Part shown: positions 1 to 47,797 of the stretch, piece after piece | Numbering within the stretch: the stretch's first letter is position 1 | How the letters are laid out: each line of letters opens with the position of its first letter | Source: a virus | Taxonomy: Duplodnaviria > Heunggongvirae > Uroviricota > Caudoviricetes | Length of the DNA: 47,797 nt | Virus record (IMG/VR): IMGVR_UViG_2571042438_000008 | Strand: one strand, 5' to 3' | The notes under the pieces: generated by a model | Databases searched by the model: none | The model's input: the letters and a program-made list of their open reading frames with translations, nothing else | What the model was told of the DNA's origin: nothing | Program-made: the position numbers and the translations under genes

Positions 1-289
1 GGTTGAAGATGTAGTAAATAGCTTGGGTGGAGAGGTAAACATAACAGAATGGTTTGAAACATCACCACCTGGCGAACCATATACAGCCTCAATTGTTGCT
101 TCGATTAACTCTTTTGATGGTGCTGTTCCTTCGAAAGAGATGTTGGAGGATACGTTAAGAAGTATCAAGAGTGCAAAGTCGGCAAGAACACTATTTACAT
201 TTTCGCAAGCAACCAATGTTTCAGGTGGTGTTGGTATTGTCGGTGCTTTCCAGCCTGTGTCTTATGTACGATTAATTGGTGAGTGCTAA
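1..289 (+). CDS. 3' end of P2 gpI-like baseplate protein gene; continuation of 47254..47797 across the circular junction (1..251 duplicates 47547..47797)
   Basis: In-frame continuation of the ORF open at the window end; motif NITEWFETSPPGEPY resembles the P2 gpI family as recalled; stop at 287-289. Confidence 0.6.
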   Translation, partial: VEDVVNSLGGEVNITEWFETSPPGEPYTASIVASINSFDGAVPSKEMLEDTLRSIKSAKSARTLFTFSQATNVSGGVGIVGAFQPVSYVRLIGEC

Positions 290-319
290 TTTGCGATTTG
301 TTAATCCAAGGAATTAAGC

Positions 320-3166
320 GTGAGTAAATTATTATTTACGATGACTGACGCCGGGCGTAAGGCGCTGGTTAATGCCAACAAGACTGGAACAAATAAAGTT
401 GAGATCGTTTCTGTTGGTTTAGGTAGTAGATATTATGCCACATCAACCACACAAACAAAAATAACAGATGAAATAAAGCGACTTACCACAATAGGAGGCA
501 AAGTCGTTTCTCCTGATACCATTCATGTAACTGCGAAGGATGATAGTAAAGATGAGTATGCTGTCCATACAATAGGTTTGTATACAAATAAAGGAACATT
601 GTTTGCTGTATACTCGCAAGAACAAGTAATAATAAATAAAGCATCTTCTACAATTGCTTTAATATCAAGTGATATAGCAATTAAAAATCTTGATACTAAA
701 AACATTACATTTGGTGATGTTGAGTTTATTAACCCTCCCGCAACCGAAACTGTTGTTGGAGTAGCAAGATTTGCTAATGAACAAGAAATTGATGCAGGTA
801 CAGATGATTCCCTGGCTGTTTCAGCAAAGCGGCTTAAGCAAGCTATTGTAAAACATGAGCAATCACGTAATCATCCTGATGCAACTTTAACATCAAAAGG
901 CATTGTTCAACTCAGTAATGCCACCAATAGCACGTCTGAAAAGCTCGCAGCGACGCCTAAGGCTGTTAAGGCTGCATATGACCTGGCTGACGGAAAATAT
1001 ACCGCCCAGAATGCCACCACGGCACAAAAAGGGATAGTTCAGCTCAGTAGTGCCACTAACAGTACGTCTGAAACGCAGGCGGCAACGCCAAAAGCGGTCA
1101 AGGCAGCAAATGACAACGCAAATTCACGTCTGGCGAAAAATCAGAACGGTGCAGATATCCAGGATAAATCAGCTTTTCTGGACAATGTTGGCGTTACCAG
1201 CCTGACGTTTATGAAAAACAATGGCGAAATGCCGCTTGATGCTGATCTGAATACGTTTGGTCCTGTTAAGGCTTATTCAGGTATCTGGTCTAAAGCAACA
1301 TCCACCAACGCAACACTGGAGAAAAATTTCCCGGAAGATAATGCTGTCGGTGTGCTTGAGGTTTTTGCTGCCGGCAATTTTGCAGGTACGCAACGCTTTA
1401 CCACGAGAGACGGCAATGTATACATGCGTAAACTCGCCAATAAGTGGAATGGCACTGATGGTCCGTGGGGCGTATGGCGTCACACTCAATCTGCTACCCG
1501 CCCTTTGAGTACGACTATAGACCTGAATACGCTTGGAGCCGCCGAGCATCTTGGTTTATGGCGTAACAGTAGCTCAGCTATAGCTTCATTTGCCCGCAAT
1601 TATCCGGAAGAAGGGAGCTATGCTCAGGGGATTCTCGAAGTTCTTGAAGGCGGCGGATATTCGCGAACACAGCGTTACACTACCAGTCGTGGAAATATGT
1701 ATGTACGCTGCCTTACCGCAAGCTGGGATGCATCAAATCCGCAGTGGGGACAGTGGCTAAGAATCGGCAGCCAGACTGCAAGCGGTTTCTTTGAAGGCGA
1801 TCTGAATAATCTGACCGATCCTGGTATTTACAGTGTTACAGGAAAGGCAACAAACGGTCCGATGCTGGACGCTGCTGGGGCGACATTGCTTGGGATACTG
1901 GAAGTAATCAGGCGTTTTGATGGTGTATCTGTCTGGCAGCGTTACACAACCACAGGAAAATCAGAAACCACACAGGGGCGCACTTTTGAGCGCGTCTACG
2001 CCGGGAGCACATGGACCGAATGGCGAGAAGTGTATAACTCCTTTTCGTTGCCCCTGAATCTGGGTATTGGCGGCGCAGTGGCAAAACTCACCAGCCTGGA
2101 CTGGCAGACCTACGACTTTGTGCCGGGCAGTCTGATAACCGTTCGGCTTGATAACATGACCAACATTCCCGACGGTATGGACTGGGGCGTCATTGATGGT
2201 AACCTGATAAACATCGCTGTTGGCCCAAGTGATGATACCGGTACGGGGCGCTCAATGAAGGTATGGCGCAGCACTGTAAGTAAAGCCAACTACCGCTTTT
2301 TTATGGTGCGCATTTCAGGAAATCCGGGAAGCCGCACGATCACAGCAAGACGAGTACCAATCATTGACGAAGCCCAGACATGGGGCGCGGAACAGACATT
2401 CAGCGGTGGTCTTTCAGGCGAACTATCCGGCAATGCTGCTACAGCAACAAAGCTGAAAACGGCAAGGACAATTAACGGCGTAAAATTTGACGGCTCGGCA
2501 AATATTGAAGCGTTTCCGCCAGGTGTTCCGCTGCCGTGGCCATCAGATACGCCACCTGCAGGTTATGCAATCATGCAGGGGCAGACGTTTGATAAGGCAG
2601 CATATCCGAAACTGGCTATTGCCTATCCTTCTGGTGTTATTCCAGATATGCGCGGCTGGACAATCAAGGGCAAACCCGCCAGTGGTCGGGCCGTATTGTC
2701 TCAGGAACAGGATGGCATTAAATCGCACACCCACAGTGCCAGCGCATCCAGTACGGATTTGGGTACGAAAACCACATCGTCGTTTGATTACGGTACTAAA
2801 TCAACGAATAACACAGGTGCACATACCCACAATGTATCTGGTACTGCAAATAGTGCTGGCGCACATACTCATACCGTTCCATTAAGGAGACCAAACAGTG
2901 GCGGTATGAATTTCGACTGGCTGGATGGTTCATCAAGTGGCACGGTGGTGGGGAATGGAACTGTGCCTTCTTCTGGCGCACATACCCACTCAGTATCAGG
3001 TACCGCTACAAGTGCTGGGGCACATGCACACACTGTTGGTATTGGCGCTCATACGCACTCTGTTAAGATTGGTTCACATGGACACACCATCACCGTTAAC
3101 GCTGCTGGTAACGCGGAAAACACCGTTAAAAACATCGCATTTAATTATATTGTGAGGCTTGCATAA
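320..3166 (+). CDS. Tail fiber protein (P2 gpH / Mu S-like), 948 aa
   Basis: Position after the gpJ/gpI baseplate genes; two copies of the phage tail fibre repeat ([25 protein letters not shown]); three beta-rich internal repeats; C-terminal His-rich GAHTH.V repeats. Confidence 0.85.
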
Positions 3167-3783
3167 TGGCATTCAGAATGAGTGAACAATCACGTACCGT
3201 AAAAATTTATAACCTGCTGGCCGGAACTAATGAGTTTATTGGTGAAGGTGACGCATATATTCCACCTCATACAGGGCTGCCAGCTAATTCTACAGATATC
3301 GCCCCACCGGAAATTCCTGCTGGCTTTGTGGCAGTTTTTAACAGTGAAAATGAATCGTGGAATATTGTTGAAGACCATCGTGGTAAAACGGTCTATGACG
3401 TGGCGTCGGGGGACGCATTGTTTATTTCTGAACTCGGACCGCTACCAGAGAATGTCACCTGGTTGTCGCCAGCAGGGGAGTATCAGAAGTGGGACGGCGT
3501 ATCCTGGGTGAATGATGAGGAAGCAGAAAAACTGTTTCGGATACGGGAAGCGGAAGAGAAAAAGGCAAGGTTGATCCAGGAAGCAACAGATAACATCGCA
3601 ATTCTGCAGGATGCAGTTAATCTTGAAATAGCAACAAACGAGGAAAATTCACAACTGGATTCCTGGAGAAAATACAGAGTATTAGTGAGTAGAATTGACA
3701 CCAGTACAGCTCCGGATATCGTATGGCCAGAGCTGATGAATCAGGGTTATGTTCGGGAGGACGAGCAGATAACTTCAGACTGA
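3166..3783 (+). CDS. Tail fiber assembly protein (gpG/Tfa-like)
   Basis: Start overlaps the fiber stop (TAATG); size and position typical of Tfa chaperones. Confidence 0.65.
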
Positions 3784-4310
3784 AATTTAGTGATGAATGT
3801 TGAATCATCAGGAATATCATGCAATACCAATGCATGAGCACCTATTGTGACATTGTTTCCTATACGCACTTTGCCACCAAGAATGGTGGCATTACAACCA
3901 ATGGTCACATTATGCCCTATAACAATATCCATATCATTAAATTCCCCGCGAAGTCCAATAGTTACTCCGGGCTTAATTGAACAATTTTCACCGATTGTTA
4001 CTTTGTGACCGATAACAACACTGTTGAGATAAGAAATATCAAAGCCTTTCCCTATATTTACAGTTAAAGGGACTGTTACATTATATTTATCAAGAATGAA
4101 ACGTTCTATTTTTCCCGCAATCTTCCGACAGTATCCGCCTTTATCAAAAAGGTATTTGGCTATGCGCCACCAAAATAAATAACGAACCCTTCTATGTTTT
4201 ATTGCGCGAACAATTGCCTTTCGCCAGGAGAAAGGACGCTCGCTACCGATTACTTCATAGTGAATACAGTCTTTAAGTTCATTAATATTCATATCTTTAT
4301 TATTCAGCAT
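3747..4310 (-). CDS. Hexapeptide-repeat (left-handed beta-helix) acetyltransferase, moron-like
   Basis: Repeated [LIV]-G-x-x-x-x hexapeptides ([47 protein letters not shown]); opposite strand to the tail operon. Confidence 0.6.
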
Positions 4311-4725
4311 AAGATAATCATGTGACCAATTATTGTAATAATTTTAATGGTATGTTTCTACTGGCTATCCAGCGTGTCTGATATCCAGTAACAAATCGTC
4401 AACACGGGTGCAATCAAATGGTGAGTGTTAAGACTGACCACTTATTACCAGGTATGAGTGGCCAGCATTAAATCAGAACAGCCCTTTAACTGAACTGGCC
4501 GCGCTGTTAAGGGATGATGTCACCTTATCTTTGAAGCCGGACAGCATATTGCTGAACGATGAGTTTACCGCAGGTTTCTGGCTGGGAATCATTGACTGGA
4601 GTTAGGCCAGTAGTATGATGCTCGCAAAACGAGATCCAATTTAGATCCTTTTACTGGTGGATTATCGTTCGATCAGTGAGAGACTTCGTGCATGACCGAA
4701 AGTGTTGTGGTAGAGTTCTCTTAAA

Positions 4726-4740
4726 ACCACGTAACGTGGT
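4726..4740. promoter_or_regulatory. Repressor-type operator dyad ACCACGTAACGTGGT in the repA upstream region
   Basis: Perfect 5-N5-5 inverted repeat identical in arms to the three dyads in the cI/cro-like intergenic region; followed directly by TATGAT (4741-4746). Confidence 0.5.
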
Positions 4741-4780
4741 TATGATTGTGGGTGTCTGGTTGGAAAGTGACCAGATATGG

Positions 4781-4861
4781 AAACAAAAAGCCCGCAGATA
4801 AATCTGCGGGCTTCTTGCGACATCCACGGAAAACCAACAACTAACCATGGGCGCCTCGACA
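4781..4861 (-). ncRNA. Candidate CopA-like antisense RNA of the repA leader (~80 nt)
   Basis: Minus-strand perfect -10 TATAAT (plus coords 4868-4873) with weak -35; minus-strand intrinsic terminator (10-bp GC-rich stem 4789-4812 followed by a U-run); lies inside a 16-bp inverted repeat of the leader (4823-4838 / 4875-4890). Confidence 0.45.
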
Positions 4862-4905
4862 ACTCCCATTATACGTTGGTTTTCCGTGGACGCAAGAGCG
4901 AACAT

Positions 4906-5754
4906 ATGGATAGACCAATGCCGTCTCTACGTTCAGCTTACGTTTGTAATTTGTCGCCGGAGTTCCAGCCTCCAAAGCACCATACGCACAAGCTGCCGCT
5001 GGTGTTATCTGATGCTTTACAGCGCATTAATGGGCGTGATCTTACGTGTGAGGTTGCGTTCTACGTTAATCAACCGTCAGAGCGGAAGCGCCGGATAAAC
5101 GAGCATCGTCGTCGGGCGATTAATGCTGTGATCGCTGCGATTTTGCACCATGTAAACATCATTTCTAAGCGGGTTCTGGCCAGTGCTGAGGCGTTGGCTG
5201 ATTTTTGCGGCCTGTCTACCGTATCCGAAGCTGGGAACAAGTCTATAACGCGCTGTACAAGGGCGTTGTCGCAACTGAAAGCGTTAGGTTTTATTGATTA
5301 TGAACGTCGCTGGGATCGGGTGAATAAACAGTATTGGCCAGCGAAAATAGAGATTCGTGATCAACTGCTGGAAACCGTTGGTATTACTGAACAAGCATGG
5401 AGACGTGCGGTTAGCCAGAAACTTAATTACTTCAATGCGAAGAATAGCGAACGGCTTAAAAAAGCGATAACGGAGGCTGATTATAAGCGTATTGTTATTC
5501 AGGAGCAGATGGAGAATGTATGGCATCAGAGGAAGACGGCCAGAGAGATAAAGGCAAAACAGAAAGCAGCGGAGAGAGCTGCGCGTCTTGTTCGGGAAAA
5601 GGGAGAGGCCGAACTTCGTCATCAAATCACTAGAGAGGTTAGCCAGGAATTTGCTGATGGCATGTATCCTGGAGCTGACCTTGCATATTTACGATCCCTC
5701 GTTGAGCAGCGTTATAACAGGTTAAGAAAGACCTGGAAATCACTCCAACATTAA
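4906..5754 (+). CDS. repA: Replication initiator RepA, IncFII (RepFIIA) family
   Basis: Translation aligns with R100/R1 RepA1 as recalled (RRRAINAVIAAIL..., SITRCTRALSQLKALGFIDYE vs SITRATRALTFLSELGLITYQ); start chosen at the in-frame ATG 4906 by length; the ORF is open upstream to 4777. Confidence 0.85.
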   Translation: MDRPMPSLRSAYVCNLSPEFQPPKHHTHKLPLVLSDALQRINGRDLTCEVAFYVNQPSERKRRINEHRRRAINAVIAAILHHVNIISKRVLASAEALADFCGLSTVSEAGNKSITRCTRALSQLKALGFIDYERRWDRVNKQYWPAKIEIRDQLLETVGITEQAWRRAVSQKLNYFNAKNSERLKKAITEADYKRIVIQEQMENVWHQRKTAREIKAKQKAAERAARLVREKGEAELRHQITREVSQEFADGMYPGADLAYLRSLVEQRYNRLRKTWKSLQH

Positions 5755-5895
5755 CCCACCTGAATGATGAATCCGGTTTTACCGGAGGATTATCTACGTC
5801 GCAATAAAATATCTGTTCAAAAAACAATCTAAATTAATTTTCTCTAAACCGGAACACAGCAAAAATATCGCCTTTACAGGCATCGGCTAATAAAG

Positions 5896-5904
5896 TTATC
5901 CACA
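5896..5904 (+). promoter_or_regulatory. DnaA box TTATCCACA in the candidate oriR downstream of repA
   Basis: Perfect 9-mer consensus ~140 bp after the repA stop in an AT-rich tract, followed by a GC-rich hairpin cluster (6004-6200). Confidence 0.5.
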
Positions 5905-6385
5905 GTTTTGATATGTATATGCAAATGGTTTTTTATAATAGATGCACTAAACAAATAAATGCAAAATCACTTTCTTTTATTAAGACTTTCTTTATTTAAC
6001 TTACGCAGGCTTTGCCTGTGAATATGTTCGCCCTTGCAGCGAGCTAAAGCTCGCGCCGGTTCGAGTCGCTACGCTCAAATATACCTCCTCCGGCACTTGC
6101 CGGAGGCATGGAGCAGCCTGATCATCCTTTTCGAAACGGCGCGTTTCGAACTATACAAAATCAATTTATATAAGGCCGAAATAAGGCCTACGGCCGGGCT
6201 TTGCAGGAGGAAGGGGCGAGCCTTATCAATAAACGTCGAGAAATACGCACACAGTAGCCATCAGAACGCGATAAAACGTAAGAAACATCATTTCCTATTA
6301 GACATAGAAAACTTGTCTTATACGCAATGTAGTAAATTTCTATTGCCACATAGGAAAAGATTTCCTACCATCGTAGATATAATAA

Positions 6386-6685
6386 ATGGAGATGGTTATG
6401 GATAAAGATACTGTTTTAAAAATGTTGAATCCGGCTTGTTTAAAAAAAGCGGATGAATGGGAATCTCCTACATGTGGAGAAGTTCGGGCAGTCATTGGCC
6501 TCACCGGAATGAGTGGCTCGCAGTTGGCCAAAAAACTAGGCTTAAAAGATAGTCGCAATGTTCGCAACTGGCAGATGTTAAAGGAGTCCACATCCAGATC
6601 CAGCATTCCGTATGCAGCCTGGGCGCTGCTGTGTTACTTCGCTGGGTTAGGGTTAATCTTCATTGATAACAAAACAGATGTTTGA
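6386..6685 (+). CDS. Small XRE-type HTH protein with hydrophobic C-terminus
   Basis: HTH-like segment LTGMSGSQLAKKLGLKDSRNVRNWQ; C-terminal AAWALLCYFAGLGLIFI. Confidence 0.4.
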   Translation: MEMVMDKDTVLKMLNPACLKKADEWESPTCGEVRAVIGLTGMSGSQLAKKLGLKDSRNVRNWQMLKESTSRSSIPYAAWALLCYFAGLGLIFIDNKTDV

Positions 6686-6972
6686 AACATGCAAATATGA
6701 GGTTTGTTATGGAACTTGTACGCAAAACACGCAAAGAGTTCTTGGACCTGTATCGCATGGGAGCTTTCACTTGTGTTGTGGCTACCCAGGACGAAGTGAC
6801 AAAAAGCTGGCGGCTTTTTGCTCTCAATAAAAAAGGGATTGCCGTTTTCATTGAAAAAGCCCGTGGTGGTATCCGCGAATGGGCGGGATTGAATTATGTG
6901 GCTGATTTTTGCGCAGCTATGGGGATTCGTCGCTGGGAAGTCCATATGCCAGGAGTAAAGTCACAAAAATAG
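6682..6972 (+). CDS. Hypothetical protein, translationally coupled to 6386..6685
   Basis: ORF with 4-nt overlap to the upstream gene; no recognisable motif. Confidence 0.3.
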   Translation: MKHANMRFVMELVRKTRKEFLDLYRMGAFTCVVATQDEVTKSWRLFALNKKGIAVFIEKARGGIREWAGLNYVADFCAAMGIRRWEVHMPGVKSQK

Positions 6973-7113
6973 GGCTTTCGCGTCGAAAATGAGGCGAAAC
7001 TGAAAACGAGATTTCATTAACAAATAAGCAACATAAAAAACGGTGGAAAACGCCCAGGAAAACATGATCTTTTGAGCGGATTTTTTAGATCCGACAATGA
7101 ACGGTGATCCGGT

Positions 7114-7141
7114 GGTGCCGATAACGTCCATTATGTTAAAT
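7114..7141. other. Xer (XerC/XerD) site-specific recombination core, dif/cer-like multimer resolution site
   Basis: GGTGCCGATAA-CGTCCA-TTATGTTAAAT; right arm identical to the dif XerD arm, left arm 9/11 to the dif XerC arm, 6-bp spacer. Confidence 0.6.
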
Positions 7142-7216
7142 AGCCCCGTTTTTCTTGAAATTATAACCCACAGGTTATATAGTTAGTGATATAAACTACA
7201 GGTTATAGGATTGAGC

Positions 7217-7564
7217 ATGTGGACGGTACTTTTTAGCCAGCGATTTGACGACTGGCTAAATGAGCAAGAAGACGCTCTTCAGGAAAAGGTTTTGGCTGAT
7301 TTGAAAAAGCTACAGGTTTACGGACCTGAGTTACCCAGGCCATATGCCGATACCGTAAAAGGTTCTCGGTACAAAAATATGAAAGAGCTTCGCGTTCAGT
7401 TTTCTGGCCGTCCGATAAGAGCCTTTTATGCGTTCGATCCGATTCGTCGGGCCATCGTTCTTTGTGCAGGAGACAAAAGTAACGATAAGCGGTTTTATAA
7501 AAAACTGGTGCGTATAGCTGAGGATGAGTTTGCAGCACATCTGAACACACTGGAGAGCAAGTAA
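7217..7564 (+). CDS. Type II toxin, HigB/RelE-like (addiction module killer family)
   Basis: ~115 aa basic protein immediately upstream of, and overlapping (TAATG), an XRE-HTH antitoxin-like gene; AGGA RBS before ATG 7217. Confidence 0.55.
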   Translation: MWTVLFSQRFDDWLNEQEDALQEKVLADLKKLQVYGPELPRPYADTVKGSRYKNMKELRVQFSGRPIRAFYAFDPIRRAIVLCAGDKSNDKRFYKKLVRIAEDEFAAHLNTLESK

Positions 7565-7863
7565 TGAGAACATTAGATGAGGTGATTGCCAGCCGTTCAC
7601 CTGAAAGCCAGGCGCGAATTAAAGAAATGGCAGATGAGATGATTCTTGAGGTCGGCTTGCAGATGATGCGTGAAGAACTCCAGTTATCACAAAAACAGGT
7701 TGCTGAGGCGATGGGTATAAGCCAGCCAGCAGTAACAAAGCTGGAGCAGCGCGGAAATGATTTAAAGCTGGCGACATTAAAGCGTTACGTTGAAGCTATG
7801 GGAGGCAAATTAAGCCTGGATGTTGAGCTTCCTACAGGAAAGCGAGTAGCGTTCCATGTCTAA
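7564..7863 (+). CDS. Type II antitoxin, HigA-like XRE-family HTH
   Basis: HTH segment LSQKQVAEAMGISQPAVTKLE; 99 aa; toxin-first gene order. Confidence 0.6.
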   Translation: MRTLDEVIASRSPESQARIKEMADEMILEVGLQMMREELQLSQKQVAEAMGISQPAVTKLEQRGNDLKLATLKRYVEAMGGKLSLDVELPTGKRVAFHV

Positions 7864-7896
7864 CATAATGTAAGGCCCCATTGGGGCCTTACTTAT

Positions 7897-8181
7897 TTAC
7901 TTACCATTTTTGCGGTTTTTTTCGGACTTCATAAGCTGGCTAACGCGCCCAGGTGTGATATTTAACATGCGGCTTACTTCAGCTTGTGATCCTACTTCCT
8001 CTACTAGCGATGCAACATAGCGAGATTTTCCTGAGGAGGTTAATCCATTATATGTTGCTCGTGCGACTTTTCCCTGAGCTTCTCTCATATCAACTAATGC
8101 CTGAGCAACCTGCTCAAAACCTTTAATTGTTACTTCTGTTAATGCTCGAATAGCATCAATTTCAGATTTTGGTTTAGCCAT
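7897..8181 (-). CDS. Small DNA-binding regulator (C-terminal HTH)
   Basis: C-terminal SQAEVSRMLNITPGRVSQL; divergent from cassette copy 1; dyad just upstream of its start. Confidence 0.45.
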   Translation of the reverse strand: MAKPKSEIDAIRALTEVTIKGFEQVAQALVDMREAQGKVARATYNGLTSSGKSRYVASLVEEVGSQAEVSRMLNITPGRVSQLMKSEKNRKNGK

Positions 8182-8228
8182 TTGGCACCTCCAATTGTTT
8201 AAAATGTGTTAATTGTAAAATTCAGCCG

Positions 8229-8247
8229 ATACCATGTTCAATGGTAT
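8229..8247. promoter_or_regulatory. Dyad ATACCAT-GTTCA-ATGGTAT upstream of the 7897..8181 regulator gene
   Basis: Perfect 7-bp inverted repeat with outer TTCAGC/GCTGAA arms (8221-8259). Confidence 0.35.
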
Positions 8248-8335
8248 ACCATTGCTGAAATGTCTTTTTCAAGACCTTGCCAATAAGCTAAACAAAAATG
8301 TTTAATGTGCAGCCTAAAAAAGCACCAGTCACTAT

Positions 8336-8448
8336 TATTTATATAATTATAGATTTATATAAAAAGTGCTTTACGGGTGGGAAAAAATTTCCTATGGTTA
8401 TACCCGAAACCGAGCGATACCCGCCCTGGTTAAACCGGAGATAACCCG
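8336..8448 (+). promoter_or_regulatory. Promoter-leader cassette, copy 1 (AT-rich dyad motif, -35 TTTACG 8370-8375, 17-nt spacer, -10 TATGGT 8393-8398, conserved leader, GGAGA RBS)
   Basis: ~88 bp near-identical to 17311-17398 and 24189-24276 (two substitutions seen in this copy); sigma70-like hexamers with 17-bp spacing. Confidence 0.55.
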
Positions 8449-8829
8449 ATGAGCATGATTAAAATCCGCAAAAACGCTTTCCTTAAAATTCAAACTATCC
8501 TGGCTGGTTCTGTCGGCGTGATTTGCCGTTCTTCTTCAAGCCGCATCGATGACGGCTACGATGATGAGTATCGTGTGTCCTCGTGCGATGAGGCTTTAAC
8601 CTGGCTGAAGGAGAATCAGGAACGTGCCCAGGTATATCTGGAAACAGAGAACGGCAATCAGATGCTGCGTATTAGCGGTCGTTATGGATTTGAAACTACA
8701 TTCATGGCCTATTTTAATCAGGCTTACTTTGACAAGGAGCTGGCCTGGTACACTGACCGCATGAGCAAAAGCGAGCCAGCCCCGATTACACCGCCGAACA
8801 ATAAACCATTTTTATTCCTCGTTAAGTAA
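8449..8829 (+). CDS. Hypothetical protein (126 aa), first gene after cassette copy 1
   Basis: ORF with GGAGA RBS 9 nt upstream; no recognisable domain. Confidence 0.5.
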   Translation: MSMIKIRKNAFLKIQTILAGSVGVICRSSSSRIDDGYDDEYRVSSCDEALTWLKENQERAQVYLETENGNQMLRISGRYGFETTFMAYFNQAYFDKELAWYTDRMSKSEPAPITPPNNKPFLFLVK

Positions 8830-8892
8830 ACACAATGCGCAAAGTGTCATTTTGACACTTTGCGAGTGTTAATATTGTTCGAGGAGGATGCT

Positions 8893-9166
8893 ATGACGGG
8901 TTATGAATTGAAATTATGGCGTCGTGGGATGAATTGGACGCAGGAGCGAGCCGCTGAAGAGTTTGGGATATCGTTGGCTACATATAAGCGATATGAGAAG
9001 GGTGAGCCGCCGAGGGGGCATTGAGATGGCCATTCGCGTTCTGTCGTTTGACGATATGGTTAAGGATCTTTCACACCTTGATAAAGATGCGATTCTGTTA
9101 AGGCTGCAAACCCTTGTATGGGAAAAGGTTAAAGTGTCGTCAGAATTGGAACAAGGGATCAAATGA
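8893..9166 (+). pseudogene. XRE-type HTH protein gene interrupted by a +1 frame change at a G5 run (9014-9018)
   Basis: GAGGAGG RBS then ATG 8893; HTH-like segment LWRRGMNWTQERAAEEFGISLATYKRYEKGE; frame 1 stops at 9022-9024 and the sequence continues in the +1 frame to 9166; removing one G would give a single 90-aa ORF. Confidence 0.4.
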
Positions 9167-9216
9167 TCCTTTACGGATCGTTTTATGGTGGTGTAATGTA
9201 AGCGCCAGAAAGACAA

Positions 9217-9239
9217 AAACCGCCTTGCCGGGCGGTTTT
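9217..9239. terminator. Hairpin terminator (possibly bidirectional) after the 8449-9166 operon
   Basis: CCGCC-TTGCCG-GGCGG stem-loop flanked by an A5 run upstream and T4 downstream. Confidence 0.5.
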
Positions 9240-9953
9240 CAGTCTGAAATTTAAATCTTGCTTGGTAGGCTGGATTTAAAAAGACACCTCTTGATTGGGG
9301 CGGCTTTCTTGCGTCTAAAGATAATCAAATCTTTTTGCGCCTGCAACCCCTTTTTTACTGGTGCCCATTTCAGACTCACGCTCGCGTCGTTGTCTTTGCC
9401 ACTTCGTTGGGTTCGGTGTTTTTGGGCGAAGTGGCGCGCGGGTATGCGTACAAGGGGAAAGTGTGCTGACGCAAGCCAGGAACAGCGATCTAAACTAAGT
9501 CGAGTCTGAGAAAGGCAGGAGTGCGACAACTCGCCTGTGCTCTATGAGCAGAAGAAGGTATATCAGACGACCAATGGCATGATTGTGGGCCACAGGGCGC
9601 ACACGGCGGCGAAGCATTGGAAACGATGTGGAGCTATCTGGTGGCATGAGTTCCGGTACTCGATCTCGAGCTTTTTTTGATGCTTTTGAGAAGGGGCCGG
9701 AACTCCGGTAAAGGGCACCCTGTATGGGGGGAGGGGGGGTTGTGTCTGAAGGGTGGCTATCGGTTATGGTGGAATTATGATGCGTAGAAAAGCGAGTTTG
9801 CTGCAAGCTATTGGGTCCATTATTTCTTTGTTTCCGGCAGTTGATCATTTTCGTCATATGGCGACACGTTCGAGTATGGGCTTGGCGCGTGACGCTGACG
9901 CTATTCGAAAGGATTTTCAGAAAGTCTCTGGTGTTGATAAGAGAGAAAAGAGT

Positions 9954-9971
9954 AAGGGGCCGTAGCCCCTT
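9954..9971 (-). terminator. Hairpin after the antirepressor gene 3' end
   Basis: AAGGGGC-CGTA-GCCCCTT stem-loop; the minus-strand transcript continues into a U-rich tract. Confidence 0.4.
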
Positions 9972-9975
9972 GTAG

Positions 9976-11175
9976 TTATGGTCTGCTTTTCTGTGCCAGC
10001 TTATCAGCACATGTTTTTATCAGATCCTGTAGTGTCCTGGCTGGCAGGTTTGCATCCAGTACGCTGAGTATGCTGTTGTGATCTGCTTGGTCGACTACTT
10101 TGCCTGTCGGTGGTAGTAGCTTGAGCTGAGGATTCAGGTTTTCGTCAAAGCTGATAAGTGCTCTGGCGTTTCTGAGCAGATCAAGAAGTAAGGCTGATAT
10201 CACATTTTCCTGAGTCATTGCTGGCAGACTTAGCGCCGCTTTGGTTTTCCCTGTTGCCTTGTCAAACTCCTTGATTAGTTCCTTCCTGTAGTTCGGTTCC
10301 GTTAATAGCCGATTATGCTCTGTTGCCGCGCGGATAATCGTTTTTTCCTGGTATAGTCGTTTAGCCAGATCACGCTCGTACTGTGTTTTTAACACGCTGC
10401 TGATAGCGTTAAAGGCTTCAATGTAGGCCAGCTTGATATCTTTCACGCCTGGACCGTCGATGCTCTCCATGAGCAAGGTAAATCCGTCTTTTGTCATGCG
10501 ATAGATTGTTATTTCGCGGTCGCTTCCTTCCAGCGGTCGTTGCTCTTTAAAGAAGTGACGCGCCGCAGCCGTGCGAGGAATGCGTAGCGCATCGATGGCC
10601 ATAACGATGGAATTGTTTGTGGTGCTGAATGCCTGGGCAACATCGGCTGAGGTTGTGAGTGGCTCGTTGTTGCACACTTTAATGTAAAACATCGGTTTGG
10701 CGTTGAGCGTATCGACAACCTCACGAGCATTGCTTGGCGAGACGGTTACGGTCGCGGCCGTTTGCGCGTTCCGGCTGAAATAGCAGTCTTCCAGCCGTTC
10801 GAACACATCCCACGCTTGGTTAGTTTCAAGCATTTTGGCGTGACGTGCAGCCCCGCGTTCTGTCCAGAGAATGAGGGAGCGGGCTTTCGGGGAAATTTGT
10901 AACCCTCTTAAAGATGGTTGCACATTTTGTGAGTTACTTAAAGTAACCCGCAAATTTTGTGAGTGACTTAAAGTCACTCGCAAAGTTTTTAACTCATCGC
11001 CAGCCACTTTGAAAAAATGCTTTCCTTCAATAAAGCGGTTTGCGTTACGTGAGTAATTTTTTTTGATGTTATCAACGTCTGTGCCGTATAGCTTTGCCAG
11101 TAGTTCAGTAGTGATAACGGGGATCTGGTTATGCAGGATAGGCTGTAGGGTGTTAACGGTCGGAAGCGTTTTCAT
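9976..11175 (-). CDS. Antirepressor-like protein (ORF6N/KilA-N-like N-terminus plus Rha-like domain)
   Basis: N-terminal VITTELLAKLYGTDVDNIKKNYSRNANRFIEGKHFFKV and a central Rha-like segment, as recalled; 399 aa. Confidence 0.65.
   Translation of the reverse strand: MKTLPTVNTLQPILHNQIPVITTELLAKLYGTDVDNIKKNYSRNANRFIEGKHFFKVAGDELKTLRVTLSHSQNLRVTLSNSQNVQPSLRGLQISPKARSLILWTERGAARHAKMLETNQAWDVFERLEDCYFSRNAQTAATVTVSPSNAREVVDTLNAKPMFYIKVCNNEPLTTSADVAQAFSTTNNSIVMAIDALRIPRTAAARHFFKEQRPLEGSDREITIYRMTKDGFTLLMESIDGPGVKDIKLAYIEAFNAISSVLKTQYERDLAKRLYQEKTIIRAATEHNRLLTEPNYRKELIKEFDKATGKTKAALSLPAMTQENVISALLLDLLRNARALISFDENLNPQLKLLPPTGKVVDQADHNSILSVLDANLPARTLQDLIKTCADKLAQKSRP
10924..10983. repeat. Two tandem 30-bp repeats inside the antirepressor gene, each carrying a palindrome (GAGTTAC-TTAAA-GTAACCC; GAGTGAC-TTAAA-GTCACTC)
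   Basis: Units 10924-10953 and 10954-10983 differ at 3 positions, two of them compensatory for the inverted repeat; a degenerate third unit lies at ~10893-10923. Confidence 0.7.
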
Positions 11176-11399
11176 TTTGCACCTCCCATAACTACTTTGG
11201 TTACGAGGGAGATTTTTGCGTCAGAAACAGCGTTATCGTTGCTGGCGATGCGCATAGCTTCGCGCTCGATGATTTCAGTCAGGCGGAATTTATCGGCGTA
11301 TGAGGCTTTCTTGAGAAGGATCTTTACGAGGTTGACGTAATAGTCATGGGGTAGGTTTGTCATTGTGATATCTCCAGTATATGGAACTATCACCGCCAT
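11172..11399 (-). CDS. Small protein upstream of, and overlapping, the antirepressor gene
   Basis: 75-aa ORF with a 4-nt overlap to the antirepressor start. Confidence 0.4.
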   Translation of the reverse strand: MAVIVPYTGDITMTNLPHDYYVNLVKILLKKASYADKFRLTEIIEREAMRIASNDNAVSDAKISLVTKVVMGGAK

Positions 11400-11658
11400 T
11401 CGAGGCTAATCAAATGGTGGTGAGCCGTACAGGGTTAGCCTTACCGGACACAATGACGAACCGGCGCGGATTTCTCCGCCCCTGTACGACCCACCATAAT
11501 TTGGGCGTAACAGTGCTCTACGCATAAAAAAACCGCTAACGCGGTATGCGCCATCGTGTTATTCAGGAGGCTAATCCCGGCCGTAGATTTTGCTACGGCT
11601 CGGAAAGTGTCCACCAATGGCGCATTTATGTCAATACGGCGGGATTTTAACAGAGACA

Positions 11659-11673
11659 ACCACATAGCGTGGG
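11659..11673. promoter_or_regulatory. Degenerate operator-like dyad ACCAC-ATAGC-GTGGG upstream of the antirepressor operon
   Basis: 9/10 arm match to the ACCAC-N5-GTGGT dyad. Confidence 0.3.
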
Positions 11674-12116
11674 TTTATTGGTAGGCAGAAACAAAAAAAC
11701 CGCCCTATTGAGGACGGTTCTTTCGTGCTGATCGGATTCGCGGTCCTTTCAGCATTACGTTGTTGTATAAACAACCACGCAAGCACAAGCAGCAAGTTAA
11801 TTTTACCCAAAAGGTAATAATAGTCCACTATTATGCTTCAAAAAATTGTGGTTCTTGTTGTGCCTGCAAACTCACAGATTGTGGGTAGGTTACTGATTTT
11901 GTGAAAATAAACGAGTTTTTTCGTTTAATTTCTTTCCTATTACTAATCTTAAAATAATCGTAAAATACCTGTGGACCTTCCCGCCGATTCGCACCCGGGC
12001 ACCGACTTTAGGGGAGGATTCTCCGTTGCCGTACATGCAAGCACAAGCAGCCGTGCTTGCTCTCGCGTTGTTTTCGTCGGTGGGGATGCCGTGAAACGGC
12101 CTGTAAGGGCCATACA

Positions 12117-12239
12117 ATGAAAAAATACTGTATGTGTATTTTTATCGTTGTTACTGGGGCTTTGTTTACGCCACATGGGGAGGGTTGGAAGATTACTGAT
12201 AACGCTCTGAATGTGACGATAAACATTAGCAGCAAGTAG
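12117..12239 (+). CDS. Small hydrophobic peptide (40 aa; MKKYCMCIFIVVTGALF...)
   Basis: ATG 12117 in an otherwise ORF-poor, hairpin-rich region; followed 7 nt later by a strong intrinsic terminator. Confidence 0.3.
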   Translation: MKKYCMCIFIVVTGALFTPHGEGWKITDNALNVTINISSK

Positions 12240-12245
12240 CGATTA

Positions 12246-12268
12246 GGCCCCTTCGGGGGCCTTTTTTT
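12246..12268 (+). terminator. Rho-independent terminator
   Basis: GGCCCC-TTCG-GGGGCC stem-loop followed by T7. Confidence 0.8.
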
Positions 12269-12278
12269 ATGGCTGAAT

Positions 12279-12461
12279 TTAAACGCTGGAGCGCATTAAG
12301 CCTTTCAGAACTGCTTCACGTACCCATTCTGGCCTGGTGGATAGCAGGGCAAATAAGCAGCCAGCTTGCAGCCGTTTGAGGTCGGTTAGACGAGTTTTCA
12401 GTAACCGTGTATATTGTTGCTCGGACATAACAAATTCCCCTTGTTGTGTCGCGACGGCCAA
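12279..12461 (-). CDS. Hypothetical small protein downstream of the partition genes
   Basis: 60-aa ORF co-oriented with parA/parG; weak. Confidence 0.3.
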   Translation of the reverse strand: MAVATQQGEFVMSEQQYTRLLKTRLTDLKRLQAGCLFALLSTRPEWVREAVLKGLMRSSV

Positions 12462-12490
12462 CAGTTGGCGCTGGAGGCCGTCACCTTCTC

Positions 12491-12739
12491 TTACTTCTGG
12501 TTGTATTGAGCCTTGAGTAACTCAAAAGACTTTGTCAGCACTTCTTTCAATGACATATCCATTGAGCTGGCGAACGTTTTGTACTCGCGTTTAAATTCAG
12601 GGTCGACGTTAAACGCCATTTGTGCCCCACCTGATTTGGTTCTGGTTGGCGTTTCAGTCGGGTCGAAAACCTGCGGTTGTTCGATCGATGGCGGTACGCC
12701 TTTGCTGTTCTTCTTTGGTGGTTTTGATGGTGCGGCCAT
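12491..12739 (-). CDS. ParG-like ribbon-helix-helix centromere-binding protein
   Basis: 82 aa; basic N-terminal tail (PSKPPKKNSKG); C-terminal FNVDPEFKREYKTFASSMDMSLKEVLTKSFELLKAQY resembles the ParG/RHH family; directly downstream of parA. Confidence 0.5.
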   Translation of the reverse strand: MAAPSKPPKKNSKGVPPSIEQPQVFDPTETPTRTKSGGAQMAFNVDPEFKREYKTFASSMDMSLKEVLTKSFELLKAQYNQK

Positions 12740-12782
12740 GTGTATCCCCTCTTATATAAATCTATAAAACTATAATTATATA

Positions 12783-13451
12783 TTATGCGGCAGTAGTCAG
12801 AGCCTCAAGCTGGTTGATAATCCCCTGAATAACGTCGTCTGCCTTTTTGCGTGGCGCAACGTATGAGCACTCAATGAGGCTTAAGCCCTTATCCTGAGCT
12901 TTGCTCAGAGCTGGCTTGTGGGGAATGTACTTATCGACAACAAAGTATGGCGTATTAGCCAGGTACTCTTGGGCTTCAATATAGTCAGCTTCGTTTTCAG
13001 CCGCGCCGGAAAACACCATGCAAATTTTCTTGATTGGTACACCCTTTTTAACGATGCCGTGAGCAGTGTTAACGGTGGTTTCCAGGTCATCGGTAGAGAA
13101 TCGGGTTGGCAAAATAACCATATCCAGAAATTCAGATAGCTTCGGTACTGATTCAGATGCGTAGGCACCGCCATCGACGATAACCAGGTCGTATACTTCT
13201 GATTCGATGATTTTCTGGACTTGTGATGGTGTGCCGCACGGCTGCGCCGCGATTGCTGGTTCGATATTGTTGGCCATTCTGCGTTGTACCCAACGCGTTA
13301 CCGTTCCGTTAAGCACATCCATATCGATCAGGCATACATTCCAGCCAGCCTTTGCATAAGCAACTGCTAAAGCACGGGCAATTGTTGATTTGGTTACGCC
13401 GCCTTTTCCGTTGAAAATACCTACAGAGATAGTCATTTGTCGAGGCTCCAT
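12783..13451 (-). CDS. parA: ParA/ParF-type partition ATPase (type Ib)
   Basis: Deviant Walker A GIFNGKGGVTKST; ~220 aa; the true start may be the ATG at 13436, which has a GGAG RBS. Confidence 0.85.
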   Translation of the reverse strand: MEPRQMTISVGIFNGKGGVTKSTIARALAVAYAKAGWNVCLIDMDVLNGTVTRWVQRRMANNIEPAIAAQPCGTPSQVQKIIESEVYDLVIVDGGAYASESVPKLSEFLDMVILPTRFSTDDLETTVNTAHGIVKKGVPIKKICMVFSGAAENEADYIEAQEYLANTPYFVVDKYIPHKPALSKAQDKGLSLIECSYVAPRKKADDVIQGIINQLEALTTAA

Positions 13452-13586
13452 GTGTTTGGTTATATAATTCTATAAATCTATATTTATAGAACGAGGTAAG
13501 CATAACCAACTTTTTGGCTGATGAAAAGCGTTTTATATAATTATATAAATCTATAATCATATAAGCGGGCGTTAGCCCGCTTGCAG

Positions 13587-13961
13587 TCAGAGGTCAGCTA
13601 TCGTTGATATCAGTTGATTTGCTAGCTGTCGCTGTTTACGTGAGAGGGTTAGAGCAGCTTCTGAGCGGTCGCTAAGAGGGGGGGTTTCATCAAGAATCAT
13701 GAGGCATACAGAAATAATAGCCCTGTTATATGCCATCAATGGCTGGCACAGCTTCGATACCGCTGGCACATCGTATTGTAAGGCCGTTTTGAGGCAGACT
13801 TTTTGTTCTGATGCCAGATGAAGGATAGATTCTATCCAGTCGATATCTTTCTCATTATCAATGATTTGGCATAACATACACTCAATCGCTATGTTCAACG
13901 CTTGGATTTCGATTCCAGCAGTGATCAGAGTTTCGTTTTTATTGGCTGTATGTAATTCCAT
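13587..13961 (-). CDS. Hypothetical protein encoded immediately downstream of the repressor gene
   Basis: 124-aa ORF; operator dyad 13997-14011 lies between it and cI; hairpin 13564-13581 after its stop. Confidence 0.45.
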   Translation of the reverse strand: MELHTANKNETLITAGIEIQALNIAIECMLCQIIDNEKDIDWIESILHLASEQKVCLKTALQYDVPAVSKLCQPLMAYNRAIISVCLMILDETPPLSDRSEAALTLSRKQRQLANQLISTIADL

Positions 13962-13996
13962 GCGTAGCCTCTTTTATACTTTTACATGTTGTCAAA

Positions 13997-14011
13997 ACCA
14001 CAAAATGTGGT
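13997..14011. promoter_or_regulatory. Operator dyad ACCACAAAATGTGGT
   Basis: Perfect ACCAC-N5-GTGGT between the cI stop and the 13961 start. Confidence 0.5.
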
Positions 14012-14053
14012 TTTTTTGAGCGTAGAAATGCACGGCTTTCGCCGTGCTGTGTA

Positions 14054-14710
14054 TCATAACCAGTTGACAACACTAACTACGCGGCCAAGAACTTTATAAC
14101 GCTTAAATTCCTCGTTATTCAGATGCTTAGTGTTCATTTCAGCATCCCTTTCGGTTGACAGCATAACAGCATTGTCACCCGGTATGACTCTACAGTGCCT
14201 CAAAACAACCAGGCCATTTCTGTCTTCAAGGGCATAGATCCCCTCATGAATCTCTGTATCGTCTGTATTAATCAGGACTTGGGAGCCTGGGGATATTGTT
14301 GGTGACATTAACTCATCGTTGCTCTGGAGAACTGACAGAGACGATGGGTTGATGTTCTTGCTTCGTAGAATCTCCTGTTCTATCGCCAGCACTGGCTTTT
14401 CTCCGGCGTGCGATGCTATGTCATTTTTTATAGCTACAAGCCCAGGAATAACAGGAGCGTTAGTATTCTGGGGTGGGAACGGGTTATCTGTTAAGCACGC
14501 GATATAAGGCGCTGATGCTTTCAGGGCGTGCGCGATTTTCTTGATGGCAGGTATAGATGGTTGTCTTAATCCGGCCTCATAGTTCTGCAAGGTGCTTAAG
14601 CCTATTCCAGTGACTTGCTGGAGATCTCCGGCAGTCATGCCGGATTGTTTCCGTAGAGTCTGAATGCGCAGACCTATTTCTTTCTTGATGTTCTCGTCGT
14701 TGCTTTTCAT
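14054..14710 (-). CDS. CI-type prophage repressor (N-terminal XRE HTH plus C-terminal S24/LexA-like peptidase domain)
   Basis: HTH-like segment MTAGDLQQVTGIGLSTLQNYEAG; 218 aa with a C-terminal S24-type fold as judged from the translation; divergent from the cro-like gene with operators between. Confidence 0.85.
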   Translation of the reverse strand: MKSNDENIKKEIGLRIQTLRKQSGMTAGDLQQVTGIGLSTLQNYEAGLRQPSIPAIKKIAHALKASAPYIACLTDNPFPPQNTNAPVIPGLVAIKNDIASHAGEKPVLAIEQEILRSKNINPSSLSVLQSNDELMSPTISPGSQVLINTDDTEIHEGIYALEDRNGLVVLRHCRVIPGDNAVMLSTERDAEMNTKHLNNEEFKRYKVLGRVVSVVNWL

Positions 14711-14747
14711 GTCTCATCAATCGTGAATGGTGGGTTATTTATACATT

Positions 14748-14762
14748 ACCACATTTAGTGGT
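14748..14762. promoter_or_regulatory. Operator dyad ACCACATTTAGTGGT (cI-proximal)
   Basis: Perfect ACCAC-N5-GTGGT in the cI/cro-like intergenic region. Confidence 0.6.
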
Positions 14763-14829
14763 TTTCACATGGTAAGACGAGAGGTGGACCACAAATAGAA
14801 GGTTATTTTTTGTTTCGCCCATTGAAAAA

Positions 14830-14865
14830 CTCACGATATGTGGTTTTAATACCACGTATCGTGGT
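14830..14865. promoter_or_regulatory. Two adjacent operator dyads (CTCACGATATGTGGT 14830-14844; ACCACGTATCGTGGT 14851-14865), cro-like proximal
   Basis: Tandem dyads with 21-bp centre spacing just upstream of the 14885 start. Confidence 0.6.
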
Positions 14866-14884
14866 TTTAACTGGAGTTCGTTAA

Positions 14885-15379
14885 ATGACCTTTCAGGAGT
14901 GGGTTGACGAAAATGGAGGCCAAATTGGTGTTGCCAGAAAGTTTTGCTTTACGTCATCACTGATTGGTGCCTGGTATCGCTTCGAGAGATTCCCTCGTGC
15001 GGATAACCTGACGCTGCTGGTGGCGTATTCGGAAGGCCGGATTAACGTCCAGCAATGGGCGGCAGATTTTGCCGAACGTCAGCGCCAGCGTAGCGATGGC
15101 ACATCGGTTCGGCAGAACAAGATCAAAGGGAATCTCCCTGTTAACTGCTTATCAAGGCTGAAAGCGGTTTTCTCTGAGCTGGGGATGCCTGCGGAGCGTT
15201 GCAATCTACGCGGTCCGCGATTCATTGCTCGCTGGAAACACTCACACGTAACCGTTTCAGAGGTTCGTGATGCGATTACCGTGCTGGAGCTTAAGAATAA
15301 AGATTCCAGCGATATCGAGCTGATTCATAAGGAGATTAGCAACGCCCGGCGTTCAGCACTTGGGAGGCTTGAGGAATGA
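14885..15379 (+). CDS. Cro-like early regulator (putative)
   Basis: First gene of the rightward operon divergent from cI; N-terminal segment GGQIGVARKFCFTSSLIGAW resembles Cro/YdaS-type HTH. Confidence 0.4.
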   Translation: MTFQEWVDENGGQIGVARKFCFTSSLIGAWYRFERFPRADNLTLLVAYSEGRINVQQWAADFAERQRQRSDGTSVRQNKIKGNLPVNCLSRLKAVFSELGMPAERCNLRGPRFIARWKHSHVTVSEVRDAITVLELKNKDSSDIELIHKEISNARRSALGRLEE

Positions 15380-15891
15380 TGATTCTGGCCTTCTTTGGTG
15401 ATAATCACCAGATTCAATCGCAGGTGGTGCACTACCTTGATCAAACGATTAAAGGATTTGTTATCGATCATATTGATAACGATAGCAAACGTCTATCTGT
15501 AGAGCAGAAAATTGGAGGTGTGCAGCGACTGGTTGCCAGCCGTAACAGACGTGACACCGTAACAGTCGTTACGGGGATTACGGAGGTCATGGAGTACCAG
15601 ATGTTGCTGCATCGTGGAGCTGTTTTCTGCGTTCTTCCTGGTATTCTGCCAGCAATTCTTGCTCGTGGTTTTGTCCCTATTGATGAGTCGTTCTTATATG
15701 TAACCCCAAGCCGTTCCCTTCTGGATACGGAGGCGAAGCGTCGCATTTATATGATGCCGGACGAGGCATTTTCTGAATGTTACCGCCGTGAAATGAGGTT
15801 GGGTAAACGAGAAGTGTCTGTTGTTCGTGATGGCAGGTTTTTAAGAAGCCGCACGGTGAAAAGCACCAGAAATGACGGGGGCCATCAATGA
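15376..15891 (+). CDS. Hypothetical early protein
   Basis: 171-aa ORF, overlapping start/stop with neighbours. Confidence 0.4.
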   Translation: MMILAFFGDNHQIQSQVVHYLDQTIKGFVIDHIDNDSKRLSVEQKIGGVQRLVASRNRRDTVTVVTGITEVMEYQMLLHRGAVFCVLPGILPAILARGFVPIDESFLYVTPSRSLLDTEAKRRIYMMPDEAFSECYRREMRLGKREVSVVRDGRFLRSRTVKSTRNDGGHQ

Positions 15892-16121
15892 GTAGTTATG
15901 TTCGCGGTGCTGCGATGCATTGCCAGAATCCCCAATTCTGGCGCTTTCTGACCAGTAAAACAGGGAAGAACGTTTCAAACAGTTCTGAGGCCTCTGTGAT
16001 TCTGCGTGAGTTTTGCGGGATCTCATCCCGTAAAGAGCTGGCAAAGAACTACGCGGCCAGAAGCATGTATGTCCAGTTAATCAACGAGTTCAACCTCTTT
16101 ATCAATGGTAAGGGGCGCTGA
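15888..16121 (+). CDS. Hypothetical early protein
   Basis: 77-aa ORF in operon context. Confidence 0.35.
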   Translation: MSSYVRGAAMHCQNPQFWRFLTSKTGKNVSNSSEASVILREFCGISSRKELAKNYAARSMYVQLINEFNLFINGKGR

Positions 16122-16525
16122 TGAACGGACGTACACCAACGAAGAAAGAGAAACTTTATATACAAGCGGTGCTCACTCACGTGGGTTGCATAGCTTGCAT
16201 TATTGATGGCCGTGAAATTGAGAATCCAGAGCTGTGGACGGAGCTACATCACGATCCTGATTACGGCAGCGTTGATGAGAATTGCCACTTCCATAGCTTT
16301 GGGTTGTGCGCACCACATCATCGCGGTGTTGTGCCTGGTGGTGGGCGTGTGCCTCCGCATATTGCCGTTCGTCACCCTCCCCTGAGTAATTGTGCTCGCT
16401 TTGTTGAGCGTTATGGCACAGATGAATTTTTGTGTGCGCAGACGTGGGAGCTGTTGCCGCAGTCAGTTAAAGACGAAATTGGGTTTGATCTTAGTCTTGG
16501 TGAAGTACCAGGGGATACCAAATGA
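16121..16525 (+). CDS. HNH/Zn-finger nuclease-like protein (Ref/NinG-like, tentative)
   Basis: CxxC ... CHFH ... C ... HH spacing (GCIACII, ENCHFHSFGLCAPHHRG). Confidence 0.4.
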   Translation: MNGRTPTKKEKLYIQAVLTHVGCIACIIDGREIENPELWTELHHDPDYGSVDENCHFHSFGLCAPHHRGVVPGGGRVPPHIAVRHPPLSNCARFVERYGTDEFLCAQTWELLPQSVKDEIGFDLSLGEVPGDTK

Positions 16526-16854
16526 GATATACCGGCTTTCGCAAACCAGCGACAAGGAAAAGCAAATACGGCAATAAAAAAACGGTTGTCGATGATATCG
16601 CTTTTGATAGCAAAAAAGAGGCTGATTACTACTGCGAACTGAAGCTACTGAGAAAAGCTGGCCGCGTTGTGACGTTTCTTATGCAGGTGCCTTTTCATCT
16701 GCCAGGTGGTGTCGTTTATAAACTTGATTTCATGGTGTTTTATGACGATGGGACGATTGATTGTGTCGACACTAAAGGTGTGCGAACAGACGTCTACATC
16801 ATGAAGAAAAAGCAGGTAGAGGCGCTTTATCCCGTCACGATACGGGAGATCTGA
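16522..16854 (+). CDS. DUF1064-like putative endonuclease/resolvase (tentative)
   Basis: N-terminal KYGNKKT and downstream D..KG..T pattern recalled for this family. Confidence 0.35.
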   Translation: MRYTGFRKPATRKSKYGNKKTVVDDIAFDSKKEADYYCELKLLRKAGRVVTFLMQVPFHLPGGVVYKLDFMVFYDDGTIDCVDTKGVRTDVYIMKKKQVEALYPVTIREI

Positions 16855-16857
16855 ACA

Positions 16858-17235
16858 GTGAGACGCGATCTGGATAGCTTGTTTGAGCTATGGGCGCTGT
16901 GGGTGCGCAATGGCTGCAACGCCCGTAGCGGTTTCGCGTCGATGTTAGAAATGATGATGGTTACGCGCTGCCAGTTTACCGGAGGGGGCGGCGCACCAAA
17001 TGACTCACTGGAAACCAGTATAGAGGGAGCGGTGACGGCCCTCACGGTAGTTGATGAGACTGCGGCGCTGGTTGTCCGAATTGAATACGGGGCGTGGGAG
17101 ATTCGGGGCCTCGACATAAATGCACCGCATATTGATAAAGCCCACGCCCTTTCTCTTAGCCTCAGACAGTATCGCCGGAAGCTGGCAAAAGCCAGGGCGT
17201 ATGTTGTCGACTATTTGAAAAAGCGAAGAGAGTAA
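16858..17235 (+). CDS. Possible late-gene regulator (Q-like antiterminator candidate, weak)
   Basis: Last gene of the early operon, immediately upstream of cassette copy 2; N-terminal LFELWALWVRNG loosely resembles small Q proteins but lacks the Cys cluster. Confidence 0.3.
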   Translation: MRRDLDSLFELWALWVRNGCNARSGFASMLEMMMVTRCQFTGGGGAPNDSLETSIEGAVTALTVVDETAALVVRIEYGAWEIRGLDINAPHIDKAHALSLSLRQYRRKLAKARAYVVDYLKKRRE

Positions 17236-17286
17236 AAGTGTCATTTTGAGCTGTTTTGATGGTGTGTAGACATCGGGAACATCGAA

Positions 17287-17404
17287 AATCTATAAATATA
17301 TAATTATAGATTTATATAAAAAGTGCTTTACAGGTGGGAAAAAATTTCCTATGGTTATACCCGAAACCGAGCGATACCCGCCCTGGTTAAACCGGAGAAA
17401 TCTG
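17287..17404 (+). promoter_or_regulatory. Promoter-leader cassette, copy 2 (dyad AAATCTATA-N12-TATAGATTT, -35 TTTACA 17327-17332, -10 TATGGT 17350-17355, conserved leader, GGAGA RBS)
   Basis: Near-identical to copies 1 and 3 over ~88 bp; 17-bp spacer. Confidence 0.55.
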
Positions 17405-18472
17405 ATGAATAAACAAGTAATTATTTCTGACTGGATCAACAACCCTAACAGCCTGTTAAGCACTGATACTGGCTACCTATTACGCCATGTTAATGGTCGT
17501 ATGGTCAAAAGCGATGAGCACGAAACCTTTTTCTTTGTTGAAGACGATGGGCGTATCTATGAGGATGGTTACTCTTATGAAGCCCAAACTGGTTGTATCC
17601 CTGCGGAGCTGGTGGACGTAACAGAAGATCTGCGCAAAGCATGGCTTGAACAGCAGCAGCGCGGAGATGATTACGTAAACACCTATCAGGAACGCCAGAA
17701 CGCGCGTCTTGCCCGATATATTGCTCGTGCAGAAAAAGCCAGAAAAGAAGGTGCGGTAGCGCATAAGCGAGCGCATGACCTGTTGGATGTGATCCCGTTA
17801 GGCCAGCCGATTTTAGTTGACCATTATAGCGCGAAAGGCCATCGCCGCCGTTTGTCTAAAGCTGATGCGTTATTCAGAAAAGCGTTTGTTGAATGCGAAA
17901 GTAAAGCATCACACTACGAGAGCAAAGCCGCAGGTGTTGGTCGTAATGGAATTTCGTCTGATGATCCTGATGCGCTATTTAAGTTGCTTCGTAAGCTGCA
18001 AGGCTGCATGAAGTCACACGTCAAAATGAAGGCCGCAAATAAGGCCATTCGCAAATACAAAAAAGACCAAATACAGCAGCTTTCTGCATTAATCGATCTC
18101 AGGTTTACAGAAAGCGAAGCCAAAGAGTTACTGGCCGGAGATTTCTGTGGGCACATCGGATTCCCTTCATACGCACTGAGCAACAATAACGCCGAAATCA
18201 AACGACTACAGAGCCGTATTAAGGAGCTTGAATCGGTCAAGTCTGTAACAGGAGCACAGCGCGAAGAATACGACGGCTTTTCTATGGAGATAGATCCAGA
18301 GGATAACCGCATCCTGTTTTATTTCCCTGGCAAACCAGAGGCAAACATTCGTTCGCTGCTTAAATCACGCGCCTTTAAGTGGAGTCCAACCCGTAATGCA
18401 TGGGTTCGCAAGATTACTCCAAACGCCCTGGCTGATGCCCGATATCTAAAAGAATCGCTATTGAAAGCCTGA
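17405..18472 (+). CDS. Large hypothetical protein (355 aa), first gene after cassette copy 2
   Basis: Start set at ATG 17405 (GGAGA RBS); the upstream ATG 17351 lies in the conserved leader. Confidence 0.6.
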   Translation: MNKQVIISDWINNPNSLLSTDTGYLLRHVNGRMVKSDEHETFFFVEDDGRIYEDGYSYEAQTGCIPAELVDVTEDLRKAWLEQQQRGDDYVNTYQERQNARLARYIARAEKARKEGAVAHKRAHDLLDVIPLGQPILVDHYSAKGHRRRLSKADALFRKAFVECESKASHYESKAAGVGRNGISSDDPDALFKLLRKLQGCMKSHVKMKAANKAIRKYKKDQIQQLSALIDLRFTESEAKELLAGDFCGHIGFPSYALSNNNAEIKRLQSRIKELESVKSVTGAQREEYDGFSMEIDPEDNRILFYFPGKPEANIRSLLKSRAFKWSPTRNAWVRKITPNALADARYLKESLLKA

Positions 18473-18482
18473 CAGTAAGCCT

Positions 18483-18504
18483 ACGGCGGGACGTCTCCCG
18501 CCGT
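18483..18504 (+). terminator. GC-rich hairpin after 17405..18472
   Basis: CGGCGGGA-CGTC-TCCCGCCG stem-loop; weak U tract. Confidence 0.35.
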
Positions 18505-18528
18505 ATATAGAATTATATATTTATACAA

Positions 18529-18831
18529 ATGTATAAGGACGCCTCGACAATGAAACGCAAAATTATTAACCCCCAAGATGTGATTAATTTCCTGACCGAT
18601 CACCCATGTTCAAAAGTGGACGTAATCGCGGAGCACATTGGTGTGTCGCAGAACTCTATGCGTTGCAGACTGAGAAGCATGGTTGCCGAAGGACAGATAA
18701 CAACCAGGAAAATAAATGGTTGCCTGTACTACTCCGCTAAACCGGAATTGCCATTTGGCATGAATCCTAACTCCATGTTGTTTAACACCTTATTAGCCAA
18801 AGTTAAGCCGTTGAGAGGGGCTGTGGCATGA
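18529..18831 (+). CDS. Putative winged-HTH protein
   Basis: 100-aa ORF; DVIAEHIGVSQNSMRCRLRSM resembles an HTH. Confidence 0.4.
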   Translation: MYKDASTMKRKIINPQDVINFLTDHPCSKVDVIAEHIGVSQNSMRCRLRSMVAEGQITTRKINGCLYYSAKPELPFGMNPNSMLFNTLLAKVKPLRGAVA

Positions 18832-19193
18832 GCATCAAAACCCATACCGGAATAATCATTACCAATGATGGTGAGAAAAGAGTGAAGTTGCGCGAAACGC
18901 CGACAACCTGGTGTGTTGGTCCGAAAGAAACATATCGCAAGGAAGATGGCCGTCGTTGTGGGGCACCACTTTCCCGCCGTCGCCTCCTTTTGAGCACGAT
19001 AAAACCTATCGGGCAGGTTGAGCAACCAACGACTCCGGTAACGAAGATTTCAGACAAGAGTCTGGCAAACCTGATCGCTGATGCGGACAAGGTGCTGGAG
19101 CGGAACACCCCCGTTGCAGATGAGGAATGGTGGCAGGATTTCCGAGCCGCAATGCTAGAGCTTCAGGAACGTCGTCGGGAGGAGTTGAAGTGA
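18828..19193 (+). CDS. Hypothetical protein
   Basis: 121-aa ORF, coupled to neighbours. Confidence 0.4.
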   Translation: MSIKTHTGIIITNDGEKRVKLRETPTTWCVGPKETYRKEDGRRCGAPLSRRRLLLSTIKPIGQVEQPTTPVTKISDKSLANLIADADKVLERNTPVADEEWWQDFRAAMLELQERRREELK

Positions 19194-19381
19194 GCAAGAA
19201 AAATGCCGGATGGGTCAGGCCAATGAAGGCGAATAAACATCATTATTTTAATGAAGGTGAAGTAACCAGCATTTGCGGCCGTTGGATGTATTTTGGTGAT
19301 TACCGTGAGCCAGACACTTTTGAGAGTCCTGATGATTGCGTGTCTTGTCGCCGGAAATTGAACAAGGTGGCTTCTAAATGA
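19190..19381 (+). CDS. Small Cys-containing protein (possible Zn ribbon)
   Basis: GTG start overlapping the upstream stop; C..C ... C..C spacing (SICGRW ... DCVSCRRK). Confidence 0.35.
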   Translation: MSKKNAGWVRPMKANKHHYFNEGEVTSICGRWMYFGDYREPDTFESPDDCVSCRRKLNKVASK

Positions 19382-19989
19382 AAGAACGTGGTGTTGTTTT
19401 TAATGACGATATGGTTAGGGCCATCCTCGAAGGAAGGAAGACGCAGACTCGCCGACCTGTAAAAAATGTCAGGGCCGATAACTGCCTGGTTATCCGTAAA
19501 CCGACAAAGAAACGCAATGGTGTCTATACCCACGTTATGGATGCACTGGAACATGGTTTATGCCCGTTCGGTAACGTTGGTGATCGCATATGGGTCCGTG
19601 AAACATTCAACGCTTTTTGGCTGGATAACGATGTCATTCAGGAAATCAAAGATGGTGTCTCTCTGGCTTCTGAACTGTGTGATTACAAGGCTGATTACTC
19701 AGATAGTAGCAAGCCAGCTGAGGGCTGGACCCCGTCGATTCACATGCCGCGCTGGGCTTCGCGTATTTTGCTGGAAATTACCGACGTGCGTGTGGAGCGG
19801 CTGCATGACATGAGCGAGGCAGATGCTAAAGCAGAAGGCGCATCTCCGGTGACGTACAAGATTACACCGCCGGAAGCTGTTTATCGCGTTGGCTTTGGTG
19901 ATATCTGGCGCGGTATTTACGGGCAAGAGAACTGGCTATCTAACCCGTGGGTATGGGTAATTGAGTTTAAGCGTATTAAGGAAGCATAA
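19378..19989 (+). CDS. ASCH/PUA-like domain protein (tentative)
   Basis: N-terminal FNDDMVRAILEGRKTQTRRP resembles the ASCH GxKxxExR motif region. Confidence 0.35.
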   Translation: MKERGVVFNDDMVRAILEGRKTQTRRPVKNVRADNCLVIRKPTKKRNGVYTHVMDALEHGLCPFGNVGDRIWVRETFNAFWLDNDVIQEIKDGVSLASELCDYKADYSDSSKPAEGWTPSIHMPRWASRILLEITDVRVERLHDMSEADAKAEGASPVTYKITPPEAVYRVGFGDIWRGIYGQENWLSNPWVWVIEFKRIKEA

Positions 19990-19991
19990 CT

Positions 19992-20336
19992 ATGAGCAAA
20001 TCACTTAACGCACGCTGCATCCGTCGCTGGACCGTCGAATTTAAAGGCCGCTGCGACTCAAAATATAGCCCGTATTGGCGTAAGCGCGACCTGCGGGGGT
20101 ACATCCGTGAGGTTGCACTGAACACCGCGGATTGCATGGTCGAGCGTATGGCCGAGGATAATGCGATGGTAGATTTTCAGGGGGCTAATCGAGGATGGTC
20201 GCCGGAGTTCTCAGCCTGGTACCACGAACGCCGTGAACAGTATCTCAAAGAGGCGCGCGACCATCTGAACGAAGACGCCACCAATGACGAGGTTGACGAG
20301 GAGATTCAGAACGAGCTGGAGGCCTGGAATGACTAA
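19992..20336 (+). CDS. Hypothetical protein with acidic C-terminus
   Basis: 114-aa ORF. Confidence 0.4.
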   Translation: MSKSLNARCIRRWTVEFKGRCDSKYSPYWRKRDLRGYIREVALNTADCMVERMAEDNAMVDFQGANRGWSPEFSAWYHERREQYLKEARDHLNEDATNDEVDEEIQNELEAWND

Positions 20337-21045
20337 CAGCACAGCAATTAACTATCAGGCACTACGTGAGATAGCAAAACAGGCAACACAAGGCGAATGG
20401 GTCGCATTTATTTCGTCGGGTACTGGTACATATGCGGTGCATACACCCGGTGATAAACGATGTGAAGACGTTATCAAATGGACCGGCTTTGACGGACAGA
20501 AAAACGCAGAGAACAACGCTCGTTATATCGCAGCTTTCAACCCAGAAGTAGTGCAGGCGTTGCTGAATGAACGGGAAGCACAAAGCAAACGCATTGCTGA
20601 ACTGGAGGCCAGTCGTGCGGCGCTGGCGGCGGAGAATGCAGGGCTTAAGGCGATATGTGATGACCGTCGCAGGTTCATCATGAATGGGGTGCAGACGGGT
20701 TATATCAAGGTGCCAACAGCGGAAACAGCTCCAGACCTTGAGACAATTCGCATTGCTATATCACCACAAAAGCCCATTCCAGCCACCGATGCTTTCCTGG
20801 CTGAAATACGTGCGGAGGCACGCAACGAGGGGATTAACTACACCGCAAGCCGTCTTGCTGCTGCGTTCAATCACGGATTTATCAATAAGTCTTTGCGTGA
20901 AGTTTTCGACGTTACACGCATGATTTTGTCAGCGAAAGAAGAGTTGGCTAATGAACCGCACCCGATTGATGGCCTGTCCGGTGAATATGCGGAGAAATCT
21001 CTTGAGGAGTGGGCGGAACAGATTCGTAAAGGAGGCGACAAGTGA
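20332..21045 (+). CDS. Ead/Ea22-like protein (tentative)
   Basis: N-terminal QALREIAKQATQGEWVAF plus a central coiled-coil-like segment; start set at ATG 20332. Confidence 0.45.
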   Translation, partial: TNSTAINYQALREIAKQATQGEWVAFISSGTGTYAVHTPGDKRCEDVIKWTGFDGQKNAENNARYIAAFNPEVVQALLNEREAQSKRIAELEASRAALAAENAGLKAICDDRRRFIMNGVQTGYIKVPTAETAPDLETIRIAISPQKPIPATDAFLAEIRAEARNEGINYTASRLAAAFNHGFINKSLREVFDVTRMILSAKEELANEPHPIDGLSGEYAEKSLEEWAEQIRKGGDK

Positions 21046-21233
21046 GCAATTTAGCGAGGCTACGAGCAGTATTTAGATATTCAGAGCGGGTAATGAGGCA
21101 CATACAACCGAAAACATGGCAGAAATTGGATTCTGTGGGAGTTAAGTTGGAGAAGATTACTCAACTTAAGCAGTGGAATATCGGCGAATATTATGGAAGT
21201 CCTGGTCGGGATGTTCAGTTGGTAAAAAGTTGA
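21042..21233 (+). CDS. Hypothetical small protein
   Basis: 63-aa ORF. Confidence 0.3.
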   Translation: MSNLARLRAVFRYSERVMRHIQPKTWQKLDSVGVKLEKITQLKQWNIGEYYGSPGRDVQLVKS

Positions 21234-21379
21234 ACATTGCTTTTTTATTGATCGATTAACCACGATATGAAGGTTTTTTTATGGGGAAACCTTGTTTTAG
21301 GTGGTAACTGGGTGTAGTGTTTCATTTAACGTAGTAAAACTGCGTTAAGCGATTACCGCGTAATTTGTTGCTTTATGAA

Positions 21380-21410
21380 GCCCTGCCTTTTTCGGCGGGG
21401 CTTTTTTTTT
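21380..21410 (+). terminator. Strong intrinsic terminator immediately upstream of the lysis cassette
   Basis: GCCCTGCC-TTTTTC-GGCGGGGC stem-loop followed by T9. Confidence 0.8.
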
Positions 21411-21423
21411 AACGAGGATTTCA

Positions 21424-21819
21424 ATGTCAGCAGAACCAATTTCCGGTACGGCCGTTGCTGCTGGTGGCCTGATGGGTGCCAGCGTTTTTGGTATTGCAAC
21501 TGGTATTGATTACGGCGTTGTATTCGGGGCATTTGCTGGCGCTGTTTTCTATGTTGCTACAGCGGTGAATATTAGCCGTCTCAAGCTGATTGGCTATTTC
21601 TTTACATCGTTCATTGTTGGAGTGATTGGAGCGCCGTTAGTTGGCTCATTTCTTGCTAAATGGACCAGCTACAACGATCGTCCTCTGGATGCGCTTGGTG
21701 CGGTTATTGTGGCTGCATTGACCATTAAAATCCTCACGTTCGTAAACAGCCAGGATCTCGGTAGCATCTTTGGAATGCTTTCCCGCTTACGTGGAGGGGG
21801 TTCAAATGGTAAGCAGTGA
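21424..21819 (+). CDS. Holin-like membrane protein
   Basis: 131 aa, several hydrophobic segments, first gene of the lysis cluster. Confidence 0.55.
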   Translation: MSAEPISGTAVAAGGLMGASVFGIATGIDYGVVFGAFAGAVFYVATAVNISRLKLIGYFFTSFIVGVIGAPLVGSFLAKWTSYNDRPLDALGAVIVAALTIKILTFVNSQDLGSIFGMLSRLRGGGSNGKQ

Positions 21820-22102
21820 CCCGTCAGCACTGATTAATGCGGTGCTTTGCACAGTAATAGTAATGGCGCTGATGCTTTATCGACGGAAAGACTCCAGGCA
21901 TCGTCCATTTGTTTCCTTTCTGGCTTATATTTACGTCATTGTATACGCCAATGTTCCCTTCCGTTATGTGTTCGGTCTTTATCAAGAATCCCACTGGCTG
22001 GTGGTTATTGGAAATCTGATTATCTGCATCGTTGTTCTGTATTTCAGGGGCAATCTGGCGCGGATAGTTGACGCATTAGGGTTTAATCATGACCAAAGAT
22101 GA
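21806..22102 (+). CDS. Second small membrane protein (holin/antiholin candidate)
   Basis: Hydrophobic segments; start set at ATG 21806 (GGAGG RBS) inside track ORF 21770..22102. Confidence 0.45.
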   Translation: MVSSDPSALINAVLCTVIVMALMLYRRKDSRHRPFVSFLAYIYVIVYANVPFRYVFGLYQESHWLVVIGNLIICIVVLYFRGNLARIVDALGFNHDQR

Positions 22103-22631
22103 GATTTTTAACAGCGTTCTTGGAAAAGAGGGCGGCTATGTGGATCACCCTGACGACAAGGGAGGCCCAACAAAGTGGGGCATTACTCAGAACACTGCCC
22201 GTGCTCATGGATACCGTGGCGATATGCGCGATTTAACCCGCGAACAGGCACTGGAAATCCTTGAGGCTGATTACTGGTACGGACCACGCTTTGATCAGGT
22301 GGCCGCATTATCCTCTGATATTGCCGCAGAGCTGTGTGATACCGGTGTGAATATGGGGCCAACAGTGGCGTCCAAAATGCTTCAACGCTGGCTGAATGTG
22401 TTCAATCTGCGTGGGAAGCTGTATCCCGATTTGGATGCAGATGGACGAATCGGTCCACGTACCATTAATGCGCTGCGTGCTTATCTTGGGAATCGGGGAA
22501 AAGACGGCGAACGGGTGATGCTGACGTCGCTGAACTGTACGCAGGGCGAACGCTATCTGGAGCTGGCGGAGAAGCGCGAGGCGAATGAGTCGTTTGTCTA
22601 CGGCTGGATGAAAGAGCGAGTGGTGGTATGA
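22089..22631 (+). CDS. Endolysin, glycoside hydrolase family 108 type with C-terminal peptidoglycan-binding region
   Basis: N-terminal EGGYVDHPDDKGGPTKWGIT motif characteristic of GH108. Confidence 0.8.
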   Translation: MTKDEIFNSVLGKEGGYVDHPDDKGGPTKWGITQNTARAHGYRGDMRDLTREQALEILEADYWYGPRFDQVAALSSDIAAELCDTGVNMGPTVASKMLQRWLNVFNLRGKLYPDLDADGRIGPRTINALRAYLGNRGKDGERVMLTSLNCTQGERYLELAEKREANESFVYGWMKERVVV

Positions 22632-22906
22632 CTGGTTTGAAGGCCGTTTTGTCATTTATTGGCACAATTATATTGGTTGCATTCGGCGCGTTTGGTTTTG
22701 GTCGTATGAAGGGGCGAGAAAAGGCCGAAGATGAAGCTGAAAAGCAGCGCATTAATGAGAATGCAGCCGCCGTAAAAGCCACTGCGGAGCGGCGTATAGA
22801 AGTGACAAAAGAGGTGGGGAATGTACATCAGAGTGTTAACCATATGGCTGATGACGATGTTGATCGCGAGCTGCGGGAGTCGTGGAAGCGTCCCGGTGGT
22901 GGTTGA
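22628..22906 (+). CDS. i-spanin (Rz-like)
   Basis: N-terminal transmembrane segment then a charged coiled-coil-like region; follows the endolysin. Confidence 0.55.
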   Translation: MTGLKAVLSFIGTIILVAFGAFGFGRMKGREKAEDEAEKQRINENAAAVKATAERRIEVTKEVGNVHQSVNHMADDDVDRELRESWKRPGGG

Positions 22907-23030
22907 TACCGCCTGTGATTGGGTAAAGCCCATCTACCTGACTGATCACGATATCGATGTTATGGACCGCCAGACAAAGAAAGATATTCTGGCTCATAAC
23001 AGGGCATGGGAAATCAACTGCCCCAAGTAA
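22821..23030 (+). CDS. o-spanin (Rz1-like lipoprotein), partly nested in the i-spanin gene in the +1 frame
   Basis: Lipobox LIASC after a hydrophobic N-terminus; starts inside 22628..22906. Confidence 0.6.
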   Translation: MYIRVLTIWLMTMLIASCGSRGSVPVVVDTACDWVKPIYLTDHDIDVMDRQTKKDILAHNRAWEINCPK

Positions 23031-23199
23031 TATATATTTCTATAATTATATAAATATATAGTTACAACATTCTATGCGCTTTTCTCATGGGCGCACGCAT
23101 CAACCATGTTTGTCTGATATGCCGCCGCGCCCAAAAATCCTGAATTTATTGGCTGGGATTTTCGTGCGCGGCGCCACACCAGACAAACAGATCAAATAT

Positions 23200-23275
23200 G
23201 GCCCCTTAGCTCAGTGGTTAGAGCAGGCGACTCATAATCGCACGGTCATCGGTTCAAATCCGGTAGGGGCCACCA
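23200..23275 (+). tRNA. tRNA with CAU anticodon (Met or Ile2/lysidine type), 76 nt including CCA
   Basis: Cloverleaf elements readable: acceptor GGCCCCT/AGGGGCC, D-arm AGCTCAGTGGTTAGAGC, anticodon loop CTCATAA, T-arm GGTTCAAATCC, 3' CCA; close to E. coli tRNA-Ile2 as recalled. Confidence 0.85.
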
Positions 23276-23482
23276 ATTCACTCTCACACATAAAGATAAG
23301 CGCGGTGGAGTTACTTCCTTCGTGCTCATCTTTATGCGTGCCTGGTGCGCATTTCGGGCGAACGTGGGGCTAAGTTACAGGCAGGGCCTGTTATCCGCAA
23401 AGGGGTAAAAGCTGGAGCGGCACGGAACTGTAGCCGTGTTACCAAAACAGCGTTGTCGGGCGATATCCGGCACACAACAGGC

Positions 23483-23515
23483 AAGGGCATTAATCAGTCT
23501 GGTTAGTGCCCTTTT
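23483..23515 (+). terminator. Hairpin in the tRNA-distal noncoding region
   Basis: AAGGGCA ... TGCCCTT stem followed by TTTTCG. Confidence 0.35.
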
Positions 23516-23583
23516 CGTTGTGTCTGCTGTAGAGCTGGCCAGCGTTATGACTGCCGGAGATCAGCGCCGGAGGCACAACTAAC

Positions 23584-24171
23584 ATGGAGGCAATTGCATT
23601 GTTTAATCTGATTTATGCAGATCCCCCCTGGGAATACAAAGATAAGTGTAAGGATGGGAATCGTGGAGCTGGTTTTAAGTATCCAACGATGAAAGCTGAG
23701 GATATTGCTCGTATTCCTGTCTGGCAGCTTGCTAATCCTGAATCGTGTTTGTTGGCCATGTGGTGGGTTCCGACTCAGCCAGAAGAAGCGTTGCTGGTGG
23801 TGAAAGCATGGGGATTCAGGCTTATGACCATGAAGGGCTTCACATGGAACAAATGTGGTAGCCGACAACCAGATAAGCTGGTGATGGGGATGGGGCATAT
23901 GACTCGTGCAAACAGTGAAGATTGCTTGTTTGCGGTAAAAGGCAAATTGCCGACCCGCCTTGATGCGGGGATCATTCAGTCGTTTACATCGCCTCGTCTG
24001 GAGCATTCTCGGAAGCCTGATGTGGTTCGTGACAAGCTGGTAAGGCTGTTAGGTGATGTTCCTCGTATTGAGCTGTTTTCTCGCGGTGATTTACCTGATG
24101 GTTGGCATGGCTGGGGCAACCAGTGCAATGGAGGTATCCAGTTGCATGATGCTCTCTGGCAAGTGGCATAA
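23584..24171 (+). CDS. MT-A70-family N6-adenine methyltransferase
   Basis: DPPW motif (LIYADPPWEY) and family-typical N-terminal layout. Confidence 0.8.
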   Translation: MEAIALFNLIYADPPWEYKDKCKDGNRGAGFKYPTMKAEDIARIPVWQLANPESCLLAMWWVPTQPEEALLVVKAWGFRLMTMKGFTWNKCGSRQPDKLVMGMGHMTRANSEDCLFAVKGKLPTRLDAGIIQSFTSPRLEHSRKPDVVRDKLVRLLGDVPRIELFSRGDLPDGWHGWGNQCNGGIQLHDALWQVA

Positions 24172-24282
24172 AATTATATAATTATATATTTATATAAAAA
24201 GTGCTTTACAGGTGGGAAAAAATTTCCTATGGTTATACCCGAAACCGAGCGATACCCGCCCTGGTTAAACCGGAGAAATCTG
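24171..24282 (+). promoter_or_regulatory. Promoter-leader cassette, copy 3 (-35 TTTACA 24205-24210, -10 TATGGT 24228-24233, conserved leader, GGAGA RBS)
   Basis: Near-identical to copies 1 and 2. Confidence 0.55.
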
Positions 24283-24552
24283 ATGAAAGTACAAGACCGT
24301 GAAGTAGTAAAAAACCTCCTGCAATACCTGACCTCAAAAAACCTGACGGGCAGCGTTGAGTTCCGTGAAGCGTTAAAACATTTCAACGTCACTACGGTTT
24401 ATCGTTGGGAAAACAAACATTCTGAAAGACCGTATGTGGTGGATGTTTTTGCGCCTGATATTGAGTGCGGTTTTGAGCGTCATTCGTTCAAGGAGAAACA
24501 TTCTGCTGATTTTTTTTGTGAGGTTGTATGTGCGGCAGGAGATGATGAGTGA
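24283..24552 (+). CDS. Hypothetical protein (90 aa), first gene after cassette copy 3
   Basis: Start set at ATG 24283; the upstream ATG 24229 lies in the conserved leader. Confidence 0.5.
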   Translation: MKVQDREVVKNLLQYLTSKNLTGSVEFREALKHFNVTTVYRWENKHSERPYVVDVFAPDIECGFERHSFKEKHSADFFCEVVCAAGDDE

Positions 24553-24749
24553 TGCGTATTTCCTTCAAACGTGCGACTGAGCAGCAACGCAAAGAGTTCC
24601 TGGCTGATGATGTTGCGGCCGTTTATGACCTCATGAAAGAGGTTGTGGAATCAGGGAACTACACGGCGGCAAAGATGCTTAAACTGCAATTCTTGCTGGG
24701 CGACCTGAAATACAAATCCGAAGTTGTCGCCGGACGACGCGAGCATTAA
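24549..24749 (+). CDS. Hypothetical small protein
   Basis: 66-aa ORF overlapping the upstream stop. Confidence 0.4.
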   Translation: MMRISFKRATEQQRKEFLADDVAAVYDLMKEVVESGNYTAAKMLKLQFLLGDLKYKSEVVAGRREH

Positions 24750-24771
24750 ACCGTAACGATAACGAACAACG

Positions 24772-24798
24772 AGCCTCGGCAATTGCCGGGGCTTTTTT
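24772..24798 (+). terminator. Intrinsic terminator
   Basis: AGCCTCGGC-AATT-GCCGGGGCT stem-loop followed by T6. Confidence 0.8.
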
Positions 24799-24823
24799 AC
24801 ATCCAGACAAAGGAGAACATGGG

Positions 24824-25123
24824 ATGCCTTCGACAAGCACCAAAAAAGAAATGGCGGTTAGTGATGTGCTTTACGCGCTTTCGACTATATGTGACGGAGC
24901 AATGATGAGGATGAAAGTCCTCCGTGAAGCATACGGAAAAAGTCACGATGAGGCAGCTAAAGAATGCCTGAATGAGATTGTGGACTTCATTGATAACCAT
25001 CGTTCAGTTATATCGCGTCAACCGACAGAGTCGTCCATCACGATTAGCGCACCGGTTATCAATATATCAGTAACTGCGGCGTGTAAATCAGCAGCGGAAG
25101 ATGATCGTGCTTATGCCGAGTGA
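24824..25123 (+). CDS. Hypothetical protein
   Basis: 99-aa ORF preceded by AGGAGA. Confidence 0.4.
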   Translation: MPSTSTKKEMAVSDVLYALSTICDGAMMRMKVLREAYGKSHDEAAKECLNEIVDFIDNHRSVISRQPTESSITISAPVINISVTAACKSAAEDDRAYAE

Positions 25124-25313
25124 TTTGTTCTGGTTTCCGCTTCCAATAAGAGATTTGTTGGTATTTCTGGCTGGCGCTTACGTCTGGAGAAAAGCGAAAG
25201 ACACCTCGTTATCTTTGAGGTTTGTCTTAGCTATATCGGTAGGAACCGCGCTGGGTACGGCGTATCTCTTGATATTACTGGAGGTATTCATTGAAAAATG
25301 GATAGTTTCATGA
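25101..25313 (+). CDS. Small membrane protein
   Basis: Two hydrophobic segments. Confidence 0.35.
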   Translation: MIVLMPSDLFWFPLPIRDLLVFLAGAYVWRKAKDTSLSLRFVLAISVGTALGTAYLLILLEVFIEKWIVS

Positions 25314-25463
25314 ATGGTCTTGGCATTTTTCTGATGATTGTGGCCGTGTGTTTTTGTATCTCGCTGGTGGTTATTGCTGGTGTCCTGTGGCGCATCTTAG
25401 TGGCGCAGAGAGCTTTTCGGCTTAAGCGGGAGCAAATGCGCCTTGATTTCTATCGAAAGTAAC
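25311..25463 (+). CDS. Small membrane protein (50 aa; MNGLGIFLMIVAVCFCISLVVIAGVLW...)
   Basis: Hand-translated ORF below the track size cutoff; hydrophobic core then a basic tail; terminator follows. Confidence 0.3.
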
Positions 25464-25470
25464 TCTTACA

Positions 25471-25499
25471 GCCTCGCGGTGTCGCGGGGCTTTTATTTT
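25471..25499 (+). terminator. Intrinsic terminator
   Basis: GCCTCGCG-GTGT-CGCGGGGC stem-loop followed by TTTTATTTT. Confidence 0.75.
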
Positions 25500-25591
25500 C
25501 AGGTGATGTTATGGAAAAGAAAGAAGATAAACCGATTGCCATTGGTGCAGAGTCTGTTCCGTTTAAGTTTGAATGATCCCAACTGGTAACA

Positions 25592-25921
25592 ATGCGTATC
25601 AGTGAAGAGTGGGGAGAAGTACAAGCCCGTGCTCAGTATGCAAATGGCGAAAACCAGTATTTGATTCACTATCAGGCGGCTGATGGTCGTGCTACCACAG
25701 AGTGGTTCGGTGAATCGATGTTGATTGCGATGGAAGATGATCGTTATCCAGGCTGCCCTGTTTTTGCCTGTGTTGATTTGCCAGAAGGCGCGGTACTTGA
25801 AGACGACAAAGAAGAATGCTCGTCTGATGGCGAACTTGTCATTACCGGAATCGTTGATGGTAAGCCGGAATACTCTCGTATTGAGGTAAATAACGGCCGC
25901 ATCCGTTTGATCCCTGCGTAA
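25592..25921 (+). CDS. Hypothetical acidic protein
   Basis: 109-aa ORF. Confidence 0.4.
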   Translation: MRISEEWGEVQARAQYANGENQYLIHYQAADGRATTEWFGESMLIAMEDDRYPGCPVFACVDLPEGAVLEDDKEECSSDGELVITGIVDGKPEYSRIEVNNGRIRLIPA

Positions 25922-26155
25922 CGCATTACAGCAGCTCTTGTGCTTATCAGGGGCTGCGATAATGCGCAAACCAAAGCTGCCTCATTAACTCCAGCTCGCT
26001 GTGGAGTTAATGCTGGTGGCTTTTTTATTACTGGAAGGTGGGCGACCGCCGTCAGTTGCGACCTGACGACAGTCATTCATACCCACAGGGTGCCGTGGAT
26101 ACAAACCGAGGCCCACTTGCTTGCACAAGCGAGGGGATTTTAGCGGATAAACGGC

Positions 26156-26779
26156 ATGACAAAACATCTTAATGTGGTTTCTTTACCACTTTCTGTGTTG
26201 ATTGGTTATGAAAAGAACGCTCGCACACACTCCGTGGAGCAGGTAGATCAGATTGTTGCCAGCATACAGGAGTACGGATGGACTAATCCGATCCTGATAG
26301 ACGAGAACAACGTTGTAATTGCTGGTCATGGTCGAATTGCTGCGGCCACTCAGTTGGGGATGGATGAGGTTCCCTGCATTGTTCTGGAAGGGCTAACGGA
26401 GAATCAGAAGAAGGCATATCGTCTGGCCGACAACCGTATTCCGCTGAATGCTGGTTGGGATGAAGAGTTGTTAAGCGCGGAGCTTGCAGATCTTGCGGCC
26501 GATGATTTTGCTCTGGACTCAATTGGTTTTACTCAGCGCGAACTGGATAACTTATTGAGTGCGGCGGTCTACGATGACACAGAGGGTATGGATATCCCAT
26601 TTGAGAAGGATGAGGCCAAATCAGGCGTAAAAGTTCAGTACCTGTCATTTGGAGGTCATAAAATCCCGGCAACGGATGAGGAAGCGGATCGTTTTGACTG
26701 CGCGGTGTCTCGTTATGTTGATGATAATGGCAGCTATATCGGATTTGTATCCGCATTGCTGGCTGGGGAGGTGTGCTGA
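26156..26779 (+). CDS. ParB N-terminal (ParB/Srx nuclease-like) domain protein, paralog 1
   Basis: LIDENNVVIAGHGRIAAATQLGMDEVPCIVL; paralogous to 29446..30036. Confidence 0.7.
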   Translation: MTKHLNVVSLPLSVLIGYEKNARTHSVEQVDQIVASIQEYGWTNPILIDENNVVIAGHGRIAAATQLGMDEVPCIVLEGLTENQKKAYRLADNRIPLNAGWDEELLSAELADLAADDFALDSIGFTQRELDNLLSAAVYDDTEGMDIPFEKDEAKSGVKVQYLSFGGHKIPATDEEADRFDCAVSRYVDDNGSYIGFVSALLAGEVC

Positions 26780-28152
26780 TGCTTCACCTCAATTACGACA
26801 TAACGCACCTACGCGGCGCGGAATATAACCCGCGTTTTATCGGTGAGGATGATCTTGCGAGGCTGGCGGAAAGCGTCAGGGAGCTGGGGCTTGTGAAGCC
26901 ATTGATAGTGCGCGGCGATTTGCTGGTGGCGGGACACCAAAGGACGAAGGCGCTACGTAAGTTGGGAATAACGCGTGCTGCGGTGTATGTGTTGCCCTGT
27001 GAAACGACGGTATACGACGAAGTACGGTTTAACCAACTGCATAACGGAACGGATTTTGATAGCGGAGATGAGCGTTGCAGGGTGTCCGGTCTGGAAGATA
27101 AGCATGGTTTTGTTCAGGTATCGGCAAGCCAGATCTCAGGCAATATGCGCGCGAAAATGGCATATGTTCGAAAGAACATAGCGGAACTGGTTATCAAGTA
27201 TGGTCCGTGGGGTGGTTGTGTTGCTACTCAGTCTGGCGAGGTTATTCACTGTGCTCAGTATGCATTAGCAGCGAAGATGACGCGCACACCGCTAACGGTG
27301 TTTGTGATCCCTGATGTTGAGAAGGAAAAATACCAAAGTTATCTGAATAAAACTTATGGTGTATTTGAGTATTCTCATCTGGAGAAAACAACATACATCC
27401 AGACGTATGCGCAGCTTATGCGGTTGCGTAATGGTGGCAGCCTGAAATCAAACCTGTATGAGTCGTTGATCCTCCCGATCATTGCCAAGACGCCAAGAGG
27501 AATTGATTTTGGTTCGGGGCAGGGAGACTACGCGCGAATGCTCAGGGCAAAGGGATATAACCTGCATGATCTCGAGCTTTTCCGCCGTAAGGGCGCTGGA
27601 AACACTCTGGATAGGACCGCAACAAACCGGATGATTGATACGCTGGTGGACGACTTAAAAACGCGAGGGCGTTACGACTACGTGATTTGCGATAGCGTTT
27701 TGAACTCGGTCGATAGTGTCGAGGCTGAATGGTCCGTTCTGACGGTTCTGAAAGGCTTGTGTAAAGCTGGTGGGTCAATATTCTTTTCTGGCCGTAGCCG
27801 TGGAGAGCTGGAAACCGTCCTGAAACAAACACAAGCGGCGAGTTCCAAAAGCCGGCTTTATTTTATTGATCATAACGGTTTTACCGCGTTGTACCGGAAG
27901 GGGCACTGGTTTTACCAGAAGTTTCACTCTGATGATGAAGTGAAGCAGTTGTGTCGTGTACATGGTTTCAGGATTAAGCGGTCAATATTCAACTGTAAGA
28001 GCTGGTATTTGCACGTCATTAACGATGATTCCCTTAGTTGGGCGAGTCTGGAGAAAGCTGTTCGTTTTGAGTTTGAGTTGCCGTTGCCTGGTGGTTCAAC
28101 AATCGGACGATCTGATGATGTGCTGGCGGCTTTCCGGCCGTTGATTAAGTAG
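26773..28152 (+). CDS. ParB N-terminal domain fused to a putative SAM-dependent methyltransferase domain
   Basis: N-terminal LVKPLIVRGDLLVAGHQRTKALRKLG (ParB-like); glycine-rich IDFGSGQGDYARML (motif I-like); no DPPY/NPPY seen. Confidence 0.55.
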   Translation: MLMLHLNYDITHLRGAEYNPRFIGEDDLARLAESVRELGLVKPLIVRGDLLVAGHQRTKALRKLGITRAAVYVLPCETTVYDEVRFNQLHNGTDFDSGDERCRVSGLEDKHGFVQVSASQISGNMRAKMAYVRKNIAELVIKYGPWGGCVATQSGEVIHCAQYALAAKMTRTPLTVFVIPDVEKEKYQSYLNKTYGVFEYSHLEKTTYIQTYAQLMRLRNGGSLKSNLYESLILPIIAKTPRGIDFGSGQGDYARMLRAKGYNLHDLELFRRKGAGNTLDRTATNRMIDTLVDDLKTRGRYDYVICDSVLNSVDSVEAEWSVLTVLKGLCKAGGSIFFSGRSRGELETVLKQTQAASSKSRLYFIDHNGFTALYRKGHWFYQKFHSDDEVKQLCRVHGFRIKRSIFNCKSWYLHVINDDSLSWASLEKAVRFEFELPLPGGSTIGRSDDVLAAFRPLIK

Positions 28153-28168
28153 TGTGTAGGAGGCGCTG

Positions 28169-28888
28169 GTGGCTGACAGAATTGAGATAAAGATGGATTT
28201 TTCTTCTCAGGATATTCAACGACAACTCCAGCGCCTTGAAGAACGCGAATTGCCGTTCGCAATGGCGCTTGCGGCAACCAGAACGGCAAAGGCTTCTCAG
28301 GCTGCGATTAAGAATGAAATTAATCGGGTATTTGACAGGCCCACGCCGTGGATTCAGAACTCTACTTACGTTTTGGCCGCAAAGAAGAGTGATCCTACAG
28401 CCATTGTGTATGCTCGTGAATGGGGAGGAACGCCAGCCCCTGTAACGTTGACTCCGCAAATCGAAGGTGGACAACGACAGTACAAACGCTCAGAAGGGGC
28501 GCTAAGGGCTGGTGGATATTTGCCTAACGGCTGGCAGCTTGCTCCTGGTCCCGGTGCAAAGCTGGACAAATACGGGAATATTTCGCGGGGGCAATTACAG
28601 CAGGTCTTATCTGGCCTAAGAGTTCAGCGAGATGCGCATCAAAATCGCCGTCAGGGCAAGCCTACGGAGTTTTTTGTTGTTCGACCTGGTACAAGTAACC
28701 CGCTTCAACCAGGCGTCTGGCAGCGCGTTGGGCGGCGTCCTACGTTGATCCTTACGTTTATCCAGCAACCTAACTATTCGCAGCGTCTTGATTGGCATGG
28801 CGTGGCGCTGCGTGCTGGTGAGGATGCGTTTGCTGATGAAGTCACAAAGGCTATTGATGACATTCTTTCTAAGACTTTCTCTCGTTAA
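28169..28888 (+). CDS. Hypothetical protein
   Basis: 239-aa ORF after the ParB-methyltransferase fusion. Confidence 0.45.
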   Translation: MADRIEIKMDFSSQDIQRQLQRLEERELPFAMALAATRTAKASQAAIKNEINRVFDRPTPWIQNSTYVLAAKKSDPTAIVYAREWGGTPAPVTLTPQIEGGQRQYKRSEGALRAGGYLPNGWQLAPGPGAKLDKYGNISRGQLQQVLSGLRVQRDAHQNRRQGKPTEFFVVRPGTSNPLQPGVWQRVGRRPTLILTFIQQPNYSQRLDWHGVALRAGEDAFADEVTKAIDDILSKTFSR

Positions 28889-29445
28889 TCATCGTGTGGT
28901 TGATGGTGTTGTTATGCAGAGTGTATTCACTGTGTTCTGTAGCGTCGCTCGCTGGCTGTCTGTGGGTGGGCACGAGCATCGTTTCATCGTCCGGCAGAAT
29001 TGGGTCCTTCTGGCCAAAAGCGTTGGATGCGGGTCATTCGAACCCCGATGTTCGGCTAGCTAAACGTGAAAAAAGTTAGGTTAAAAGTTGCGGTAAAAGA
29101 AATTTACCCATCTCATTGAAAAATATTGGGAAAACGTGATTTTTTGCTGTGCTTGTGATGGTGAAAAGAAAGTAGAGAATTTTCTTTTAGATCATCAAGA
29201 TACGCGCAGATCTTTAACCAATGCAAGGCTGTTTTGATAAAAATCTTTATAAATCATGCAAATACATCCAATCTTTTAACCAAAACACCATCGGAAGATC
29301 CTTTTTACTTATAAAAACTTAATAAAACCAGATAATTATGCTGGTTTGTGTGATTTTTTATGAGTAAAAAGATCGTCATTTTTCTCTTTTAGTATCAATA
29401 AGTTAAACATTTTTCTTTAACCTGTTGTGTTATGGCGGTTAAAAA

Positions 29446-30036
29446 ATGGCTCTAAAAATCGAATATTTACCAGTCGGTAAGCTGCTCAGATATGCCAAAA
29501 ATTCACGGACTCATTCAGATGAGCAAGTTGAACAGTTGGTGAACAGTATCCGTGAGTTCGGTTTCACTAATCCTGTGCTGATCGATGAAAAGAATGAACT
29601 GATTGCGGGGCATGGGCGGCTTGCAGCAGCCGAAATTCTGGAAATGGATAAAGTTCCGGCGATTCGGTTGAGTAACCTTTCTGAAAAACAGAAGAAGGCG
29701 TACAGGATTGCAGATAACAAGCTGGCCTTAAATGCTGGCTGGGATATGCAGCTTCTGGCCGAAGAAGTCAAAGAGTTAATGGATGATGATTTTGATATTG
29801 ATCTGCTTGGGTTTAATGATGCAGAGCTTGACGAAATGTTAAGCGATGAACAGCCGCAGGAAGAAGACGATAATTCTTCCCCTGTTGTTCAAATTAAGTA
29901 CCTGGCTATTGATAAAGAACGTATTCCCGCGACGGATATGGAAATTGCATTGTTGCTGGATGTTTATCGTCAGTACCACGACGCGCATGAAACGCATGAG
30001 GGATTTGTTCAGTATCTTGCTAATGGTTGCAAGTAA
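29446..30036 (+). CDS. ParB N-terminal domain protein, paralog 2, immediately upstream of terminase
   Basis: LIDEKNELIAGHGRLAAAEILEMDKVPAIRL; clearly alignable with paralog 1 over the N-terminal ~110 aa by eye. Confidence 0.7.
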   Translation: MALKIEYLPVGKLLRYAKNSRTHSDEQVEQLVNSIREFGFTNPVLIDEKNELIAGHGRLAAAEILEMDKVPAIRLSNLSEKQKKAYRIADNKLALNAGWDMQLLAEEVKELMDDDFDIDLLGFNDAELDEMLSDEQPQEEDDNSSPVVQIKYLAIDKERIPATDMEIALLLDVYRQYHDAHETHEGFVQYLANGCK

Positions 30037-30587
30037 TGGCCATCGTCAGTAAGTCAGAGTTTGCCCGCCGGAAAGGTATTTCTCCGGCAATGGTTACGAA
30101 GCTCTGTCGTTCCGGTCGCATTCCAGTGCTGAAAAGCGGCAAGCTGGATTTTGATAAAGCCAGTGCGGCTTATGAAGCGAGCCGACAGGTTGGTCGTGAG
30201 GTATCTGCTGAAAATGGAAAAAGAGGGCATGGGATATCTTCGGAACAACCAGAGTTACCCGCTGATGATGCCGGATTAGCTGGTGGTACTTCCGGTGTTG
30301 CGGTGCAATTCAACAAGGCTAAGACCGCAGAAAAAATTTATCAGGCAAAGCTGAAACGCCTTGAATTTGAAGAAAAGGAAGGCTCTCTCATCGCTAAAGA
30401 TGCGGTCAGGGATGATGCATTTCTGGCAGCTAATGAATTGCGTAGCCGCTTATTTAGTATTGCTCCAAGAGCAGCTCCCCGTTGTGAAGGCAAAACAGCC
30501 AGGGAGATCGAACGCATTATTGAAGACGAGATTAATTTTGCGCTTCAGGCGCTCCAGGAATCCCGATTTATTAAGCAGGAAGAATAA
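30027..30587 (+). CDS. Terminase small subunit (Nu1-like, putative)
   Basis: N-terminal HTH-like SKSEFARRKGISPAMVTKLCRSGRIP; directly upstream of the large terminase; alternative start ATG 30036. Confidence 0.6.
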   Translation: MQVMAIVSKSEFARRKGISPAMVTKLCRSGRIPVLKSGKLDFDKASAAYEASRQVGREVSAENGKRGHGISSEQPELPADDAGLAGGTSGVAVQFNKAKTAEKIYQAKLKRLEFEEKEGSLIAKDAVRDDAFLAANELRSRLFSIAPRAAPRCEGKTAREIERIIEDEINFALQALQESRFIKQEE

Positions 30588-30592
30588 ACCTC

Positions 30593-32449
30593 ATGGGCGA
30601 AACAGTATGGAGCACCGCTTTTTTCCGTGCGCTTCGCCCTAAATCACGGCTAACTGTTTCCGAATGGGCTGATAAGTATCGTCATGTAGCGCCGGGAACG
30701 TCTCCAGAGCCAGGGCCGTGGCGTACAAGCCGAGTGCCATATTTGCGTGAACCAATGGATGTTATTGGTGACGCTGATACAGAAACAGTAGTGATGCAAT
30801 GTAGCTCGCAAATTGGTAAATCCGAATTACAGCTAAATGTTATGGGTTACTTTGCAGATCAGGAGCCATCTCCTCAGTTGATGATTTATCCAACGGTAGA
30901 GGCGGCTGAGGCTTTTTCAAAGGAGCGTATTGATCCGACGTTCAAATATTCCCCTGGTTTGAAACACAAGCTGCATGAAGGGAAAGAGGGGCGCGGTGCA
31001 GCCAAAAAGTCCAGCACGACTATACGTATGAAGCATTACGCTGGTGGATATATAGCACTTGTTGGTGCTAATTCCCCAGCAGGTCTTGCATCCAGGCCAA
31101 TTCGAATACTGTTAGCTGATGAGATTGATCGTTACGGTGTGACGCAGGAGGGCGACCCACTAAAACTAGGTATTCAGCGTACTACCAACTTTCATAATCG
31201 TAAGAAAGTTTTTGTTTCTACTCCTGTTTTGGAGGAAACGAGCAAAATCCACAAGTGGTTTAAGCTCTCCGATCAGCGTTACTACCATGTTCCTTGCCCA
31301 TGTTGTGGCACCATGCAGGTGATGAAATGGTCGCAAGTCAGATGGGATAAGAGCGATTCAGGTGAGGCGTTACCGGAAACGGCCAGATATGAGTGCTGTG
31401 AGTGCGGCGGGATTATGCGCGGATCTGGTAAACCAGACGTTGATTGGTTGGCGAAGGGGGTATGGATAGCTGAACATACTGGAGTTAAAGGTATTGTTGG
31501 TTTTCATATTAACAGTCTTTACTCCCCGTGGGTTGCATTGTCAGAGCTGGTTGAAGAATTTACGGAAGCAACCAGAAACCGCGATAAAAATGGATTAATG
31601 GAGTTTATTAACCTTAAGCTGGGTGAGCCATGGAAAGAGGATGCTAAAGACGATATCGATCCTGAATACTTGTTGCAACGCAGAATAAGGTTTGAAGAGT
31701 TTTTACCAGATGATGTTTTATTGTTAAGTGCTGGTGTTGACGTACAGGACACGTATTTAGTTTGTGAATTGGTCGGTTGGGGAAAAGGTAAGGAGTCATG
31801 GGGGATAGAATATAAAATATTCCCAGGTGATCCCGCACAAGATGTTGTCTGGAAACAACTTGATGAATACTTACTCCGTAGCTGGTCATTCCGTGACGGT
31901 CGAAAATTACAGATTTCTTCCGTTTGTATTGACTCTGGTGGGCATTTTACGACAGAGGTATATCGCTTTACTAAGCCGAGAGAATCAAGGCGAATATACT
32001 CTATCAGGGGGCGTGGTGGGGTAGGTTTACCGTTTATAGGAAAGCCAAGTAATAATAACCGTGTGGGTGCTATGTTGTTTAATTTGGGGGTTGATGATGG
32101 TAAAGGGACCATCATGGCAAGAATTAAACTACATGATCCTGGTCCTGGTTATATGCATTTCCCATTAGATTCTGACAGAGGATATGATACCGAATACTTT
32201 AAAGGATTATTATCAGAGAAGAAAATATTTGAATATAAAAATGGGCAGACAAAAGAAAAGTGGGTAAAAGTCTACGAGCGTAACGAGCCTCTTGATTGCC
32301 GTAACTATGCAACTGCCGCGATGGAAATTCTGAACCCTAATTTTAACTGGCTTGCCGAACAGGAAATGCGAGGTAATGTGTATGTGCAGAACTCGTCAGG
32401 TATACGTAGAAGACGCCGTAGAGTTATAAGTAAAGGCGTAACCATATAG
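30593..32449 (+). CDS. Terminase large subunit (lambda gpA family)
   Basis: 618 aa; gpA-like motifs in the translation (VSEWADKYRHV..., LADEIDRY); position before gpW-like and portal. Confidence 0.85.
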   Translation: MGETVWSTAFFRALRPKSRLTVSEWADKYRHVAPGTSPEPGPWRTSRVPYLREPMDVIGDADTETVVMQCSSQIGKSELQLNVMGYFADQEPSPQLMIYPTVEAAEAFSKERIDPTFKYSPGLKHKLHEGKEGRGAAKKSSTTIRMKHYAGGYIALVGANSPAGLASRPIRILLADEIDRYGVTQEGDPLKLGIQRTTNFHNRKKVFVSTPVLEETSKIHKWFKLSDQRYYHVPCPCCGTMQVMKWSQVRWDKSDSGEALPETARYECCECGGIMRGSGKPDVDWLAKGVWIAEHTGVKGIVGFHINSLYSPWVALSELVEEFTEATRNRDKNGLMEFINLKLGEPWKEDAKDDIDPEYLLQRRIRFEEFLPDDVLLLSAGVDVQDTYLVCELVGWGKGKESWGIEYKIFPGDPAQDVVWKQLDEYLLRSWSFRDGRKLQISSVCIDSGGHFTTEVYRFTKPRESRRIYSIRGRGGVGLPFIGKPSNNNRVGAMLFNLGVDDGKGTIMARIKLHDPGPGYMHFPLDSDRGYDTEYFKGLLSEKKIFEYKNGQTKEKWVKVYERNEPLDCRNYATAAMEILNPNFNWLAEQEMRGNVYVQNSSGIRRRRRRVISKGVTI

Positions 32450-32460
32450 AGGAAATATAA

Positions 32461-32700
32461 ATGAACAATGAAGCATTTTCTCTGACTGAAGCCAGAGAGA
32501 TGTTATCTGTCTGGCGGGAAGCATATCGCGCTATTGCTATTGGCGGTCAGTCATATAAATTTGGTACGCGGCAGTTAACTCGTGCGGATTTATCAGAAGT
32601 CAGAAAAGAGATGGATTACTGGCGTAATGAAGTAGAAAGATTATCAGCAGGTATACGCCGAGGCCCACGAATTAAACGAGTGGTGATAAGAGATTTATGA
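32461..32700 (+). CDS. Head-tail joining protein (lambda gpW-like)
   Basis: 79-aa ORF between terminase and portal, as in lambda. Confidence 0.5.
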   Translation: MNNEAFSLTEAREMLSVWREAYRAIAIGGQSYKFGTRQLTRADLSEVRKEMDYWRNEVERLSAGIRRGPRIKRVVIRDL

Positions 32701-34271
32701 ATATTCTTGATCGAGTTATTGCGCCGTTTTCACCTCAGAGGGCATTAAATCGAGCTTTGGCAAGAAAACGGTTAGAAGCACTTGAAGGTATTAATAACCT
32801 TGGATATTCACGTCATGGTGCAAGCACTCATAAAAAATCATTAAGGGGTTGGTTTAGTAAAGCTGGTTCTCCTGATGATGATATTGTTAAAAATATAGAT
32901 AAATTGCGTGAGCGTTCTCGTGATCTCTTCATGGGAAACCCGCTATCGGTTGGCGCAATAAAAACTATCAGGACAAACGTTGTTGGTTCCGGTTTAAAAC
33001 TAAATGCGAACATTGATGCCGATTTCTTGGGGATGACGCAGGAAGAAGCGCGAGCATGGGAAAAGCATGTTGAGCGTGAGTTTAGATTATGGGCTGATTC
33101 TCCAAATTGTGATGCATCAAGAATGTGTACTTTTGGACAATTGCAATCATTGGTCCAAATATCTGCGTTAACATCTGGCGATATATTTGCTGCGCTACCA
33201 GTTATTAAGCGTAAGGGTGTTATATATGATTTGTGCGTCTATTTAATTGAAGGTGATCGTGTTTGCAATCCAGAGGATCGTTTTATACCAAATCTTTACG
33301 GTGGCGTAGAGGTTGGTGAATTTAGCGAGCCTGTGGCGTACTGGGTTGCAAAACATCACCCAGCCGGGACTTCTGGTTTTGTAACCCGCAAGTGGGAACG
33401 TATTCCCGCATATGGGAGTAAAACAGGAAGAAGAAATATTCTGCATGTCATGCAGGATTTTGAAAGGCCTGGGCAACGCCGTGGCGTTCCTGTCCTTGCT
33501 CCTGTAATTGAAGCATTGAAGCAGTTAGGACGATACACCGATGCTGAATTGGTTGCTGCGGTTGTGTCAGGGATGTTTACTGTCTTTATTAAAACAGACG
33601 CTCCTGATGGGCCAGTCGGTGAATCGGGTATCCCTCAGTACGAGCAGATCGATAACCATGATGATAACACCCAAGAAATGGGGAATGGCTCCATAGTAAG
33701 TTTGGGTGAAGGTGAGTCGATAGATACAGCAAATCCCGGGCGACCAAATACGGCATTTGATGGTTTTGTTGTCGCCATATGCCGTCAAATTGGGGCTGCT
33801 TTAGAACTCCCTTACGAACTCTTGGTAAAGCATTTTACAGCAAGTTATAGCGCAAGCAGGGCCGCATTACTTGAAGCCTGGAAAATGTTCCGTATGCGAC
33901 GTGACTGGATGGTTCAGTCATTTTGCCAACCGATCTATGAGGAATGGTTGGCCGAAGCCGTTGCTAAAGGTCGTGTTATTGCCCCTGGTTTTTTTTATGG
34001 GCCTGAATATCGCGCTGCATGGAGTGGCGCTCAATGGTATGGCCCATCACAAGGCCAATTAGATCCCCTTAAAGAAGTCAAAGCTGCAAAACTGCGTGTT
34101 GAGGAAACATTCTCTACCCGTGAAAAAGAAGCGGCTGAAATGTCAGGTCTTAACTGGGAAGAAACCGCACAAATCTGTGGCAGAGAAGAGAATGCTCGCC
34201 GTGAGTTGGGGCTTATTACACCTCCTGTTTCTGAGGTAAATGAACAAAATATGGAGACTGATGATGCCTAA
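32697..34271 (+). CDS. Portal protein (lambda gpB-like)
   Basis: 524 aa; gene order and size. Confidence 0.8.
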   Translation: MNILDRVIAPFSPQRALNRALARKRLEALEGINNLGYSRHGASTHKKSLRGWFSKAGSPDDDIVKNIDKLRERSRDLFMGNPLSVGAIKTIRTNVVGSGLKLNANIDADFLGMTQEEARAWEKHVEREFRLWADSPNCDASRMCTFGQLQSLVQISALTSGDIFAALPVIKRKGVIYDLCVYLIEGDRVCNPEDRFIPNLYGGVEVGEFSEPVAYWVAKHHPAGTSGFVTRKWERIPAYGSKTGRRNILHVMQDFERPGQRRGVPVLAPVIEALKQLGRYTDAELVAAVVSGMFTVFIKTDAPDGPVGESGIPQYEQIDNHDDNTQEMGNGSIVSLGEGESIDTANPGRPNTAFDGFVVAICRQIGAALELPYELLVKHFTASYSASRAALLEAWKMFRMRRDWMVQSFCQPIYEEWLAEAVAKGRVIAPGFFYGPEYRAAWSGAQWYGPSQGQLDPLKEVKAAKLRVEETFSTREKEAAEMSGLNWEETAQICGREENARRELGLITPPVSEVNEQNMETDDA

Positions 34272-35328
34272 TTGGTGGGAAATAAAAAATAGCACGGGTG
34301 AAGATGACTCTCCGGCTGAACTTTTAATTTACGGGTATATTGGTGAATTTGATGAGGTTTCTTCTTCTGACATAGTTAATAAATTAAAGGATATTTCATC
34401 AAATACTATCAACGTAAAAATTAATAGTTATGGTGGTTCTGTTTTTACTGCTCAAGCTATTCTTTCATCATTAAAGCGTCATAAGGCGAATATTACGGTT
34501 TATATCGACGGGATTGCTGCATCGGCTGCAACTATTATTGCAATGGCGGGTGATAAAATTATTATCCCATCTAATGCTATGATGATGATCCATAATCCGT
34601 GGACATTTGCTGCTGGCGATGCGGATGAATTGCGTGATATTGCTGAGATGATGGATAAGATACGCAATAGTATTTTATCTGCATATAAGGAGAAAACAGG
34701 GCTTTCTGAGGATAAATTAATTGAACTAATGGATCAGGAAACATGGCTAAATGCAGAAGAGGCTGTAGAGCTTGGATTTGCTGACGAAGTTGAAAAACCA
34801 ATACGCTTATCCGCTTCTATAAAGGAAGGGATGCTTTCGCTTAATGGAATAACTTTTGAAGCATCAAGGTTTTCAAAATTACCTGATTCACTCGCAAAGT
34901 TGCCGCAAAATAAAAATGAGTTATCTACTGAATCAAATGAACAAAATGAGGACGATATTGTGACTCTTGATGAATTAAAAAATAAATATCCAGAATTATA
35001 CAATCAGGTTTTTAATGCTGGTAAAGACGAGGGCGTTAAATCAGAACGCGAGCGCATTGAAACAATCGAGAATAGCGTGATTCCTGGTCATGACGACCTG
35101 GTTAAGAATGCAAAATTCAAAACAGGAGTTTCTGCGGCTGAACTTGCTTTGGAAATTATGAATGCAGAGCGAGCGCGTAACAAAAACTTTCTTAATCAAC
35201 GGCAAGAAGACGCAAGTGAGGTGAATGATTCAGTTGATGTTAATCAACCAGAAAACAACGGCAACAAACAGGCTGAAGCAGTAAAAAATGTTATTGGGTC
35301 AGTATTTAAAAACCGCGATAAAAATTAA
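34240..35328 (+). CDS. Prohead protease / scaffold (S49 or ClpP-like, lambda gpC-like)
   Basis: KINSYGGSVFTAQAI ... IAASAATIIAMAGDKIII ... MMIHNPW is typical of the S49/ClpP fold; acidic C-terminal region. Confidence 0.75.
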   Translation: MNKIWRLMMPNWWEIKNSTGEDDSPAELLIYGYIGEFDEVSSSDIVNKLKDISSNTINVKINSYGGSVFTAQAILSSLKRHKANITVYIDGIAASAATIIAMAGDKIIIPSNAMMMIHNPWTFAAGDADELRDIAEMMDKIRNSILSAYKEKTGLSEDKLIELMDQETWLNAEEAVELGFADEVEKPIRLSASIKEGMLSLNGITFEASRFSKLPDSLAKLPQNKNELSTESNEQNEDDIVTLDELKNKYPELYNQVFNAGKDEGVKSERERIETIENSVIPGHDDLVKNAKFKTGVSAAELALEIMNAERARNKNFLNQRQEDASEVNDSVDVNQPENNGNKQAEAVKNVIGSVFKNRDKN

Positions 35329-35337
35329 GGTGAGTTT

Positions 35338-35721
35338 ATGCGAGAGTCTTTTTCATTTGAACCAGATAATCTGATTATTTCTGGTGGTATGCCAGCAATT
35401 CCAACAAGTATTAAACTTGCCAGCGGTAAAGTAAAACGGGGTGAGTTACTTGCTTTTGTCAGTATTGATCAGACAACAAATGTTGTCACTGTGGCGCCAA
35501 TAAATCTCTCTGGTGAAGGGGAGGCAAAAGAACCGTATTGTATCGCTCAACACAATATTGATGCGACTGATTCAGCGCAAGTTGGAACAGCATGGCTGAC
35601 CGGAATGTTCAATGCACATGCGGTTATCCTTCCTGAATCAGCAAAGATTGCCGATGTATATCTGGCTTGCCGGAAGGTTGGGATATTCCTTAATACCGCA
35701 CAACAAAATCCATCTGCATAA
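35338..35721 (+). CDS. Head decoration protein (gpD-like, putative)
   Basis: 127-aa ORF between protease and major capsid. Confidence 0.45.
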   Translation: MRESFSFEPDNLIISGGMPAIPTSIKLASGKVKRGELLAFVSIDQTTNVVTVAPINLSGEGEAKEPYCIAQHNIDATDSAQVGTAWLTGMFNAHAVILPESAKIADVYLACRKVGIFLNTAQQNPSA

Positions 35722-35741
35722 TATAAAGAGGTCGTATTTTT

Positions 35742-36785
35742 ATGCCGAATATTGATATTTTTGAACGACGTACAATGCTTGAGCCTGTTATTCAGAATTT
35801 CAAGGCTCGTCGTTTTCTTCTTCGTACCTTTTTTCCTGGTGTTCAGACCTTTAATACAAAGAAAGTTGATCTGGATTTTGTTCGCGGGGGCCGTACTATG
35901 GCTCCGTTTGTTGGTAAAGGTTTTGGCTCAAAAACCGTTGAGCGACGCGGCTTTGTAACGAGAACTCTGGAGCCACCACTTGTTGCACCTGATTTGGTAA
36001 CAACAGCCGAGCTGCTTTTAAACAGGCTTCCGGGTGAGAATATTTACAACGCAAAATCGCCAGAAGAACGAGCCGCCGAGCAATTAGGTAAAGATTTGCT
36101 TGAGCTTGATGAAATGGTTAACCGCCGTGAAGAATGGATGTGTGCACAAGTCTTGTTTACGGGGCAGGTTGATATTGTTGGTGAAGGAGTGGATGACACA
36201 GTTTATTTTTGGCCTGAAGAGGAAGGAGATAAACCATATCTTGAACTGACAGGTGATGATTTATGGAGTGCAGCAAAATCAGATCCGTTGGTCAATGTTC
36301 GCAACTGGAAACGTCGGGTATCACTAACTTCAGGTTTTACACCTCGTGTTGCCGTAATGGGCGCAAAAGTTGTTGATGCCTTCGTTAAAAATGAAGCAGT
36401 AACTAAATATCTTGATAATCGCCGAAAAGAGCTTGGGTATATTGAGCCTAAGGAGTTAGAAGAAGGCGTAACTCATTATGGCAATCTTGAAGGTGTCGAT
36501 TTTTATGGTTACGACGAACTTATTCGCAATGATAAAACAGGAAAACCAGAACCATTAGTACCGGAAGATAAGATCCTCTTTGGCTCTCCTGGTCGAGGAA
36601 CGATGCTGTATGGTGCTGTAGAGCTTGTAGATGACGCCGAAAAGACTCTAACGATTGTTGAGTCGCCACGAGTTCCAGACACCTGGGTAACTCGTAAGCC
36701 GGCTGGCCGTTATGTTGCCATGAAGTCATCTCCACTGCCTAATCCTGGTGTGGCTGATGCCTATCTGGTGGCTAAGGTGGTTTAA
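35742..36785 (+). CDS. Major capsid protein (lambda gpE family)
   Basis: N-terminal ARRFLLRTFFPG and C-terminal PDTWVTRKPAGR resemble gpE as recalled; 347 aa. Confidence 0.85.
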   Translation: MPNIDIFERRTMLEPVIQNFKARRFLLRTFFPGVQTFNTKKVDLDFVRGGRTMAPFVGKGFGSKTVERRGFVTRTLEPPLVAPDLVTTAELLLNRLPGENIYNAKSPEERAAEQLGKDLLELDEMVNRREEWMCAQVLFTGQVDIVGEGVDDTVYFWPEEEGDKPYLELTGDDLWSAAKSDPLVNVRNWKRRVSLTSGFTPRVAVMGAKVVDAFVKNEAVTKYLDNRRKELGYIEPKELEEGVTHYGNLEGVDFYGYDELIRNDKTGKPEPLVPEDKILFGSPGRGTMLYGAVELVDDAEKTLTIVESPRVPDTWVTRKPAGRYVAMKSSPLPNPGVADAYLVAKVV

Positions 36786-37178
36786 ATGGCCAGACTGATT
36801 AAAAACATTGATACGATAAGCCACGGCTCGCTAAAAGCGGGCCGTTTGCTTAATGGGCTAATGGATAACTCCAGAATTGCCGAACTGATTGCGTCAGGAC
36901 ATGCTATTGCCACCGAAGAGGATGGTGATTTGGCATCGGCTGGGGGCTATGATGCTGCTAAGTTAGCTTTTGAGCATGGATACGCATCTGCTGTTAATGA
37001 TGCTGTGGACGCAGGGTTGATTACGCGAACGGAGGCGGGTAGCTGTGTATTCGAGGTTGAGTTTGAGGATGATGGCGGCAATGAGGAAATGGTTGCTGAT
37101 GATTCATCTGAGTCTGTAGCTACTTCTGATACCAGTAATGCGAAAAAATCAACGCAAAAAAAAGGTAATAAGAAGTAA
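36786..37178 (+). CDS. Hypothetical head/neck protein with acidic C-terminus
   Basis: Position between capsid and tail genes. Confidence 0.35.
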   Translation: MARLIKNIDTISHGSLKAGRLLNGLMDNSRIAELIASGHAIATEEDGDLASAGGYDAAKLAFEHGYASAVNDAVDAGLITRTEAGSCVFEVEFEDDGGNEEMVADDSSESVATSDTSNAKKSTQKKGNKK

Positions 37179-37522
37179 TGAACTCCTTCAAAGAGGTTAT
37201 AGCGCAAGATATTTCTGCAATATTCCTCAATGAAAAAGAGTTTGCCGATACATATAACATAGACGGCAAGGATATCCTTGCCGTTATTGATACAGACCTT
37301 ATTCATGAGCGTAATAAACGCTCATATGCTGAGTTTGCAGAGGGAATAAATCAGGGGCAAATAATATTATTTGTTTCAAGAAAAGATTTTCCTGTTCTCC
37401 CTGTCAAAGACCAGTCAATGAAAATCAACGGTAAAAGTTATATTGTTGATGAAGTATCAGATAATGTTGGTGTATTGGAAATAACTCTCACTGTTAATAC
37501 TAACAGAGGAATGCCGATTTGA
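37178..37522 (+). CDS. Putative head-tail connector/adaptor
   Basis: Position and size only. Confidence 0.3.
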   Translation: MNSFKEVIAQDISAIFLNEKEFADTYNIDGKDILAVIDTDLIHERNKRSYAEFAEGINQGQIILFVSRKDFPVLPVKDQSMKINGKSYIVDEVSDNVGVLEITLTVNTNRGMPI

Positions 37523-38004
37523 TTAATCTTTTGATAGATGCAATAAAAAATCGGTTGGAACATGAGGTTTTCCATGATTTATTAGTGCAGGGGCCTCCTT
37601 ATGATGAAACAGACAGCGATATTAAATTGTTTGTTCCAACAATATTTAAAGGGTACTTGCCTCCTAAATCACAACCATCTCCAGATAAACCGCCAGAATT
37701 TCCTCATGTGATTATCAGACCCACGGAAGGAGGAATGCAGCCTGAAACGGATGAAGTTAAGGTTAAGTTTCTTCTAGGTGGTTTTTGTGAGGACCATACT
37801 GGGTATGAATGGGTAATGGCTCTTCTTGAAAGGATGATGTTTCATTTTCAGGAGAAGCCTTTACTTGAAGAGAAATTTCTCTTTCAGGGTGATATCAGAT
37901 GGCGAATGTTTGATGATCAACCATATCCATATTGGATAACGGAAGCAACTGGAACGTGGCTAGTATTAAAGCCTCAGAATATTCAGTCTCAGGAGTTTAT
38001 CTAA
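37519..38004 (+). CDS. Putative tail completion/neck protein
   Basis: Position and size only. Confidence 0.3.
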   Translation: MINLLIDAIKNRLEHEVFHDLLVQGPPYDETDSDIKLFVPTIFKGYLPPKSQPSPDKPPEFPHVIIRPTEGGMQPETDEVKVKFLLGGFCEDHTGYEWVMALLERMMFHFQEKPLLEEKFLFQGDIRWRMFDDQPYPYWITEATGTWLVLKPQNIQSQEFI

Positions 38005-38295
38005 ATGGCTAATAAGAAAAGTAGTAAAGAAGATATAGAAAAGAAGGAAGATGTTGCTCAAACATTTGTATATATAGGACCAACAATCCCTCAACTCTCA
38101 ATTTTGAAGCATAAACTATTTAAGAATGGCTTATCTCCAGAGTGTGAAAAATTAATATCACATATTCCTGGTGCAAAGTGTTTGTTTGTGGCAACCAGTG
38201 ATTTTGCAGATGCAGAAAAAAGACTTTCTGATAAAACCAGTGTCGAGTATGTAATGTACTCTAGAGTTTCTTCTTCTATCATGGAGATTAAATAA
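38005..38295 (+). CDS. Hypothetical protein
   Basis: 96-aa ORF preceding the sheath gene. Confidence 0.3.
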   Translation: MANKKSSKEDIEKKEDVAQTFVYIGPTIPQLSILKHKLFKNGLSPECEKLISHIPGAKCLFVATSDFADAEKRLSDKTSVEYVMYSRVSSSIMEIK

Positions 38296-39758
38296 TGGGA
38301 TATCGCCACGGTATTTATATATCTGAGCTGGCTACATCTATAACTCCTCCAGTACAAGTTAGTGCTGGGTTGATTGTCGCATTTGGTACAGCTCCTGTTA
38401 ATCAGTTAGAAGATCCAGCCTCAGCGGTAAATAAACCTATCATTGCTTATACATACGCAGAGGCCGTATCTAAAATAGGATATAGCACAAACTTCGAGAA
38501 ATATACTTTAAGCGAAGTAATTAAAGTCGCATTTGGAATATATGGTGTTGCGCCAGTTGTATTTATCAATGTGCTTGATCCAGCAAAGCATAAGAAAGAC
38601 GTAACTGATGAGGTAGTAAAACTTTCTGGCGGGAAAGGTACGCTCTCTAACGATGGTGTCTTATATAAATCTGTTGTTGTGAAAAAAGCAGATGGTGATT
38701 CGGCAGGGTTAACGGTTGATACCGATTATGTGCTGGCGCTGGATGATAATGGCTATACGGTCATTACCGCTATTAGCGGAGGAAAAATTACCGAAAAAGA
38801 CGCTACTCTTAAGGTTAGTTATACACATCTTGATCCCGGTGCCGTAACTAAAAATGACATTATCGGTGGTGTGGATTCCAACACTAAAGCCAATACAGGG
38901 CTTGAGTTACTGTCTGATGTGTATCCCCGCTTCAAGTTGGTTCCTGGACAAGTGATTGCGCCTGGATTTAGTTCTGATAGTGAAGTTGGTCAGCTAATGG
39001 CGGCTAAAGCCGCGTTGATTAGTGAATTGTTCAAAGCAGAAGCCATAACTGATGCACCGACCGATAAATCTACTATCAGTGATTACTCGGCTGTTCCTGA
39101 ATGGAAACAGAACAATAATCACATGGCCGCTAACCAGACAGTGTGCTGGCCGATGGTGAAACTTGGTGACAATATTTACCATCACTCAACCCATTTAGCG
39201 GCCGCAACATGCTTGCTGGATAGTCAGTATGGCGATATTCCATCACGTTCTCCGTCAAATATAAAACTACAGATGGACGGTGCTGTACGTAAAGATGGCA
39301 GTGAAGTATGGCTTAACATTAGCCAGGCAAACTACTTAAATGGACAGGGGATTGTAACAAGCCTTAATTTTGATGGTTGGAAATCATGGGGAAACCGTAA
39401 TGCTATTTATCCAACATCTACAGACCCCAAAGACGCATTTCGTGTTTGCCGACGTATGTTTAACTGGGTGGGTAATACGTTAATTCTTTCGCATTGGTCA
39501 AAAATAGACAATCCTGCAAACCGTCGATTAATTGAATCGATTGTTACAAGTGCGAATATTTGGCTTAACGGCCTCACAGGTAATCAGGATATTGCAGGTG
39601 GTGTTGTTACCTTTGATCAGTCTGAAAACACGATTACGTCATTGATGGACGGGATTGTTAAATTCCATGTAAAAATGACACCATTCTCACCTGCCAGAGA
39701 TATAGAGTTCGTCATGGAATATAATCCTGATTATCTGCTGAACTTGTTTTCTGAATAA
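38295..39758 (+). CDS. Tail sheath protein
   Basis: 487 aa; precedes tube and chaperone/tape-measure genes. Confidence 0.75.
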   Translation: MGYRHGIYISELATSITPPVQVSAGLIVAFGTAPVNQLEDPASAVNKPIIAYTYAEAVSKIGYSTNFEKYTLSEVIKVAFGIYGVAPVVFINVLDPAKHKKDVTDEVVKLSGGKGTLSNDGVLYKSVVVKKADGDSAGLTVDTDYVLALDDNGYTVITAISGGKITEKDATLKVSYTHLDPGAVTKNDIIGGVDSNTKANTGLELLSDVYPRFKLVPGQVIAPGFSSDSEVGQLMAAKAALISELFKAEAITDAPTDKSTISDYSAVPEWKQNNNHMAANQTVCWPMVKLGDNIYHHSTHLAAATCLLDSQYGDIPSRSPSNIKLQMDGAVRKDGSEVWLNISQANYLNGQGIVTSLNFDGWKSWGNRNAIYPTSTDPKDAFRVCRRMFNWVGNTLILSHWSKIDNPANRRLIESIVTSANIWLNGLTGNQDIAGGVVTFDQSENTITSLMDGIVKFHVKMTPFSPARDIEFVMEYNPDYLLNLFSE

Positions 39759-39774
39759 ATAATAGGAGGTTGCT

Positions 39775-40296
39775 TTGAGCAATCAAATTCCTGAGAGACT
39801 TATTAACTTTACAGTATACGGTGAGGGAAACCGTATTATCGGTGTTGCTGACGCAAAGCTGCCATCAATTGAGATGATGACAGAAACTGTTAGTGGTGCA
39901 GGTATCGCTGGAGAGCTTGATAGCGGAACGCTGGGGCATTTCAAACCAATGACTGTCTCTCTTAAATGGCGAACTCTGACCTCTGCTGGTACAAAATTAT
40001 TTCTATCCTCATCGCATCAGGTAGATTTTCGCGGTAGCCAGCAGGTTTATGATGCCGGAACAGGAAAATATAAAACGGTTCCTATTCGAGCTTCAATGAA
40101 GCTAAATCCTAAAAAACTGGATTTGGGTTCGCTACAGGTAGCAAAGGCCACTGATTCAGAAAATGAATTCGAAGTTCTCTATATCAAATTATTTATTGAT
40201 GGGAAAGAAGTCTTAGAAATTGATAAGTTGAACTTTATTTGTATCTTTGATGGCGAAGATATATTAAAAACTGTTCGTGATGATTTAGGTTTATAA
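39775..40296 (+). CDS. Tail tube protein
   Basis: 173 aa; between sheath and chaperone. Confidence 0.65.
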   Translation: MSNQIPERLINFTVYGEGNRIIGVADAKLPSIEMMTETVSGAGIAGELDSGTLGHFKPMTVSLKWRTLTSAGTKLFLSSSHQVDFRGSQQVYDAGTGKYKTVPIRASMKLNPKKLDLGSLQVAKATDSENEFEVLYIKLFIDGKEVLEIDKLNFICIFDGEDILKTVRDDLGL

Positions 40297-40305
40297 GGTG
40301 AAAAA

Positions 40306-40587
40306 ATGGAAACCGTTAAATTAAGTAAAGAATATCGTTTTGAAGACTTTGAGCCAGTGACTGAACTCAACCTTGATTTAGACAACCTAAAAGGCAGTGA
40401 TATTTTAGAGGTATCGGACTTACTGCAATCTCAAGGGCATGTTTCAGTTCAAACATCACTTGATAATAAAGTCCATGCAGCCTTGGCTGCTCGCTGTATT
40501 GGTCGTCCAATAGAGTATCTGAATGGATTACCAGCGAAAGACTTTGTTAAAGTTTGTCAAAAGGTACAGAATTTTTTGCTCTCGTAG
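40306..40587 (+). CDS. Tail assembly chaperone (gpE/gpG-like), frame-0 product
   Basis: Small acidic protein directly upstream of the tape measure gene; slippery T_TTT_TTG at 40572-40578. Confidence 0.6.
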   Translation: METVKLSKEYRFEDFEPVTELNLDLDNLKGSDILEVSDLLQSQGHVSVQTSLDNKVHAALAARCIGRPIEYLNGLPAKDFVKVCQKVQNFLLS

Positions 40588-40736
40588 GTTTTGATGAGCA
40601 AAAACCTATTGATAAGCAAATAATGAGGGCCGCGAGTTCTCTATCTCAATCATCTCAATCAACACCTATATCCTACTGGCTTTCGCTTCGGTTGAGGCGA
40701 ATCGTCGCATGGATTGACGTGTTTAATGAGGATTAA
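40554..40736 (+). CDS. Tail assembly chaperone -1 frameshift extension (gpE+E'/gpGT-like)
   Basis: Overlapping -1 frame ORF continuing from the slippery heptamer to 40736. Confidence 0.45.
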   Translation: MSKGTEFFALVGFDEQKPIDKQIMRAASSLSQSSQSTPISYWLSLRLRRIVAWIDVFNED

Positions 40737-40741
40737 TACTA

Positions 40742-43534
40742 ATGGCCAGCAATAAGAACTTTAAGCTGGCTTTTGAAATTGGCGGCAAAGTTGCCGCCTC
40801 TCTCCCCAAAAGTTTTACTACAGCTAATCAGGCTGTTGCTAAATTAAATGCCGAGCTTGCTGGATTAACGAAAGAACATGGGGAAATTCAAAAGCTACAA
40901 TCTGTAAAAGTAAAGGTTGGACAGACTGCCCTCGAATATCATAAAGCTGCCGCTCGCGTTGAAGAGTTACAGAAGCAAATAAAAAACACGGCCAATCCAA
41001 CCAGAGCGATGCTTCGTGACTTTGAGAAGGCAAAAACACATTCATCGAATTTACGAGCATCACTACGTTCTCAGCGTGAAGAACTGGCCGCTTTAAAGTC
41101 TGCCTATCAGGGAGCTGATACATCTGCCAGAGCTTTGGCCTCAAGAGAGAAAGAGCTTAAAGCCAGCATTGATCGTAATCGTGAGGCTCAGGCCCGTAGC
41201 GTTGAGCAGGTTAACCGCTACAGAACGGCTTTGGCTTTAGCCAGAGCAAATGTTCAGCAAGTGAAAAAACAGCAGGAGGAACTTAACCGGGCATTAGAAA
41301 AACAACGTATTGATAAAATTAACAGCTATAAAAATGCGTTGGCTGAAGCACGGAAAAATGTTCTTGCAGTAAAACGTGCTCAGGAGGAGTTAAACCGCGC
41401 GTTGGAAAGGCAGCGTGAATTGAAGCGAGAGCATCTTGGTGAGGCAAAGAGTCAACTTGTAAGGTCAGGATTACAAACTGGTGCTGTAGCGGCTGGTGCA
41501 TTTGCTGCTGCTAACAATGCAGCAAATTTCAATCGTGAAAACAAAATGATTGGTCTTACGGCAGATATGAAGCCGGAAGAAGTTCAGGCGATGGGGCAGG
41601 CGATGCTTGTTACCGGAACGGCTACCAACCAGTTTGCATCTGATATTCAGGCCGCTCAGGGTTTTCTCGTCGCTGCTGGGCAGGATTATAAAGAGGCTCA
41701 GGCGAATCTACTAACTATTGGGCGAACAGCTACAGCTACTGGCTCTGATATCCTCGATGTCTCGAAAGCATCATTTACATTAAGTGACTCATTGAAGATT
41801 GATCCATCTCAAATGAAGTCTGCAATGGGGATTCTGGTTCAGGCAGGGAAAGAGGGGAACTTTGAATTTAAAGATATGGCCAAAAATCTTCCTGTGCTTG
41901 GTGCTCAGTTCCAGGCATTAAAAATGGGAGGTAAAGAAGCAGCCGCGACGATGGGTGCAGCTTTGCAGATAGCTCGCAAGGGGGCTGCAACTTCGGATGA
42001 GGCTGCTAATAATATGAACAACTTTTTGGCAAAAATACTTTCCCCTGAAACACTAAAAAAAGCAAAGAAAAATTTCGGTGTAGATTTATATAAAATTGTT
42101 ACAACAGCGCAGAAAAAAGGGAAGAATCCATTCGAAGCTGCAATGCATTCTGTCATGAAAATGACTAAGAACGGAGATCAGAAGTTACTTGGTGAACTAT
42201 TTGGCGATATGCAGGTTCAGAACTTTGTTCGTCCGATGATTCAAAACTGGAAGGAATACCAGAGAATCAAAGCAACATCTCTTGGAGCTGGAAGTGCTGT
42301 TATTGACCGCGATTTTGCCAACATAACGAAAGATAATGCGGAGCGATTGAAACAATTACGTATTCAGGCTAGCAATGCATCATTAAGTTTTGGTCAGGCC
42401 TTGCAACCTGCTTTGAATGCCGCGCTTAGTGTTTTGGTTCCGCTGATTACAAAAATTAGTGAATTTGTAGCTAACAACCCCAATTTTGTGTCTCAGATAG
42501 TGATGGCGGCAGGTGCGTTTCTAACCATGAAAAGTGTGGTTATAGCGTGTAGGGTAGCTATGCTGGCTTTATCTGTAGCGACAAAGCTAACACCCTTCGG
42601 GTGGATTCAGATGGCTATATCTGCGCTGGTTGCCGCAGGAATATTGCTCTATCAGAATTGGGATAAGATCAGAGATTATGCTGTCAGAGTTTGGCCTTCT
42701 GTTAAGGAATATACAGTTAAATCATTTGAGGCTATAAAAAACTTTATCTTAAACTTTGACCTCAATGGATGGATTATATCTATGTTTGGTAAAGCATGGG
42801 ATTATCTTTCCAACATAAACTGGAGTTCGGCAGGTGTAAGAATTTACAGTACATTAATTAGTGCTTTTAAATGGATGTCTCCGCTTCCGTTCTTAATTAA
42901 AGCATTTAAAATTACAACAAATTACCTTTCTGGCATTAACTGGAGCGAAACAGGAAAGAAAATCATAGATACACTGGTATCTGTTTTTATGCGTTTTTCA
43001 CCAGTTGGACTCTTTATAAGAGCATTCCAATCTGTAACGACTTATTTATCTGGAATAAACTGGAGTGAGTCAGGCGCAAAAATAATTGAGACGTTAATCA
43101 CTGGGATAAAATCAAAAGCAAATGCTTTAATTAATGAAGTGAAAGGCGTTTTTTCTTCTGTACGTGAGTATTTACCGTTCTCTGACGCGAAAAAAGGTCC
43201 ATTCTCACAGCTAACAAAGTCAGGTGGTGCAATAATGACTACTCTGGCATCAGGTGTTAGCAGGAATAACAGCTTACAGAATGCAATAGCAAGCAAGTTC
43301 GGGCAATCAAATTTATCACCTCACGGGATATCTGCCGCCGGGACTTCTGGACCTCGCCAGAACGTTAACGCTGTGACTGGTGGAATAACCTATTCACCTG
43401 TAATCAATCTTCCGGCTGGTTCACCAAAGGAAACTGAGGCGGCAGCTAAAAGAGCATTAGATGCGGGATATTCTGATTTTGAGAAGAAATTGAGTGCTCA
43501 TATGTTCCAACAACGGAGATTAAGTTTTGGATGA
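40742..43534 (+). CDS. Tail tape measure protein
   Basis: 930 aa; long coiled-coil-like N-terminal half, hydrophobic segments, repeated W-containing motifs (GINWSE). Confidence 0.85.
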   Translation: MASNKNFKLAFEIGGKVAASLPKSFTTANQAVAKLNAELAGLTKEHGEIQKLQSVKVKVGQTALEYHKAAARVEELQKQIKNTANPTRAMLRDFEKAKTHSSNLRASLRSQREELAALKSAYQGADTSARALASREKELKASIDRNREAQARSVEQVNRYRTALALARANVQQVKKQQEELNRALEKQRIDKINSYKNALAEARKNVLAVKRAQEELNRALERQRELKREHLGEAKSQLVRSGLQTGAVAAGAFAAANNAANFNRENKMIGLTADMKPEEVQAMGQAMLVTGTATNQFASDIQAAQGFLVAAGQDYKEAQANLLTIGRTATATGSDILDVSKASFTLSDSLKIDPSQMKSAMGILVQAGKEGNFEFKDMAKNLPVLGAQFQALKMGGKEAAATMGAALQIARKGAATSDEAANNMNNFLAKILSPETLKKAKKNFGVDLYKIVTTAQKKGKNPFEAAMHSVMKMTKNGDQKLLGELFGDMQVQNFVRPMIQNWKEYQRIKATSLGAGSAVIDRDFANITKDNAERLKQLRIQASNASLSFGQALQPALNAALSVLVPLITKISEFVANNPNFVSQIVMAAGAFLTMKSVVIACRVAMLALSVATKLTPFGWIQMAISALVAAGILLYQNWDKIRDYAVRVWPSVKEYTVKSFEAIKNFILNFDLNGWIISMFGKAWDYLSNINWSSAGVRIYSTLISAFKWMSPLPFLIKAFKITTNYLSGINWSETGKKIIDTLVSVFMRFSPVGLFIRAFQSVTTYLSGINWSESGAKIIETLITGIKSKANALINEVKGVFSSVREYLPFSDAKKGPFSQLTKSGGAIMTTLASGVSRNNSLQNAIASKFGQSNLSPHGISAAGTSGPRQNVNAVTGGITYSPVINLPAGSPKETEAAAKRALDAGYSDFEKKLSAHMFQQRRLSFG

Positions 43535-43745
43535 TTATAGAACGGTTCAAGGGGACTCATGGGATAGTATCGCTTTAAAGTTGTATGGTAATGAGTACCT
43601 GTCTTATCTTCTTATTGATGCTAATACTGAGCACCGCTTTACGGTGCTTTTTTCTGCGGGAATTATTCTTAAAGTTCCTGATGCTCCGGTTATGCCAATA
43701 TCAGTAAACAATTTTCCTCCGTGGAGACGCAATAGTGTTACGTAA
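43527..43745 (+). CDS. Tail protein X (LysM-like, P2 gpX-like)
   Basis: 72 aa; YRTVQGDSWDSIALKLYG resembles gpX/LysM. Confidence 0.55.
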   Translation: MDDYRTVQGDSWDSIALKLYGNEYLSYLLIDANTEHRFTVLFSAGIILKVPDAPVMPISVNNFPPWRRNSVT

Positions 43746-44736
43746 AACGCTTTTTGATGTTATATATCAGAATGTAAATATTACCGCTCATATGTCACCT
43801 GATGTTTTGTCAATGTCTTATACAGATAATGAAGATGGTCAGGTCGATGATATTTCTATTATATTAAAAAATGATGATGGGAAATGGTCTGGAGACTGGA
43901 CACCTAAAAAGGGTGATTTTATTGATTTGAGCTTTAAGCCTATAAATCAAATCGTCCTTGAGTGCGGGAAATTCCAGGTAGATGGCATAACTTGCTCTGG
44001 ACCACCTTCTGTGGTTGAGGTAACTGCTGTTTCTGTTCCTATTTCATCAGGCATTAGACGTGATTTAAAAAGTAATGCATGGGAAAAAACAACTCTTAAA
44101 GATATAGCAACTTCTATAGCTAAATTAGCTAACCTTGAACTGTTGTTTCTTATTGATGGTGATAGTAATCCATATTATGCACGTGAAGATCAAATGGAGG
44201 AAAGCGATTTAAAATTTCTCCATCGACTTTGCCAGGATGAAGGGTTGTCGTTAAAGGTCACTGATAGCCAATTAATAATATTTGCTCAAGAGATGTTTGA
44301 GCAAAAAGATCCTATCGCTACGCTTACGTTAGGTATTGATGAGATAATCAGATATAGCTTTAGCACACAATCTACAGATTTGTATAAAAGTTGCACGTGC
44401 AAATATCGCGTACCTAAAAAAAGAAAGTCGCTTTCGTATACTTGGGTAGATCCATCCGTAGAAGAAGGGTCGAATCTTAAGATAAGAAAACTGGTAGCTA
44501 ATTTAGATGAAGCAAAACGTAAGGCAAAGGCTGCTTTGCGGCTTAAAAATAGATATCAAAATACCGGATCTTTAGTATTGGTTGGAGACACCAGATTGGT
44601 AGCTGGTGTAACTATAAATCTGGAGGGATTCGGTTCATTTTCTGGAAAATATCTTATATCGAAAGCTGTGCATTCAATTGGGACTAGTGGTTATACCACC
44701 TCGATTGATGTCCGAAGAGTAATTAATGGGTATTAA
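43735..44736 (+). CDS. Baseplate hub / late control D-like protein (P2 gpD-like)
   Basis: 333 aa; position after gpX-like; central EESDLKFLHRLCQDEGL resembles the gpD family as recalled. Confidence 0.65.
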   Translation: MLRKTLFDVIYQNVNITAHMSPDVLSMSYTDNEDGQVDDISIILKNDDGKWSGDWTPKKGDFIDLSFKPINQIVLECGKFQVDGITCSGPPSVVEVTAVSVPISSGIRRDLKSNAWEKTTLKDIATSIAKLANLELLFLIDGDSNPYYAREDQMEESDLKFLHRLCQDEGLSLKVTDSQLIIFAQEMFEQKDPIATLTLGIDEIIRYSFSTQSTDLYKSCTCKYRVPKKRKSLSYTWVDPSVEEGSNLKIRKLVANLDEAKRKAKAALRLKNRYQNTGSLVLVGDTRLVAGVTINLEGFGSFSGKYLISKAVHSIGTSGYTTSIDVRRVINGY

Positions 44737-44738
44737 TT

Positions 44739-45359
44739 ATGAATGATTTAGAAACATTATTACGTCAGACTATAAGAGTTGGCGTTGTTTCTGATATTGA
44801 TGATGGTGATGTTACAGCAAGAGTTACTTTCGATGATCAGGATAACGTCACTTCGGCAAAGTTATCAGTTATTGTGAAAAATACAGATAAGAATGCTGAT
44901 TACTGGATGCCAGATATTGGTGAGCAAGTTTTGTGTATCTTTCATCCCGCGGGGCCGCAACAAGGTTTTATTCTTGGTAGTTTTTATGATGAAACACAGA
45001 AGCCGCCATCTAATACTGTTAATAAACGCGTCATTAGATTTAATAACGGAACTCGTATTGAGATAGACAGAGAATCTAATTTACTCCTTGTTGATGCTGT
45101 CGGAGATGTAACCATTAAGGCTACAGGAACCGTAACTATTGATGCTCCAGAAACCATCATTACCGGAAATGCTACAGTTGAAGGATTACTAACCTTCAAA
45201 GGTGGAATGAAAGGATCTTCTGCTGGAGGTGTTGCAGCTACAATTTCTGGGAATGTTAAGGTTGTTGGTGGTGATATAGATGTTGATGGGATTAAATCTA
45301 AAGGCCACCATCACACAGCTCAGGGGGAATACGCTCCGACAACGGAGGCTCAGGCATGA
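44739..45359 (+). CDS. Baseplate spike (P2 gpV-like)
   Basis: IGEQVLCIF motif and Gly-rich C-terminal beta-helix-like repeats. Confidence 0.65.
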   Translation: MNDLETLLRQTIRVGVVSDIDDGDVTARVTFDDQDNVTSAKLSVIVKNTDKNADYWMPDIGEQVLCIFHPAGPQQGFILGSFYDETQKPPSNTVNKRVIRFNNGTRIEIDRESNLLLVDAVGDVTIKATGTVTIDAPETIITGNATVEGLLTFKGGMKGSSAGGVAATISGNVKVVGGDIDVDGIKSKGHHHTAQGEYAPTTEAQA

Positions 45360-45823
45360 TTGTGGGTATGCTTGGTACAATGCCTTTTGTTGCCTCATCA
45401 ATAGTGGTGAATACGTTCAACAATTTTAAAAGGACGTCAAAGCGTCGTGTAGCGCGCCATGATGTTATTGGGCTTAAACCTGTTCTGGAGGATATAGGTC
45501 CAGATCTGGATGAAGTTAGTTTTAATATGCGGTTGGATACAACACTTGGCATTGTTCCATTGGCTGCGCTTTCATTACTTAGGACAATGCAATCAATTCA
45601 GGAAGTAAATCCTGTTGTAATTGGTATTCAGTATTTTGGTAATTTTATAATTACAGATATAGAGGAATCATGGACTTATTTCGGTCCAACTGGGAATCCA
45701 CGAGTGATTATCGTCGGCATTAAATTACAGGAAGTCGGACAGACCTCTCTGAAAGAAGCATTAGTTGATATTGCTGGCAATATAGAGTCAAAAACTAGAA
45801 GTGCGTTAGGTAAATTATTATGA
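45356..45823 (+). CDS. Baseplate-associated protein (uncharacterised)
   Basis: 155-aa ORF between gpV-like and gpW-like genes. Confidence 0.4.
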   Translation: MIVGMLGTMPFVASSIVVNTFNNFKRTSKRRVARHDVIGLKPVLEDIGPDLDEVSFNMRLDTTLGIVPLAALSLLRTMQSIQEVNPVVIGIQYFGNFIITDIEESWTYFGPTGNPRVIIVGIKLQEVGQTSLKEALVDIAGNIESKTRSALGKLL

Positions 45824-46140
45824 ATAATACGTTTACCATATCATCACCTTCTTACTCGATTGATTGGTCGCCCAAAACAGTTGTAGAAGAAGTTTTGCAA
45901 AATGTCTCTACTATTATTAATACTCAAATTGGCACTGTACCATATGCCAGAAAATTAGGAATTAATTCAAGTCTTGTTGATAGCCCTAGTCCAATTTTTA
46001 TTGCTACAGCAACACGAGAAATAATTCAAAAAATTAGTGAGTTTGAGCCTAGAGCGATTATCCATTCTGTTACTTTTGAAAGAACGGACGTTTCTGATGG
46101 TTTTATTAGGCCAAAACTTGTGATAGGAGTTAGAGAATGA
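45820..46140 (+). CDS. Baseplate wedge protein (GPW/gp25-like)
   Basis: 106 aa; position before gpJ-like. Confidence 0.55.
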   Translation: MNNTFTISSPSYSIDWSPKTVVEEVLQNVSTIINTQIGTVPYARKLGINSSLVDSPSPIFIATATREIIQKISEFEPRAIIHSVTFERTDVSDGFIRPKLVIGVRE

Positions 46141-47261
46141 CGTTGCCGCGTGGTGGTTTGCCAGATATTACTTTCGCAGATTCTAACCCGACTGATATAA
46201 CAACTCGTTCAATCAGGGCTTTTGAGAGTATAACAGGTGAAACATTAGCACCTGCTGATCCACGTAGATTATTCATCTTATCATTGTGTGAGATTATTAT
46301 ACAGCAAAGAAAAGCTATCGATTTTTCTGCAAAACAAAACCTTCTTACATATGGTGAAGGTGAATATCTCGACCATATAGGCTATCTGACGGATACGCCT
46401 AGGCTGGAAGCTCAATCTGCCTTGACTACATTTGAGTTTAATCTGTCAACAAAATTATCGGGGATATATACAATACCTGCTGGCACTCAAGTTTCAACTG
46501 GAAATGGTGTTATTTTCCAAACAGATATTTTGTTGGAAATACCTGCTGGGAAAACAGTTGGTACAGTCTCAGGATATGCTGTTATACCTGGTTTATCTGG
46601 GAATGGCTTTTTACCAGGGCAAATAAATGAGTTGGTGACTCCGTTGCCGTATGTTTCCAGCGTAAGGAATGTAACAACATCTAATTCTGGTGCTGATACG
46701 GAGTCAGATGATAATTATGCTGAAAGAATAAAACTGTCGCCGGAAAAACTGTCTACAGCAGGGCCGGAGGATTCTTATAAATATTGGACAAGAACAGCCA
46801 ATCAGAATATAAAAGATGTGAATGTATATACACCATCGCCCGGAATTGTAGAAATCCGTTCTTTGTTAGAGAACGGAGATATACCTTCTAATGAACTATT
46901 AGAGCAGATAAATAGCGTTCTCTCTGCAACTAATATTCGACCATTCACAGATAAAGTTCTTGTTAAGAAACCAGAGAGCATTGAATACGATATAATAATT
47001 AAATACTGGATTAACTCATCGGACAAAAACAGAACAACTTTAATTCAAAGTGAGGTTGAGAAAGCTATTGATGAGTATAAACAATGGCAACGTTCGGTTA
47101 TGGGAAGAGATATAAATCCAGATGAAATTATTCAACGTTTAAAAAATGCTGGGGCTAAAAGATTAGAAATATCAAGTCCTGTTTTTACTGTGATTGGAGA
47201 GACACAGGTCGCCAGAGAGAGAAATATAAATTGCCAGTATGCGGGGTTAGAGGATGGCTGA
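46137..47261 (+). CDS. Baseplate protein J-like
   Basis: 374 aa; position before gpI-like and tail fiber. Confidence 0.7.
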   Translation: MTLPRGGLPDITFADSNPTDITTRSIRAFESITGETLAPADPRRLFILSLCEIIIQQRKAIDFSAKQNLLTYGEGEYLDHIGYLTDTPRLEAQSALTTFEFNLSTKLSGIYTIPAGTQVSTGNGVIFQTDILLEIPAGKTVGTVSGYAVIPGLSGNGFLPGQINELVTPLPYVSSVRNVTTSNSGADTESDDNYAERIKLSPEKLSTAGPEDSYKYWTRTANQNIKDVNVYTPSPGIVEIRSLLENGDIPSNELLEQINSVLSATNIRPFTDKVLVKKPESIEYDIIIKYWINSSDKNRTTLIQSEVEKAIDEYKQWQRSVMGRDINPDEIIQRLKNAGAKRLEISSPVFTVIGETQVARERNINCQYAGLEDG

Positions 47262-47797
47262 TATCTTTAATGTTAGCTTGTTGGATGTTTTACCTCCTAA
47301 CTTAGCTAGCGATCCCAACGTGATAGCTATGTCGAAAGCTATTGATGATGAACTACAAGCAATTAACAATTTAATATATAAGACAGAAATATATAGCGTT
47401 GTTGATAACCTGGACTCAGTTGTTCTCGATCATTTAGCTTGGCAATGGAATGCTGATACATGGAGGGATAGTTGGCCTGTATTGTTAAAGCGTTCTGTTT
47501 TTAAATCAATAATACGAACAAAGCGAATAAAGGGTACAAGGGCAGCGGTTGAAGATGTAGTAAATAGCTTGGGTGGAGAGGTAAACATAACAGAATGGTT
47601 TGAAACATCACCACCTGGCGAACCATATACAGCCTCAATTGTTGCTTCGATTAACTCTTTTGATGGTGCTGTTCCTTCGAAAGAGATGTTGGAGGATACG
47701 TTAAGAAGTATCAAGAGTGCAAAGTCGGCAAGAACACTATTTACATTTTCGCAAGCAACCAATGTTTCAGGTGGTGTTGGTATTGTCGGTGCTTTCC
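47254..47797 (+). CDS. Baseplate gpI-like protein, 5' part (open at window end; continues at 1..289 through the terminal duplication)
   Basis: ATG 47254 overlapping the gpJ-like stop; ORF not terminated within the window; frame matches 23..289. Confidence 0.65.
   Translation, partial: MADIFNVSLLDVLPPNLASDPNVIAMSKAIDDELQAINNLIYKTEIYSVVDNLDSVVLDHLAWQWNADTWRDSWPVLLKRSVFKSIIRTKRIKGTRAAVEDVVNSLGGEVNITEWFETSPPGEPYTASIVASINSFDGAVPSKEMLEDTLRSIKSAKSARTLFTFSQATNVSGGVGIVGAF
47547..47797. repeat. Terminal direct repeat: 47547..47797 is identical to 1..251
   Basis: Read directly: both begin ggttgaagatgtagtaaatagc and end gtcggtgctttcc. Confidence 0.9.

Follow-up and report, generated by a model that had tools for sequence, protein, structure and literature searches.

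The locus lies in a 47,797-nt stretch of viral DNA (hereafter the window), between the gene of an IncFII-family RepA (4777–5754) and a higBA-like toxin–antitoxin gene pair (7217–7863). It comprises about 150 bp of noncoding accessory sequence (6964–7113), which on the plus strand abuts a 28-bp Xer-type recombination core (7114–7141). The two ends of the window overlap exactly over 251 bp (1–251 and 47547–47797), thus the sequence represents a complete closed circular contig with an assembly overlap, and the true size of the element is about 47,546 bp. Judged by its gene content, this 48-kb E. coli virus is a phage-plasmid: besides repA and a parA gene on the minus strand (12783–13451), it carries head genes (lambda-type terminase, portal, ClpP-like protease, decoration protein, and capsid protein E), a P2-like contractile tail with baseplate typical of a myovirus, lysis genes (holins and a GH108 lysin), and a cI-like repressor. 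N-terminal ParB/Srx domains were also seen in three ORFs located just upstream of the terminase genes (26156–26779, 26773–28152, and 29446–30036), the middle one having a fused methyltransferase domain. Extra BLAST matches revealed a sequence of about 114 bp in three dispersed copies (8339–8452, 17297–17409, and 24171–24287; 94–98% mutual identity, judged through the copies of the relatives), and it may represent a regulatory or promoter region that is repeated in the phage-plasmid.

The window showed 98–100% identity to 47–49-kb plasmids of E. coli, E. albertii, E. fergusonii, and Klebsiella aerogenes, and over the replication/higBA region it was 99% identical to the Yersinia phages vB_YpM_39, 41, and 44, whose isolation host is Y. 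pestis EV76. Among 5,426 complete E. coli genomes, 72 contained members of this phage-plasmid family, that of ATCC 25922 being one of them. No published name for the 48-kb family was found in the literature searched, and its assignment to the “pSLy3” phage-plasmid group proved wrong, as pSLy3 is a 114-kb, SSU5-related element. The 276-bp region surrounding the site (6940–7215) occurred at 108 places in 107 of the 5,426 genomes, and all 108 were on plasmids and none in a chromosome; together with the closed circular form of the window, this bears out the plasmid lifestyle proposed in the original prediction. In PLSDB, approximately 59 plasmids had the head genes of the family and approximately 61 contained the site region at ≥95% identity, suggesting that essentially every family member carries the site. 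One PLSDB entry, NZ_CP032086.1 (94,204 bp), is about twice the family size and contains the head-gene block in two copies, thus it is probably a head-to-tail phage-plasmid dimer or an assembly duplication.

The core is composed of the predicted XerC-binding arm GGTGCCGATAA (7114–7124), the 6-bp central (strand-exchange) region CGTCCA (7125–7130), and the predicted XerD-binding arm TTATGTTAAAT (7131–7141), all read on the plus strand. The inner arm positions of GGTGCCGATAA-CGTCCA-TTATGTTAAAT are symmetric (ATAA/TTAT), as in the Xer-core architecture, and by its sequence the segment is a canonical 28-bp Xer core. When both strands of the 47.8 kb were searched with the dif arms (6-nt spacer, up to three mismatches), 7114–7141 was the sole match, and none of 100 dinucleotide-preserving shuffles contained a dif-arm match. 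As predicted, the right arm is identical to the XerD half-site of E. coli dif and the left arm is dif-like, differing from GGTGCGCATAA of dif only at positions 6 and 7 (9 of 11 identical). The spacer of dif is likewise 6 bp long; however, its sequence is TGTATA and dif lies at the terminus, whereas the core of the window is located on a plasmid beside a replication gene and is flanked by accessory sequence. The central region had been likened to those of both cer and psi. Alignment of the cores upheld the comparison with psi, placing the site in the 6-bp class of psi and dif, but not that with cer, since the central region of ColE1 cer, located in the reference record, is 8 bp long (TTAAGGGA). 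The psi site of pSC101 resembles that of the window in having a 28-bp core with a 6-bp central region, the TCCA tetranucleotide within it, and no ARG box. Its XerD arm (TTATGTTAAAC) differs from TTATGTTAAAT at one base and its XerC arm at positions 6–9 (GCGC in psi, CGAT in the window), and it belongs to a 9-kb plasmid instead of a 48-kb ParA-partitioned phage-plasmid.

A sensitive search of unrelated replicons was carried out with the 6940–7215 segment as a query. Homology in unrelated plasmids started at query positions 22–27, that is, at approximately 6961–6966, and segment identities were at noise level beyond −150. An alignment of 11 diverged sites including psi (alignment A2) was nearly gapless from −100 to the core. 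The conserved noncoding block is present only on the XerC side, and the conservation seen on the XerD side follows higBA. No annotated genes were found in the accessory region of the relatives, and a 56-aa ORF on the minus strand (6961–7131) had no Pfam match. The region originally delimited as 6999–7141 contains the core and a nearby palindrome, but its left boundary was set too far downstream, as the accessory sequence starts at about 6964.

The best-conserved block of the accessory sequence is a candidate ArcA-type box, TAACAAATAAGCAACA (7018–7033), in which 10 of 16 columns were invariant in alignment A2. It is identical at 14 of 16 positions to the TAACAAACTAGCAACA block of pSC101 psi (common 16-mer TAACAAA(T/C)(A/T)AGCAACA), and the distance from the start of the block to the XerC arm is exactly 96 bp in each of the two sites. 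The repeat unit of the ArcA box is TGTTA, and the minus strand of the block, TGTTGCTTATTTGTTA, contains two TGTT(A) repeats 11 bp apart. ArcA boxes consist of two direct repeats with 11-bp centre-to-centre spacing (PMC3798270); the pattern TGTT-N7-TGTTA has three occurrences in the window, where 0.48 would be expected. The same position (7018–7033) was marked as an ArcA site in the recent survey of Xer sites by Fournes et al. (2025; PMC11724359). Judged by sequence, a candidate ArcA-type site therefore occupies the same place as in psi, some 100 bp away from the core. Diverged ArcA-type accessory sequences were also detected in three further IMG/VR contigs of 47,026 bp (L031/L024), 44,780 bp (L037), and 47,212 bp (L045), where the boxes TAACAAATGTGCAACA, TAACAAATCAGCAACA, and TAACAAATTAGTAACA are all located exactly 96 bp from the XerC arm, and one of these sites has the psi central region GATCCA.

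A second conserved block, GAAAACATGATCTTTTGAG (7058–7078, plus strand), contains AAA (7060–7062) and TTT (7070–7072) trinucleotides that were invariant in alignment A2, and this AAA-N7-TTT pattern lies about 45–55 bp from the core. Many ArgR-type sequences described by Fournes et al. (2025; PMC11724359) include a T-rich run ending with G or A (e.g., TTTTG) at a similar core distance, and we infer that the block has a role in PepA binding. Searching the 6950–7113 segment for the ARG box TGMATWWWWATKCA with up to two mismatches gave no match, thus the site does not belong to the ArgR/cer type. This also agrees with the earlier statement that the imperfect palindrome TGAAAACGAGATTTCA (7001–7016), which lies immediately 5′ of the ArcA-type box, is not a canonical ARG box. 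The palindrome is indeed present, but as a binding site for an accessory protein the adjoining TAACAAATAAGCAACA box is the likelier candidate: a 5 + 5 inverted repeat of this kind is expected by chance, and in the relatives only its A-tract/T-tract (GAAA-N6-TTTT) is left, with the complementarity of the arms lost in alignment A2. Since it is kept only in this form, the palindrome is probably part of a flanking bent region contacted by PepA rather than a discrete operator. PepA is known for poorly specific binding around the ArgR/ArcA site (Fournes et al., 2025; PMC11724359).

Outside the two conserved blocks, the similarity to psi is weak. The accessory sequences of the window and psi showed 42% identity in register compared with 21–34% in shifted registers, their local alignment had a z of 2.4, which was reached by 33 of 1000 shuffles, and they are linked mainly via intermediates in alignment A2. 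The comparison with cer gave a z of 0.6, that is, no detectable similarity. Published accessory sequences are poorly conserved among themselves (Fournes et al., 2025; PMC11724359). The ArcA assignment thus rests on one 16-bp block and its spacing, because the rest is only weakly psi-like. The cer sites of ColE1 and related plasmids (including pPCP1) share with the window a core accompanied by approximately 150–200 bp of accessory sequence on the XerC side; however, cer differs in its longer central region (8 bp instead of 6 bp) and in possessing two features for which no match was detected in the window, namely an ARG box, situated some 100 bp away from the core, and the Rcd checkpoint RNA (no Rfam match). 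The CRP consensus core is TGTGA-N6-TCACA, and a perfect TTATGTGA-N6-TCACATAA palindrome matching it was noticed in pPCP1 (L005, approximately 1480–1500) at the position of the window's box. As pla follows about 130 bp further downstream, its regulatory region overlaps the accessory sequence of the Xer site there.

The search with 6940–7215 recovered the noncoding module from 24–30-kb MOBC/MPF_T conjugative plasmids, IncN and IncFII plasmids, Salmonella phage-plasmids, a 224-kb Phytobacter plasmid, and a 134-kb Erwinia plasmid. The match in Y. pestis pPCP1 was limited to the core and the proximal 83 bp of the accessory sequence (81% identity). An Xer core was present at the aligned position in every recovered locus, with the arms GGTGCCGATAA and TTATGTTAAAT in almost all, and the central regions found among these plasmid loci were CGTCCA, CGACCA, CGGTAT, and GATCCA. 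Scans of viral and genome collections added CGTACA, CGTGCT, and TACCCA, resulting in seven central regions combined with the same arms. Conserved arms enclosing a variable central region were seen in at least 20 diverged loci on IncFII, IncN, MOBC/MPF_T, phage-plasmid, and other backbones. In alignment A2, 9 of 11 columns of the XerD arm were invariant (the other two being ≥90% conserved), as were 7 of 11 in the XerC arm (positions 1–5 and 10–11, while positions 6–9 varied among the relatives), none of six in the central region, and 27 of 160 upstream. Constant arms with a variable central region are the rule for Xer sites, and variation at positions 6–9 of the XerC arm is usual (Fournes et al., 2025; PMC11724359). 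The arms were identical at 22 of 22 positions even where the accessory sequence and the neighboring genes had diverged to approximately 60–78%.

Several loci are mosaics in which the junction coincides with the core. The 128-kb E. coli plasmid NZ_CP027324.1 (L012, 2484–2934) has a cer-type accessory sequence and the core GGTACGTACAA-CAGGTG-TTATGGTAAAT, followed downstream by a higBA pair 96–99% identical to that of the window. Locus L006 shows 88–92% identity to the window upstream of the core and 96–100% downstream of it, and L049 has the core and the downstream DNA in common with L050–L052 but different upstream DNA. In pPCP1, the shared part comprises only the core and the proximal accessory sequence. 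Such breaks of homology at the core are what past recombination there would leave, although homologous recombination nearby might also have produced them.

On the XerD side, the core is followed by a promoter-like site, TTGAAA-17-TATAGT (7155–7183, plus strand), which starts 14 bp after the XerD arm and overlaps two operator-like 18-nt repeats, TATAAC..ACAGGTTATA (7162–7179 and 7190–7207, plus strand). This promoter/operator stretch (7155–7207) co-varies with higBA rather than with the accessory sequence and lies outside the Xer site. Pfam searches assigned the two genes downstream, both on the plus strand, to a HigB-like toxin of the Gp49/RelE-ParE family (7217–7564) and an XRE-HTH, HigA-like antitoxin (7564–7863). 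The higB START is 76 bp from the XerD arm in the window and 73–77 bp from it in at least nine diverged plasmid backbones. The xrs–higBA pair occurs on many backbones, and the site is found also without higBA (L011 and L016). In unrelated plasmids, a divergent ParA/ParG pair is often situated on the other side of the site; par, xrs, and the toxin–antitoxin genes together look like a stability cassette. Searching the 6600–7400 region against Rfam gave no match at E up to 1, so nothing there points to an Rcd-like RNA.

The original prediction had remarked that no integrase, resolvase, or telomerase was visible in the sequence, and named the finding of an overlooked recombinase gene by HMM search as one way to refute its reading. 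Pfam scanning, which covered every ORF of ≥150 aa (35 in total) and 13 smaller ones, detected no integrase, resolvase, invertase, large serine recombinase, or telomerase. The annotation of two near-identical plasmids likewise contained no recombinase apart from an IS3 transposase, which resides on an insertion in L018 that is missing from the window. The Yersinia-phage relatives possess a Hin-type invertase beside an alternative, second inverted tail-fibre set (L002, 16291–18593). In the window, the ORF at the position of hin (3747–4310, minus strand) encodes a hexapeptide acetyltransferase, and tblastn with the Yersinia-phage Hin found only a 10-aa C-terminal remnant (4563–4592), so that Hin is absent. 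When a second Xer site was sought that could form a pdif-like module, only positions 42727 and 43737 emerged; both are inside tail genes with at least five arm mismatches each, and these poor matches were judged to be due to chance. The second sheet of the supplement of Fournes et al. (2025; PMC11724359) was also considered as evidence for the lack of a recombinase and was set aside, because it is a list of replicons without xrs and is silent on recombinases.

Considering these results, we concluded that the 6964–7141 segment is probably a psi-type plasmid dimer-resolution site, an assignment that follows from the ArcA-type box, its exact 96-bp spacing, the 6-bp central region, and the lack of an ARG box. 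According to this model, the host XerC and XerD would bind the 28-bp core at 7114–7141, while host PepA and phosphorylated ArcA, the latter at the 7018–7033 box, would bind the accessory sequence of about 150 bp. By analogy with psi, when a head-to-tail dimer is supercoiled, its two accessory sequences, present as direct repeats, would interwrap around PepA and ArcA-P and trap three crossings, and the aligned cores would then undergo strand exchange in the 6-bp central region by XerC first and subsequently by XerD. The dimer would thereby be converted into monomers, which could be partitioned by the ParA system, and in this way the site is expected to contribute to the stability of the element. 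Besides the weak similarity to psi outside the conserved blocks, two points speak against this explanation. According to Fournes et al. (2025; PMC11724359), a plasmid of 30–100 kb usually has a recombinase gene of its own and no Xer site, consequently the 47.5-kb replicon would be atypical for its size. Furthermore, the site travels with higBA as a cassette, thus its presence could partly reflect hitch-hiking.

The core could alternatively work like the chromosomal dif; in this case, septal FtsK would activate XerD, and the upstream sequence would have no relevance. The XerD arm is that of dif, and psi can reportedly replace dif in the chromosome (Cornet et al., 1994). Moreover, 28-bp cores with a 6-bp central region form the only class shown to be FtsK dependent (Fournes et al., 2025; PMC11724359). 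Nevertheless, such a mode would leave the accessory sequence unexplained, as the 150 bp on the XerC side are conserved with fixed spacing across backbones and the ArcA box of psi falls on the best-conserved block among them. A dif-type site would consist of 28 bp without accessory sequence on a large replicon with KOPS polarity, whereas that of the window is accompanied by accessory sequence in a 47.5-kb element, and the survey of Fournes et al. (2025; PMC11724359) likewise scored it as having such a sequence. Hence, a purely dif-like function seems unlikely, even though the FtsK-dependent and the accessory-sequence modes are compatible with each other. Another explanation extends the hitch-hiking argument: the site would have been brought in by the higBA cassette and would persist as a passenger or relic, serving no purpose in the phage-plasmid. 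The mobility of the xrs–higBA pair among many backbones and the gap of only 76 bp between the site and the toxin gene would fit this view, but a relic would hardly retain 22 of 22 arm positions next to sequences diverged to the extent described above; in addition, the site is kept in essentially all family members, occurs in L011 and L016 independently of higBA, and the element has no other resolution system. We consider it improbable that the site is functionless.

It was also considered that the Xer site and the higBA promoter form one functional unit, namely a dimer checkpoint, in which occupancy of the core or the synaptic complex assembled on dimers would alter higBA transcription. This idea is based on the −35 box of the promoter lying 14 bp past the XerD arm, on the conserved higB spacing, and on the presence of the same higBA behind the cer-type site of L012. 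The analogous checkpoint of ColE1 cer is the Rcd RNA, whereas that of the window would act through a protein toxin. Under this reading, the dependence on ArcA would additionally link prophage stability to the redox state of the host. A checkpoint of this kind appears quite unlikely. Finally, dif-like arms in an element that encodes no integrase could indicate an attachment site for XerCD-mediated integration at the host dif, in the manner of CTX-phi or IMEX. This was rejected as extremely improbable because no chromosomal copy, as expected of an IMEX, stood beside the 108 plasmid copies in the 5,426 complete E. coli genomes; furthermore, the central region CGTCCA agrees with the dif TGTATA at only three of six positions, and the element is fully equipped to replicate and partition as a plasmid. 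Scanning of species-representative genomes for the same arms yielded five matches, of which L050–L052 carry a pM1-5_30-type plasmid accessory sequence and L049 shares its downstream flank with them. The fifth match was in a 3.2-Mb Paracoccaceae MAG chromosome and had unrelated flanks.

As a probable psi-type resolution site, the locus is a known kind of element, and its exact sequence was already catalogued computationally in 2025, therefore its novelty is low. In the survey of 981 enterobacterial replicons for Xer sites by Fournes et al. (2025, NAR 53:gkae1300; PMC11724359), the entry CP009861.1:23-178 (pECO-b75) of Supplementary File 1 is identical in sequence to 6986–7141 of the window, without a single difference, and this site is among four Xer sites described with ArcA-type accessory sequence. 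The plasmid itself (NZ_CP009861.1) is 99.2–99.6% identical to the window and belongs to the same plasmid family. The tables of that survey (PMC11724359) list the 28-mer and flag NZ_CP009861, NZ_CP009073 (a plasmid of ATCC 25922), and NZ_LN890526 as ArcA type. The same paper does not mention phages at any point, and the sites tested in it were those of R27 and large replicons. The only, modestly new angle is that the carriers of the site are functional temperate phages. In P1, the dimers of the prophage maintained as a low-copy plasmid are resolved by Cre/loxP (PMC7969092), and the phage-plasmid literature searched named such self-encoded recombinases for dimer resolution without mentioning Xer. 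Unlike P1 (Cre/loxP) and N15 (telomerase), which have self-encoded solutions, the element of the window encodes no recombinase and would borrow four host proteins. By this comparison, the whole E. coli phage-plasmid family, which has relatives among phages isolated on Yersinia pestis and comprises about 60 closed plasmids in PLSDB, appears to have outsourced dimer resolution to the host XerCD, probably with PepA and ArcA. This suggests that a temperate phage depends on its host in this respect and leaves the understanding of Xer recombination unchanged. The finding is useful for annotation, since the intergenic 180 bp were unannotated in every record inspected.

The scans of viral collections also revealed the same Xer arms with CGTACA or CGTGCT as a central region in 18 IMG/VR viral contigs of 12–58 kb (L020–L023, L026–L030, L032–L035, L038–L040, L044, L046, and L047). 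Their accessory sequence is different, and some 100 bp upstream it includes TTTATGCACGATTTATGCAG, which resembles an ARG box. Among them, one contig (L033) was examined, where the site is located between the replication/antiterminator-Q genes and the holin–lysozyme genes of a lambdoid-like element. Xer sites may be common in several phage-plasmid or prophage families.

Follow-up and report, generated by a model that had tools for sequence, protein, structure and literature searches.

Our main reading, to which we give a probability of roughly 50% as a whole, is that a small DNA-binding protein of 94 aa acts on a CTAAAC palindrome ahead of its own gene, that a perfect dyad lying closer to the gene is a site for the CI-like repressor of the same replicon, and that the gene is an accessory one which does not regulate the repeated cassettes. 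The 94-aa protein would bind CTAAAC-N6-GTTTAA at 8288–8305 and, when bound, would regulate, most likely repress, its own transcription. The dyad would lie on the core promoter, where it covers the −35 of the proximal predicted promoter and the −10 of the distal one, and binding of the CI-like repressor (14054–14710) to this variant operator would place the accessory gene under prophage-immunity control.

All positions refer to the window, the whole stretch of 47,797 nt that was analysed. Bases 1–251 are repeated at 47547–47797, a terminal 251-nt duplication that represents assembly overlap. Thus, the replicon is complete and circular, with 47,546 bp, and the window reads as a circular E. coli phage-plasmid of ~47.5 kb. 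The E. coli plasmid CP125027.1 is 100% identical to it over a test stretch, and PLSDB holds 146 records with similar sequence. One annotated sister, NZ_CP024865.1 (L001), is a phage-plasmid with a lambda-like head and a contractile tail that also encodes an IncFII-family RepA, ParA, a higBA-like toxin-antitoxin (TA) pair, an ORF6N/Rha antirepressor-like gene and a 218-aa HTH protein which is CI-like (HTH_3 and a weak S24 peptidase match). Direct repeats occur inside a structural gene at 2816–3037 (GAHTH-like 63-nt repeats, 159 nt apart) and likewise at 42802–43083 (three 42-nt units with 120-nt spacing). Additionally, the promoter region of the higBA-like pair contains TATAACC-CACA-GGTTATA (7162–7179) and a second ACAGGTTATA repeat at 7198–7207. 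We predict that these TATAACC-N4-GGTTATA repeats are likely the antitoxin operator. The heptamer GGTTATA of this region recurs in the −10 region of every cassette. Downstream of cassette 1, a 90-aa HTH_3 gene is frameshifted by one extra G at about 9014–9018, where the run reads GGGGG in the window versus GGGG in NZ_CP024865.1, resulting in ORFs 8860–9024 and 8963–9166. The extra G is either a homopolymer sequencing error or a natural inactivation.

The 94-aa ORF described in the first-pass annotation is present on the minus strand with an ATG start (Table 1) and, as stated there, is transcribed away from cassette copy 1. Its description as a small DNA-binding protein also holds, given an HTH predicted from AF2 helices and from Pfam HTH-family matches below threshold. 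The AF2 model, built with 13 sequences, is all-helical with a pLDDT of 92 and has helices at residues 5–45, 49–63, 66–73 and 77–91. The resulting architecture is a 40-residue N-terminal helix, then a three-helix bundle (49–91) and a basic tail, SEKNRKNGK. Pfam matches to HTH families fall at residues 57–88 (YdaS, Sigma70_r4), every one of them below threshold, and neither KORA (PF16509, at E ≤ 0.1) nor HTH_3 matched the protein. Within PHROGs, the protein belongs full-length to phrog_15590 (E = 9.4e-64, residues 1–94 on profile positions 1–94), a group annotated there as of unknown function. Foldseek searches with the model against PDB and BFVD gave no match with E < 0.001, and a PDB sequence search returned noise only. 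There was no match in a tblastn search of the phage collection or to the PADLOC anti-phage defence models, and a literature search found the protein accessions and the PHROG mentioned in no paper. The protein is probably dimeric. We consider it probably an ordinary accessory regulator with predicted autoregulation. The hairpin at 7870–7892 is the terminator for both the higA-like gene and the 94-aa gene, and it marks the left edge of the accessory module.

Table 1. Coordinates of the genes, repeats, promoter-like sites and candidate operators discussed in the text.
Feature	Position	Strand	Description
ACCAC site ACCACGTAACGTGGT	4726–4740		37 nt upstream of the repA (IncFII_repA family) start codon
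Accessory module	7864–8336		About 470 bp: terminator, 94-aa gene, control region; between the higBA-like pair and cassette 1
Bidirectional hairpin terminator GTAAGGCCCCATTGGGGCCTTAC	7870–7892		Between the convergent higA-like and 94-aa genes
94-aa CDS	7897–8181	−	Predicted long N-terminal helix and C-terminal sigma-4/KorA-like HTH; member of phrog_15590
Shine-Dalgarno GGAGGTG	8186–8192	−	Read from sequence, 5–11 nt upstream of start
Proximal promoter-like site TTGAAC-18-TACAAT	8212–8241	−	Consensus scan; −35 box at dyad centre
Flagged dyad ATACCAT-GTTCA-ATGGTAT	8229–8247		Reread as a variant of the ACCAC-N5-GTGGT set
ACCAY site within the flagged dyad	8231		Intergenic
Overlapping 16-bp palindrome CAATGGTATACCATTG	8239–8254		Perfect; adds a third half-site
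Distal promoter-like site TTGAAA-18-TATACC	8243–8272	−	Hexamers read by eye
Family palindrome CTAAACAAAAATGTTTAA	8288–8305		Predicted cognate operator of the 94-aa protein
Cassette copy 1	8334–8460	+	127-nt repeat, before a 126-aa gene (phrog_8090)
ACCAC site ACCACAAAATGTGGT	13997–14011		Between the CI-like gene and the 124-aa/parA operon; position conserved in Salmonella
CI-like repressor	14054–14710	−	HTH_3 and weak Peptidase_S24 match; candidate binder of the set
Immunity-region site ACCACATTTAGTGGT	14748–14762		Perfect
Imperfect immunity-region copies	14788 and 14830		ACCAC-N5-GTGGT type
Immunity-region site ACCACGTATCGTGGT	14851–14865		Perfect
Cassette copy 2	17291–17417		127-nt repeat, before a 355-aa DUF3560/primase-like gene
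ACCAG-ATAAG-CTGGT	23868–23882		Inside an MT-A70 methyltransferase gene (per NZ_CP024865.1)
Cassette copy 3	24169–24295		127-nt repeat, before an 89-aa gene
ACCAC-CTTCT-GTGGT	44001–44015		Inside a VgrG/Pvc8-family baseplate/tail gene (per NZ_CP024865.1)

The protein family is rare, unnamed and plasmid-borne. The exact 94-aa sequence is found on at least 1000 assembly contigs, where every label is 'hypothetical', and the family as a whole is small, with 12 clusters in a search of 5.8 billion sequences and 30 representatives at E < 1e-3 among 1.84 billion sequences. Across 31 members, Pfam finds Sigma70_r4 in 14, with weak matches to HTH_3 in four and to KORA in three (best 5.5e-4). Homologues reside on a conjugative Serratia plasmid (110 kb), on the ColE1-like Rahnella plasmid pHW114A (5.2 kb), on a Pseudomonas plasmid or ICE where the gene adjoins a Rep gene and a T4SS, on Thauera pTX1, on three E. 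coli conjugative cfr plasmids (27–28 kb) and on many metagenomic contigs. No gene neighbours are shared across 24 homologue loci beyond close relatives. The 126-aa genes beside the window and Rahnella homologues were considered as a conserved neighbour and rejected, as the two genes are unrelated.

Upstream of the homologues lies a palindrome with the consensus CTAAAC-N6-GTTTAG/C. The window version, CTAAAC-N6-GTTTAA, is 50 bp upstream of the flagged dyad and is the site overlooked in the first-pass annotation; at two or fewer mismatches it is the sole match on the plasmid to the family palindrome. At the same threshold there are 30 matches in 5.2 kb of upstream sequence from 26 loci, while the background rate elsewhere in those 26 loci is 0.066 per kb, an upstream enrichment of about 87-fold. 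Shuffled upstream regions gave a mean of 0.27 matches and a maximum of 2, and the loci that score no match have close variants. The palindrome is shared by homologues from Serratia, Rahnella, Pseudomonas, Alteromonas, Methylococcales and others, on about 25 unrelated replicons. One of its carriers is pHW114A, whose annotated DNA-binding proteins are only the family member and a TA antitoxin.

The arrangement of the palindrome is also conserved. Two copies exactly 23 bp apart are found in at least 16 loci. At 17 or more loci, the best predicted promoter takes its −35 hexamer TTTACA from the right arm of the proximal copy, GTTTAC, and the A that follows it, always at an offset of +13. A proximal arm over the −35 is the classic autorepressor layout, which is thus predicted in distant homologues (loci with 23-bp pairs and −35 overlap: L007, L012, L019, L020, L032, L034, L035, L037–L040 and L045–L048). 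In such distant members the sigma-4-like HTH appears to recognise a −35-like sequence. At a further locus (L023), the arms are changed to CTTAAC-N6-ATTAAG in three copies, and the otherwise invariant Gly before the recognition-helix Arg is replaced in the protein (APR versus PGR/AGR); this single case of covariation is suggestive. The enterobacterial clade of the window has one palindrome only, located 15–47 bp upstream of either predicted −35 and not over it, so repression is less obvious here and activation is possible. We predict that the 94-aa protein has its own operator in the CTAAAC palindrome, and we regard this assignment as probable. The autoregulation claimed in the earlier annotation is likely, as there is a conserved cis-element before the gene, but the part of the claim that placed the operator at the flagged dyad is probably wrong, because it is a different palindrome that is conserved.

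A second operator-like site, TTAAACATTTTTCTTTAA at 29403–29420, shares 15 of 17 bases with the window CTAAAC-type site and is found 25 nt upstream of a ParB_N-domain gene (29446–30036). In p853EC2, a sister that has no 94-aa gene, this region is 100% identical. We therefore rejected a co-evolved target here, and a dedicated one is improbable. No further family sites were found on the window plasmid or on 100 kb of the Serratia plasmid with a homologue; that plasmid stretch has one site, and its matches at two or fewer mismatches equal the shuffle expectation.

The conjugative plasmid p737A1-27K-cfr carries the same TA pair and gene, and its 94-aa protein is 95% identical to that of the window and fully identical over residues 62–94, the HTH. 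Comparison of the two regions gave an identity of 100% for the terminator, 95.5% for the CDS, 96% for the start of the cassette and 16/18 for the CTAAAC palindrome. The flagged dyad matches at 6/19, equal to random, and the rest of the spacer at 31–62%, with a short block around TTGAAA (8267–8272, a candidate −35) also kept. p737A1 contains neither a CI-like gene nor the flagged dyad. Since the HTH is identical and the palindrome is kept while the dyad is absent, the reading head goes with the CTAAAC palindrome and not with the dyad, and the dyad is probably not the operator of this protein as had been proposed. In the conjugative cfr plasmids L015 (CP100008.1, 5323–5602) and L049, the TA pair and the 94-aa gene are present, and a cassette is cut off by IS26 after its first ~50 nt. 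Evidently, a conjugative resistance plasmid has acquired a piece of phage-plasmid DNA.

The dyad itself is real and is perfect, a 7+5+7 arrangement of ATACCAT (8229–8235), GTTCA and ATGGTAT (8241–8247), and position 8229 is indeed 48 nt from the start-codon A at 8181. The outer arms TTCAGC (8221–8226) and GCTGAA (8254–8259) exist as described, but they are asymmetric, being 2 versus 6 nt from the inner arms, and they carry no weight. The overlapping palindrome has the core ATGGTATACCAT (8241–8252), which extends to CAATGGTATACCATTG; a C-to-G change at 8249 breaks this palindrome in 12 of the 23 sister records. Of six ATACCAT/ATGGTAT heptamers in the plasmid, three are inside 24 nt at the flagged dyad. 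Perfect dyads with 7-nt arms and a spacer of 0–8 nt number 106 in the plasmid, compared with about 29 per shuffled plasmid, and about 0.2–0.6 of them would be expected by chance in the 267-nt spacer before the 94-aa gene. One perfect dyad is therefore weak evidence. The flagged dyad rises above chance because it matches the ACCAY-N5-RTGGT set, which has six perfect sites on the plasmid, where 0.17 would be expected and 100 shuffles gave at most 2.

Two promoter-like sites are predicted here, and both are imperfect. The proximal −10, TACAAT, reads TGTAAT in 12 of 23 sister records (about half), and the distal −10, TATACC, is without the final T. The distal −10 is covered by the right half of the flagged dyad. 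The distal −35 block TCTTGAAAAAGACA is kept in p737A1, where the −10 position reads TAGCAT. A 71-nt dyad block is found in 23 phage-plasmid records only. Every one of these has the same 19-bp dyad and the same CTAAAC palindrome, whereas differences occur in the third half-site and in the −10-like hexamer; this invariance carries little weight, the records being 96–100% identical. Two other roles for the dyad were considered and rejected. There is no Rfam match in 7800–8600 that would make it an RNA element, and the higBA promoter has a different palindrome from that expected if the dyad were the antitoxin operator.

The spacer that separates the CI-like gene from the early operon contains repeated ACCAC-N5-GTGGT sites, and within it positions 14849–14867 match the flagged dyad with 3 mismatches. 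The dyad shares with the set the outer 4 nt of the arms, the 5-nt spacer and the A/T flanks, it lies intergenically at a predicted promoter, and 6 of its 7 arm bases are as in the 14849 site. What sets it apart from all five ACCAC sites is the innermost arm base, T for C in one arm and A for G in the other. In Salmonella pAR-0407-1, whose CI is 65% identical, the immunity region, the CI/par spacer and the region ahead of repA each contain ACCAC-N5-GTGGT; the arms are the same as in the window, the spacers are different, and the repA site is about 190 nt before a shorter annotated repA. Similarly, S. marcescens YL4 p2 (CI 33% identical) has GTGGTT half-sites at the same three kinds of place and a symmetric variant, ACTAC-N5-GTAGT, in its immunity region.

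Across all E. coli sisters, whether they carry the 94-aa gene or lack it, the CI-like protein keeps at least 98% identity, indicating that the ACCAC sites are not those of the 94-aa protein. Because strict promoter scans at the other ACCAC sites called no promoter, designating these sites as operators rests on their position and conservation. RepA iterons were rejected as the source of the sites, since this RepA is of the IncFII family, which is not known to use iterons, and the sites also flank the CI-like gene. The intragenic palindromes at 23868 and 44001 may be chance matches. The distribution of the set suggests that replication and partition, too, are under the control of the prophage repressor. 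We further predict that the CI-like repressor binds the flagged dyad, a tentative assignment whose odds we place a little below even.

The three cassettes read as one promoter-leader unit placed before three unrelated genes. Each unit consists of an AT-rich palindrome (TTTATATAA-N8-TTATATAAA), TTTACR-17-TATGGT, a leader of about 45 nt, a Shine-Dalgarno sequence and an ATG; the promoter-like site of copy 1 is TTTACG-17-TATGGT, and copy 1 gave no match in Rfam. The accessory module is present in about 23 of 58 E. coli-type sisters (about 40%). About 60% of the sister phage-plasmids keep all three cassettes without a 94-aa gene, for example p853EC2 and Salmonella pAR-0407-1. In p853EC2 a different terminator comes after the antitoxin gene, with cassette 1 immediately behind it, and the junction in pAR-0407-1 is the same. 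Thus, the 94-aa gene is an optional add-on in this phage-plasmid family. Neither the family palindrome nor the ACCAY motif occurs near cassettes 2 and 3. Since the cassettes are kept without the gene and copies 2 and 3 have neither motif, we conclude with high confidence that the 94-aa protein is not the cassette regulator it had been proposed to be. The alternative proposal, that it regulates the plasmid maintenance block, finds no family palindrome before the rep, par or TA genes.

These findings bear differently on the other explanations of the locus. The model of the first-pass annotation, in which the protein has its operator at the dyad and regulates either the three cassettes or the maintenance genes, would account for the overlap of the dyad with a predicted −35 of the 94-aa gene and for its invariant presence with the gene in 23 of 23 phage-plasmid records. 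We consider this model very doubtful. An identical HTH occurs in p737A1 without the dyad, no such dyad precedes any other homologue while a different palindrome is common to nearly all, and the half-site ATACCAT is unrelated to CTAAAC/GTTTAG. Furthermore, the cassettes are unchanged in sisters without the gene, and neither site is found at copies 2 and 3. It is also conceivable, though rather unlikely, that the dyad serves a different factor, be it a host protein, the neighbouring 90-aa HTH_3 protein or the antitoxin, or that it is functionless, with its likeness to the ACCAC sites being coincidental. All seven plasmid matches to ACCAN-N5-NTGGT are perfect palindromes, against about 0.7 matches expected by our own estimate (4^-8 over 47.5 kb, not a shuffle), and a coincidence would have to extend to the common outer arms, spacer and flanks, to the arm bases shared with the 14849 site and to the symmetric arm variant inside the S. 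marcescens p2 immunity region. The antitoxin would be expected at TATAACC-N4-GGTTATA, which differs. Such a coincidence would be consistent with the innermost arm base that sets the dyad apart from the five ACCAC sites, with the abundance of perfect 7-nt dyads in shuffled plasmids and with the likeness of the sister records, which makes invariance uninformative.

For the CTAAAC palindrome, the alternative is that it is an activator site, or that it acts on the divergent cassette-1 promoter instead of or as well as on its own gene. The geometry of the enterobacterial site lends itself to this, as 12–25 bp separate it from the best −35 downstream and its centre falls at roughly −57 to −70, and as it stands between two divergent promoters, 76 bp from the cassette −35; p737A1 likewise keeps the cassette start beside the module. 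However, the site overlaps the −35 of the family gene itself in most of the family, the divergent neighbour differs per lineage and cassette 1 functions in sisters without the site. The spacing between site and promoter is also out of helical phase (offsets of 30, 33, 35 and 43). We therefore judge an activating or divergent role improbable, and we favour autoregulation through the CTAAAC palindrome together with a dyad read by the CI-like repressor.

If the favoured reading is right, it corrects a plausible but wrong wiring diagram, in that the dyad beside a small regulator is probably another protein's site. An uncharacterised, widespread protein gains a predicted operator and a KorA-like reading head on a different scaffold. 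Additionally, the conserved ACCAC-N5-GTGGT set seems to couple the control of lysogeny to the expression of repA and par in a common family of phage-plasmids from E. coli and Salmonella. Nothing here is surprising in kind. As a long shot, the 94-aa family may consist of stand-alone, self-limiting sigma-4/KorA-like binders acting in trans on other replicons or the host while, separately, a CI-like regulon couples immunity, repA, partition and the accessory gene. Possible targets would be TTTAGC-type KorA/KorB operators of co-resident plasmids, or −35-like GTTTACA sequences. If true, action in trans would explain why there is one own site per replicon and no conserved neighbour.

The predicted CI-like regulon resembles those of known phage-plasmids. 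The C1 operators of P1 are dispersed, and the CB repressor of N15 controls repA. As in these systems, where master-repressor operators are scattered before replication, maintenance and accessory genes, the ACCAC set shows such a layout and the dyad fits within it. The C1 sites of P1 are asymmetric and 17 bp long, whereas the window repressor is lambda-CI-like (HTH_3/S24-type) with predicted symmetric 15-bp sites, of which the dyad would be a sequence variant. The 94-aa family also recalls sigma-70 region 4 in the 14 of 31 members with a Sigma70_r4 match and in the half-site GTTTAC(A), which resembles a −35 hexamer, although such scores are typical of any HTH and the window protein reaches 19.9 against a threshold of 24.1 bits. 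Unlike sigma-70 and the ParB/KorB type of HTH protein, the window protein is a stand-alone protein of 94 aa that lacks both further sigma regions and a ParB N-terminal domain.

The likeness to KorA (TrfB) of IncP-1 RK2/RP4 concerns both the protein and its predicted site. Each is a small (about 100 aa), plasmid-encoded HTH protein, and the autoregulation, dimerisation and repressor role of KorA are predicted for the window protein. With the KorA sequence of PDB 2n5g/2w7n, hhalign placed window residues 64–86 on KorA 35–57 at a probability of 57–68%, over 21–23 residues only and with 35–38% identity. The HTH reads LGLTRGAVSQ in KorA and LNITPGRVSQ in the window protein, and the sigma-4-like HTH geometry noted for KorA is seen in the window protein as well. 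KorA Arg48 and Gln53 make base contacts (PMC2665229). Gln53 aligns with the conserved Q82, whereas Arg48 aligns with P77 of the window protein, the invariant Arg being two residues later. The KorA operator OA is GTTTAGCTAAAC (PMC2680271), and its half-site GTTTAG is identical to the family half-site. However, the half-sites abut in KorA and are everted and 6 bp apart in the window. The domain order is also reversed. KorA has an N-terminal four-helix DNA-binding domain and a C-terminal beta-strand/helix dimerisation module (PMC2665229), while the HTH of the window protein is C-terminal and a long N-terminal helix replaces the C-terminal dimerisation 'gripper'. The window family further differs in having one site per replicon, compared with seven for KorA, and no KorB partner is encoded in the window. 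By analogy, then, the 94-aa protein is predicted to work like a KorA-type autorepressor while standing outside the KorA family.

Follow-up and report, generated by a model that had tools for sequence, protein, structure and literature searches.

Directly ahead of an annotated gene in an E. coli phage-plasmid, an ATG at position 8394 opens a frame of 16 codons (8394..8444, + strand) that closes just short of the gene start. Is this ATG the start of a regulatory leader peptide, a trace of a longer protein, or part of a signal that is not translated? The window analysed here (the whole stretch of DNA, 47,797 nucleotides) holds a 47.5-kb element with myovirus-type structural genes and an IncFII-type RepA. 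The same element is present in 74 of 5,426 complete E. coli genomes, among them ATCC 25922, whose family member is 48,488 bp in length. A literature search for this phage-plasmid family found no paper.

The repeated cassette and its short reading frame

The frame lies in a cassette that repeat-family analysis and alignment place three times in the window, always on the + strand (copy 1, 8334–8448; copy 2, 17291–17404; copy 3, 24169–24282; the latter two also recovered by promoter scan). No further copies of its leader blocks were found elsewhere in the window. As read from the sequence, the module is about 115 bp long and comprises, from 5′ to 3′, a TATA array with an 8-bp period, a −35 hexamer (TTTACR), a putative operator (T(R)GGAAA-N3-TTTCCTA), a −10 hexamer (TAnnnT), a predicted 5′UTR (about 43 nt) that contains a small conserved hairpin, the Shine–Dalgarno (SD) sequence GGAG, a spacer of 7–8 nt and the gene ATG. 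Cassette identity between the E. coli copies (family A) and those of Klebsiella/Enterobacter/Citrobacter and Salmonella relatives (family B) is 86–90%, the cassette being better kept than the flanking genes, which are only 50–75% identical between families. All family-A variant counts given below rest on 40 distinct E. coli-type cassette copies. A partial match in plasmid p0083-27kb was set aside as uninformative, this copy being truncated by IS26.

The module appears to head three short transcription units. Copy 1 precedes a 126-aa gene (8449..8829, + strand), begun at 8449 by both PGAP and phage annotators and matched by phrog_8090 over residues 1–126 of 126; it is followed by a 90-aa XRE-type HTH gene that is frameshifted in the window. 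Copy 2 precedes the gene of a 355-aa DUF3560 protein (17405..18472, + strand; Pfam PF12083; phrog_6744 over residues 1–355 of 355), after which a hairpin lies at 18486–18503. Homologues of this protein are 355–364 aa in length and cover the query from residue 1, without an N-terminal extension. More distant homologues (55% identical) belong to the leading regions of conjugative plasmids and lack the cassette, and a contig search with the DUF3560 protein recovered only remote Clostridia and other relatives, also without it. Copy 3 precedes an operon (24283..24794, + strand) of an 89-aa gene (24283–24552) and a 66-aa gene (24549–24749), closed by an intrinsic terminator (24771–24794) with a 10-bp stem, seven G–C pairs and a T-run. 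A search of PDB sequences with the 126-aa and 89-aa proteins gave no matches.

In copy 1 the ATG at 8394 would encode MVIPETERYPPWLNRR, with a TAA stop at 8442–8444 that leaves 4 nt to the gene ATG at 8449, as the original prediction had stated. The equivalent ATGs of copies 2 and 3 (17351 and 24229) were correctly described there as opening frames that run on into the genes at 17405 and 24283, for a product MVIPETERYPPWLNRRNL-M.... The alignment does not bear out that a single substitution separates these outcomes, since one indel and two substitutions distinguish copy 1 from copies 2 and 3. Copy 1 reads GGAG-ATAACCCG-ATG (an 8-nt spacer) and copies 2 and 3 read GGAG-AAATCTG-ATG (a 7-nt spacer), so that the frame is a 16-codon ORF in the former and an 18-codon in-frame extension in the latter because of the SD–ATG spacer allele carried. 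In other genomes both alleles occur before the copy-3 gene, which is found with or without the upstream ATG.

Signals for translation are confined to the downstream ATG. GGAG lies 7–8 nt upstream of the true gene starts (8437..8440, + strand, in copy 1, where the variable spacer at 8441–8448 carries the TAA), and we confirmed that no RBS precedes the upstream ATG: all three copies read ...GGGAAAAAATTTCCT, with no SD-like motif at −5 to −12. When the 52-nt leader is shuffled, 59% of the shuffles keep at least 16 codons open behind the ATG, and the leader itself is open in two of its three frames. The 16-codon ORF in copy 1 is no more than chance and is neither a gene nor a leader peptide; we judge it to be fortuitous and untranslated.

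Promoter, operator-like palindrome and a KorC homologue

The ATG of copy 1 (8394–8396) forms bases 2–4 of the −10 hexamer TATGGT (8393..8398, + strand), which the promoter scan pairs over a 17-bp spacer with the −35 hexamer TTTACG (8370..8375, + strand), the whole spanning 8370–8398. Copies 2 and 3 carry TTTACA (17327–17332 and 24205–24210, + strand) and TATGGT (17350–17355 and 24228–24233, + strand) in the arrangement TTTACA-17-TATGGT, in agreement with the earlier placing of the ATG in the −10 region. The 17-bp spacing fits sigma-70. Across the 40 distinct family-A copies TTTAC is invariant and the −10 hexamer is TAAGGT (20 copies), TATGGT (15), TATGAT (2), TAGTGT (2) or TAATGT (1); hexamer positions 1, 2 and 6 never vary, whereas no site of the cassette is more variable than position 3. 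Homologues on IncP-1 plasmids have TATAAT, TAATAT or TAAAAT where the cassette has its −10. Judged by consensus and conservation, the TAnnnT pattern and the invariant −35 core fit a sigma-70 promoter. Transcription is predicted to begin about 7–11 nt downstream of the upstream ATG, which would therefore be missing from the transcript made by the cassette itself. The original reading of this ATG as leader rather than coding is thus supported in its non-coding part, although 'leader' is imprecise for a triplet upstream of the predicted transcription start.

The promoter spacer of copy 1 is occupied by a 17-bp operator-like palindrome, TGGGAAA-AAA-TTTCCTA (8378..8394), which ends on the 'TA' of the −10 hexamer, its final base being the A of the ATG at 8394. 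A pattern search found the palindromes of copies 2 and 3 at 17335–17351 and 24213–24229. The family-A palindrome has one left-arm mismatch (TGGGAAA), whereas that of family B has perfect 7-bp arms (TAGGAAA-ATA-TTTCCTA). Exactly four such sites occur in the window, all in the same promoter register, and with one mismatch allowed there are 10 strand-matches in the window, compared with 0.8 expected. The operator could explain the invariant 'TA' just as well as the −10.

The fourth site (TAGGAAA-AGA-TTTCCTA, 6351–6367) lies in cassette register within the promoter TTGCCA-17-TACCAT (6343..6371, + strand) of a KorC-like gene. It is conserved in Salmonella relatives despite diverged flanks, and its central triplet varies across families. 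The gene encodes a 95-aa HTH protein (6398..6685, + strand) that shares 48% identity (E 2e-18) with the annotated KorC of pLME1, and a 52%-identical homologue is found within a klcA-klcB-(gene)-kleE-korA synteny on IncP-1 contigs, the synteny of korC. As a candidate repressor, the protein would act on its own promoter as well as on the three cassettes. Since its own promoter carries the palindrome, the layout is that of autorepression. A PDB-sequence search with the 96-aa protein encoded beside the KorC-like gene gave no match.

Solved relatives of the 95-aa protein are restricted to Aca autorepressors: its only PDB matches are the HTH domain of AcrIF24 (E 1.6e-7) and Aca3, and the top Foldseek matches of its AF2 model (pLDDT 84) are AcrIF24, Aca1 and Aca2. 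The inverted repeat of AcrIF24 is located between −35 and −10 (PMC9001735), and Aca inverted repeats overlap core promoter elements, with two operons controllable by one Aca (PMC12658196). The logic of a strong promoter that is then shut off by a self-made repressor would be shared. The likeness is, however, at the domain level (about 30% identity), the repressor gene here sits outside the operons it would control, and downstream of the cassettes we identified no gene of known anti-CRISPR or anti-defence function.

The ATG at 8394 is very probably bases 2–4 of the −10 hexamer of a KorC-type repressed promoter module and not a start codon. Its place in both the −10 box and the repressor site of a module akin to the promoters that KorC controls on IncP-1 plasmids makes the ORF itself ordinary. 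Our best reading is of three KorC-type repressed promoters driving short operons. The architecture of the sequence, its pattern of conservation and its homology are shown directly, whereas the transcription start, protein binding, repression and timing are inferred. In a naive cell without repressor the three cassette promoters would fire; a KorC-like dimer would then bind across the spacer and −10, shutting the three cassettes and its own gene.

Alternative readings of the leader and of the upstream ATG

The conserved leader might act as a cis-regulatory RNA besides the promoter and operator, e.g. as a protein-bound 5′ stem-loop or a stabiliser governing translation or the lifetime of the mRNA, independently of any ORF. 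From phage-plasmids to IncP-1, no part of the module is conserved better than its leader blocks, and CCGGAG is invariant in all families, IncP-1 included. Within these blocks RNAalifold predicts a consensus stem-loop, AACCG-A-GC ... GC-C-C-U-G-GUU (8408..8431, + strand), for which 12 distinct sequences show 100% pairing and one compensatory A-U/G-C pair, compared with 24–49% pairing in slid controls. Aca2 has also been reported to bind RNA, regulating translation (PMC12658196). Against this, the lone covarying pair is probably a single evolutionary event, z-scores of single sequences reach only −1.7 to −2.4, no Rfam family matches the cassette even at E values up to 10, and the conservation could equally reflect a DNA site; we regard an RNA function as doubtful. 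No complementary partner of the cassette was found in a C4-like or other RNA of the element that might exert antisense control, and C4 itself was rejected as an antisense regulator because its 10-nt match to the cassette is same-sense.

The palindrome could instead be an activator site, the cassettes being activator-dependent middle or late promoters of the P1 Lpa type that switch on lytic genes. Such promoters, with their 9-bp inverted repeat, are likewise repeated phage promoters with an inverted repeat in the core, on a plasmid-prophage that also has a C4/antirepressor region (PMC10695390). A P1-like C4 antisense RNA/antirepressor region is present in our element, and a window scan located CI-type operators (CCAC-N5-GTGG) at 4727, 11660, 13998, 14749, 14832 and 14852, none of them inside the cassettes. 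Furthermore, −10 hexamers such as TAAGGT are weak and would need help. The cassettes, in contrast to the Lpa-dependent promoters, have a good −35 at 17-nt spacing, and PHROG scans flagged no Lpa-like or Q-like protein. The candidate binder of the palindrome is a homologue of the known repressor KorC whose own promoter bears the site, and the driven units are short and are not late, morphogenesis or lysis operons. Activation of this kind therefore seems improbable.

Very little credit is due to a regulatory leader peptide, the mechanism that the original prediction had kept in reserve, in which a frame of 16–19 codons would be translated, at least from read-through transcripts, and would modulate the downstream gene. 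As in attenuators of the trpL, pheL and ermCL type, a short ORF runs from the promoter to the gene and ends by the gene start, and the frame is open in every ATG-bearing copy. In several family-B copies the stop overlaps or abuts the gene ATG (ATGA/TGATG), the overlap suggesting coupling. Copies 2 and 3 showed no terminator that would separate them from the genes upstream; read-through transcripts from there would contain the ATG, and an extended form may on rare occasions be translated in strains that have it.

The idea nevertheless fails on start codon, peptide, frame, SD and terminator/antiterminator. Of the 40 distinct family-A copies, 17 have the upstream ATG and 23 do not; it is lacking in all seven IncP-1 homologues examined and is missing from all three cassette copies of the plaque-forming Yersinia phage vB_YpM_41. 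Unlike the attenuators, the cassette thus has no conserved start codon, and it has neither an SD for the frame nor a conserved peptide or regulatory codons. A frameshifting 1-nt indel turns the family-B peptide into MVTTRNRAIVALV..., so that the peptides of the two families are unrelated (MVIPETERY... vs MVTTRNRAIV..., i.e. MVIPETERYPPWLNRR vs MVTTRNRAIVALVKPEKTR). Two minus-strand ORFs (17290–17463 and 24174–24392) also cross the cassettes, and the family-B indel would shift these too. Distances from ATG to ATG of 54, 55 and 56 nt are all seen among relatives, giving all three frame relations, even for one gene. No terminator-like site or antiterminator alternative was found within the cassettes, which hold one small hairpin only. 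Both the position of the ATG upstream of the predicted transcription start and the frequency of open frames in shuffled leaders tell against the peptide as well.

That the upstream ATG of copies 2 and 3 is the real start, so that the proteins begin MVIPETERYPPWLNRRNL, is scarcely credible despite in-frame continuity in the window and an ORF listing that does report 17351–18472 and 24229–24552 as the longest ORFs, since the same genes occur elsewhere behind AAG or a frame-breaking 8-nt spacer, in orthologues of 70% identity the upstream ATG does not share the frame of the gene, both the PHROG profiles and the lengths of homologues point to the downstream Met as the first residue, and only the downstream ATG is preceded by a strong SD.

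Kinship with IncP-1 promoters and a possible plasmid-type circuit

The putatively KorC-repressed promoter module has its closest counterpart in the kil-kor system of IncP-1 plasmids (RK2/RP4/R751-type). From −35 to ATG the cassette aligns almost gap-free with the IncP-1 klcA/kleA promoter-leaders, and blastn of the IncP-1 module matches the upstream regions of both klcA and kleA. The −35 is homologous to AAAGTGCTTGACAGG of these promoters, in the shared context AAAGTGCTT(G/T)ACAGG, and the homology also covers the leader, the SD and the ATG distance. The palindrome of the cassettes shares its 7-3-7 layout and outer bases (TAGG...CCTA) with the IncP-1 palindrome TAGGGCATT(A/T)TGCCCTA, and both end on the −10 'TA'; we take the latter palindrome (TAGGGCAT..ATGCCCTA) to be OC, the operator of KorC, and kleC to be a third KorC target. 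In both systems a KorC-homologous repressor is encoded in the replicon (here at 48% identity), the module is repeated before several short operons of one replicon, and the first gene of one unit is of conjugative-plasmid leading-region type.

The two systems differ in that the element here is a phage-plasmid and those of IncP-1 are conjugative plasmids, in the inner operator bases (GGAAA here, GGGCA in IncP-1), in the downstream genes and in the korC-like gene, which here has its own operator-bearing promoter. IncP-1 modules also carry the KorA operator GTTTAGCTAAA upstream of the −35; the module alignment showed this OA site to be absent from the cassettes, which have TATA arrays instead. KorA and KorC repress klcA, whose expression rises about 220-fold upon entry into a new cell (PMC7314908).

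The TATA-core array of copy 1 (8340..8361, 8-bp period) lies directly upstream of the −35. A pattern scan located those of copies 2 and 3 at 17289–17318 and 24167–24196 and others at 12755–12782, 13463–13490, 13534–13563, 18506–18535 and 23031–23066, i.e. 25 matches at eight intergenic loci, compared with 0.08 expected. Their positions are syntenic in family B, and in all families they flank the parA promoter. The parA promoter region (13452..13566, − strand) consists of a TATA array, TTTTCA-17-TATGCT and a second TATA array, with the same layout in other families; its core aligns with the cassette promoter, which suggests that the two are paralogues. The arrays could be UP elements instead of protein sites.

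A candidate for binding the centromere or arrays is the 82-aa protein encoded downstream of parA (12491..12739, − strand), which is ParG-like by position and architecture. It is 91–95% identical between families, compared with about 70% for the DUF3560 protein, and its AF2 model has a disordered N-terminus and two C-terminal helices (pLDDT 70–84). Foldseek and PDB-sequence searches gave no significant matches. KorB/OB of RK2, ParG of TP228 and omega of pSM19035 are partition proteins that double as transcription regulators via repeated sites. As in those systems, short iterated sites flank the par promoter here and recur beside other promoters of the replicon, and the gene of a small Walker-type ParA is followed by one for a small, strongly conserved protein. 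Sequence and fold searches found nothing that would assign a ribbon-helix-helix fold to the 82-aa protein, and the likeness should be taken as a putative one.

For annotation, an ATG in a −10 box with an open frame behind it can pass for a uORF or a longer gene, so that start sites could be called wrongly. The useful by-product of the analysis concerns the cassette: it is related to the klcA/kleA promoters that KorC controls, and the element also encodes a KorC homologue, which gives a testable regulatory model for the three operons. It is possible, and we propose it tentatively, that a kil-kor-type circuit has been carried into a temperate phage-plasmid, in which three operons would be expressed in a burst on entry and shut off by the repressor, with arrays replacing KorA/KorB. 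If so, the DUF3560, 126-aa and 89-aa plus 66-aa genes would become candidates for establishment or anti-defence functions, and the TATA arrays shared with the par promoter would stand in for KorA/KorB, possibly bound by the small partition protein. The identity of the cassette also suggests that phage-plasmids share the 'zygotic induction' circuitry of plasmids.

The upstream ATG as part of a probable promoter

The three copies of the roughly 115-bp promoter-leader cassette lie at 8334–8448, 17291–17404 and 24169–24282, as delimited from the repeat family and its alignment. The reading frames originally predicted were all recovered: the ATG at 8394 in copy 1 opens a short ORF that translates as MVIPETERYPPWLNRR* and closes with TAA at 8442–8444, 4 nt 5′ of the gene ATG at 8449, and the matching ATGs of copies 2 and 3 are in frame with their genes (17351, ...NRRNL-MNKQV; 24229, ...NRRNL-MKVQD). 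The promoter scan likewise placed the ATG inside the −10, in the second hexamer of TTTACA-17-TATGGT (copy 1 was missed in one promoter scan because its −35 is TTTACG), and the upstream ATG indeed has no Shine–Dalgarno sequence, GGAG standing before the annotated starts. What separates copy 1 is, however, not a substitution as had been proposed, but the spacer between GGAG and the gene ATG, which is ATAACCCG (8 nt) in copy 1 versus AAATCTG (7 nt) in copies 2 and 3. The open frame itself is unremarkable, since at least 16 codons are open in 59% of leader shuffles, and two of the three leader frames are open anyway.

Cassettes were gathered from viral, metagenomic and genome contigs, together with relatives found via the DUF3560 protein. 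Of 40 distinct E. coli-type copies, 20 had the hexamer TAAGGT, 15 TATGGT, 2 TATGAT, 2 TAGTGT and 1 TAATGT; the T, A and last T of the hexamer were invariant and its third position was the most variable site of the cassette, a pattern that, on this comparison, is that of a sigma-70 −10 element and not of a start codon. The plaque-forming phage vB_YpM_41 carries AAG at the ATG position in all three copies, and the two spacer alleles can replace one another: the gene of copy 3 occurs behind either one, with or without the ATG. In the Klebsiella, Enterobacter, Citrobacter and Salmonella relatives (DUF3560 protein approximately 70% identical, cassette 86–90%, flanking genes 50–75%) a 1-nt indel right after the −10 moves the ATG to another frame (MVTTRNRAIVALVKPEKTR*), and distances of 54, 55 and 56 nt from upstream ATG to gene ATG are each seen among relatives. 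PGAP, phage annotators, PHROG profiles and homologue lengths all place the gene start at the downstream ATG, in agreement with the earlier preference for a non-coding leader over an N-terminal extension. The invariant TAnnnT, AAG variants, swapped spacers, frame shifts, lack of a Shine–Dalgarno sequence and start annotations together therefore argue for conservation as DNA or RNA and not as peptide, and they make the leader-peptide mechanism that the original prediction had kept open very unlikely. Neither the uORF nor the N-terminal extension is, judged from sequence, more than a promoter read by chance as coding sequence.

All pairs of a small leader hairpin (8408–8431, from consensus pairing) could form in each of 12 distinct sequences, and one A-U/G-C pair was compensatory; slid controls reached 24–49% pairing. 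This lends modest support to a conserved leader structure, which no Rfam family matches. The −10 variant and spacer allele are usually, though not always, common to the copies within a genome: the window has T,T,T and vB_YpM_41 A,A,A, and in one further relative contig the three copies agree as well, which suggests gene conversion between copies.

Putative operator palindrome, KorC-like protein and TATA arrays

The palindrome RGGAAA-N3-TTTCCT occupies the promoter spacer in all three cassette copies. Extended by the T and A on either side, it reads T(R)GGAAA-N3-TTTCCTA, the last bases being the TA of the −10. A fourth, perfect palindrome (6351–6367) lies in the same register within TTGCCA-17-TACCAT, 5′ of the gene encoding a 95-aa HTH protein (6398–6685), a layout kept in Salmonella relatives despite diverged surroundings. 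Across these sites and families the palindrome's central triplet is AAA, AGA or ATA. The only solved relatives of this protein are the AcrIF24 HTH (Aca) domain and Aca3, and its confident model (pLDDT 84) best matched AcrIF24, Aca1 and Aca2. A homologue 52% identical lies between klcB and kleE, beside korA-incC-korB, on IncP-1 contigs, and identity to the annotated KorC of IncP-1 plasmid pLME1 is 48% (E 2e-18). This KorC homologue and its putative operator appear to be the key to the cassette. The gene, with its autoregulatory-looking operator, sits between repA and higBA.

TATA cores at an 8-bp period were found at eight intergenic places (25 matches versus 0.08 expected; array windows starting at 8340, 12755, 13463, 13536, 17289, 18506, 23031 and 24167), namely in the three cassettes, where each array abuts the −35, on each flank of the parA promoter, in the gap from parA to the gene for an 82-aa protein, and downstream of the DUF3560 gene and of the lysis genes. 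Their positions are syntenic in the Klebsiella/Enterobacter/Citrobacter/Salmonella family. The cassette promoter aligns with the parA promoter core, and arrays are retained around par promoters of differing core. Possibly the arrays are bound by the 82-aa partition-associated protein, which is 91–95% identical between families. Its N-terminus is basic and disordered, and two helices lie at its C-terminal end; searches by fold and by sequence gave no match in support of its assignment as a ribbon-helix-helix protein.

The phage-plasmid and its regulatory regions

Because bases 1–251 recur exactly at 47547–47797, the window is a circle of about 47.5 kb whose assembly overran its starting point. 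It encodes an IncFII-type RepA, HigB/HigA, the KorC-like HTH protein, a CI-like repressor, an antirepressor operon with C4- and isrK-type RNAs, ParA with the 82-aa protein, an early operon with Ref and DUF1064, lysis genes, a tRNA, MT-A70 and structural genes of myovirus type. A 948-aa ORF (320–3166) contains internal imperfect direct repeats of 33–63 nt (2816–3037). Near-identical elements comprise 65 plasmids of 46–50 kb in PLSDB. Three Yersinia phages (vB_YpM_39, 41 and 44) match too, and of 5,426 complete E. coli genomes 74, ATCC 25922 among them, have a matching plasmid; almost all of these elements carry three cassette copies. The cfr-carrying conjugative plasmid p0083-27kb (NZ_CP140467.1) holds a phage-plasmid fragment (ParA, HigB/A and a hypothetical gene) in which IS26 cuts cassette copy 1 after the −35.

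Copy 1 would drive a 126-aa gene followed by one for an XRE-type HTH protein (8893–9166). The latter is intact (90 aa) in vB_YpM_41, whereas here a frameshift interrupts it some 41 residues in; the window's version is a pseudogene unless the frameshift is a sequencing error. Copy 2 would drive the DUF3560 gene, behind which lies a hairpin. DUF3560 proteins of 43–55% identity occur in conjugative-plasmid regions beside ssb, psiB, ardA-like, DndB-like and relaxase genes, neighbourhoods consistent with the cassette-2 gene acting in establishment or anti-defence. The unit that copy 3 would drive (89-aa and 66-aa genes) ends at a strong terminator (24771–24794).

CCAC-N5-GTGG(TT) palindromes (4727, 11660, 13998, 14749, 14832, 14852) are likely operators of the CI-like repressor (14054–14710, minus strand); none lies in the cassettes. 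They are scattered 5′ of repA, the isrK/C4/antirepressor operon, the 124-aa/par genes and the early operon, recalling the dispersed C1 operators of P1. Rfam matches above gathering score to C4 antisense RNA (11413–11501, −), isrK (11526–11599, −) and ryfA (11971–12267, +) adjoin a 399-aa antirepressor (ORF6N and Rha domains), a C4/antirepressor region resembling the immI-type region of P1/P7, and the repeat GATTAGCCTC on either side of C4 looks like the C4 target.

Likeness to IncP-1 and Aca promoters

The regions upstream of IncP-1 klcA and kleA align with the cassette nearly gap-free from −35 to ATG. Both share AAAGTGCTT(G/T)ACAGG and then TAGG...N3...CCTA finishing on the −10 in the promoter, and ACCG(A/G)GC...CGC, then ACCGGAGAA and ...CCGATG in the leader. 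Unlike that of the phage-plasmid, the IncP-1 −10 is TATAAT, TAATAT or TAAAAT, so the ATG is absent there, and upstream of the −35 the IncP-1 versions carry the KorA operator GTTTAGCTAAA in place of TATA arrays. In RP4, klcA, which encodes an anti-restriction protein, is held very low by KorA and KorC and is the most strongly induced gene (~220-fold) on plasmid entry into a new cell (PMC7314908). The AcrIF24 inverted repeat likewise lies between −35 and −10 (PMC9001735), and repeats bound by Aca repressors generally overlap the core promoter (PMC12658196).

The mechanism proposed is inferred as a whole, from promoter activity and KorC-like binding to repression and the array layer. In a cell without repressor the three cassette promoters would be active; the KorC-like dimer, expressed from its own operator-bearing promoter, would then bind across spacer and −10 and repress all four promoters. 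By analogy with KorB, the small partition protein may provide a second layer of control through the arrays. The ATG at 8394 would be merely the free-to-vary part of the −10. The cassette itself is real and belongs to a known kind, as a new, phage-plasmid-borne member of the KorC/OC (KorC operator) promoter family.

Follow-up and report, generated by a model that had tools for sequence, protein, structure and literature searches.

The poly-G and poly-C contingency loci of Neisseria, Haemophilus and Campylobacter carry a homopolymer within the coding sequence, the length of which sets the reading frame, and classical contingency tracts are usually at least 7 nt long. Another well described case is the +1 frameshift of prfB, where an in-frame UGA is closely preceded by an SD-like AGGGGG (the site reads AGGGGG-UAU-CUU-UGA-C) and a +1 shift restores the full frame. 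Small repressors of the XRE type, among them Aca2, HipB, SinR, P2 C and Aca1, are built from an XRE helix-turn-helix (HTH) core followed by C-terminal helices. The closest described case is a gene on the E. coli plasmid p142_C (NZ_CP048340.1), GZS12_RS26885, that the public PGAP annotation labels 'helix-turn-helix domain-containing protein, frameshifted'.

We analysed here a window of 47,797 nucleotides of tailed-phage DNA, in which the same gene is interrupted at identical boundaries by the extra G known from p142_C. The intact form of its product, a protein of 90 aa, shares the XRE HTH core and the C-terminal helices with the repressors named above. As in the contingency loci, there is a G homopolymer in a coding sequence, and as in prfB, AGGGGG precedes an in-frame UGA and a shift to the +1 frame would lead to the full-length product. 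Our analysis makes it very probable that the gene carries a genuine, inherited +1G frameshift of one origin, and that this small XRE-type HTH regulator is no longer functional. That the gene is a frameshifted pseudogene was already known from the PGAP annotation; new is that the lesion is real, has a single origin and is widespread. For the split HTH gene the best reading is a single lineage-specific pseudogene, and neither a pair of small genes nor an error or a switch. It is an ordinary pseudogene and its importance reaches little beyond annotation hygiene.

The split gene and its intact relatives

The elements of the locus are collected in Table 1. The initial annotation had described an ORF with an XRE-like HTH that starts at ATG 8893 behind a GAGGAGG ribosome binding site, stops at 9022-9024 after the five G of 9014-9018 and is continued without a stop to 9166 by the +1 frame. 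All of these elements are found in the sequence, with the ribosome binding site at 8881-8887 and the +1 frame open from 8963 to a TGA at 9164-9166. The ribosome binding site shows no variation across a five-genome alignment. The 5' ORF translates into MTGYELKLWRRGMNWTQERAAEEFGISLATYKRYEKGEPPRGH, and this 43-aa piece passes the Pfam HTH_3 (PF01381) gathering cut-off of 23 bits with a score of 31.6 bits, while the repaired 90-aa protein scores 30.5 bits. With one G fewer the locus is indeed a single ORF of 90 aa, as had been proposed, and its product is identical to WP_024171748.1 (p23AR1217C). The two ORFs, although in different frames, are jointly colinear with one intact homolog in an alignment of the 273-nt coding sequence, in which the 46-aa ORF takes up residues 45-90 with most of helix 4 and with helix 5. 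Furthermore, the repaired protein matches the phrog_6962 profile end to end (1-73 of 73, E=5.8e-45) and aligns end to end with single-ORF homologs of 78-90 aa (25 homologs in the alignment). A chance juxtaposition of two ORFs is ruled out by this full-profile match together with the single-ORF homologs. The PHROG annotation assigns no function to phrog_6962.

Table 1. Features of the HTH locus, in window coordinates.
Feature	Position	Strand	Remarks
Lineage-marker SNP T7441	7441	+	inside higB; private to all sampled G5 carriers
Upstream 126-aa gene	8449..8829	+	phrog_8090; syntenic neighbour in E. coli and Salmonella phage-plasmids
Palindrome	8838..8864		perfect 12-3-12, CGCAAAGTGTCA-TTT-TGACACTTTGCG; in the gap between the 126-aa gene and the HTH gene, just upstream of the ribosome binding site
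Shine-Dalgarno GAGGAGG	8881..8887	+	5 nt before ATG 8893; read from the sequence
Frameshifted HTH gene	8893..9166	+	pseudogene of a 90-aa XRE-type regulator, phrog_6962
5' fragment, 43-aa ORF	8893..9024	+	predicted helices 1-3 (HTH core); stop TGA 9022-9024
G5 tract	9014..9018	+	one G of the five is the inserted base
3' fragment, 46-aa ORF	9026..9166	+	start ATG 9026
GC-rich hairpin	9214..9241		A and T runs on its flanks; end of the HTH transcription unit

Base-level alignment of the tract reveals three alleles, GGGGG (G5) in the window and in p142_C, GGGG (G4) in p23AR1217C, and GGGT in ATCC 25922 and a Yersinia phage. The genomes with the latter two alleles each have an intact 273-nt coding sequence at the same place, which reads AGG GGC (Arg-Gly) in the G4 allele and AGG GTC (Arg-Val) in the GGGT allele, the commonest of all. 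In 71 of the 72 complete E. coli RefSeq records with the locus the alignment is one base shorter, and a 66-nt query spanning the G5 allele has an exact match in one of 52 E. coli RefSeq records, that of p142_C. Single-ORF orthologs of 86-90 aa and 67-74% identity are encoded on phage-plasmid-sized contigs of Klebsiella aerogenes, Yokenella, Salmonella and Citrobacter, and more distant relatives of 78-85 aa share the HTH as well as a C-terminal helix motif that is conserved. On these comparisons, the single unsplit ORF found across genera emerges as the ancestral state. The comparison with homologs that the initial annotation had proposed thus places the single ORF as ancestral and the split as derived. 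It had also held that homologous elements with two separate ORFs of the same boundaries would speak for an ancestral split; such records do exist and are many, but all of them belong to one derived lineage.

Origin of the extra G in a phage-plasmid lineage

Positions 1-251 and 47547-47797 of the window are an exact terminal overlap of 251 bp, which shows that the contig is circular and has a length of 47,546 bp. The plasmid p142_C is shorter by one base (47,545 bp) and is 99.97% identical over 40.5 kb. p142_C combines lysis genes and genes for a myovirus-type head and tail with those for an IncFII-type RepA, ParA and HigBA, which identifies it as a phage-plasmid. The window is thus a circular E. 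coli phage-plasmid of about 47.5 kb. Close relatives are known from virions, namely the Yersinia phages vB_YpM_39, 41 and 44, in which the HTH gene is intact. Two names considered for this group of phage-plasmids were discarded, since vB_YpM_HQ103 is an unrelated P2-like phage of 32 kb and pSLy3 is a member of the SSU5 supergroup of about 100 kb. The window and p142_C differ by 147 mismatches in their first 7.3 kb, all of them located within about 1250-2500, in the region of the tail-fibre gene, and only 12 differing sites are found in the rest of the genome. This pattern suggests that a host-range determinant was exchanged by recombination.

Homopolymer indels are a frequent type of assembly error, and the initial annotation had accordingly considered that the extra G might be a sequencing or assembly indel. 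p142_C itself may offer an example of such an error, because its second 'frameshift', in an MT-A70 methyltransferase gene, goes back to one base lost in a C-run. The window does not have this loss: at position 23623 (p142_C 16345) its C-run is one C longer and the ORF is intact with 196 aa. This frameshift is private to the p142_C record and is an assembly error or a private mutation. Clustered homopolymer indels are also seen in one further assembly (L039, see below). An error in the single record of the window can, however, scarcely be credited for the extra G in the HTH gene. Exactly this G5 allele is found in 15 distinct records, which stem from different projects and platforms and include metagenome scaffolds. 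Among them are a second G5 record in PLSDB, pKFS-D13_3 from Ugandan faecal sludge, and eight further G5 loci retrieved from isolate and metagenome assemblies. In a collection of 15 billion proteins, whose contigs come from NCBI, ENA and Logan, 145 contigs (349 index blocks) from isolates and metagenomes encode exactly the 43-aa product, and the exact 46-aa downstream ORF was reported by gene callers on 283 contigs. The intact alleles are recorded there on 127 contigs for the Arg-Gly (G4) form and on 836 and at least 1000 contigs for two Arg-Val forms. In addition, all sampled carriers of the G5 allele have in common a private SNP that is linked to it at a distance of 1.5 kb, and this linkage cannot be explained by random error. 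Based on these population counts and the linked SNP, we reject the error reading.

The haplotypes around the tract were compared over 6900-9800 in 34 related loci, a sample that is biased to long contigs and drawn from several hundred recorded copies. All 15 distinct G5 records (L011 and L030 are one record and were counted once) have one nearly invariant local haplotype with the private T7441, and this haplotype occurs in none of the 13 G4 carriers and none of the six GGGT carriers. Over 7500-9800 it equals, the extra G aside, the G4 haplotype of two of the loci (L022 and L009). The three complete G5 genomes differ mutually at 12-71 sites over window positions 7278-47546, compared with 235-311 differing sites between G5 genomes and four non-G5 genomes. 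Taken together, the haplotypes indicate that the G5 insertion arose once and was inherited vertically by the whole lineage. This lineage makes up about one tenth of the recorded copies of the HTH gene, and the commonness of the allele is due to lineage expansion and not to recurrent mutation. G5 with the linked T7441 is hence a convenient marker for one widespread lineage of this phage-plasmid.

A slippage-prone tract that toggles the expression of the regulator had been suggested as well, which would make it a phase-variable contingency tract with a reversible switch. The location of the homopolymer within the coding sequence fits this idea, as do rare other lengths at the G5 tract and at a neighbouring G tract (P0072, P0074, P0049, P0050, P0060). 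These length variants are each found on at most 11 contigs, and the record with six G comes from an error-prone assembly. Unlike the known contingency loci, the tract is merely 4-5 nt long and is not conserved: the window has G5, its parent G4 and most alleles have GGGT, and the length usual for high-rate slippage is thus absent. Moreover, the G5 allele, as the OFF state, lies on one haplotype on which no G4 is found, whereas G4 occurs on many other backgrounds. No G4 revertant on the G5 haplotype was seen among the 34 loci, a sample from which rare ones could have escaped, and neither were ON and OFF lengths interleaved among the closest relatives. When revertants were sought via the HigB protein variant of the lineage, the carriers of the 90-aa form proved to have GGGT on different DNA backgrounds. 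Because of the haplotype analysis we reject toggling, which is left as a highly improbable account of the locus.

The gene has suffered other, rare and independent lesions in E. coli, each on at most 11 contigs. These include six G at the same tract (P0072, record L039), loss of a G from a GGGT allele (P0074), slips in a nearby AAGGGGGAG tract (P0049, P0050, P0060), and further a 36-nt in-frame deletion, nonsense codons and a short duplication. In L039 a second homopolymer indel lies 50 nt downstream and the upstream gene is shortened, which renders this record unreliable; its G6 is weak evidence for further slippage and for the notion that the tract can change again. The frameshifts of P0049, P0050 and P0060 map to another short G-run, which many alleles possess some 20 nt upstream of the G5 tract. 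The region 9008-9013 reads AAGGGTGAG in the window and AAGGGGGAG in alleles of the ATCC 25922 type.

Consequences of the frameshift

The mutational path may be pictured as follows. A T-to-G substitution would have turned AGG GTC into AGG GGC and created a run of four G, which a single insertion, presumably by replication slippage, would then have extended once to GGGGG (AGG GGG C). The insertion shifts the frame at codon 43 (residue 42/43), with a TGA in frame one codon later, and is carried by a successful lineage. The remaining 43-aa product retains the predicted helices 1-3 and lacks helix 5 as well as helix 4, a long helix by which the XRE fold is completed. An AF2 model of the intact protein (mean pLDDT 82.7, block means of 88-96 over residues 1-50) has five helices, H1 3-12, H2 17-24, H3 28-36, H4 41-60 and H5 64-87, and places the frameshift break at the start of H4. 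Given the predicted loss of helices 4 and 5, the 43-aa product is probably inactive. On this structural prediction, the G5 allele is probably null and the locus a pseudogene. The reading of the initial annotation as a genuine inactivating mutation therefore holds for a real and inherited mutation, and the inactivation itself is what we infer.

Part of the G5 lineage has acquired ISEcp1-blaCTX-M exactly within the dead gene. In this sub-lineage (L012, L014, L016) an IS1380-family transposase and blaCTX-M are inserted at about 9061-9070, in the 3' remnant. Through this insertion at one site, a branch of the G5 lineage has become an ESBL-carrying phage-plasmid, and the insertion is consistent with dispensability. 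The module of about 3 kb, IS1380-family (ISEcp1-type)/blaCTX-M, spans 10179-13214 in L012 and 6495-9530 in L014 and begins at 10179 in L016, at the identical site in each; the module of L014 has an additional DUF6016 ORF.

A split allele could still be functional, either through +1 recoding that yields the 90-aa protein or through reinitiation at UGA-G-AUG that yields two cooperating fragments. The sequence AGGGGG-CAU-UGA-G superficially resembles the +1 site of prfB. A +1 shift might occur at AGG-GGG or at CAU-UGA; AGG is a rare codon in E. coli, and tRNA-Arg(CCU) could re-pair on GGG. Reinitiation at ATG 9026 is conceivable from its position, 1 nt past the TGA and with GAGGGGG 7-10 nt upstream, so that both halves might be made. 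The abundance of the lineage would fit an allele that still works. In contrast to prfB, however, the arrangement is not conserved, there is no slippery CUU-type codon in the P-site, and the spacing from the SD-like sequence to the P-site is zero. Likewise, no stimulatory structure is apparent: searches for a known RNA element or frameshift stimulator gave nothing above the Rfam threshold, and the folding of the downstream RNA is not better than that of shuffled sequence (z = +0.71). A shift would be needed in one derived lineage only and in no homolog, as the Yersinia phages, four further genera and most E. coli copies have single ORFs. Furthermore, the break severs the XRE fold between H3 and H4, and the sub-lineage described above tolerates the IS/blaCTX-M insertion within the 3' part. 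We therefore consider a functional split allele improbable. A weaker variant, which appears slightly more doubtful still, is that the G5 allele is a down-tuned regulator, in which reinitiation or a low-level +1 shift delivers the C-terminal helices or some full-length protein. If this were true for an Aca2-like autorepressor, neighbouring cargo would be derepressed, which could have aided the spread of the lineage including its blaCTX-M branch. The reading that we favour is still that of an inherited null allele.

The intact regulator and its neighbourhood

The family phrog_6962 comprises uncharacterised small XRE repressors with a faint Aca2-like signature and variable cargo, and it may merit a separate look. 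Foldseek lists generic small XRE repressors for the intact protein (SinR, HipB, HigA2, Aca2, Aca1 and P2 C), with no fold match at E <= 1e-3. The best PDB sequence match of the family profile is the anti-CRISPR-associated repressor Aca2 (7ezy), a weak match over residues 1-68 with E=5e-4, and the Foldseek comparison with Aca2 is similarly weak (E=0.088, TM 0.53, 30% identity). Among Pfam families, none of the Aca2 type was matched at E <= 1. Aca2 and the family profile have the pattern MT-x-YEL...AA-x-E-x-G-x-S-x-R-[ST]-[WY]..[WY]E-x-G in common. A palindrome upstream of the HTH gene and variable neighbouring cargo at distant homologs are further points of resemblance. However, Aca2 is 35 aa longer than the intact protein and differs from it in the C-terminal part, the palindrome is placed between the 126-aa gene and the HTH gene and not upstream of the pair, and the upstream gene is without a known Acr function. 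The weak resemblance to Aca2 is a lead and not a membership. A type II antitoxin of the HipB, MqsA or HigA kind was also considered and discarded, as the scores for NCBIfam RstR, MqsA and Y4mF are far below their cut-offs and the neighbours of distant homologs are mutually unrelated.

The Salmonella ortholog is preceded by a conserved form of the palindrome core, AAAGTGTCA...TGAYACTTT. A standard promoter scan of the + strand found no canonical sigma-70 promoter upstream of the HTH gene, and the idea of an operator over a promoter therefore draws on the position of the palindrome and on its conservation in Salmonella. From these two features we consider it a candidate autoregulatory operator that may overlie the own promoter of the HTH gene, and the intact protein would then be a dimeric repressor that acts at this site. 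The half-site is not found elsewhere in the window, which thus contains no repeated operator. The hairpin downstream of the gene looks like a bidirectional intrinsic terminator.

The Salmonella copy of the 126-aa gene is 66% identical. Distant homologs of the HTH gene adjoin mutually unrelated genes, among them those for an AAA_15/21 ATPase and an Mrr-type nuclease and a Lar-like gene, and hence the HTH protein is not a dedicated partner of the 126-aa gene. The neighbours suggest that the HTH family regulates defence or anti-defence cargo. Distant members are located directly upstream of a defence-system-like AAA_15/AAA_21 ATPase gene, as in the L044 locus (3255-4844), or within a cluster with a Lar-like restriction-alleviation gene and the Mrr-type nuclease, as in the L042 locus (1058-1357 and 3717-4307).

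Further downstream, positions 9976-11175 of the minus strand encode an ORF6N/Rha antirepressor as a continuous ORF of 399 aa with the near-repeat LRVTLSHSQN/LRVTLSNSQN. Many relatives have a 380-aa form, and PGAP splits the identical antirepressor sequence of p142_C into a 238-aa gene and a partial pseudogene. The stretch of about 700 nt between the HTH locus and the antirepressor (9250-9975) has little convincing coding capacity, with one ORF of 62-70 aa at 9753-9965. It matched no Rfam family, and it might hold a regulatory RNA for the antirepressor. On the other side of the locus, a 94-aa gene on the minus strand (7897-8181, phrog_15590) is transcribed divergently from the 126-aa gene and is missing in four of the related loci (L033 and L035-L037). 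Its product has an HTH-like C-terminus and a weak signal for HicB-like or sigma-70 region-4 sequences.

Follow-up and report, generated by a model that had tools for sequence, protein, structure and literature searches.

A candidate large structured RNA with a length-invariant G6-A-G7 tract beside the antirepressor gene of an enterobacterial phage-plasmid

The DNA analysed here, the 47,797-nt virus record IMGVR_UViG_2571042438_000008 (hereafter the window), has identical sequence over its first and last 251 bases and therefore represents a circular element of ~47.5 kb. It is near-identical to 62 PLSDB plasmids from E. coli, E. albertii, E. fergusonii, Salmonella, and Klebsiella, and also to three Yersinia myophages (vB_YpM_39, vB_YpM_41, and vB_YpM_44). 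Among 5426 complete E. coli genomes, 72 carry the element, ATCC 25922 among them, and 72 of its 73 places in these genomes are on plasmids. In ATCC 25922 the block considered below occupies 17112-17632 of plasmid CP009073. The window encodes an IncFII-type RepA, ParA, a HigB/HigA-like pair, a full set of myovirus morphogenesis genes, and a P1-style immunity region. The combination of RepA, ParA, the myovirus set, and P1-style immunity indicates that the element is a phage-plasmid, and RepA is its sole recognisable replication gene. A 31-kb record (NZ_CP035831) that had been considered as a mini-derivative proved to be an incomplete linear assembly. Full-text literature searches returned no description of the RNA considered below, of the three Yersinia phages, or of the neighbouring proteins; an ETEC study deals with P1-like and SSU5-like plasmids rather than the present phage-plasmid family (PMC8085198).

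The region of interest lies between two plus-strand genes on its left, encoding a 126-aa protein and a small helix-turn-helix (HTH) protein, and the convergent antirepressor gene ant on its right, which is followed by the other parts of the immunity region (Table 1). The C4 antisense RNA scored 70.8 bits in an Rfam scan of the window. The 126-aa protein has no match in Pfam, NCBIfam, or PADLOC, and its AlphaFold model (pLDDT 77) found no match in the PDB (best E 0.02, TM 0.26). The HTH protein is of the generic Xre type, with a weak RstR-like match. The operon formed by these two genes starts with one of three near-identical ~115-nt copies of a promoter/operator/leader sequence, and maintenance modules occur nearby (the HigB/HigA-like pair, ParA, and a ryfA/timP-like RNA).

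A first-pass annotation made from the sequence alone had marked the interval next to ant as a GC-rich non-coding block with a G6-A-G7 tract. The tract (GGGGGGAGGGGGGG) is indeed present on the plus strand and is the sole match in the window even when two mismatches are allowed (0.12 in shuffles). G6 runs are rare in the window, at three loci in 47.8 kb (6 matches vs 12.4 in shuffles); a comparable G7 run lies at 13678-13684. The tract also contains the Shine-Dalgarno-like motif GGAGG. The description as non-coding holds for ~540 bp around the tract (9240-9776), where public records, including PGAP annotation across the 72 genomes, list neither a CDS nor an RNA, but not for 9777-9965. There the small ORF suspected at ATG 9777 is annotated by PGAP as a 62-aa protein, so that the right third of the interval is a probable optional gene outside the conserved non-coding block. 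Within the block, no ORF of at least 12 codons stays open from the same start codon and in the same phase in all of the six sequence types defined below; its ORFs are broken, shifted, or start-less in other types, and the sole frame through the tract (MGGGGVV...) is not conserved downstream. Coding hypotheses for the block were rejected on these grounds. GC content is raised, at 0.52-0.54 over 9300-9900 compared with 0.39-0.47 on the upstream side and 0.46-0.47 immediately past the interval, but the contrast is modest, since the ant gene itself stands at 0.51-0.54.

Table 1 Features at the locus, in window coordinates.
Feature	Position	Strand	Basis or context
126-aa gene	8449-8829	+	upstream of the block
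Small Xre-type HTH gene	8893-9166	+	just upstream of the block
Conserved module (last ~16 HTH codons, 5′ hairpin chain, and predicted RNA core)	~9118-9753	+	identity and breakpoints
GC-rich hairpin; read on the minus strand a good intrinsic terminator (UUUUUGUCUUUCU tail), on the plus strand a leaky or weak one (3-4 U)	9214-9241	.	terminator scan
Three predicted 5′ hairpins upstream of the core	9250-9281, 9283-9307, 9310-9340	+	variant folds, RNAalifold
Predicted RNA core, ~417 nt, 122 predicted pairs	9337-9753	+	RNAalifold
C/U-rich 5′ strand of predicted closing helix, GCAACCCCUUUUUU	9343-9356	+	invariant in all variants, predicted pairing
Hairpin GCCACUUCG...CGAAGUGGC, strongest covariation	9398-9435	+	alignments
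Invariant stretch of ~50 nt, CGCGGGUAUGCGUACAAGGGGAAAGUGUGCUGACGCAAGCCAGGAACAGC	9438-9487	+	unchanged in every variant
GCAUUG-GAAA-CGAUGU hairpin with GNRA tetraloop	9614-9629	+	pairing kept across variants
3′ domain: long-range helix GAGUUCCGG/CCGGAACUC around an inner stem and U-rich loop	9648-9705	+	alignments
G6-A-G7 tract, 3′ strand of predicted closing helix (9731-9743 paired)	9726-9739	+	pairing model
Optional 62-aa ORF, WP_004105254.1	9777-9965	+	41 of 62 PLSDB plasmids
Hairpin GGGGCCGUAGCCCC between the plus-strand unit and convergent ant	9954-9971	.	terminator scan
ant antirepressor (ORF6N and Rha domains)	9976-11175	-	convergent to the block
icd-like ORF, then C4 antisense RNA and isrK-like RNA	C4 at 11413-11501	-	beyond ant

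The tract belongs to a conserved module whose limits can be read from mosaic breakpoints. On the left, a relative that lacks the module (L058) has an HTH gene that ends at the equivalent of ~9118. On the right, the module ends 8-14 nt past the tract: what follows ...GTGTCT (GGGGGGGUUGUGUCU) takes at least five different forms, and for about one plasmid in three the match to the query stops at 9752-9753. Between E. coli and Salmonella copies the module is 86-91% identical, compared with 53-83% for the flanking protein genes. Plasmids, IMG/VR, metagenomes, and assemblies together yielded 23-24 distinct variants, which group as six sequence types with 87-96% identity to each other; four of 19 metagenome matches were chance 19-mers. 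Word-11 blastn searches of phages, plasmids, and E. coli genomes returned no relatives outside this phage-plasmid family, and motif scans of IMG/VR added no loci to those already collected. Six distant homologues of the HTH gene (48-66% identical; Serratia, Erwinia, Lelliottia, Scandinavium, and Pseudescherichia) have no nhmmer match to the module beside them, and their loci are gene-dense after the HTH gene. Given this narrow family, and a member without the module, the putative RNA appears to be dispensable.

We propose, with a probability of about 0.65, that the block is a gene for a large structured non-coding RNA transcribed from the plus strand, with the G tract serving as a fixed structural element. 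The suggestion that the block might encode a structured RNA had been made from the window sequence, and it gained support from conservation, compensatory changes, strand asymmetry, and the lack of a conserved ORF. Consensus structures were predicted with RNAalifold from alignments of 6, 24, and 23 variants, and 99.4-99.5% of sequence-by-pair cells show canonical pairing. In the 24-variant set, six pairs are changed on both sides, a count reached by none of 500 column shuffles and compared with 0-2 when the pairing partners are slid. Adding two sequence types raised the number of compensatory pairs to nine, or eight when counted against the commonest pair; the latter count was reached in one of 500 shuffles, and slid partners gave 0-3. 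One-sided changes are almost all switches between G-U and G-C or A-U. The predicted structure holds 22 G-U pairs among its 122, which can form on the plus strand only, and variable pairs are canonical in 98% of cases on the plus strand vs 66% on the minus strand. RNAalifold likewise assigns the plus strand an energy of -142.6 with 122 pairs, nine of them compensatory, and the minus strand, folded into an independent structure, -93.0 with 100 pairs and three compensatory. The z-scores of minimum free energy are modest and do not favour the plus strand (-2.2 on plus, -3.1 on minus).

Sequence diversity among the variants is low, covariation is concentrated in two or three hairpins, chiefly those at 9398-9435 and 9614-9629, and support for the long-range helices, including the one that involves the G tract, comes from energy models and invariance. 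In the 9398-9435 hairpin, five pairs and the adjoining outer pair 9387-9436 show compensatory changes. Pairing in the GNRA-capped hairpin is kept by four different stem sequences, with double changes in three pairs, and the first of the 5′ hairpins (9250-9281) keeps its fold with three different inner-stem sequences. All variation in the 3′ domain consists of A-U/G-U or U-G/C-G switches that keep the pairs. The composition of the core (A88 C90 G143 U101 of 422 nt) is G-rich and C-poor. A CsrB-like protein sponge was considered and dismissed, as only seven GGA occur in 422 nt, which by a rough estimate is about the level expected from base composition.

The same observations could in principle arise from conserved DNA with no RNA function, such as a protein-binding or recombination site or a recently shared segment, in which the paired substitutions would be due to chance. 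With 87-100% identity among its members the family is young and narrow, exchange between mosaics might set a recent segment beside older genes and so mimic higher conservation, and relatedness by itself can let sequences outscore column shuffles when no structure exists. We consider this explanation improbable: compensatory changes arose repeatedly and independently, so that each of two hairpins has its stem in three or four versions, and they are seen again at 9250-9281; one-sided changes are G-U-compatible on one strand only; and slid-partner controls, which keep the relatedness of the sequences, gave 0-3 pairs against the eight or nine found.

Searches of Rfam 15 returned nothing at the gathering threshold in 9240-9760. 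With relaxed filters, scans of 171-641 nt gave as best matches Phe_leader (24.8 bits against a cut-off of 55), WT1-AS_5 (21.7 against 80), and RNAI (18.1 against 47), all of them on flanking hairpins or the G run and at chance level. The block represents a candidate new RNA family.

The tract had also been read as slippage-prone, and hence as a possible phase-variable promoter spacer. Indeed, its adjacent runs of six and seven G are slippage-prone in principle, and changes in their length might alter promoter spacing or affect the small ORF at 9777 through its frame or its expression. Across isolates, as represented by assemblies, tract length is essentially invariant. All six diverged sequence types have exactly G6AG7, as do 21 of 23 full-length metagenome or virome variants; the other two read G6AG8 through a T-to-G substitution that leaves the overall length unchanged, and a deleted copy (L039) reads G6AG5TG, again by substitution. 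Exact query length was found in 55 of the 60 E. coli genome matches listed, and in two of the five exceptions the indel lies elsewhere and the tract is intact. Tract length is therefore the same in 57 of the 60 inspected complete genomes, with three exceptions of plus or minus one G. One assembly of ATCC 25922 has G5AG7 and a T deletion, one of strain 405 has G6AG8, and strain 103 has G6AG6. For the first two, further assemblies of the respective strain disagree (six of seven for ATCC 25922 and two of three for strain 405 are normal), and single-G deviations of this kind are what homopolymer errors of assemblies look like. Promoter scans found no -35/-10 hexamer pair of the sigma-70 type spanning or flanking the tract, and the 62-aa ORF is missing from about a third of the family. 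Because tract length is constant across the types and nearly all genomes, phase variation is not supported, and we regard it as very improbable.

A fixed structural role would explain this unvarying length. In the ensemble computed for the window sequence, 9731-9743 (GAGGGGGGGUUGU) is predicted to pair with 9343-9355 (GCAACCCCUUUUU) at p>0.9, and the same closing helix is returned by minimum-free-energy folding and by RNAalifold, which shifts the register of the tract's 5′ partner slightly with other alignments. Both strands are invariant in the six sequence types, so that no covariation test of this helix is possible; the invariance fits a mutual dependence of the two predicted strands. Three single variants carry a substitution in the tract or the adjacent U that would break one predicted pair. 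The tract's partner resembles an anti-Shine-Dalgarno sequence. In the model that we favour, the tract would be the last-made strand of a ~13-bp helix whose other strand was made ~390 nt earlier, and its pairing would close the whole fold, bury GGAGG, and protect the 3′ end. A G-rich, C-poor composition suits a long untranslated transcript that has to contend with Rho, and together with the closing helix it may make this RNA a poor Rho substrate.

The suggested G-quadruplex (G4) was assessed by a sequence criterion and by energy calculation. By the criterion of four runs of at least three G with loops of 1-7 nt, the tract alone supplies at most three runs, and a fourth needs a loop of 10-11 nt. 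With G4 terms included, ViennaRNA gives a two-tier G4 at -170.5 vs -163.9 kcal/mol for the helix fold, and a two-tier G4 is thus predicted to be an energetically competitive alternative.

Signals for transcription are sparse. No promoter scored 9/12 on either strand, and a looser scan gave only candidates at 7/12. A weak plus-strand candidate (TTTACG-16-TGTAAT) occurs at 9170-9197, where the HTH gene ends. The terminator scan flags the hairpin at 9214-9241 on the minus strand only, and its U-run on the plus strand is UUU in five of the six sequence types. This weakness as a plus-strand terminator makes read-through from the upstream operon plausible. Transcription could enter the block from the 126-aa/HTH operon through the leaky hairpin, or start from this weak plus-strand candidate, and would stop at the hairpin that the plus-strand unit shares with convergent ant. 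In variants without a downstream ORF, the shared hairpin lies within ~12 nt of the G tract. The sole minus-strand candidate (TTGCAG-17-TATCTT, 9346-9318, 7/12) would give an antisense RNA of ~100 nt over the 5′ hairpins, ending at the 9241-9214 terminator. Weak matches to RNAI (18 bits vs a cut-off of 47), ohsC, and AgrB on the minus strand of this hairpin, found with the relaxed Rfam filters, reflect its generic hairpin-plus-terminator shape.

What follows the module is variable. Where the 62-aa ORF is not found, its place is taken by a protein of ~211-218 aa with an N-terminal membrane helix, whose alleles are 36-45% identical, or by nothing. In L004 and in the Salmonella sequence L003, the terminator hairpin shared with ant directly follows the module. 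This arrangement invites the explanation that the conserved sequence is a long cis-acting leader, a 5′ UTR controlling whichever gene lies downstream, possibly with CU and G tracts that alternate between pairing with each other and pairing with the ribosome-binding region. In most members a plus-strand ORF starts 35-50 nt past the tract with no terminator between, the tract holds GGAGG opposite its anti-Shine-Dalgarno-like partner, and the mosaic breakpoint falls exactly between RNA and ORF. However, the RNA is equally conserved in L003 and L004, where no plus-strand gene follows; the membrane-protein gene is present without the RNA in L058; the divergent downstream alleles have their own ribosome-binding sites, whereas the RNA is 88-100% identical; and Rfam gives no match to a riboswitch or leader family. 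We therefore judge a leader function unlikely. Because the RNA persists without a following gene and the membrane-protein gene exists without the RNA, an autonomous RNA is favoured, and the variable slot downstream may simply ride on its transcription.

As to function, our tentative best guess, held at rather less than even odds even if the RNA reading is correct, is a stable stand-alone RNA that acts in trans, probably by binding protein, and is accessory to the phage-plasmid. An accessory function follows from its dispensability, as seen in L058, and from its movement as a mosaic module. Base-pairing targets gave no lead: Watson-Crick complementarity to any transcript of the element does not extend beyond 12-14 nt, and predicted duplexes with C4, isrK, the repeated leader, or the icd and ant starts have energies no better than those of shuffles. 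Nor do the neighbouring proteins, in the domain searches and the AlphaFold comparison given above, point to a protein partner.

Two other RNA-based explanations draw on the same anatomy. In the first, the block would be an RNA-primed element, in which a hybrid or R-loop G4 at G6AG7 stops transcription and primes DNA synthesis, perhaps as a second (lytic) origin. The G run would move from intramolecular pairing into the R-loop or hybrid G4, with the antisense RNA as a gate comparable to RNA I acting on RNA II. Being long, folded, and untranslated, with a G run close to the 3′ end, the predicted transcript is in keeping with such a primer, the tract is nearly that of human mitochondrial CSB II (G6AG8), no recognisable replication gene other than RepA was found, a G4 is competitive in G4-aware folding, and the strong minus-strand terminator at the left edge of the block, together with the candidate minus-strand promoter, could yield a ~100-nt antisense RNA as in the RNA I/RNA II pair. 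Nevertheless, we think a primer function rather improbable. The block has no similarity to ColE1-type origins, and a word-11 blastn search of 72,556 plasmids gives only the present family; the RNAI model stays at 18.1 bits against its cut-off of 47; the promoter candidates are weak; folding models place the tract in a helix within the RNA; only ~12-50 nt separate it from the next terminator or ORF; and L058 does without the module.

In the second, the block would be a sense/antisense addiction or control module of the hok/sok type, with an mRNA-like RNA of ~400-550 nt locked by 5′-3′ fold-back and an antisense RNA over its 5′ part. The predicted 5′-3′ closing helix, the minus-strand hairpin and terminator over the 5′ region, and the position among maintenance modules (HigB/HigA-like, ParA, and ryfA/timP-like RNA) agree with such an arrangement. 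Against it, no small ORF is conserved, with frames broken by indels and the sole stable 12-codon ORF losing its ATG in two types; there is no match to Hok-like or other toxin families; and the antisense promoter scores only 7/12. It seems improbable to us for these reasons. Each of the two explanations thus fits part of the anatomy and fails its defining test, homology in the case of the primer and a toxin ORF in the case of the hok-like module, and a stand-alone, trans-acting RNA remains the function that we tentatively prefer.

Large folded RNAs of no known job are rare in enterobacteria, and several such RNAs have proved to be ribozymes, protein scaffolds, or components of defence and anti-defence. 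If the RNA is real, it represents an unclassified large structured RNA family, carried by a phage-plasmid that occurs in ~1.3% of complete E. coli genomes as well as in Salmonella and Klebsiella. Since the element is carried by the universal quality-control strain ATCC 25922 and others, the prediction can be tested in ordinary laboratories. The RNA would lie at a recombination joint, beside a fast-evolving membrane-protein slot and the antirepressor region, and it may therefore bear on the control of lysogeny, maintenance, or exclusion. Should the rather improbable primer explanation be true, the locus would represent an unrelated and independently evolved RNA-primed origin alongside an IncFII RepA replicon. 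The 13-G tract, for all its resemblance to a contingency locus, is length-invariant and is best read as the strand of a helix.

Several known systems share features with the candidate. It resembles GOLLD, ROOL, HEARO/omega RNA, and OLE in its length of 400-600 nt, its predicted multi-domain fold with a GNRA tetraloop, its location on temperate phages and plasmids, its lack of coding capacity, and a function that is not obvious from context. Unlike them, it matches no covariance model of these families, has a very narrow host range (phage-plasmids of Enterobacteriaceae), and belongs to an element that encodes no IscB/TnpB, reverse transcriptase, or other partner. The P1-type immI system (C4, icd, and ant) is present next door in the same element, but the block is found past the 3′ end of ant, is read from the other strand, and has neither similarity nor significant complementarity to C4 or its targets. 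With ColE1 RNA II/RNA I it shares a long folded untranslated RNA, a 3′ G run, and a possible antisense RNA of ~100 nt with a strong terminator; it differs in sequence, without homology, in the element's own IncFII RepA replicon, and in a G run that is predicted to be paired. Modules of the hok/sok type are likewise plasmid-borne, with an RNA of ~400 nt, pairing of 5′ and 3′ ends (predicted here), and adjoining maintenance modules, whereas the block has no conserved toxin ORF and no match to a Sok-like family. In mitochondrial CSB II, which has almost the same G-run sequence, an RNA-DNA hybrid G-quadruplex ends transcription and makes the replication primer; that system is unrelated, and the present RNA, in contrast, holds an invariant complementary C/U strand. 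Finally, the poly-G contingency loci of Neisseria, Haemophilus, and Campylobacter also have a long run of G near a small ORF, but the tract described here is fixed in length across isolates and sequence types, and it lies outside any promoter spacer or reading frame, embedded in what is predicted to be a conserved folded RNA.

Positions 1-251 of the window are identical to its last 251 positions (47547-47797) when the two ends are compared, and the window is therefore a complete circular replicon, which measures approximately 47,546 bp once the 251-bp overlap is counted a single time. Within this replicon, the predicted structured RNA lies between an HTH gene and a variable gene position. Upstream, the HTH gene (8893-9166) reads GAGGGGGCATT at 9013-9017 where relatives read GAGGGTCATT, a difference of a single additional base within a G run that leaves two ORFs, at 8860-9024 and at 8963-9166, in place of the 90-aa gene. 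The split gene is either a pseudogene of this isolate or the product of a homopolymer sequencing error. In one relative (L053, 3856-4878), an IS110-family transposase is inserted directly 3′ of the 126-aa gene, occupying the position expected for the HTH gene and the RNA.

Two metagenomic copies of the RNA are internally deleted. In one, approximately 50 nt are missing, comprising hairpin 9398-9435 together with a portion of the hairpin that follows it; in the other, a segment of 22 nt equivalent to approximately 9499-9520 is absent. Both copies are either defective or artefacts of assembly. Downstream, the slot 3′ of the RNA in many relatives holds a protein family of approximately 211-218 aa that carries a membrane helix at the N-terminus, corresponds to phrog_23465, and has no match in Pfam or NCBIfam. 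Alleles share only 36-45% identity, a divergence far above that of the adjoining RNA, and diversifying selection on a gene for exclusion or defence would fit this pattern.

The RNA also contains one of three copies in the window (88-94% identical) of the 16-nt motif TGGTGC(G/C)CATTTC(A/G)G, and an unrelated Lelliottia locus (L029) has the similar sequence TTGGTGCCCATTT. The recurrence may be due to chance or may mark a binding site. Separately, three 42-nt repeats spaced exactly 120 nt apart (64-71% identical) were observed at 42802-43083.

Further RNAs of the element were recovered as Rfam matches above the gathering score. The ryfA Rfam family includes the mRNA of the type I toxin timP. The public records examined carry no annotation for the ryfA-like, isrK-like, or C4 RNA. 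The tRNA is assigned to Met by ARAGORN and to Ile by PGAP in a sister record.

Coordinates of repeated elements, RNAs, and slot proteins (window positions unless a locus is named).
Feature	Position	Strand	Support
Promoter/operator and leader, ~115 nt, near-identical copies	8334-8460, 17291-17417, 24169-24295
AT-rich boxes, TTATATAATTATAGATTTATATAA type	8331, 12752, 13460, 13533, 17288, 18497, 23022-23038, 24166, 42062
ryfA-like RNA	11971-12267	+	Rfam, 141.8 bits
isrK-like RNA	11526-11599	-	Rfam, 68 bits
C4 antisense RNA	11413-11501	-	Rfam, 70.8 bits
tRNA, anticodon CAT	23200-23275	+	Rfam
16-nt motif	2304-2319, 9359-9374, 23343-23358
Slot proteins, ~211-218 aa	L005 4603-5238; L051 1480-2136; L055 4355-4999; L058 (without the RNA module) 1467-2108
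Internally deleted RNA copies, metagenome	L039 245-676; L046 2393-2824

Each copy of the promoter/operator-leader sits 5′ of a different operon, and all three contain an identical short reading frame, MVIPETERYPPWLNRR. In two copies this frame forms an in-frame fusion with the gene that follows, and in the copy at 8334 it ends at a stop. Approximately 12 AT-rich boxes of the TTATATAATTATAGATTTATATAA type are dispersed through the window, 5′ of operons. These boxes are probably operators for the main repressor of the element, and they resemble the C1 operators scattered through the phage P1 genome.

Follow-up and report, generated by a model that had tools for sequence, protein, structure and literature searches.

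The ant locus

The window analysed here, by which we mean the whole 47,797-nt stretch of tailed-phage DNA (IMG/VR record IMGVR_UViG_2571042438_000008), carries an ant-type gene for a product of 399 aa at 9976..11175 on the minus strand, recognised from the list of open reading frames and from Pfam domain matches. The product matches the ORF6N domain (PF10543) over residues 12-115 with 72.2 bits (cut-off 27.8) and the Phage_pRha domain over residues 174-258 with 46.8 bits, and the gene is 100% identical over its length to that of the Escherichia coli phage-plasmid p142_C. Upstream of ant, on the same strand, lie a C4 antisense RNA at 11413-11501 (Rfam RF01695, 70.8 bits against a gathering score of 45), the feature by which a P1 immI-type operon is recognised, and an isrK-like element at 11526-11599 (Rfam, 68 bits, gathering score 50). 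The pair makes up the upstream regulatory RNAs of the ant operon, spanning 11413..11599, and Rfam finds the same arrangement in four homologous loci (L019, L084, L093 and L098). The Rfam model c4-a1b1 scored 36.6 bits at the operon, under its gathering score of 46.7. The start of ant is overlapped by a small ORF.

The ORF6N domain is encoded at 10831..11142 on the minus strand and has a putative MerR-like winged-HTH fold in the structure model. A first AF2 model built on a shallow alignment had a pLDDT of 40 and was unusable; in the model used here helices 23-30 and 34-43 have a pLDDT of 83-89 and form a confident HTH. The model is most similar to MerR-like winged-HTH domains solved on dyad DNA. 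A Foldseek search gave no significant match, and PDB sequence and profile searches found nothing. Residues 34-43 (VDNIKKNYSR), encoded at 11047..11076 on the minus strand, are the predicted recognition helix according to the structure model together with the covariation described below.

Three tandem 30-bp units occupy 10894-10983 within this ORF6N and Rha gene, each containing a dyad of about 27 bp in which 13-nt arms flank an A/T-rich centre (TRF: period 30 bp, 2.3 copies, 10920-10989). As dyads they belong to neither strand in particular, and they are named here B, A and '0'. Unit B (dyad at 10957..10983, centre 10970, inner half-site GTGAC) reads TTGCGAGTGACTT T AAGTCACTCACAA on the coding strand. 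It holds a perfect 9+1+9 palindrome at 10961-10979, its dyad reaches 18-nt arms with 89% complementarity, and it is among the three strongest dyads of the entire 47.8 kb. Unit A (10927..10953, centre 10940, inner half-site GTTAC) has 19-nt arms with 79% complementarity. Unit '0' (10897..10923, centre 10910, inner half-site CCATC) reads GTGCAACCATCTT T AAGAGGGTTACAA on the coding strand. The 19-mer and its near-matches together account for 3 sites in the window, where 0.02 would be expected.

The original prediction described tandem palindromic 30-bp units carrying a matched T/G and A/C pair of substitutions, and the sequence is as it stated: the units at 10924-10953 and 10954-10983 differ at three positions. 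The third difference (C/T) also changes a dyad pair, from A.C (G.U on the mRNA strand) to Watson-Crick, and therefore all three differences between A and B fall on the dyad. The third unit, which had been called degenerate, is indeed present at 10894-10923, but it is a dyad as well, with arms almost wholly different yet complementary (AACCATC TTTAA GAGGGTT on the coding strand). The repeat had further been taken for a linker between two domains; it lies instead inside the ORF6N match, which spans profile positions 3-86 with 20 extra residues corresponding to the two additional units. In the structure model the repeat region is a loop left disordered (residues 73-91); the unit-B peptide is partly modelled as the end of helix 59-71, and the extra units are disordered.

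Conservation of the dyad in the ORF6N family

About 130 distinct homologs have a dyad at the same position of the domain. They come from Proteobacteria, from phages of Firmicutes and from a distant Bacteroides-type ORF6N branch, and more than 100 different arm sequences occur among them, with the arms changing together. In the branch of this gene the dyad score is at least 6 in 88 of 99 unique loop regions (78 distinct sequences), and in the canonical ORF6N branch all 33 distinct sequences have the dyad, as do ORF6N genes of phages of Gram-positive bacteria. It had been proposed to ask whether homologs vary in repeat number and keep the symmetry beyond the codon constraint, and they do both. 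The number of units ranges from one to four, and synonymous recoding with the peptide fixed cuts the pairing from 10.1 to 5.7 of 12 pairs; the corresponding values in the canonical branch are 10.06 and 5.00 of 11. A selection-free best-dyad score gave 8.1 against 3.9 and 3.8 under the recoding nulls. Overall 89% of the pairs are paired, compared to 58% when shuffled (0/500) and 30-40% when slid, and double-sided changes are found at 12 of the 12 dyad pairs. On one phage-plasmid backbone the helix and the dyad have been swapped jointly as a cassette.

The exact canonical motif GGTCACAAWTTGTGACC was present in 118 stretches of viral contigs; permuted-stem controls gave 21 and 16. Roughly half of the stretches lie outside recognisable ORF6N ORFs, a sorting that is imperfect in that some sites counted as 'outside' encode the peptide NWSQFVTS. 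Of 62 contexts, 24 resemble terminators. Our search of the literature on ORF6N proteins and antirepressors found no account of an intragenic dyad.

Constraint on DNA or on RNA

The constraint on the dyad acts at the level of DNA, not of RNA. If the ant mRNA formed a hairpin here, for instance one that is cut by RNase III, blocks decay or makes translation pause between sub-domains, this would suit the stable predicted hairpins (median about -11 kcal/mol), the strong covariation that preserves pairing and the non-Watson-Crick pair of unit A, which is G.U on the mRNA strand. However, G.U is not in excess of A.C (37 against 33 in this branch; 7 against 6, with 18 mismatches of the class MM, in the canonical branch), and the mismatches show no wobble or strand bias and stand at the random or transition expectation. 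Sense and antisense hairpins are equally stable (dG -11.33 and -11.37), and in the canonical branch the antisense hairpin is slightly the better. The symmetry also often runs on into the would-be loop, where the k=2 pair is Watson-Crick in 33/33 canonical sequences and in 57/68 of this branch; the dyad centre is 94% A/T. Rfam searches of the region, the whole window and 10 homologous loci returned no family that covers the repeat (E<=10, noise only), and a hairpin in the mRNA leaves the covariation of helix and bases unexplained. We regard the RNA reading as very unlikely. The claim that the hairpins themselves are selected thus holds in so far as the symmetry is kept at the nucleic-acid level and fails for the hairpin as such, and a pause in translation caused by mRNA structure finds no support.

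With the constraint placed on DNA, the dyad could in principle be a structure-specific element (cruciform or hairpin) or the site of some other protein, such as an origin, a pac element, a recombination hot spot or a terminator. Arms of 13 bp around an A/T-rich centre have dimensions fit for extruding a cruciform, sister plasmids show recombination and deletion breakpoints at the units, the canonical 17-mer is found also in intergenic and partly terminator-like contexts, and there is a precedent in lambda ori, whose tandem repeats lie within gene O (PMC4488673). On the other hand, no A/T-rich unwinding block adjoins the array (the lowest GC in 40-bp windows around it is 0.325-0.375) and the RepA-type replicon with its region is elsewhere, which speaks against the origin or pac-like role that had been suggested; nor did a promoter and terminator scan find a signal of either kind at the repeat, with no terminator-like site on either strand of 10890-10990. 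Moreover, the dyad stays with the ORF6N gene in many phyla, whether in a chromosomal prophage, a phage or a plasmid, and is therefore tied to the gene and not to the replicon. We consider an element of this kind improbable. A related candidate, the operator of the adjacent Cro-like regulator, was rejected: its palindrome at 8838-8864 and unit B have AGTG[T/A]C in common at matching positions, but the palindrome does not change between sister elements whose ant dyads are unrelated, and it shows no covariation with those dyads. Second matching dyads were not enriched in the flanks either (26/115 locus and dyad combinations, against a null of 0.25).

Covariation of the recognition helix and the dyad

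Within the predicted recognition helix, residues 35-42 show covariation with the dyad bases at positions 4-8 counted from the centre. The columns with the highest mutual information among those not encoded by the dyad are D35, S42, K38, N36 and K39, and the columns between helix and dyad have lower values than those of the helix. K38 goes with G in 8/8 cases and R38 in 8/11, Q38 goes with C in 18/19, V39 with T in 8/9 and K39 with G in 7/8. Tree-based simulations gave 0/2000 for six helix-base couples, while the control residues 14, 58 and 60 were at the null and residue 46 was marginal for k5. The homologous helix positions of the canonical branch provide an independent replicate, in which Q is coupled to TCACA (22/22), E to TCGCA, R/K to TGC./TTCC and K at position 1 to GG. 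Out-of-sample predictions were right in phages of Clostridium, Bacillus, Thomasclavelia and Paenibacillus, with one miss. In the multi-unit genes exactly one unit fits the gene's own helix class in 12 of 12 testable cases. The covarying bases of the two arms (k=4-7) are separated, from centre to centre, by about 11 bp, a spacing consistent with a dimer on a palindromic operator.

Since the dyad bases fix the loop residues, the mutual information of the helix with the bases is indistinguishable from that with the loop residues, and one could argue that the helix coevolves with loop residues 67-71 through structural contact or a shared ligand surface, the DNA symmetry being incidental. The partly modelled helical end of the unit-B peptide agrees with this. 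The recoding tests, rejected nulls in both branches, had nevertheless largely refuted a protein-level cause, and synonymous third positions are paired with their partners in 83% of cases. One DNA motif is also read in two frames to give different peptides, the two branches differ in the codon phase of the dyad centre, and in the model the extra units come out disordered. Such a cause therefore has only a very slight chance of being right.

It could also be argued that the palindrome is functionless and perpetuates itself, in a loop whose peptide is free to vary, because template switching in replication copies one arm from the other and so reverts or transfers mutations. Several observations fit this quasi-palindrome model: the pattern is strand-symmetric and at the DNA level, with transition-type mismatches equal on both strands; the tandem copies all remain palindromic despite their redundancy; a one-arm intermediate (GAGTGAC...GTAACTC) occurs naturally in loci L091 and L092; and unit B looks like a 'perfected' unit A. 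However, the model fails to predict that the arm bases are followed by helix residues at a distance of 90 nt and not by the columns in between, and likewise the replicate in a distant branch and the single cognate unit per array. A functionless and deletion-prone palindrome should often vanish, yet the dyad is nearly universal across phyla. We find the model unlikely as an account of the dyad. Template switching may still be the mutational route to symmetric changes, even if the site is functional.

Dyads as probable operators of the encoded protein

Among the options first put forward, an embedded protein-binding site seems to fit best, and we propose that the 30-bp units are probably the embedded operator of the very protein that the gene encodes. 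In single-unit genes the IKKN helix looks up GTGAC, and unit B is accordingly the predicted cognate operator of this protein, which has the IKKN helix. The best reading of unit A (GTTAC) is the operator class of alleles with an IKVN helix, of the Stx-phage type, and that of unit '0' (CCATC) the class of IQNN-helix alleles. The matched T/G and A/C pair had been explained as compensatory change after duplication; it more likely splits two operator specificity classes, GTTAC and GTGAC, which throughout the family go with V and K, respectively, at helix residue 39.

ORF6N genes hold the dyad at one fixed position, in a loop that accepts nearly any peptide. We envisage a dimer of the MerR-like winged-HTH domain whose recognition helices (aa 34-43) would enter consecutive major grooves, some 11 bp from each other, each helix reading bases 4-8 on its side of the dyad centre. 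A homodimer requires two equivalent half-sites, so the arms would have to change jointly, and the differences between units would therefore look 'compensatory'. Units A and '0' may have been stacked beside B by recombination or slippage between the conserved flanks of the units. The most plausible consequence of binding would be negative autoregulation, with the bound site acting as an intragenic roadblock. As a second consequence, the specificity determinant and its target would surely be co-inherited in mosaic phage genomes, and heterologous units could permit cross-talk with Ant proteins of other prophages.

It is possible, though less likely than not, that ORF6N domains are portable specificity cassettes, a winged HTH with its own operator about 90 nt downstream and a simple residue-to-base code, and that operators of foreign alleles in the arrays build a cross-immunity network among the Ant genes of co-resident prophages. 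In that case the Pfam signature 'LRSQIVTS' would be a translated operator. Should the ORF6N domain indeed bind the dyad of its own gene, a family named only "antirepressor" or "ORF6N domain-containing", with over 8000 scoring proteins in a single search, would gain a DNA target and a recognition code (K/R-G, Q-C, V-T). It would also become clear why, in phage-plasmids and Stx phages, the middle of the domain behaves as a recombination cassette, and why the loop is so variable in length. Antirepressor genes that govern prophage induction, those of Stx-converting phages included, would be under an additional DNA-level control, and the family would demonstrate that a DNA site can lie behind a 'conserved protein motif'. 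For annotators it would be a caution that differences in repeat number alter operator content and not only linker length.

Comparison with known systems

Palindromic sites are bound by MerR-like winged-HTH proteins in several systems listed among the closest to this one, namely RacA on ram, the Par protein of pSK1 on its centromere, and TipAN, GlnR, TnrA and CueR on their operators. In Bacillus subtilis the conserved palindromic binding site parS reportedly lies within the parB/spo0J gene, which resembles ant in that a palindromic site is within the gene of its binder, in ant a predicted one. Unlike the ORF6N dyads, which diversify with the recognition helix, parS hardly varies, and its role is in chromosome segregation. 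The Roi protein of phage HK022, a member of the Bro-network encoded in the ant/roi region, reportedly binds a DNA site within the gene that encodes it. As we read its sequence, Roi combines a Rha-type N-terminus with a KilAC C-terminus and has no ORF6N, and an examination of the HK022 roi gene found no comparable dyad; Roi was therefore set aside as a homologous case and is an analogy of principle only.

The iterons of lambda have internal dyad symmetry and are located in a permissive inter-domain stretch of O, and in lambdoid phages the iteron type and the O N-terminus covary. Four 19-bp tandem repeats lie inside the coding sequence of gene O and are bound by the N-terminal half of the protein (PMC4488673). 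The ant array is alike in having tandem dyad-symmetric repeats inside the gene of a predicted DNA-binding protein. In contrast, lambda ori is a replication origin with an adjoining A/T-rich unwinding region, whereas ant is without such a block and the element has a separate RepA; the ant product is an ORF6N/Rha protein of the 'Bro-network'; and the units of the ant array come from different specificity classes, unlike the four equivalent sites of lambda. The array thus resembles O and its iterons in recognition logic and is not classed as an origin.

In Gifsy-1 the antirepressor AnrP is under IsrK-dependent control, in a study that does not mention intragenic dyads (PMC4825925). The ant locus is like P1 immI and the Gifsy-1 isrK-orf45-anrP region in its C4 and isrK-like RNAs directly upstream and in the small ORF that overlaps the start of ant. 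Those systems, however, work by way of RNA at the operon's 5' end, and the dyads would be a separate layer within the coding region.

The repeat array and its gene

Three 30-bp units stand head-to-tail at 10894-10983 of the window (TRF: period 30, 2.3 copies), inside a 399-aa antirepressor-type (ant) ORF (9976-11175, minus strand) with an ORF6N (aa 12-115) and a Phage_pRha domain (aa 174-258). On the coding strand, unit B (10954-10983) reads TTGCGAGTGACTTTAAGTCACTCACAAAAT and encodes LRVTLSHSQN, unit A (10924-10953) reads TTGCGGGTTACTTTAAGTAACTCACAAAAT and encodes LRVTLSNSQN, and the third unit, '0' (10894-10923), reads GTGCAACCATCTTTAAGAGGGTTACAAATT and encodes VQPSLRGLQI. Since the array falls within ORF6N aa 12-115, the repeat is not the linker between two domains that the original prediction took it for. 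Unit B holds a perfect 9+1+9 palindrome within a dyad reaching 18-nt arms and is among the three strongest dyads of the 47.8-kb window, where matches to the 19-mer number 3 against 0.02 expected. Units A and B differ at three positions, all of them within the dyad; two make up the matched substitution pair noticed in the original prediction, and the third turns G.U (mRNA strand) into A-U. The supposedly degenerate third unit also forms a dyad, in which almost every arm position differs in a complementary manner.

The window is an E. coli phage-plasmid of myovirus type, roughly 47 kb long; its ant gene is 100% identical to the copy in p142_C, an element with genes for RepA, ParA, terminase and tail sheath. 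Annotation of the gene is inconsistent between records despite identical sequence: for locus L001 (NZ_CP048340.1, 2699-3415; window 9976-11175) the sole CDS given by RefSeq/PLSDB is one of 717 bp, named 'Rha family transcriptional regulator', with its start downstream of the repeats, and in sister plasmids a full-length 'ORF6N domain-containing protein' is annotated.

Directly upstream of the ant operon, both on the minus strand, lie a C4 antisense RNA (11413-11501, 70.8 bits) and an isrK-like Hfq-binding RNA (11526-11599, 68 bits), resembling the upstream elements of P1 immI and the Gifsy-1 isrK-orf45-anrP operon (PMC4825925). The start of ant is overlapped by a 75-aa ORF (11172-11399, minus), placed like P1 icd or Gifsy-1 orf45. 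Loci from Stx phages, Salmonella, Serratia and E. whittamii likewise have the C4/isrK pair ahead of their ORF6N genes, and sRNA-Xcc1 takes its place in Pectobacterium and Symbiopectobacterium loci. Just upstream of the operon, on the opposite strand, is a full-length match to ryfA RNA (RF00126; 11971-12267, plus; 141.8 bits, gathering 80).

Conservation of the dyad and its symmetry

Homologues were collected from viral and genome collections (160 loci) and aligned codon-aware. The segment from "EGKHFFK..G.EL" to "LILWTERGAARHAKML" is hypervariable in both sequence and length, and 88 of its 99 unique versions carry a strong dyad, with 78 distinct dyad sequences. Repeat number varies among the homologues, as the original prediction had proposed to check, from 1 to 4 tandem dyads per gene: Stx-phage ant genes have 1, 2 or 3 units, and sister phage-plasmids also differ, pECO-b75 being without exactly unit A. 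In ORF6N antirepressor genes of Gram-positive phages (Clostridium, Lactococcus proPhi2, Thomasclavelia, Bacillus, Fusobacterium), the corresponding site also holds a dyad, its arms unrelated in sequence, and in four others it is weak. The canonical Bacteroides-type branch, only about 20-25% identical to the window's domain, was found via an approximate consensus query, and real matches only were analysed. The dyad is there in 33/33 distinct sequences (for example GTTTGAGGTCACAAATTGTGACCTCAAAC, encoding SLRSQIVTSN), and the ORF6N "LRSQIVTS" motif is thus a palindrome translated.

Dyad symmetry is no by-product of the encoded peptide. When the peptide was fixed and codons were redrawn from family usage, Watson-Crick pairs fell from 10.1 to 5.7 of 12 (p<=0.05 in 66 of 68 distinct dyads of the window's branch), so that dyad symmetry is kept beyond the codon constraint, a point that the original prediction had proposed to check; in the canonical branch they fell from 10.06 to 5.00 of 11 (p<=0.05 in 33/33). 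Complementarity holds for 83% of the pairs that include a third codon position. With no dyad preselected, the best one per loop region scored 8.1, against 3.9 after peptide-preserving recoding and 3.8 after codon shuffling. In a pair-count test 89% of cells were paired, compared with 58% when shuffled (0/500) and 30-40% with partners slid, and 12/12 pairs had changes on both sides. Translated in two frames, the DNA motif ATCACAAATTGTGAT yields KSQIVIT in one gene and LITNCDK in a second, and the dyad is centred on the second base of a codon in the window's branch and on the first in the canonical one. Homologues encoding the repeat by non-palindromic codons, the case named as refuting the original prediction, were not seen. 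Coevolution at the protein level alone, with the symmetry incidental, is weighed down by the recoding tests, the two-frame motif and the differing codon phase, and is highly improbable.

The constraint acts on DNA rather than RNA. In an RNA stem, G.U is allowed on the transcribed strand and A.C is not. These mismatches number 37 and 33 in the window's branch; the canonical branch has 7 G.U, 6 A.C and 18 others, near the 2:2:8 ratio expected at random. In stability, the sense and antisense hairpins are on a par (-11.33 vs -11.37 kcal/mol; wins 32 vs 31), complementarity often extends into the would-be loop, and A/T content is 94% at the dyad centre vs 52% in the arms. No Rfam family matches the repeat, and no terminator- or promoter-like signal was found at it. 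The mRNA hairpin of the original prediction is thus very unlikely, having neither an excess of G.U over A.C nor a strand difference in stability.

A second, weaker dyad (TTGAAGGAAAGCATTTTTTCAA, about 11008-11029, centre 11019) lies over the conserved 'EGKH[FY]F' codons; it also occurs in loci L171 and L164, scores 10.5 in phage JL22, and may simply be E/K versus F/L codon complementarity.

Covariation of helix and dyad

Listed side by side, the sequence of the predicted recognition helix (aa 34-43) tracks the dyad, partly combinatorially: I-K-V-N goes with the half-site GTTAC, I-K-K-N with GTGAC, I-Q-V-N with CTTAC and I-Q-Q-N with CTGAC. Among about 60 variable protein columns, leaving out residues encoded by the dyad itself, D35, S42, K38, N36 and K39 are most informative on dyad bases and form one helix face. 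Linkage by distance is not the cause, because the equally variable A58 and D60, between helix and dyad, are much less informative. In 47 distinct single-unit combinations, multi-unit genes being excluded, the base at position 7 from the dyad centre was G with K38 (8/8) and R38 (8/11) and C with Q38 (18/19), and position 5 was T with V39 (8/9), G with K39 (7/8) and C with D39 (3/3); exceptions exist, and the dyads were located computationally. The base character was evolved randomly on a local tree with the number of changes kept, and for six helix-base couples the observed information was attained in 0 of 2000 simulations; the tree was built from 42 columns and many sequences are related. Control residues 14, 58 and 60 were null-like, and residue 46 was marginal for position 5 (34/2000).

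The canonical branch repeats the covariation at homologous helix positions (MAFFT mapping). There, position 5 (=K39) is Q with TCACA (22/22), E with TCGCA, R with TGC[AC]A or TTCCA and K with TTCCA, and position 1 (=D35) is K with GG at positions 8 and 7. The rules also hold in unused Gram-positive genes (Q38-C in Clostridium and Bacillus, K38-G in Thomasclavelia, K39-G in Bacillus and Paenibacillus), with one miss, proPhi2. Between the arms, the covarying bases are separated by about 11 bp, equal to one turn of the DNA helix. The residue-base pairings are chemically ordinary for base readout, and together with this spacing and the A/T-rich centre they are usual for HTH dimers; similarity of the ORF6N model to MerR-like winged HTH structures is moderate.

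The reading adopted here, with moderate confidence, is that the ORF6N winged HTH binds, as a dimer, the dyad inside its own gene; we infer binding, stoichiometry and effect alike. Binding in a transcribed region would most plausibly result in negative autoregulation, and an embedded site would keep specificity determinant and target together in mosaic genomes. Template-switch correction of quasi-palindromes as the sole explanation is the main rival, though an unlikely one: it may be the route by which symmetric changes arise, but alone it leaves the helix-base code unaccounted for. That the dyad is a third-party or structure-specific element is quite unlikely.

Composition of the array

Half-site and helix classes were learned from single-unit genes only, and 12/12 testable multi-unit genes had exactly one unit of their own class, the remaining units being of other classes. 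By these classes, unit B (GTGAC) is the predicted cognate of the window's IKKN helix, unit A (GTTAC) falls into the IKVN class, which is frequent among Stx phages, and unit '0' (CCATC) into the IQNN class. The T/G and A/C pair, originally seen as compensatory, does leave each dyad two-fold symmetric, but is more likely the difference between two putative operator classes.

Where sister phage-plasmids are nearly identical in the flanks, the stretch of about residues 28-97, with helix and dyad, swaps as a cassette. The cassette (10890-11095) is sharply bounded against homologous loci (L172-L180), whose gene flanks are 96-100% identical, and the middle of the domain has at least five unrelated alleles among sister phage-plasmids and Yersinia phage vB_YpM_41. 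Since the units differ in class, and recombination breakpoints and a one-unit deletion coincide with units, the array is best read as putative operators stacked by recombination or slippage between conserved unit flanks. Foreign units may permit cross-talk between prophages.

Other palindromes and repeats

A perfect 12+3+12 palindrome (CGCAAAGTGTCATTTTGACACTTTGCG, 8838-8864) stands 30 nt ahead of a small Cro/Xre-like HTH ORF (ATG 8894) and overlaps a TTGACA hexamer. It has the half-site AGTG[T/A]C in common with unit B, in the same register, GTGTC being the putative operator class of IRKN-type ORF6N proteins. Because sister elements whose ant alleles are unrelated carry the palindrome unchanged, it is probably another regulator's operator. 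A divergent 218-aa HTH (CI-like) gene is separated from the rightward early genes by a gap with a strong palindrome (about 14833-14862, ACGATATGTGGTTTTAATACCACGTATCGT), which is likely to be the main immunity operator of the phage-plasmid.

Short arrays of 8-bp A/T-only units (TATAAAAC, TTATATAA, AAATATAT, TATATAAT) recur over about 11 kb (12755-12775, 13463-13618, 17286-17320, 23031-23064 and 24168-24197), several doubling as strong dyads (17300, 23046, 24186), and may be iteron-like or nucleoid-protein sites. The neighbours of a tRNA gene within the phage-plasmid (23200-23272, plus; Rfam 67 bits) are the array at 23031-23064 and, at about 23498, a strong hairpin.

The exact canonical core GGTCACAAWTTGTGACC was found in 118 viral stretches of IMG/VR (L265-L382), against 21 and 16 for two control palindromes with permuted stems. 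Roughly half do not fall in a recognisable ORF6N ORF, and A-tract/T-tract flanks resembling bidirectional terminators are seen in 24 of 62 distinct contexts; these stretches may be additional targets of ORF6N proteins, remnants of genes or chance matches.

Comparison with known systems

No description of the intragenic dyad was found in the literature searched on ORF6N. Roi is reported to bind within roi, and parS lies within spo0J, the same logic as is proposed here for the ORF6N dyad. The origin role offered in the original prediction is unlikely, because no A/T-rich block was found beside the array and RepA is located elsewhere. The ORF6N element thus differs from an origin and its protein is unrelated to O; the proposed logic is the same as in lambda, where the iterons lie inside gene O (PMC4488673).
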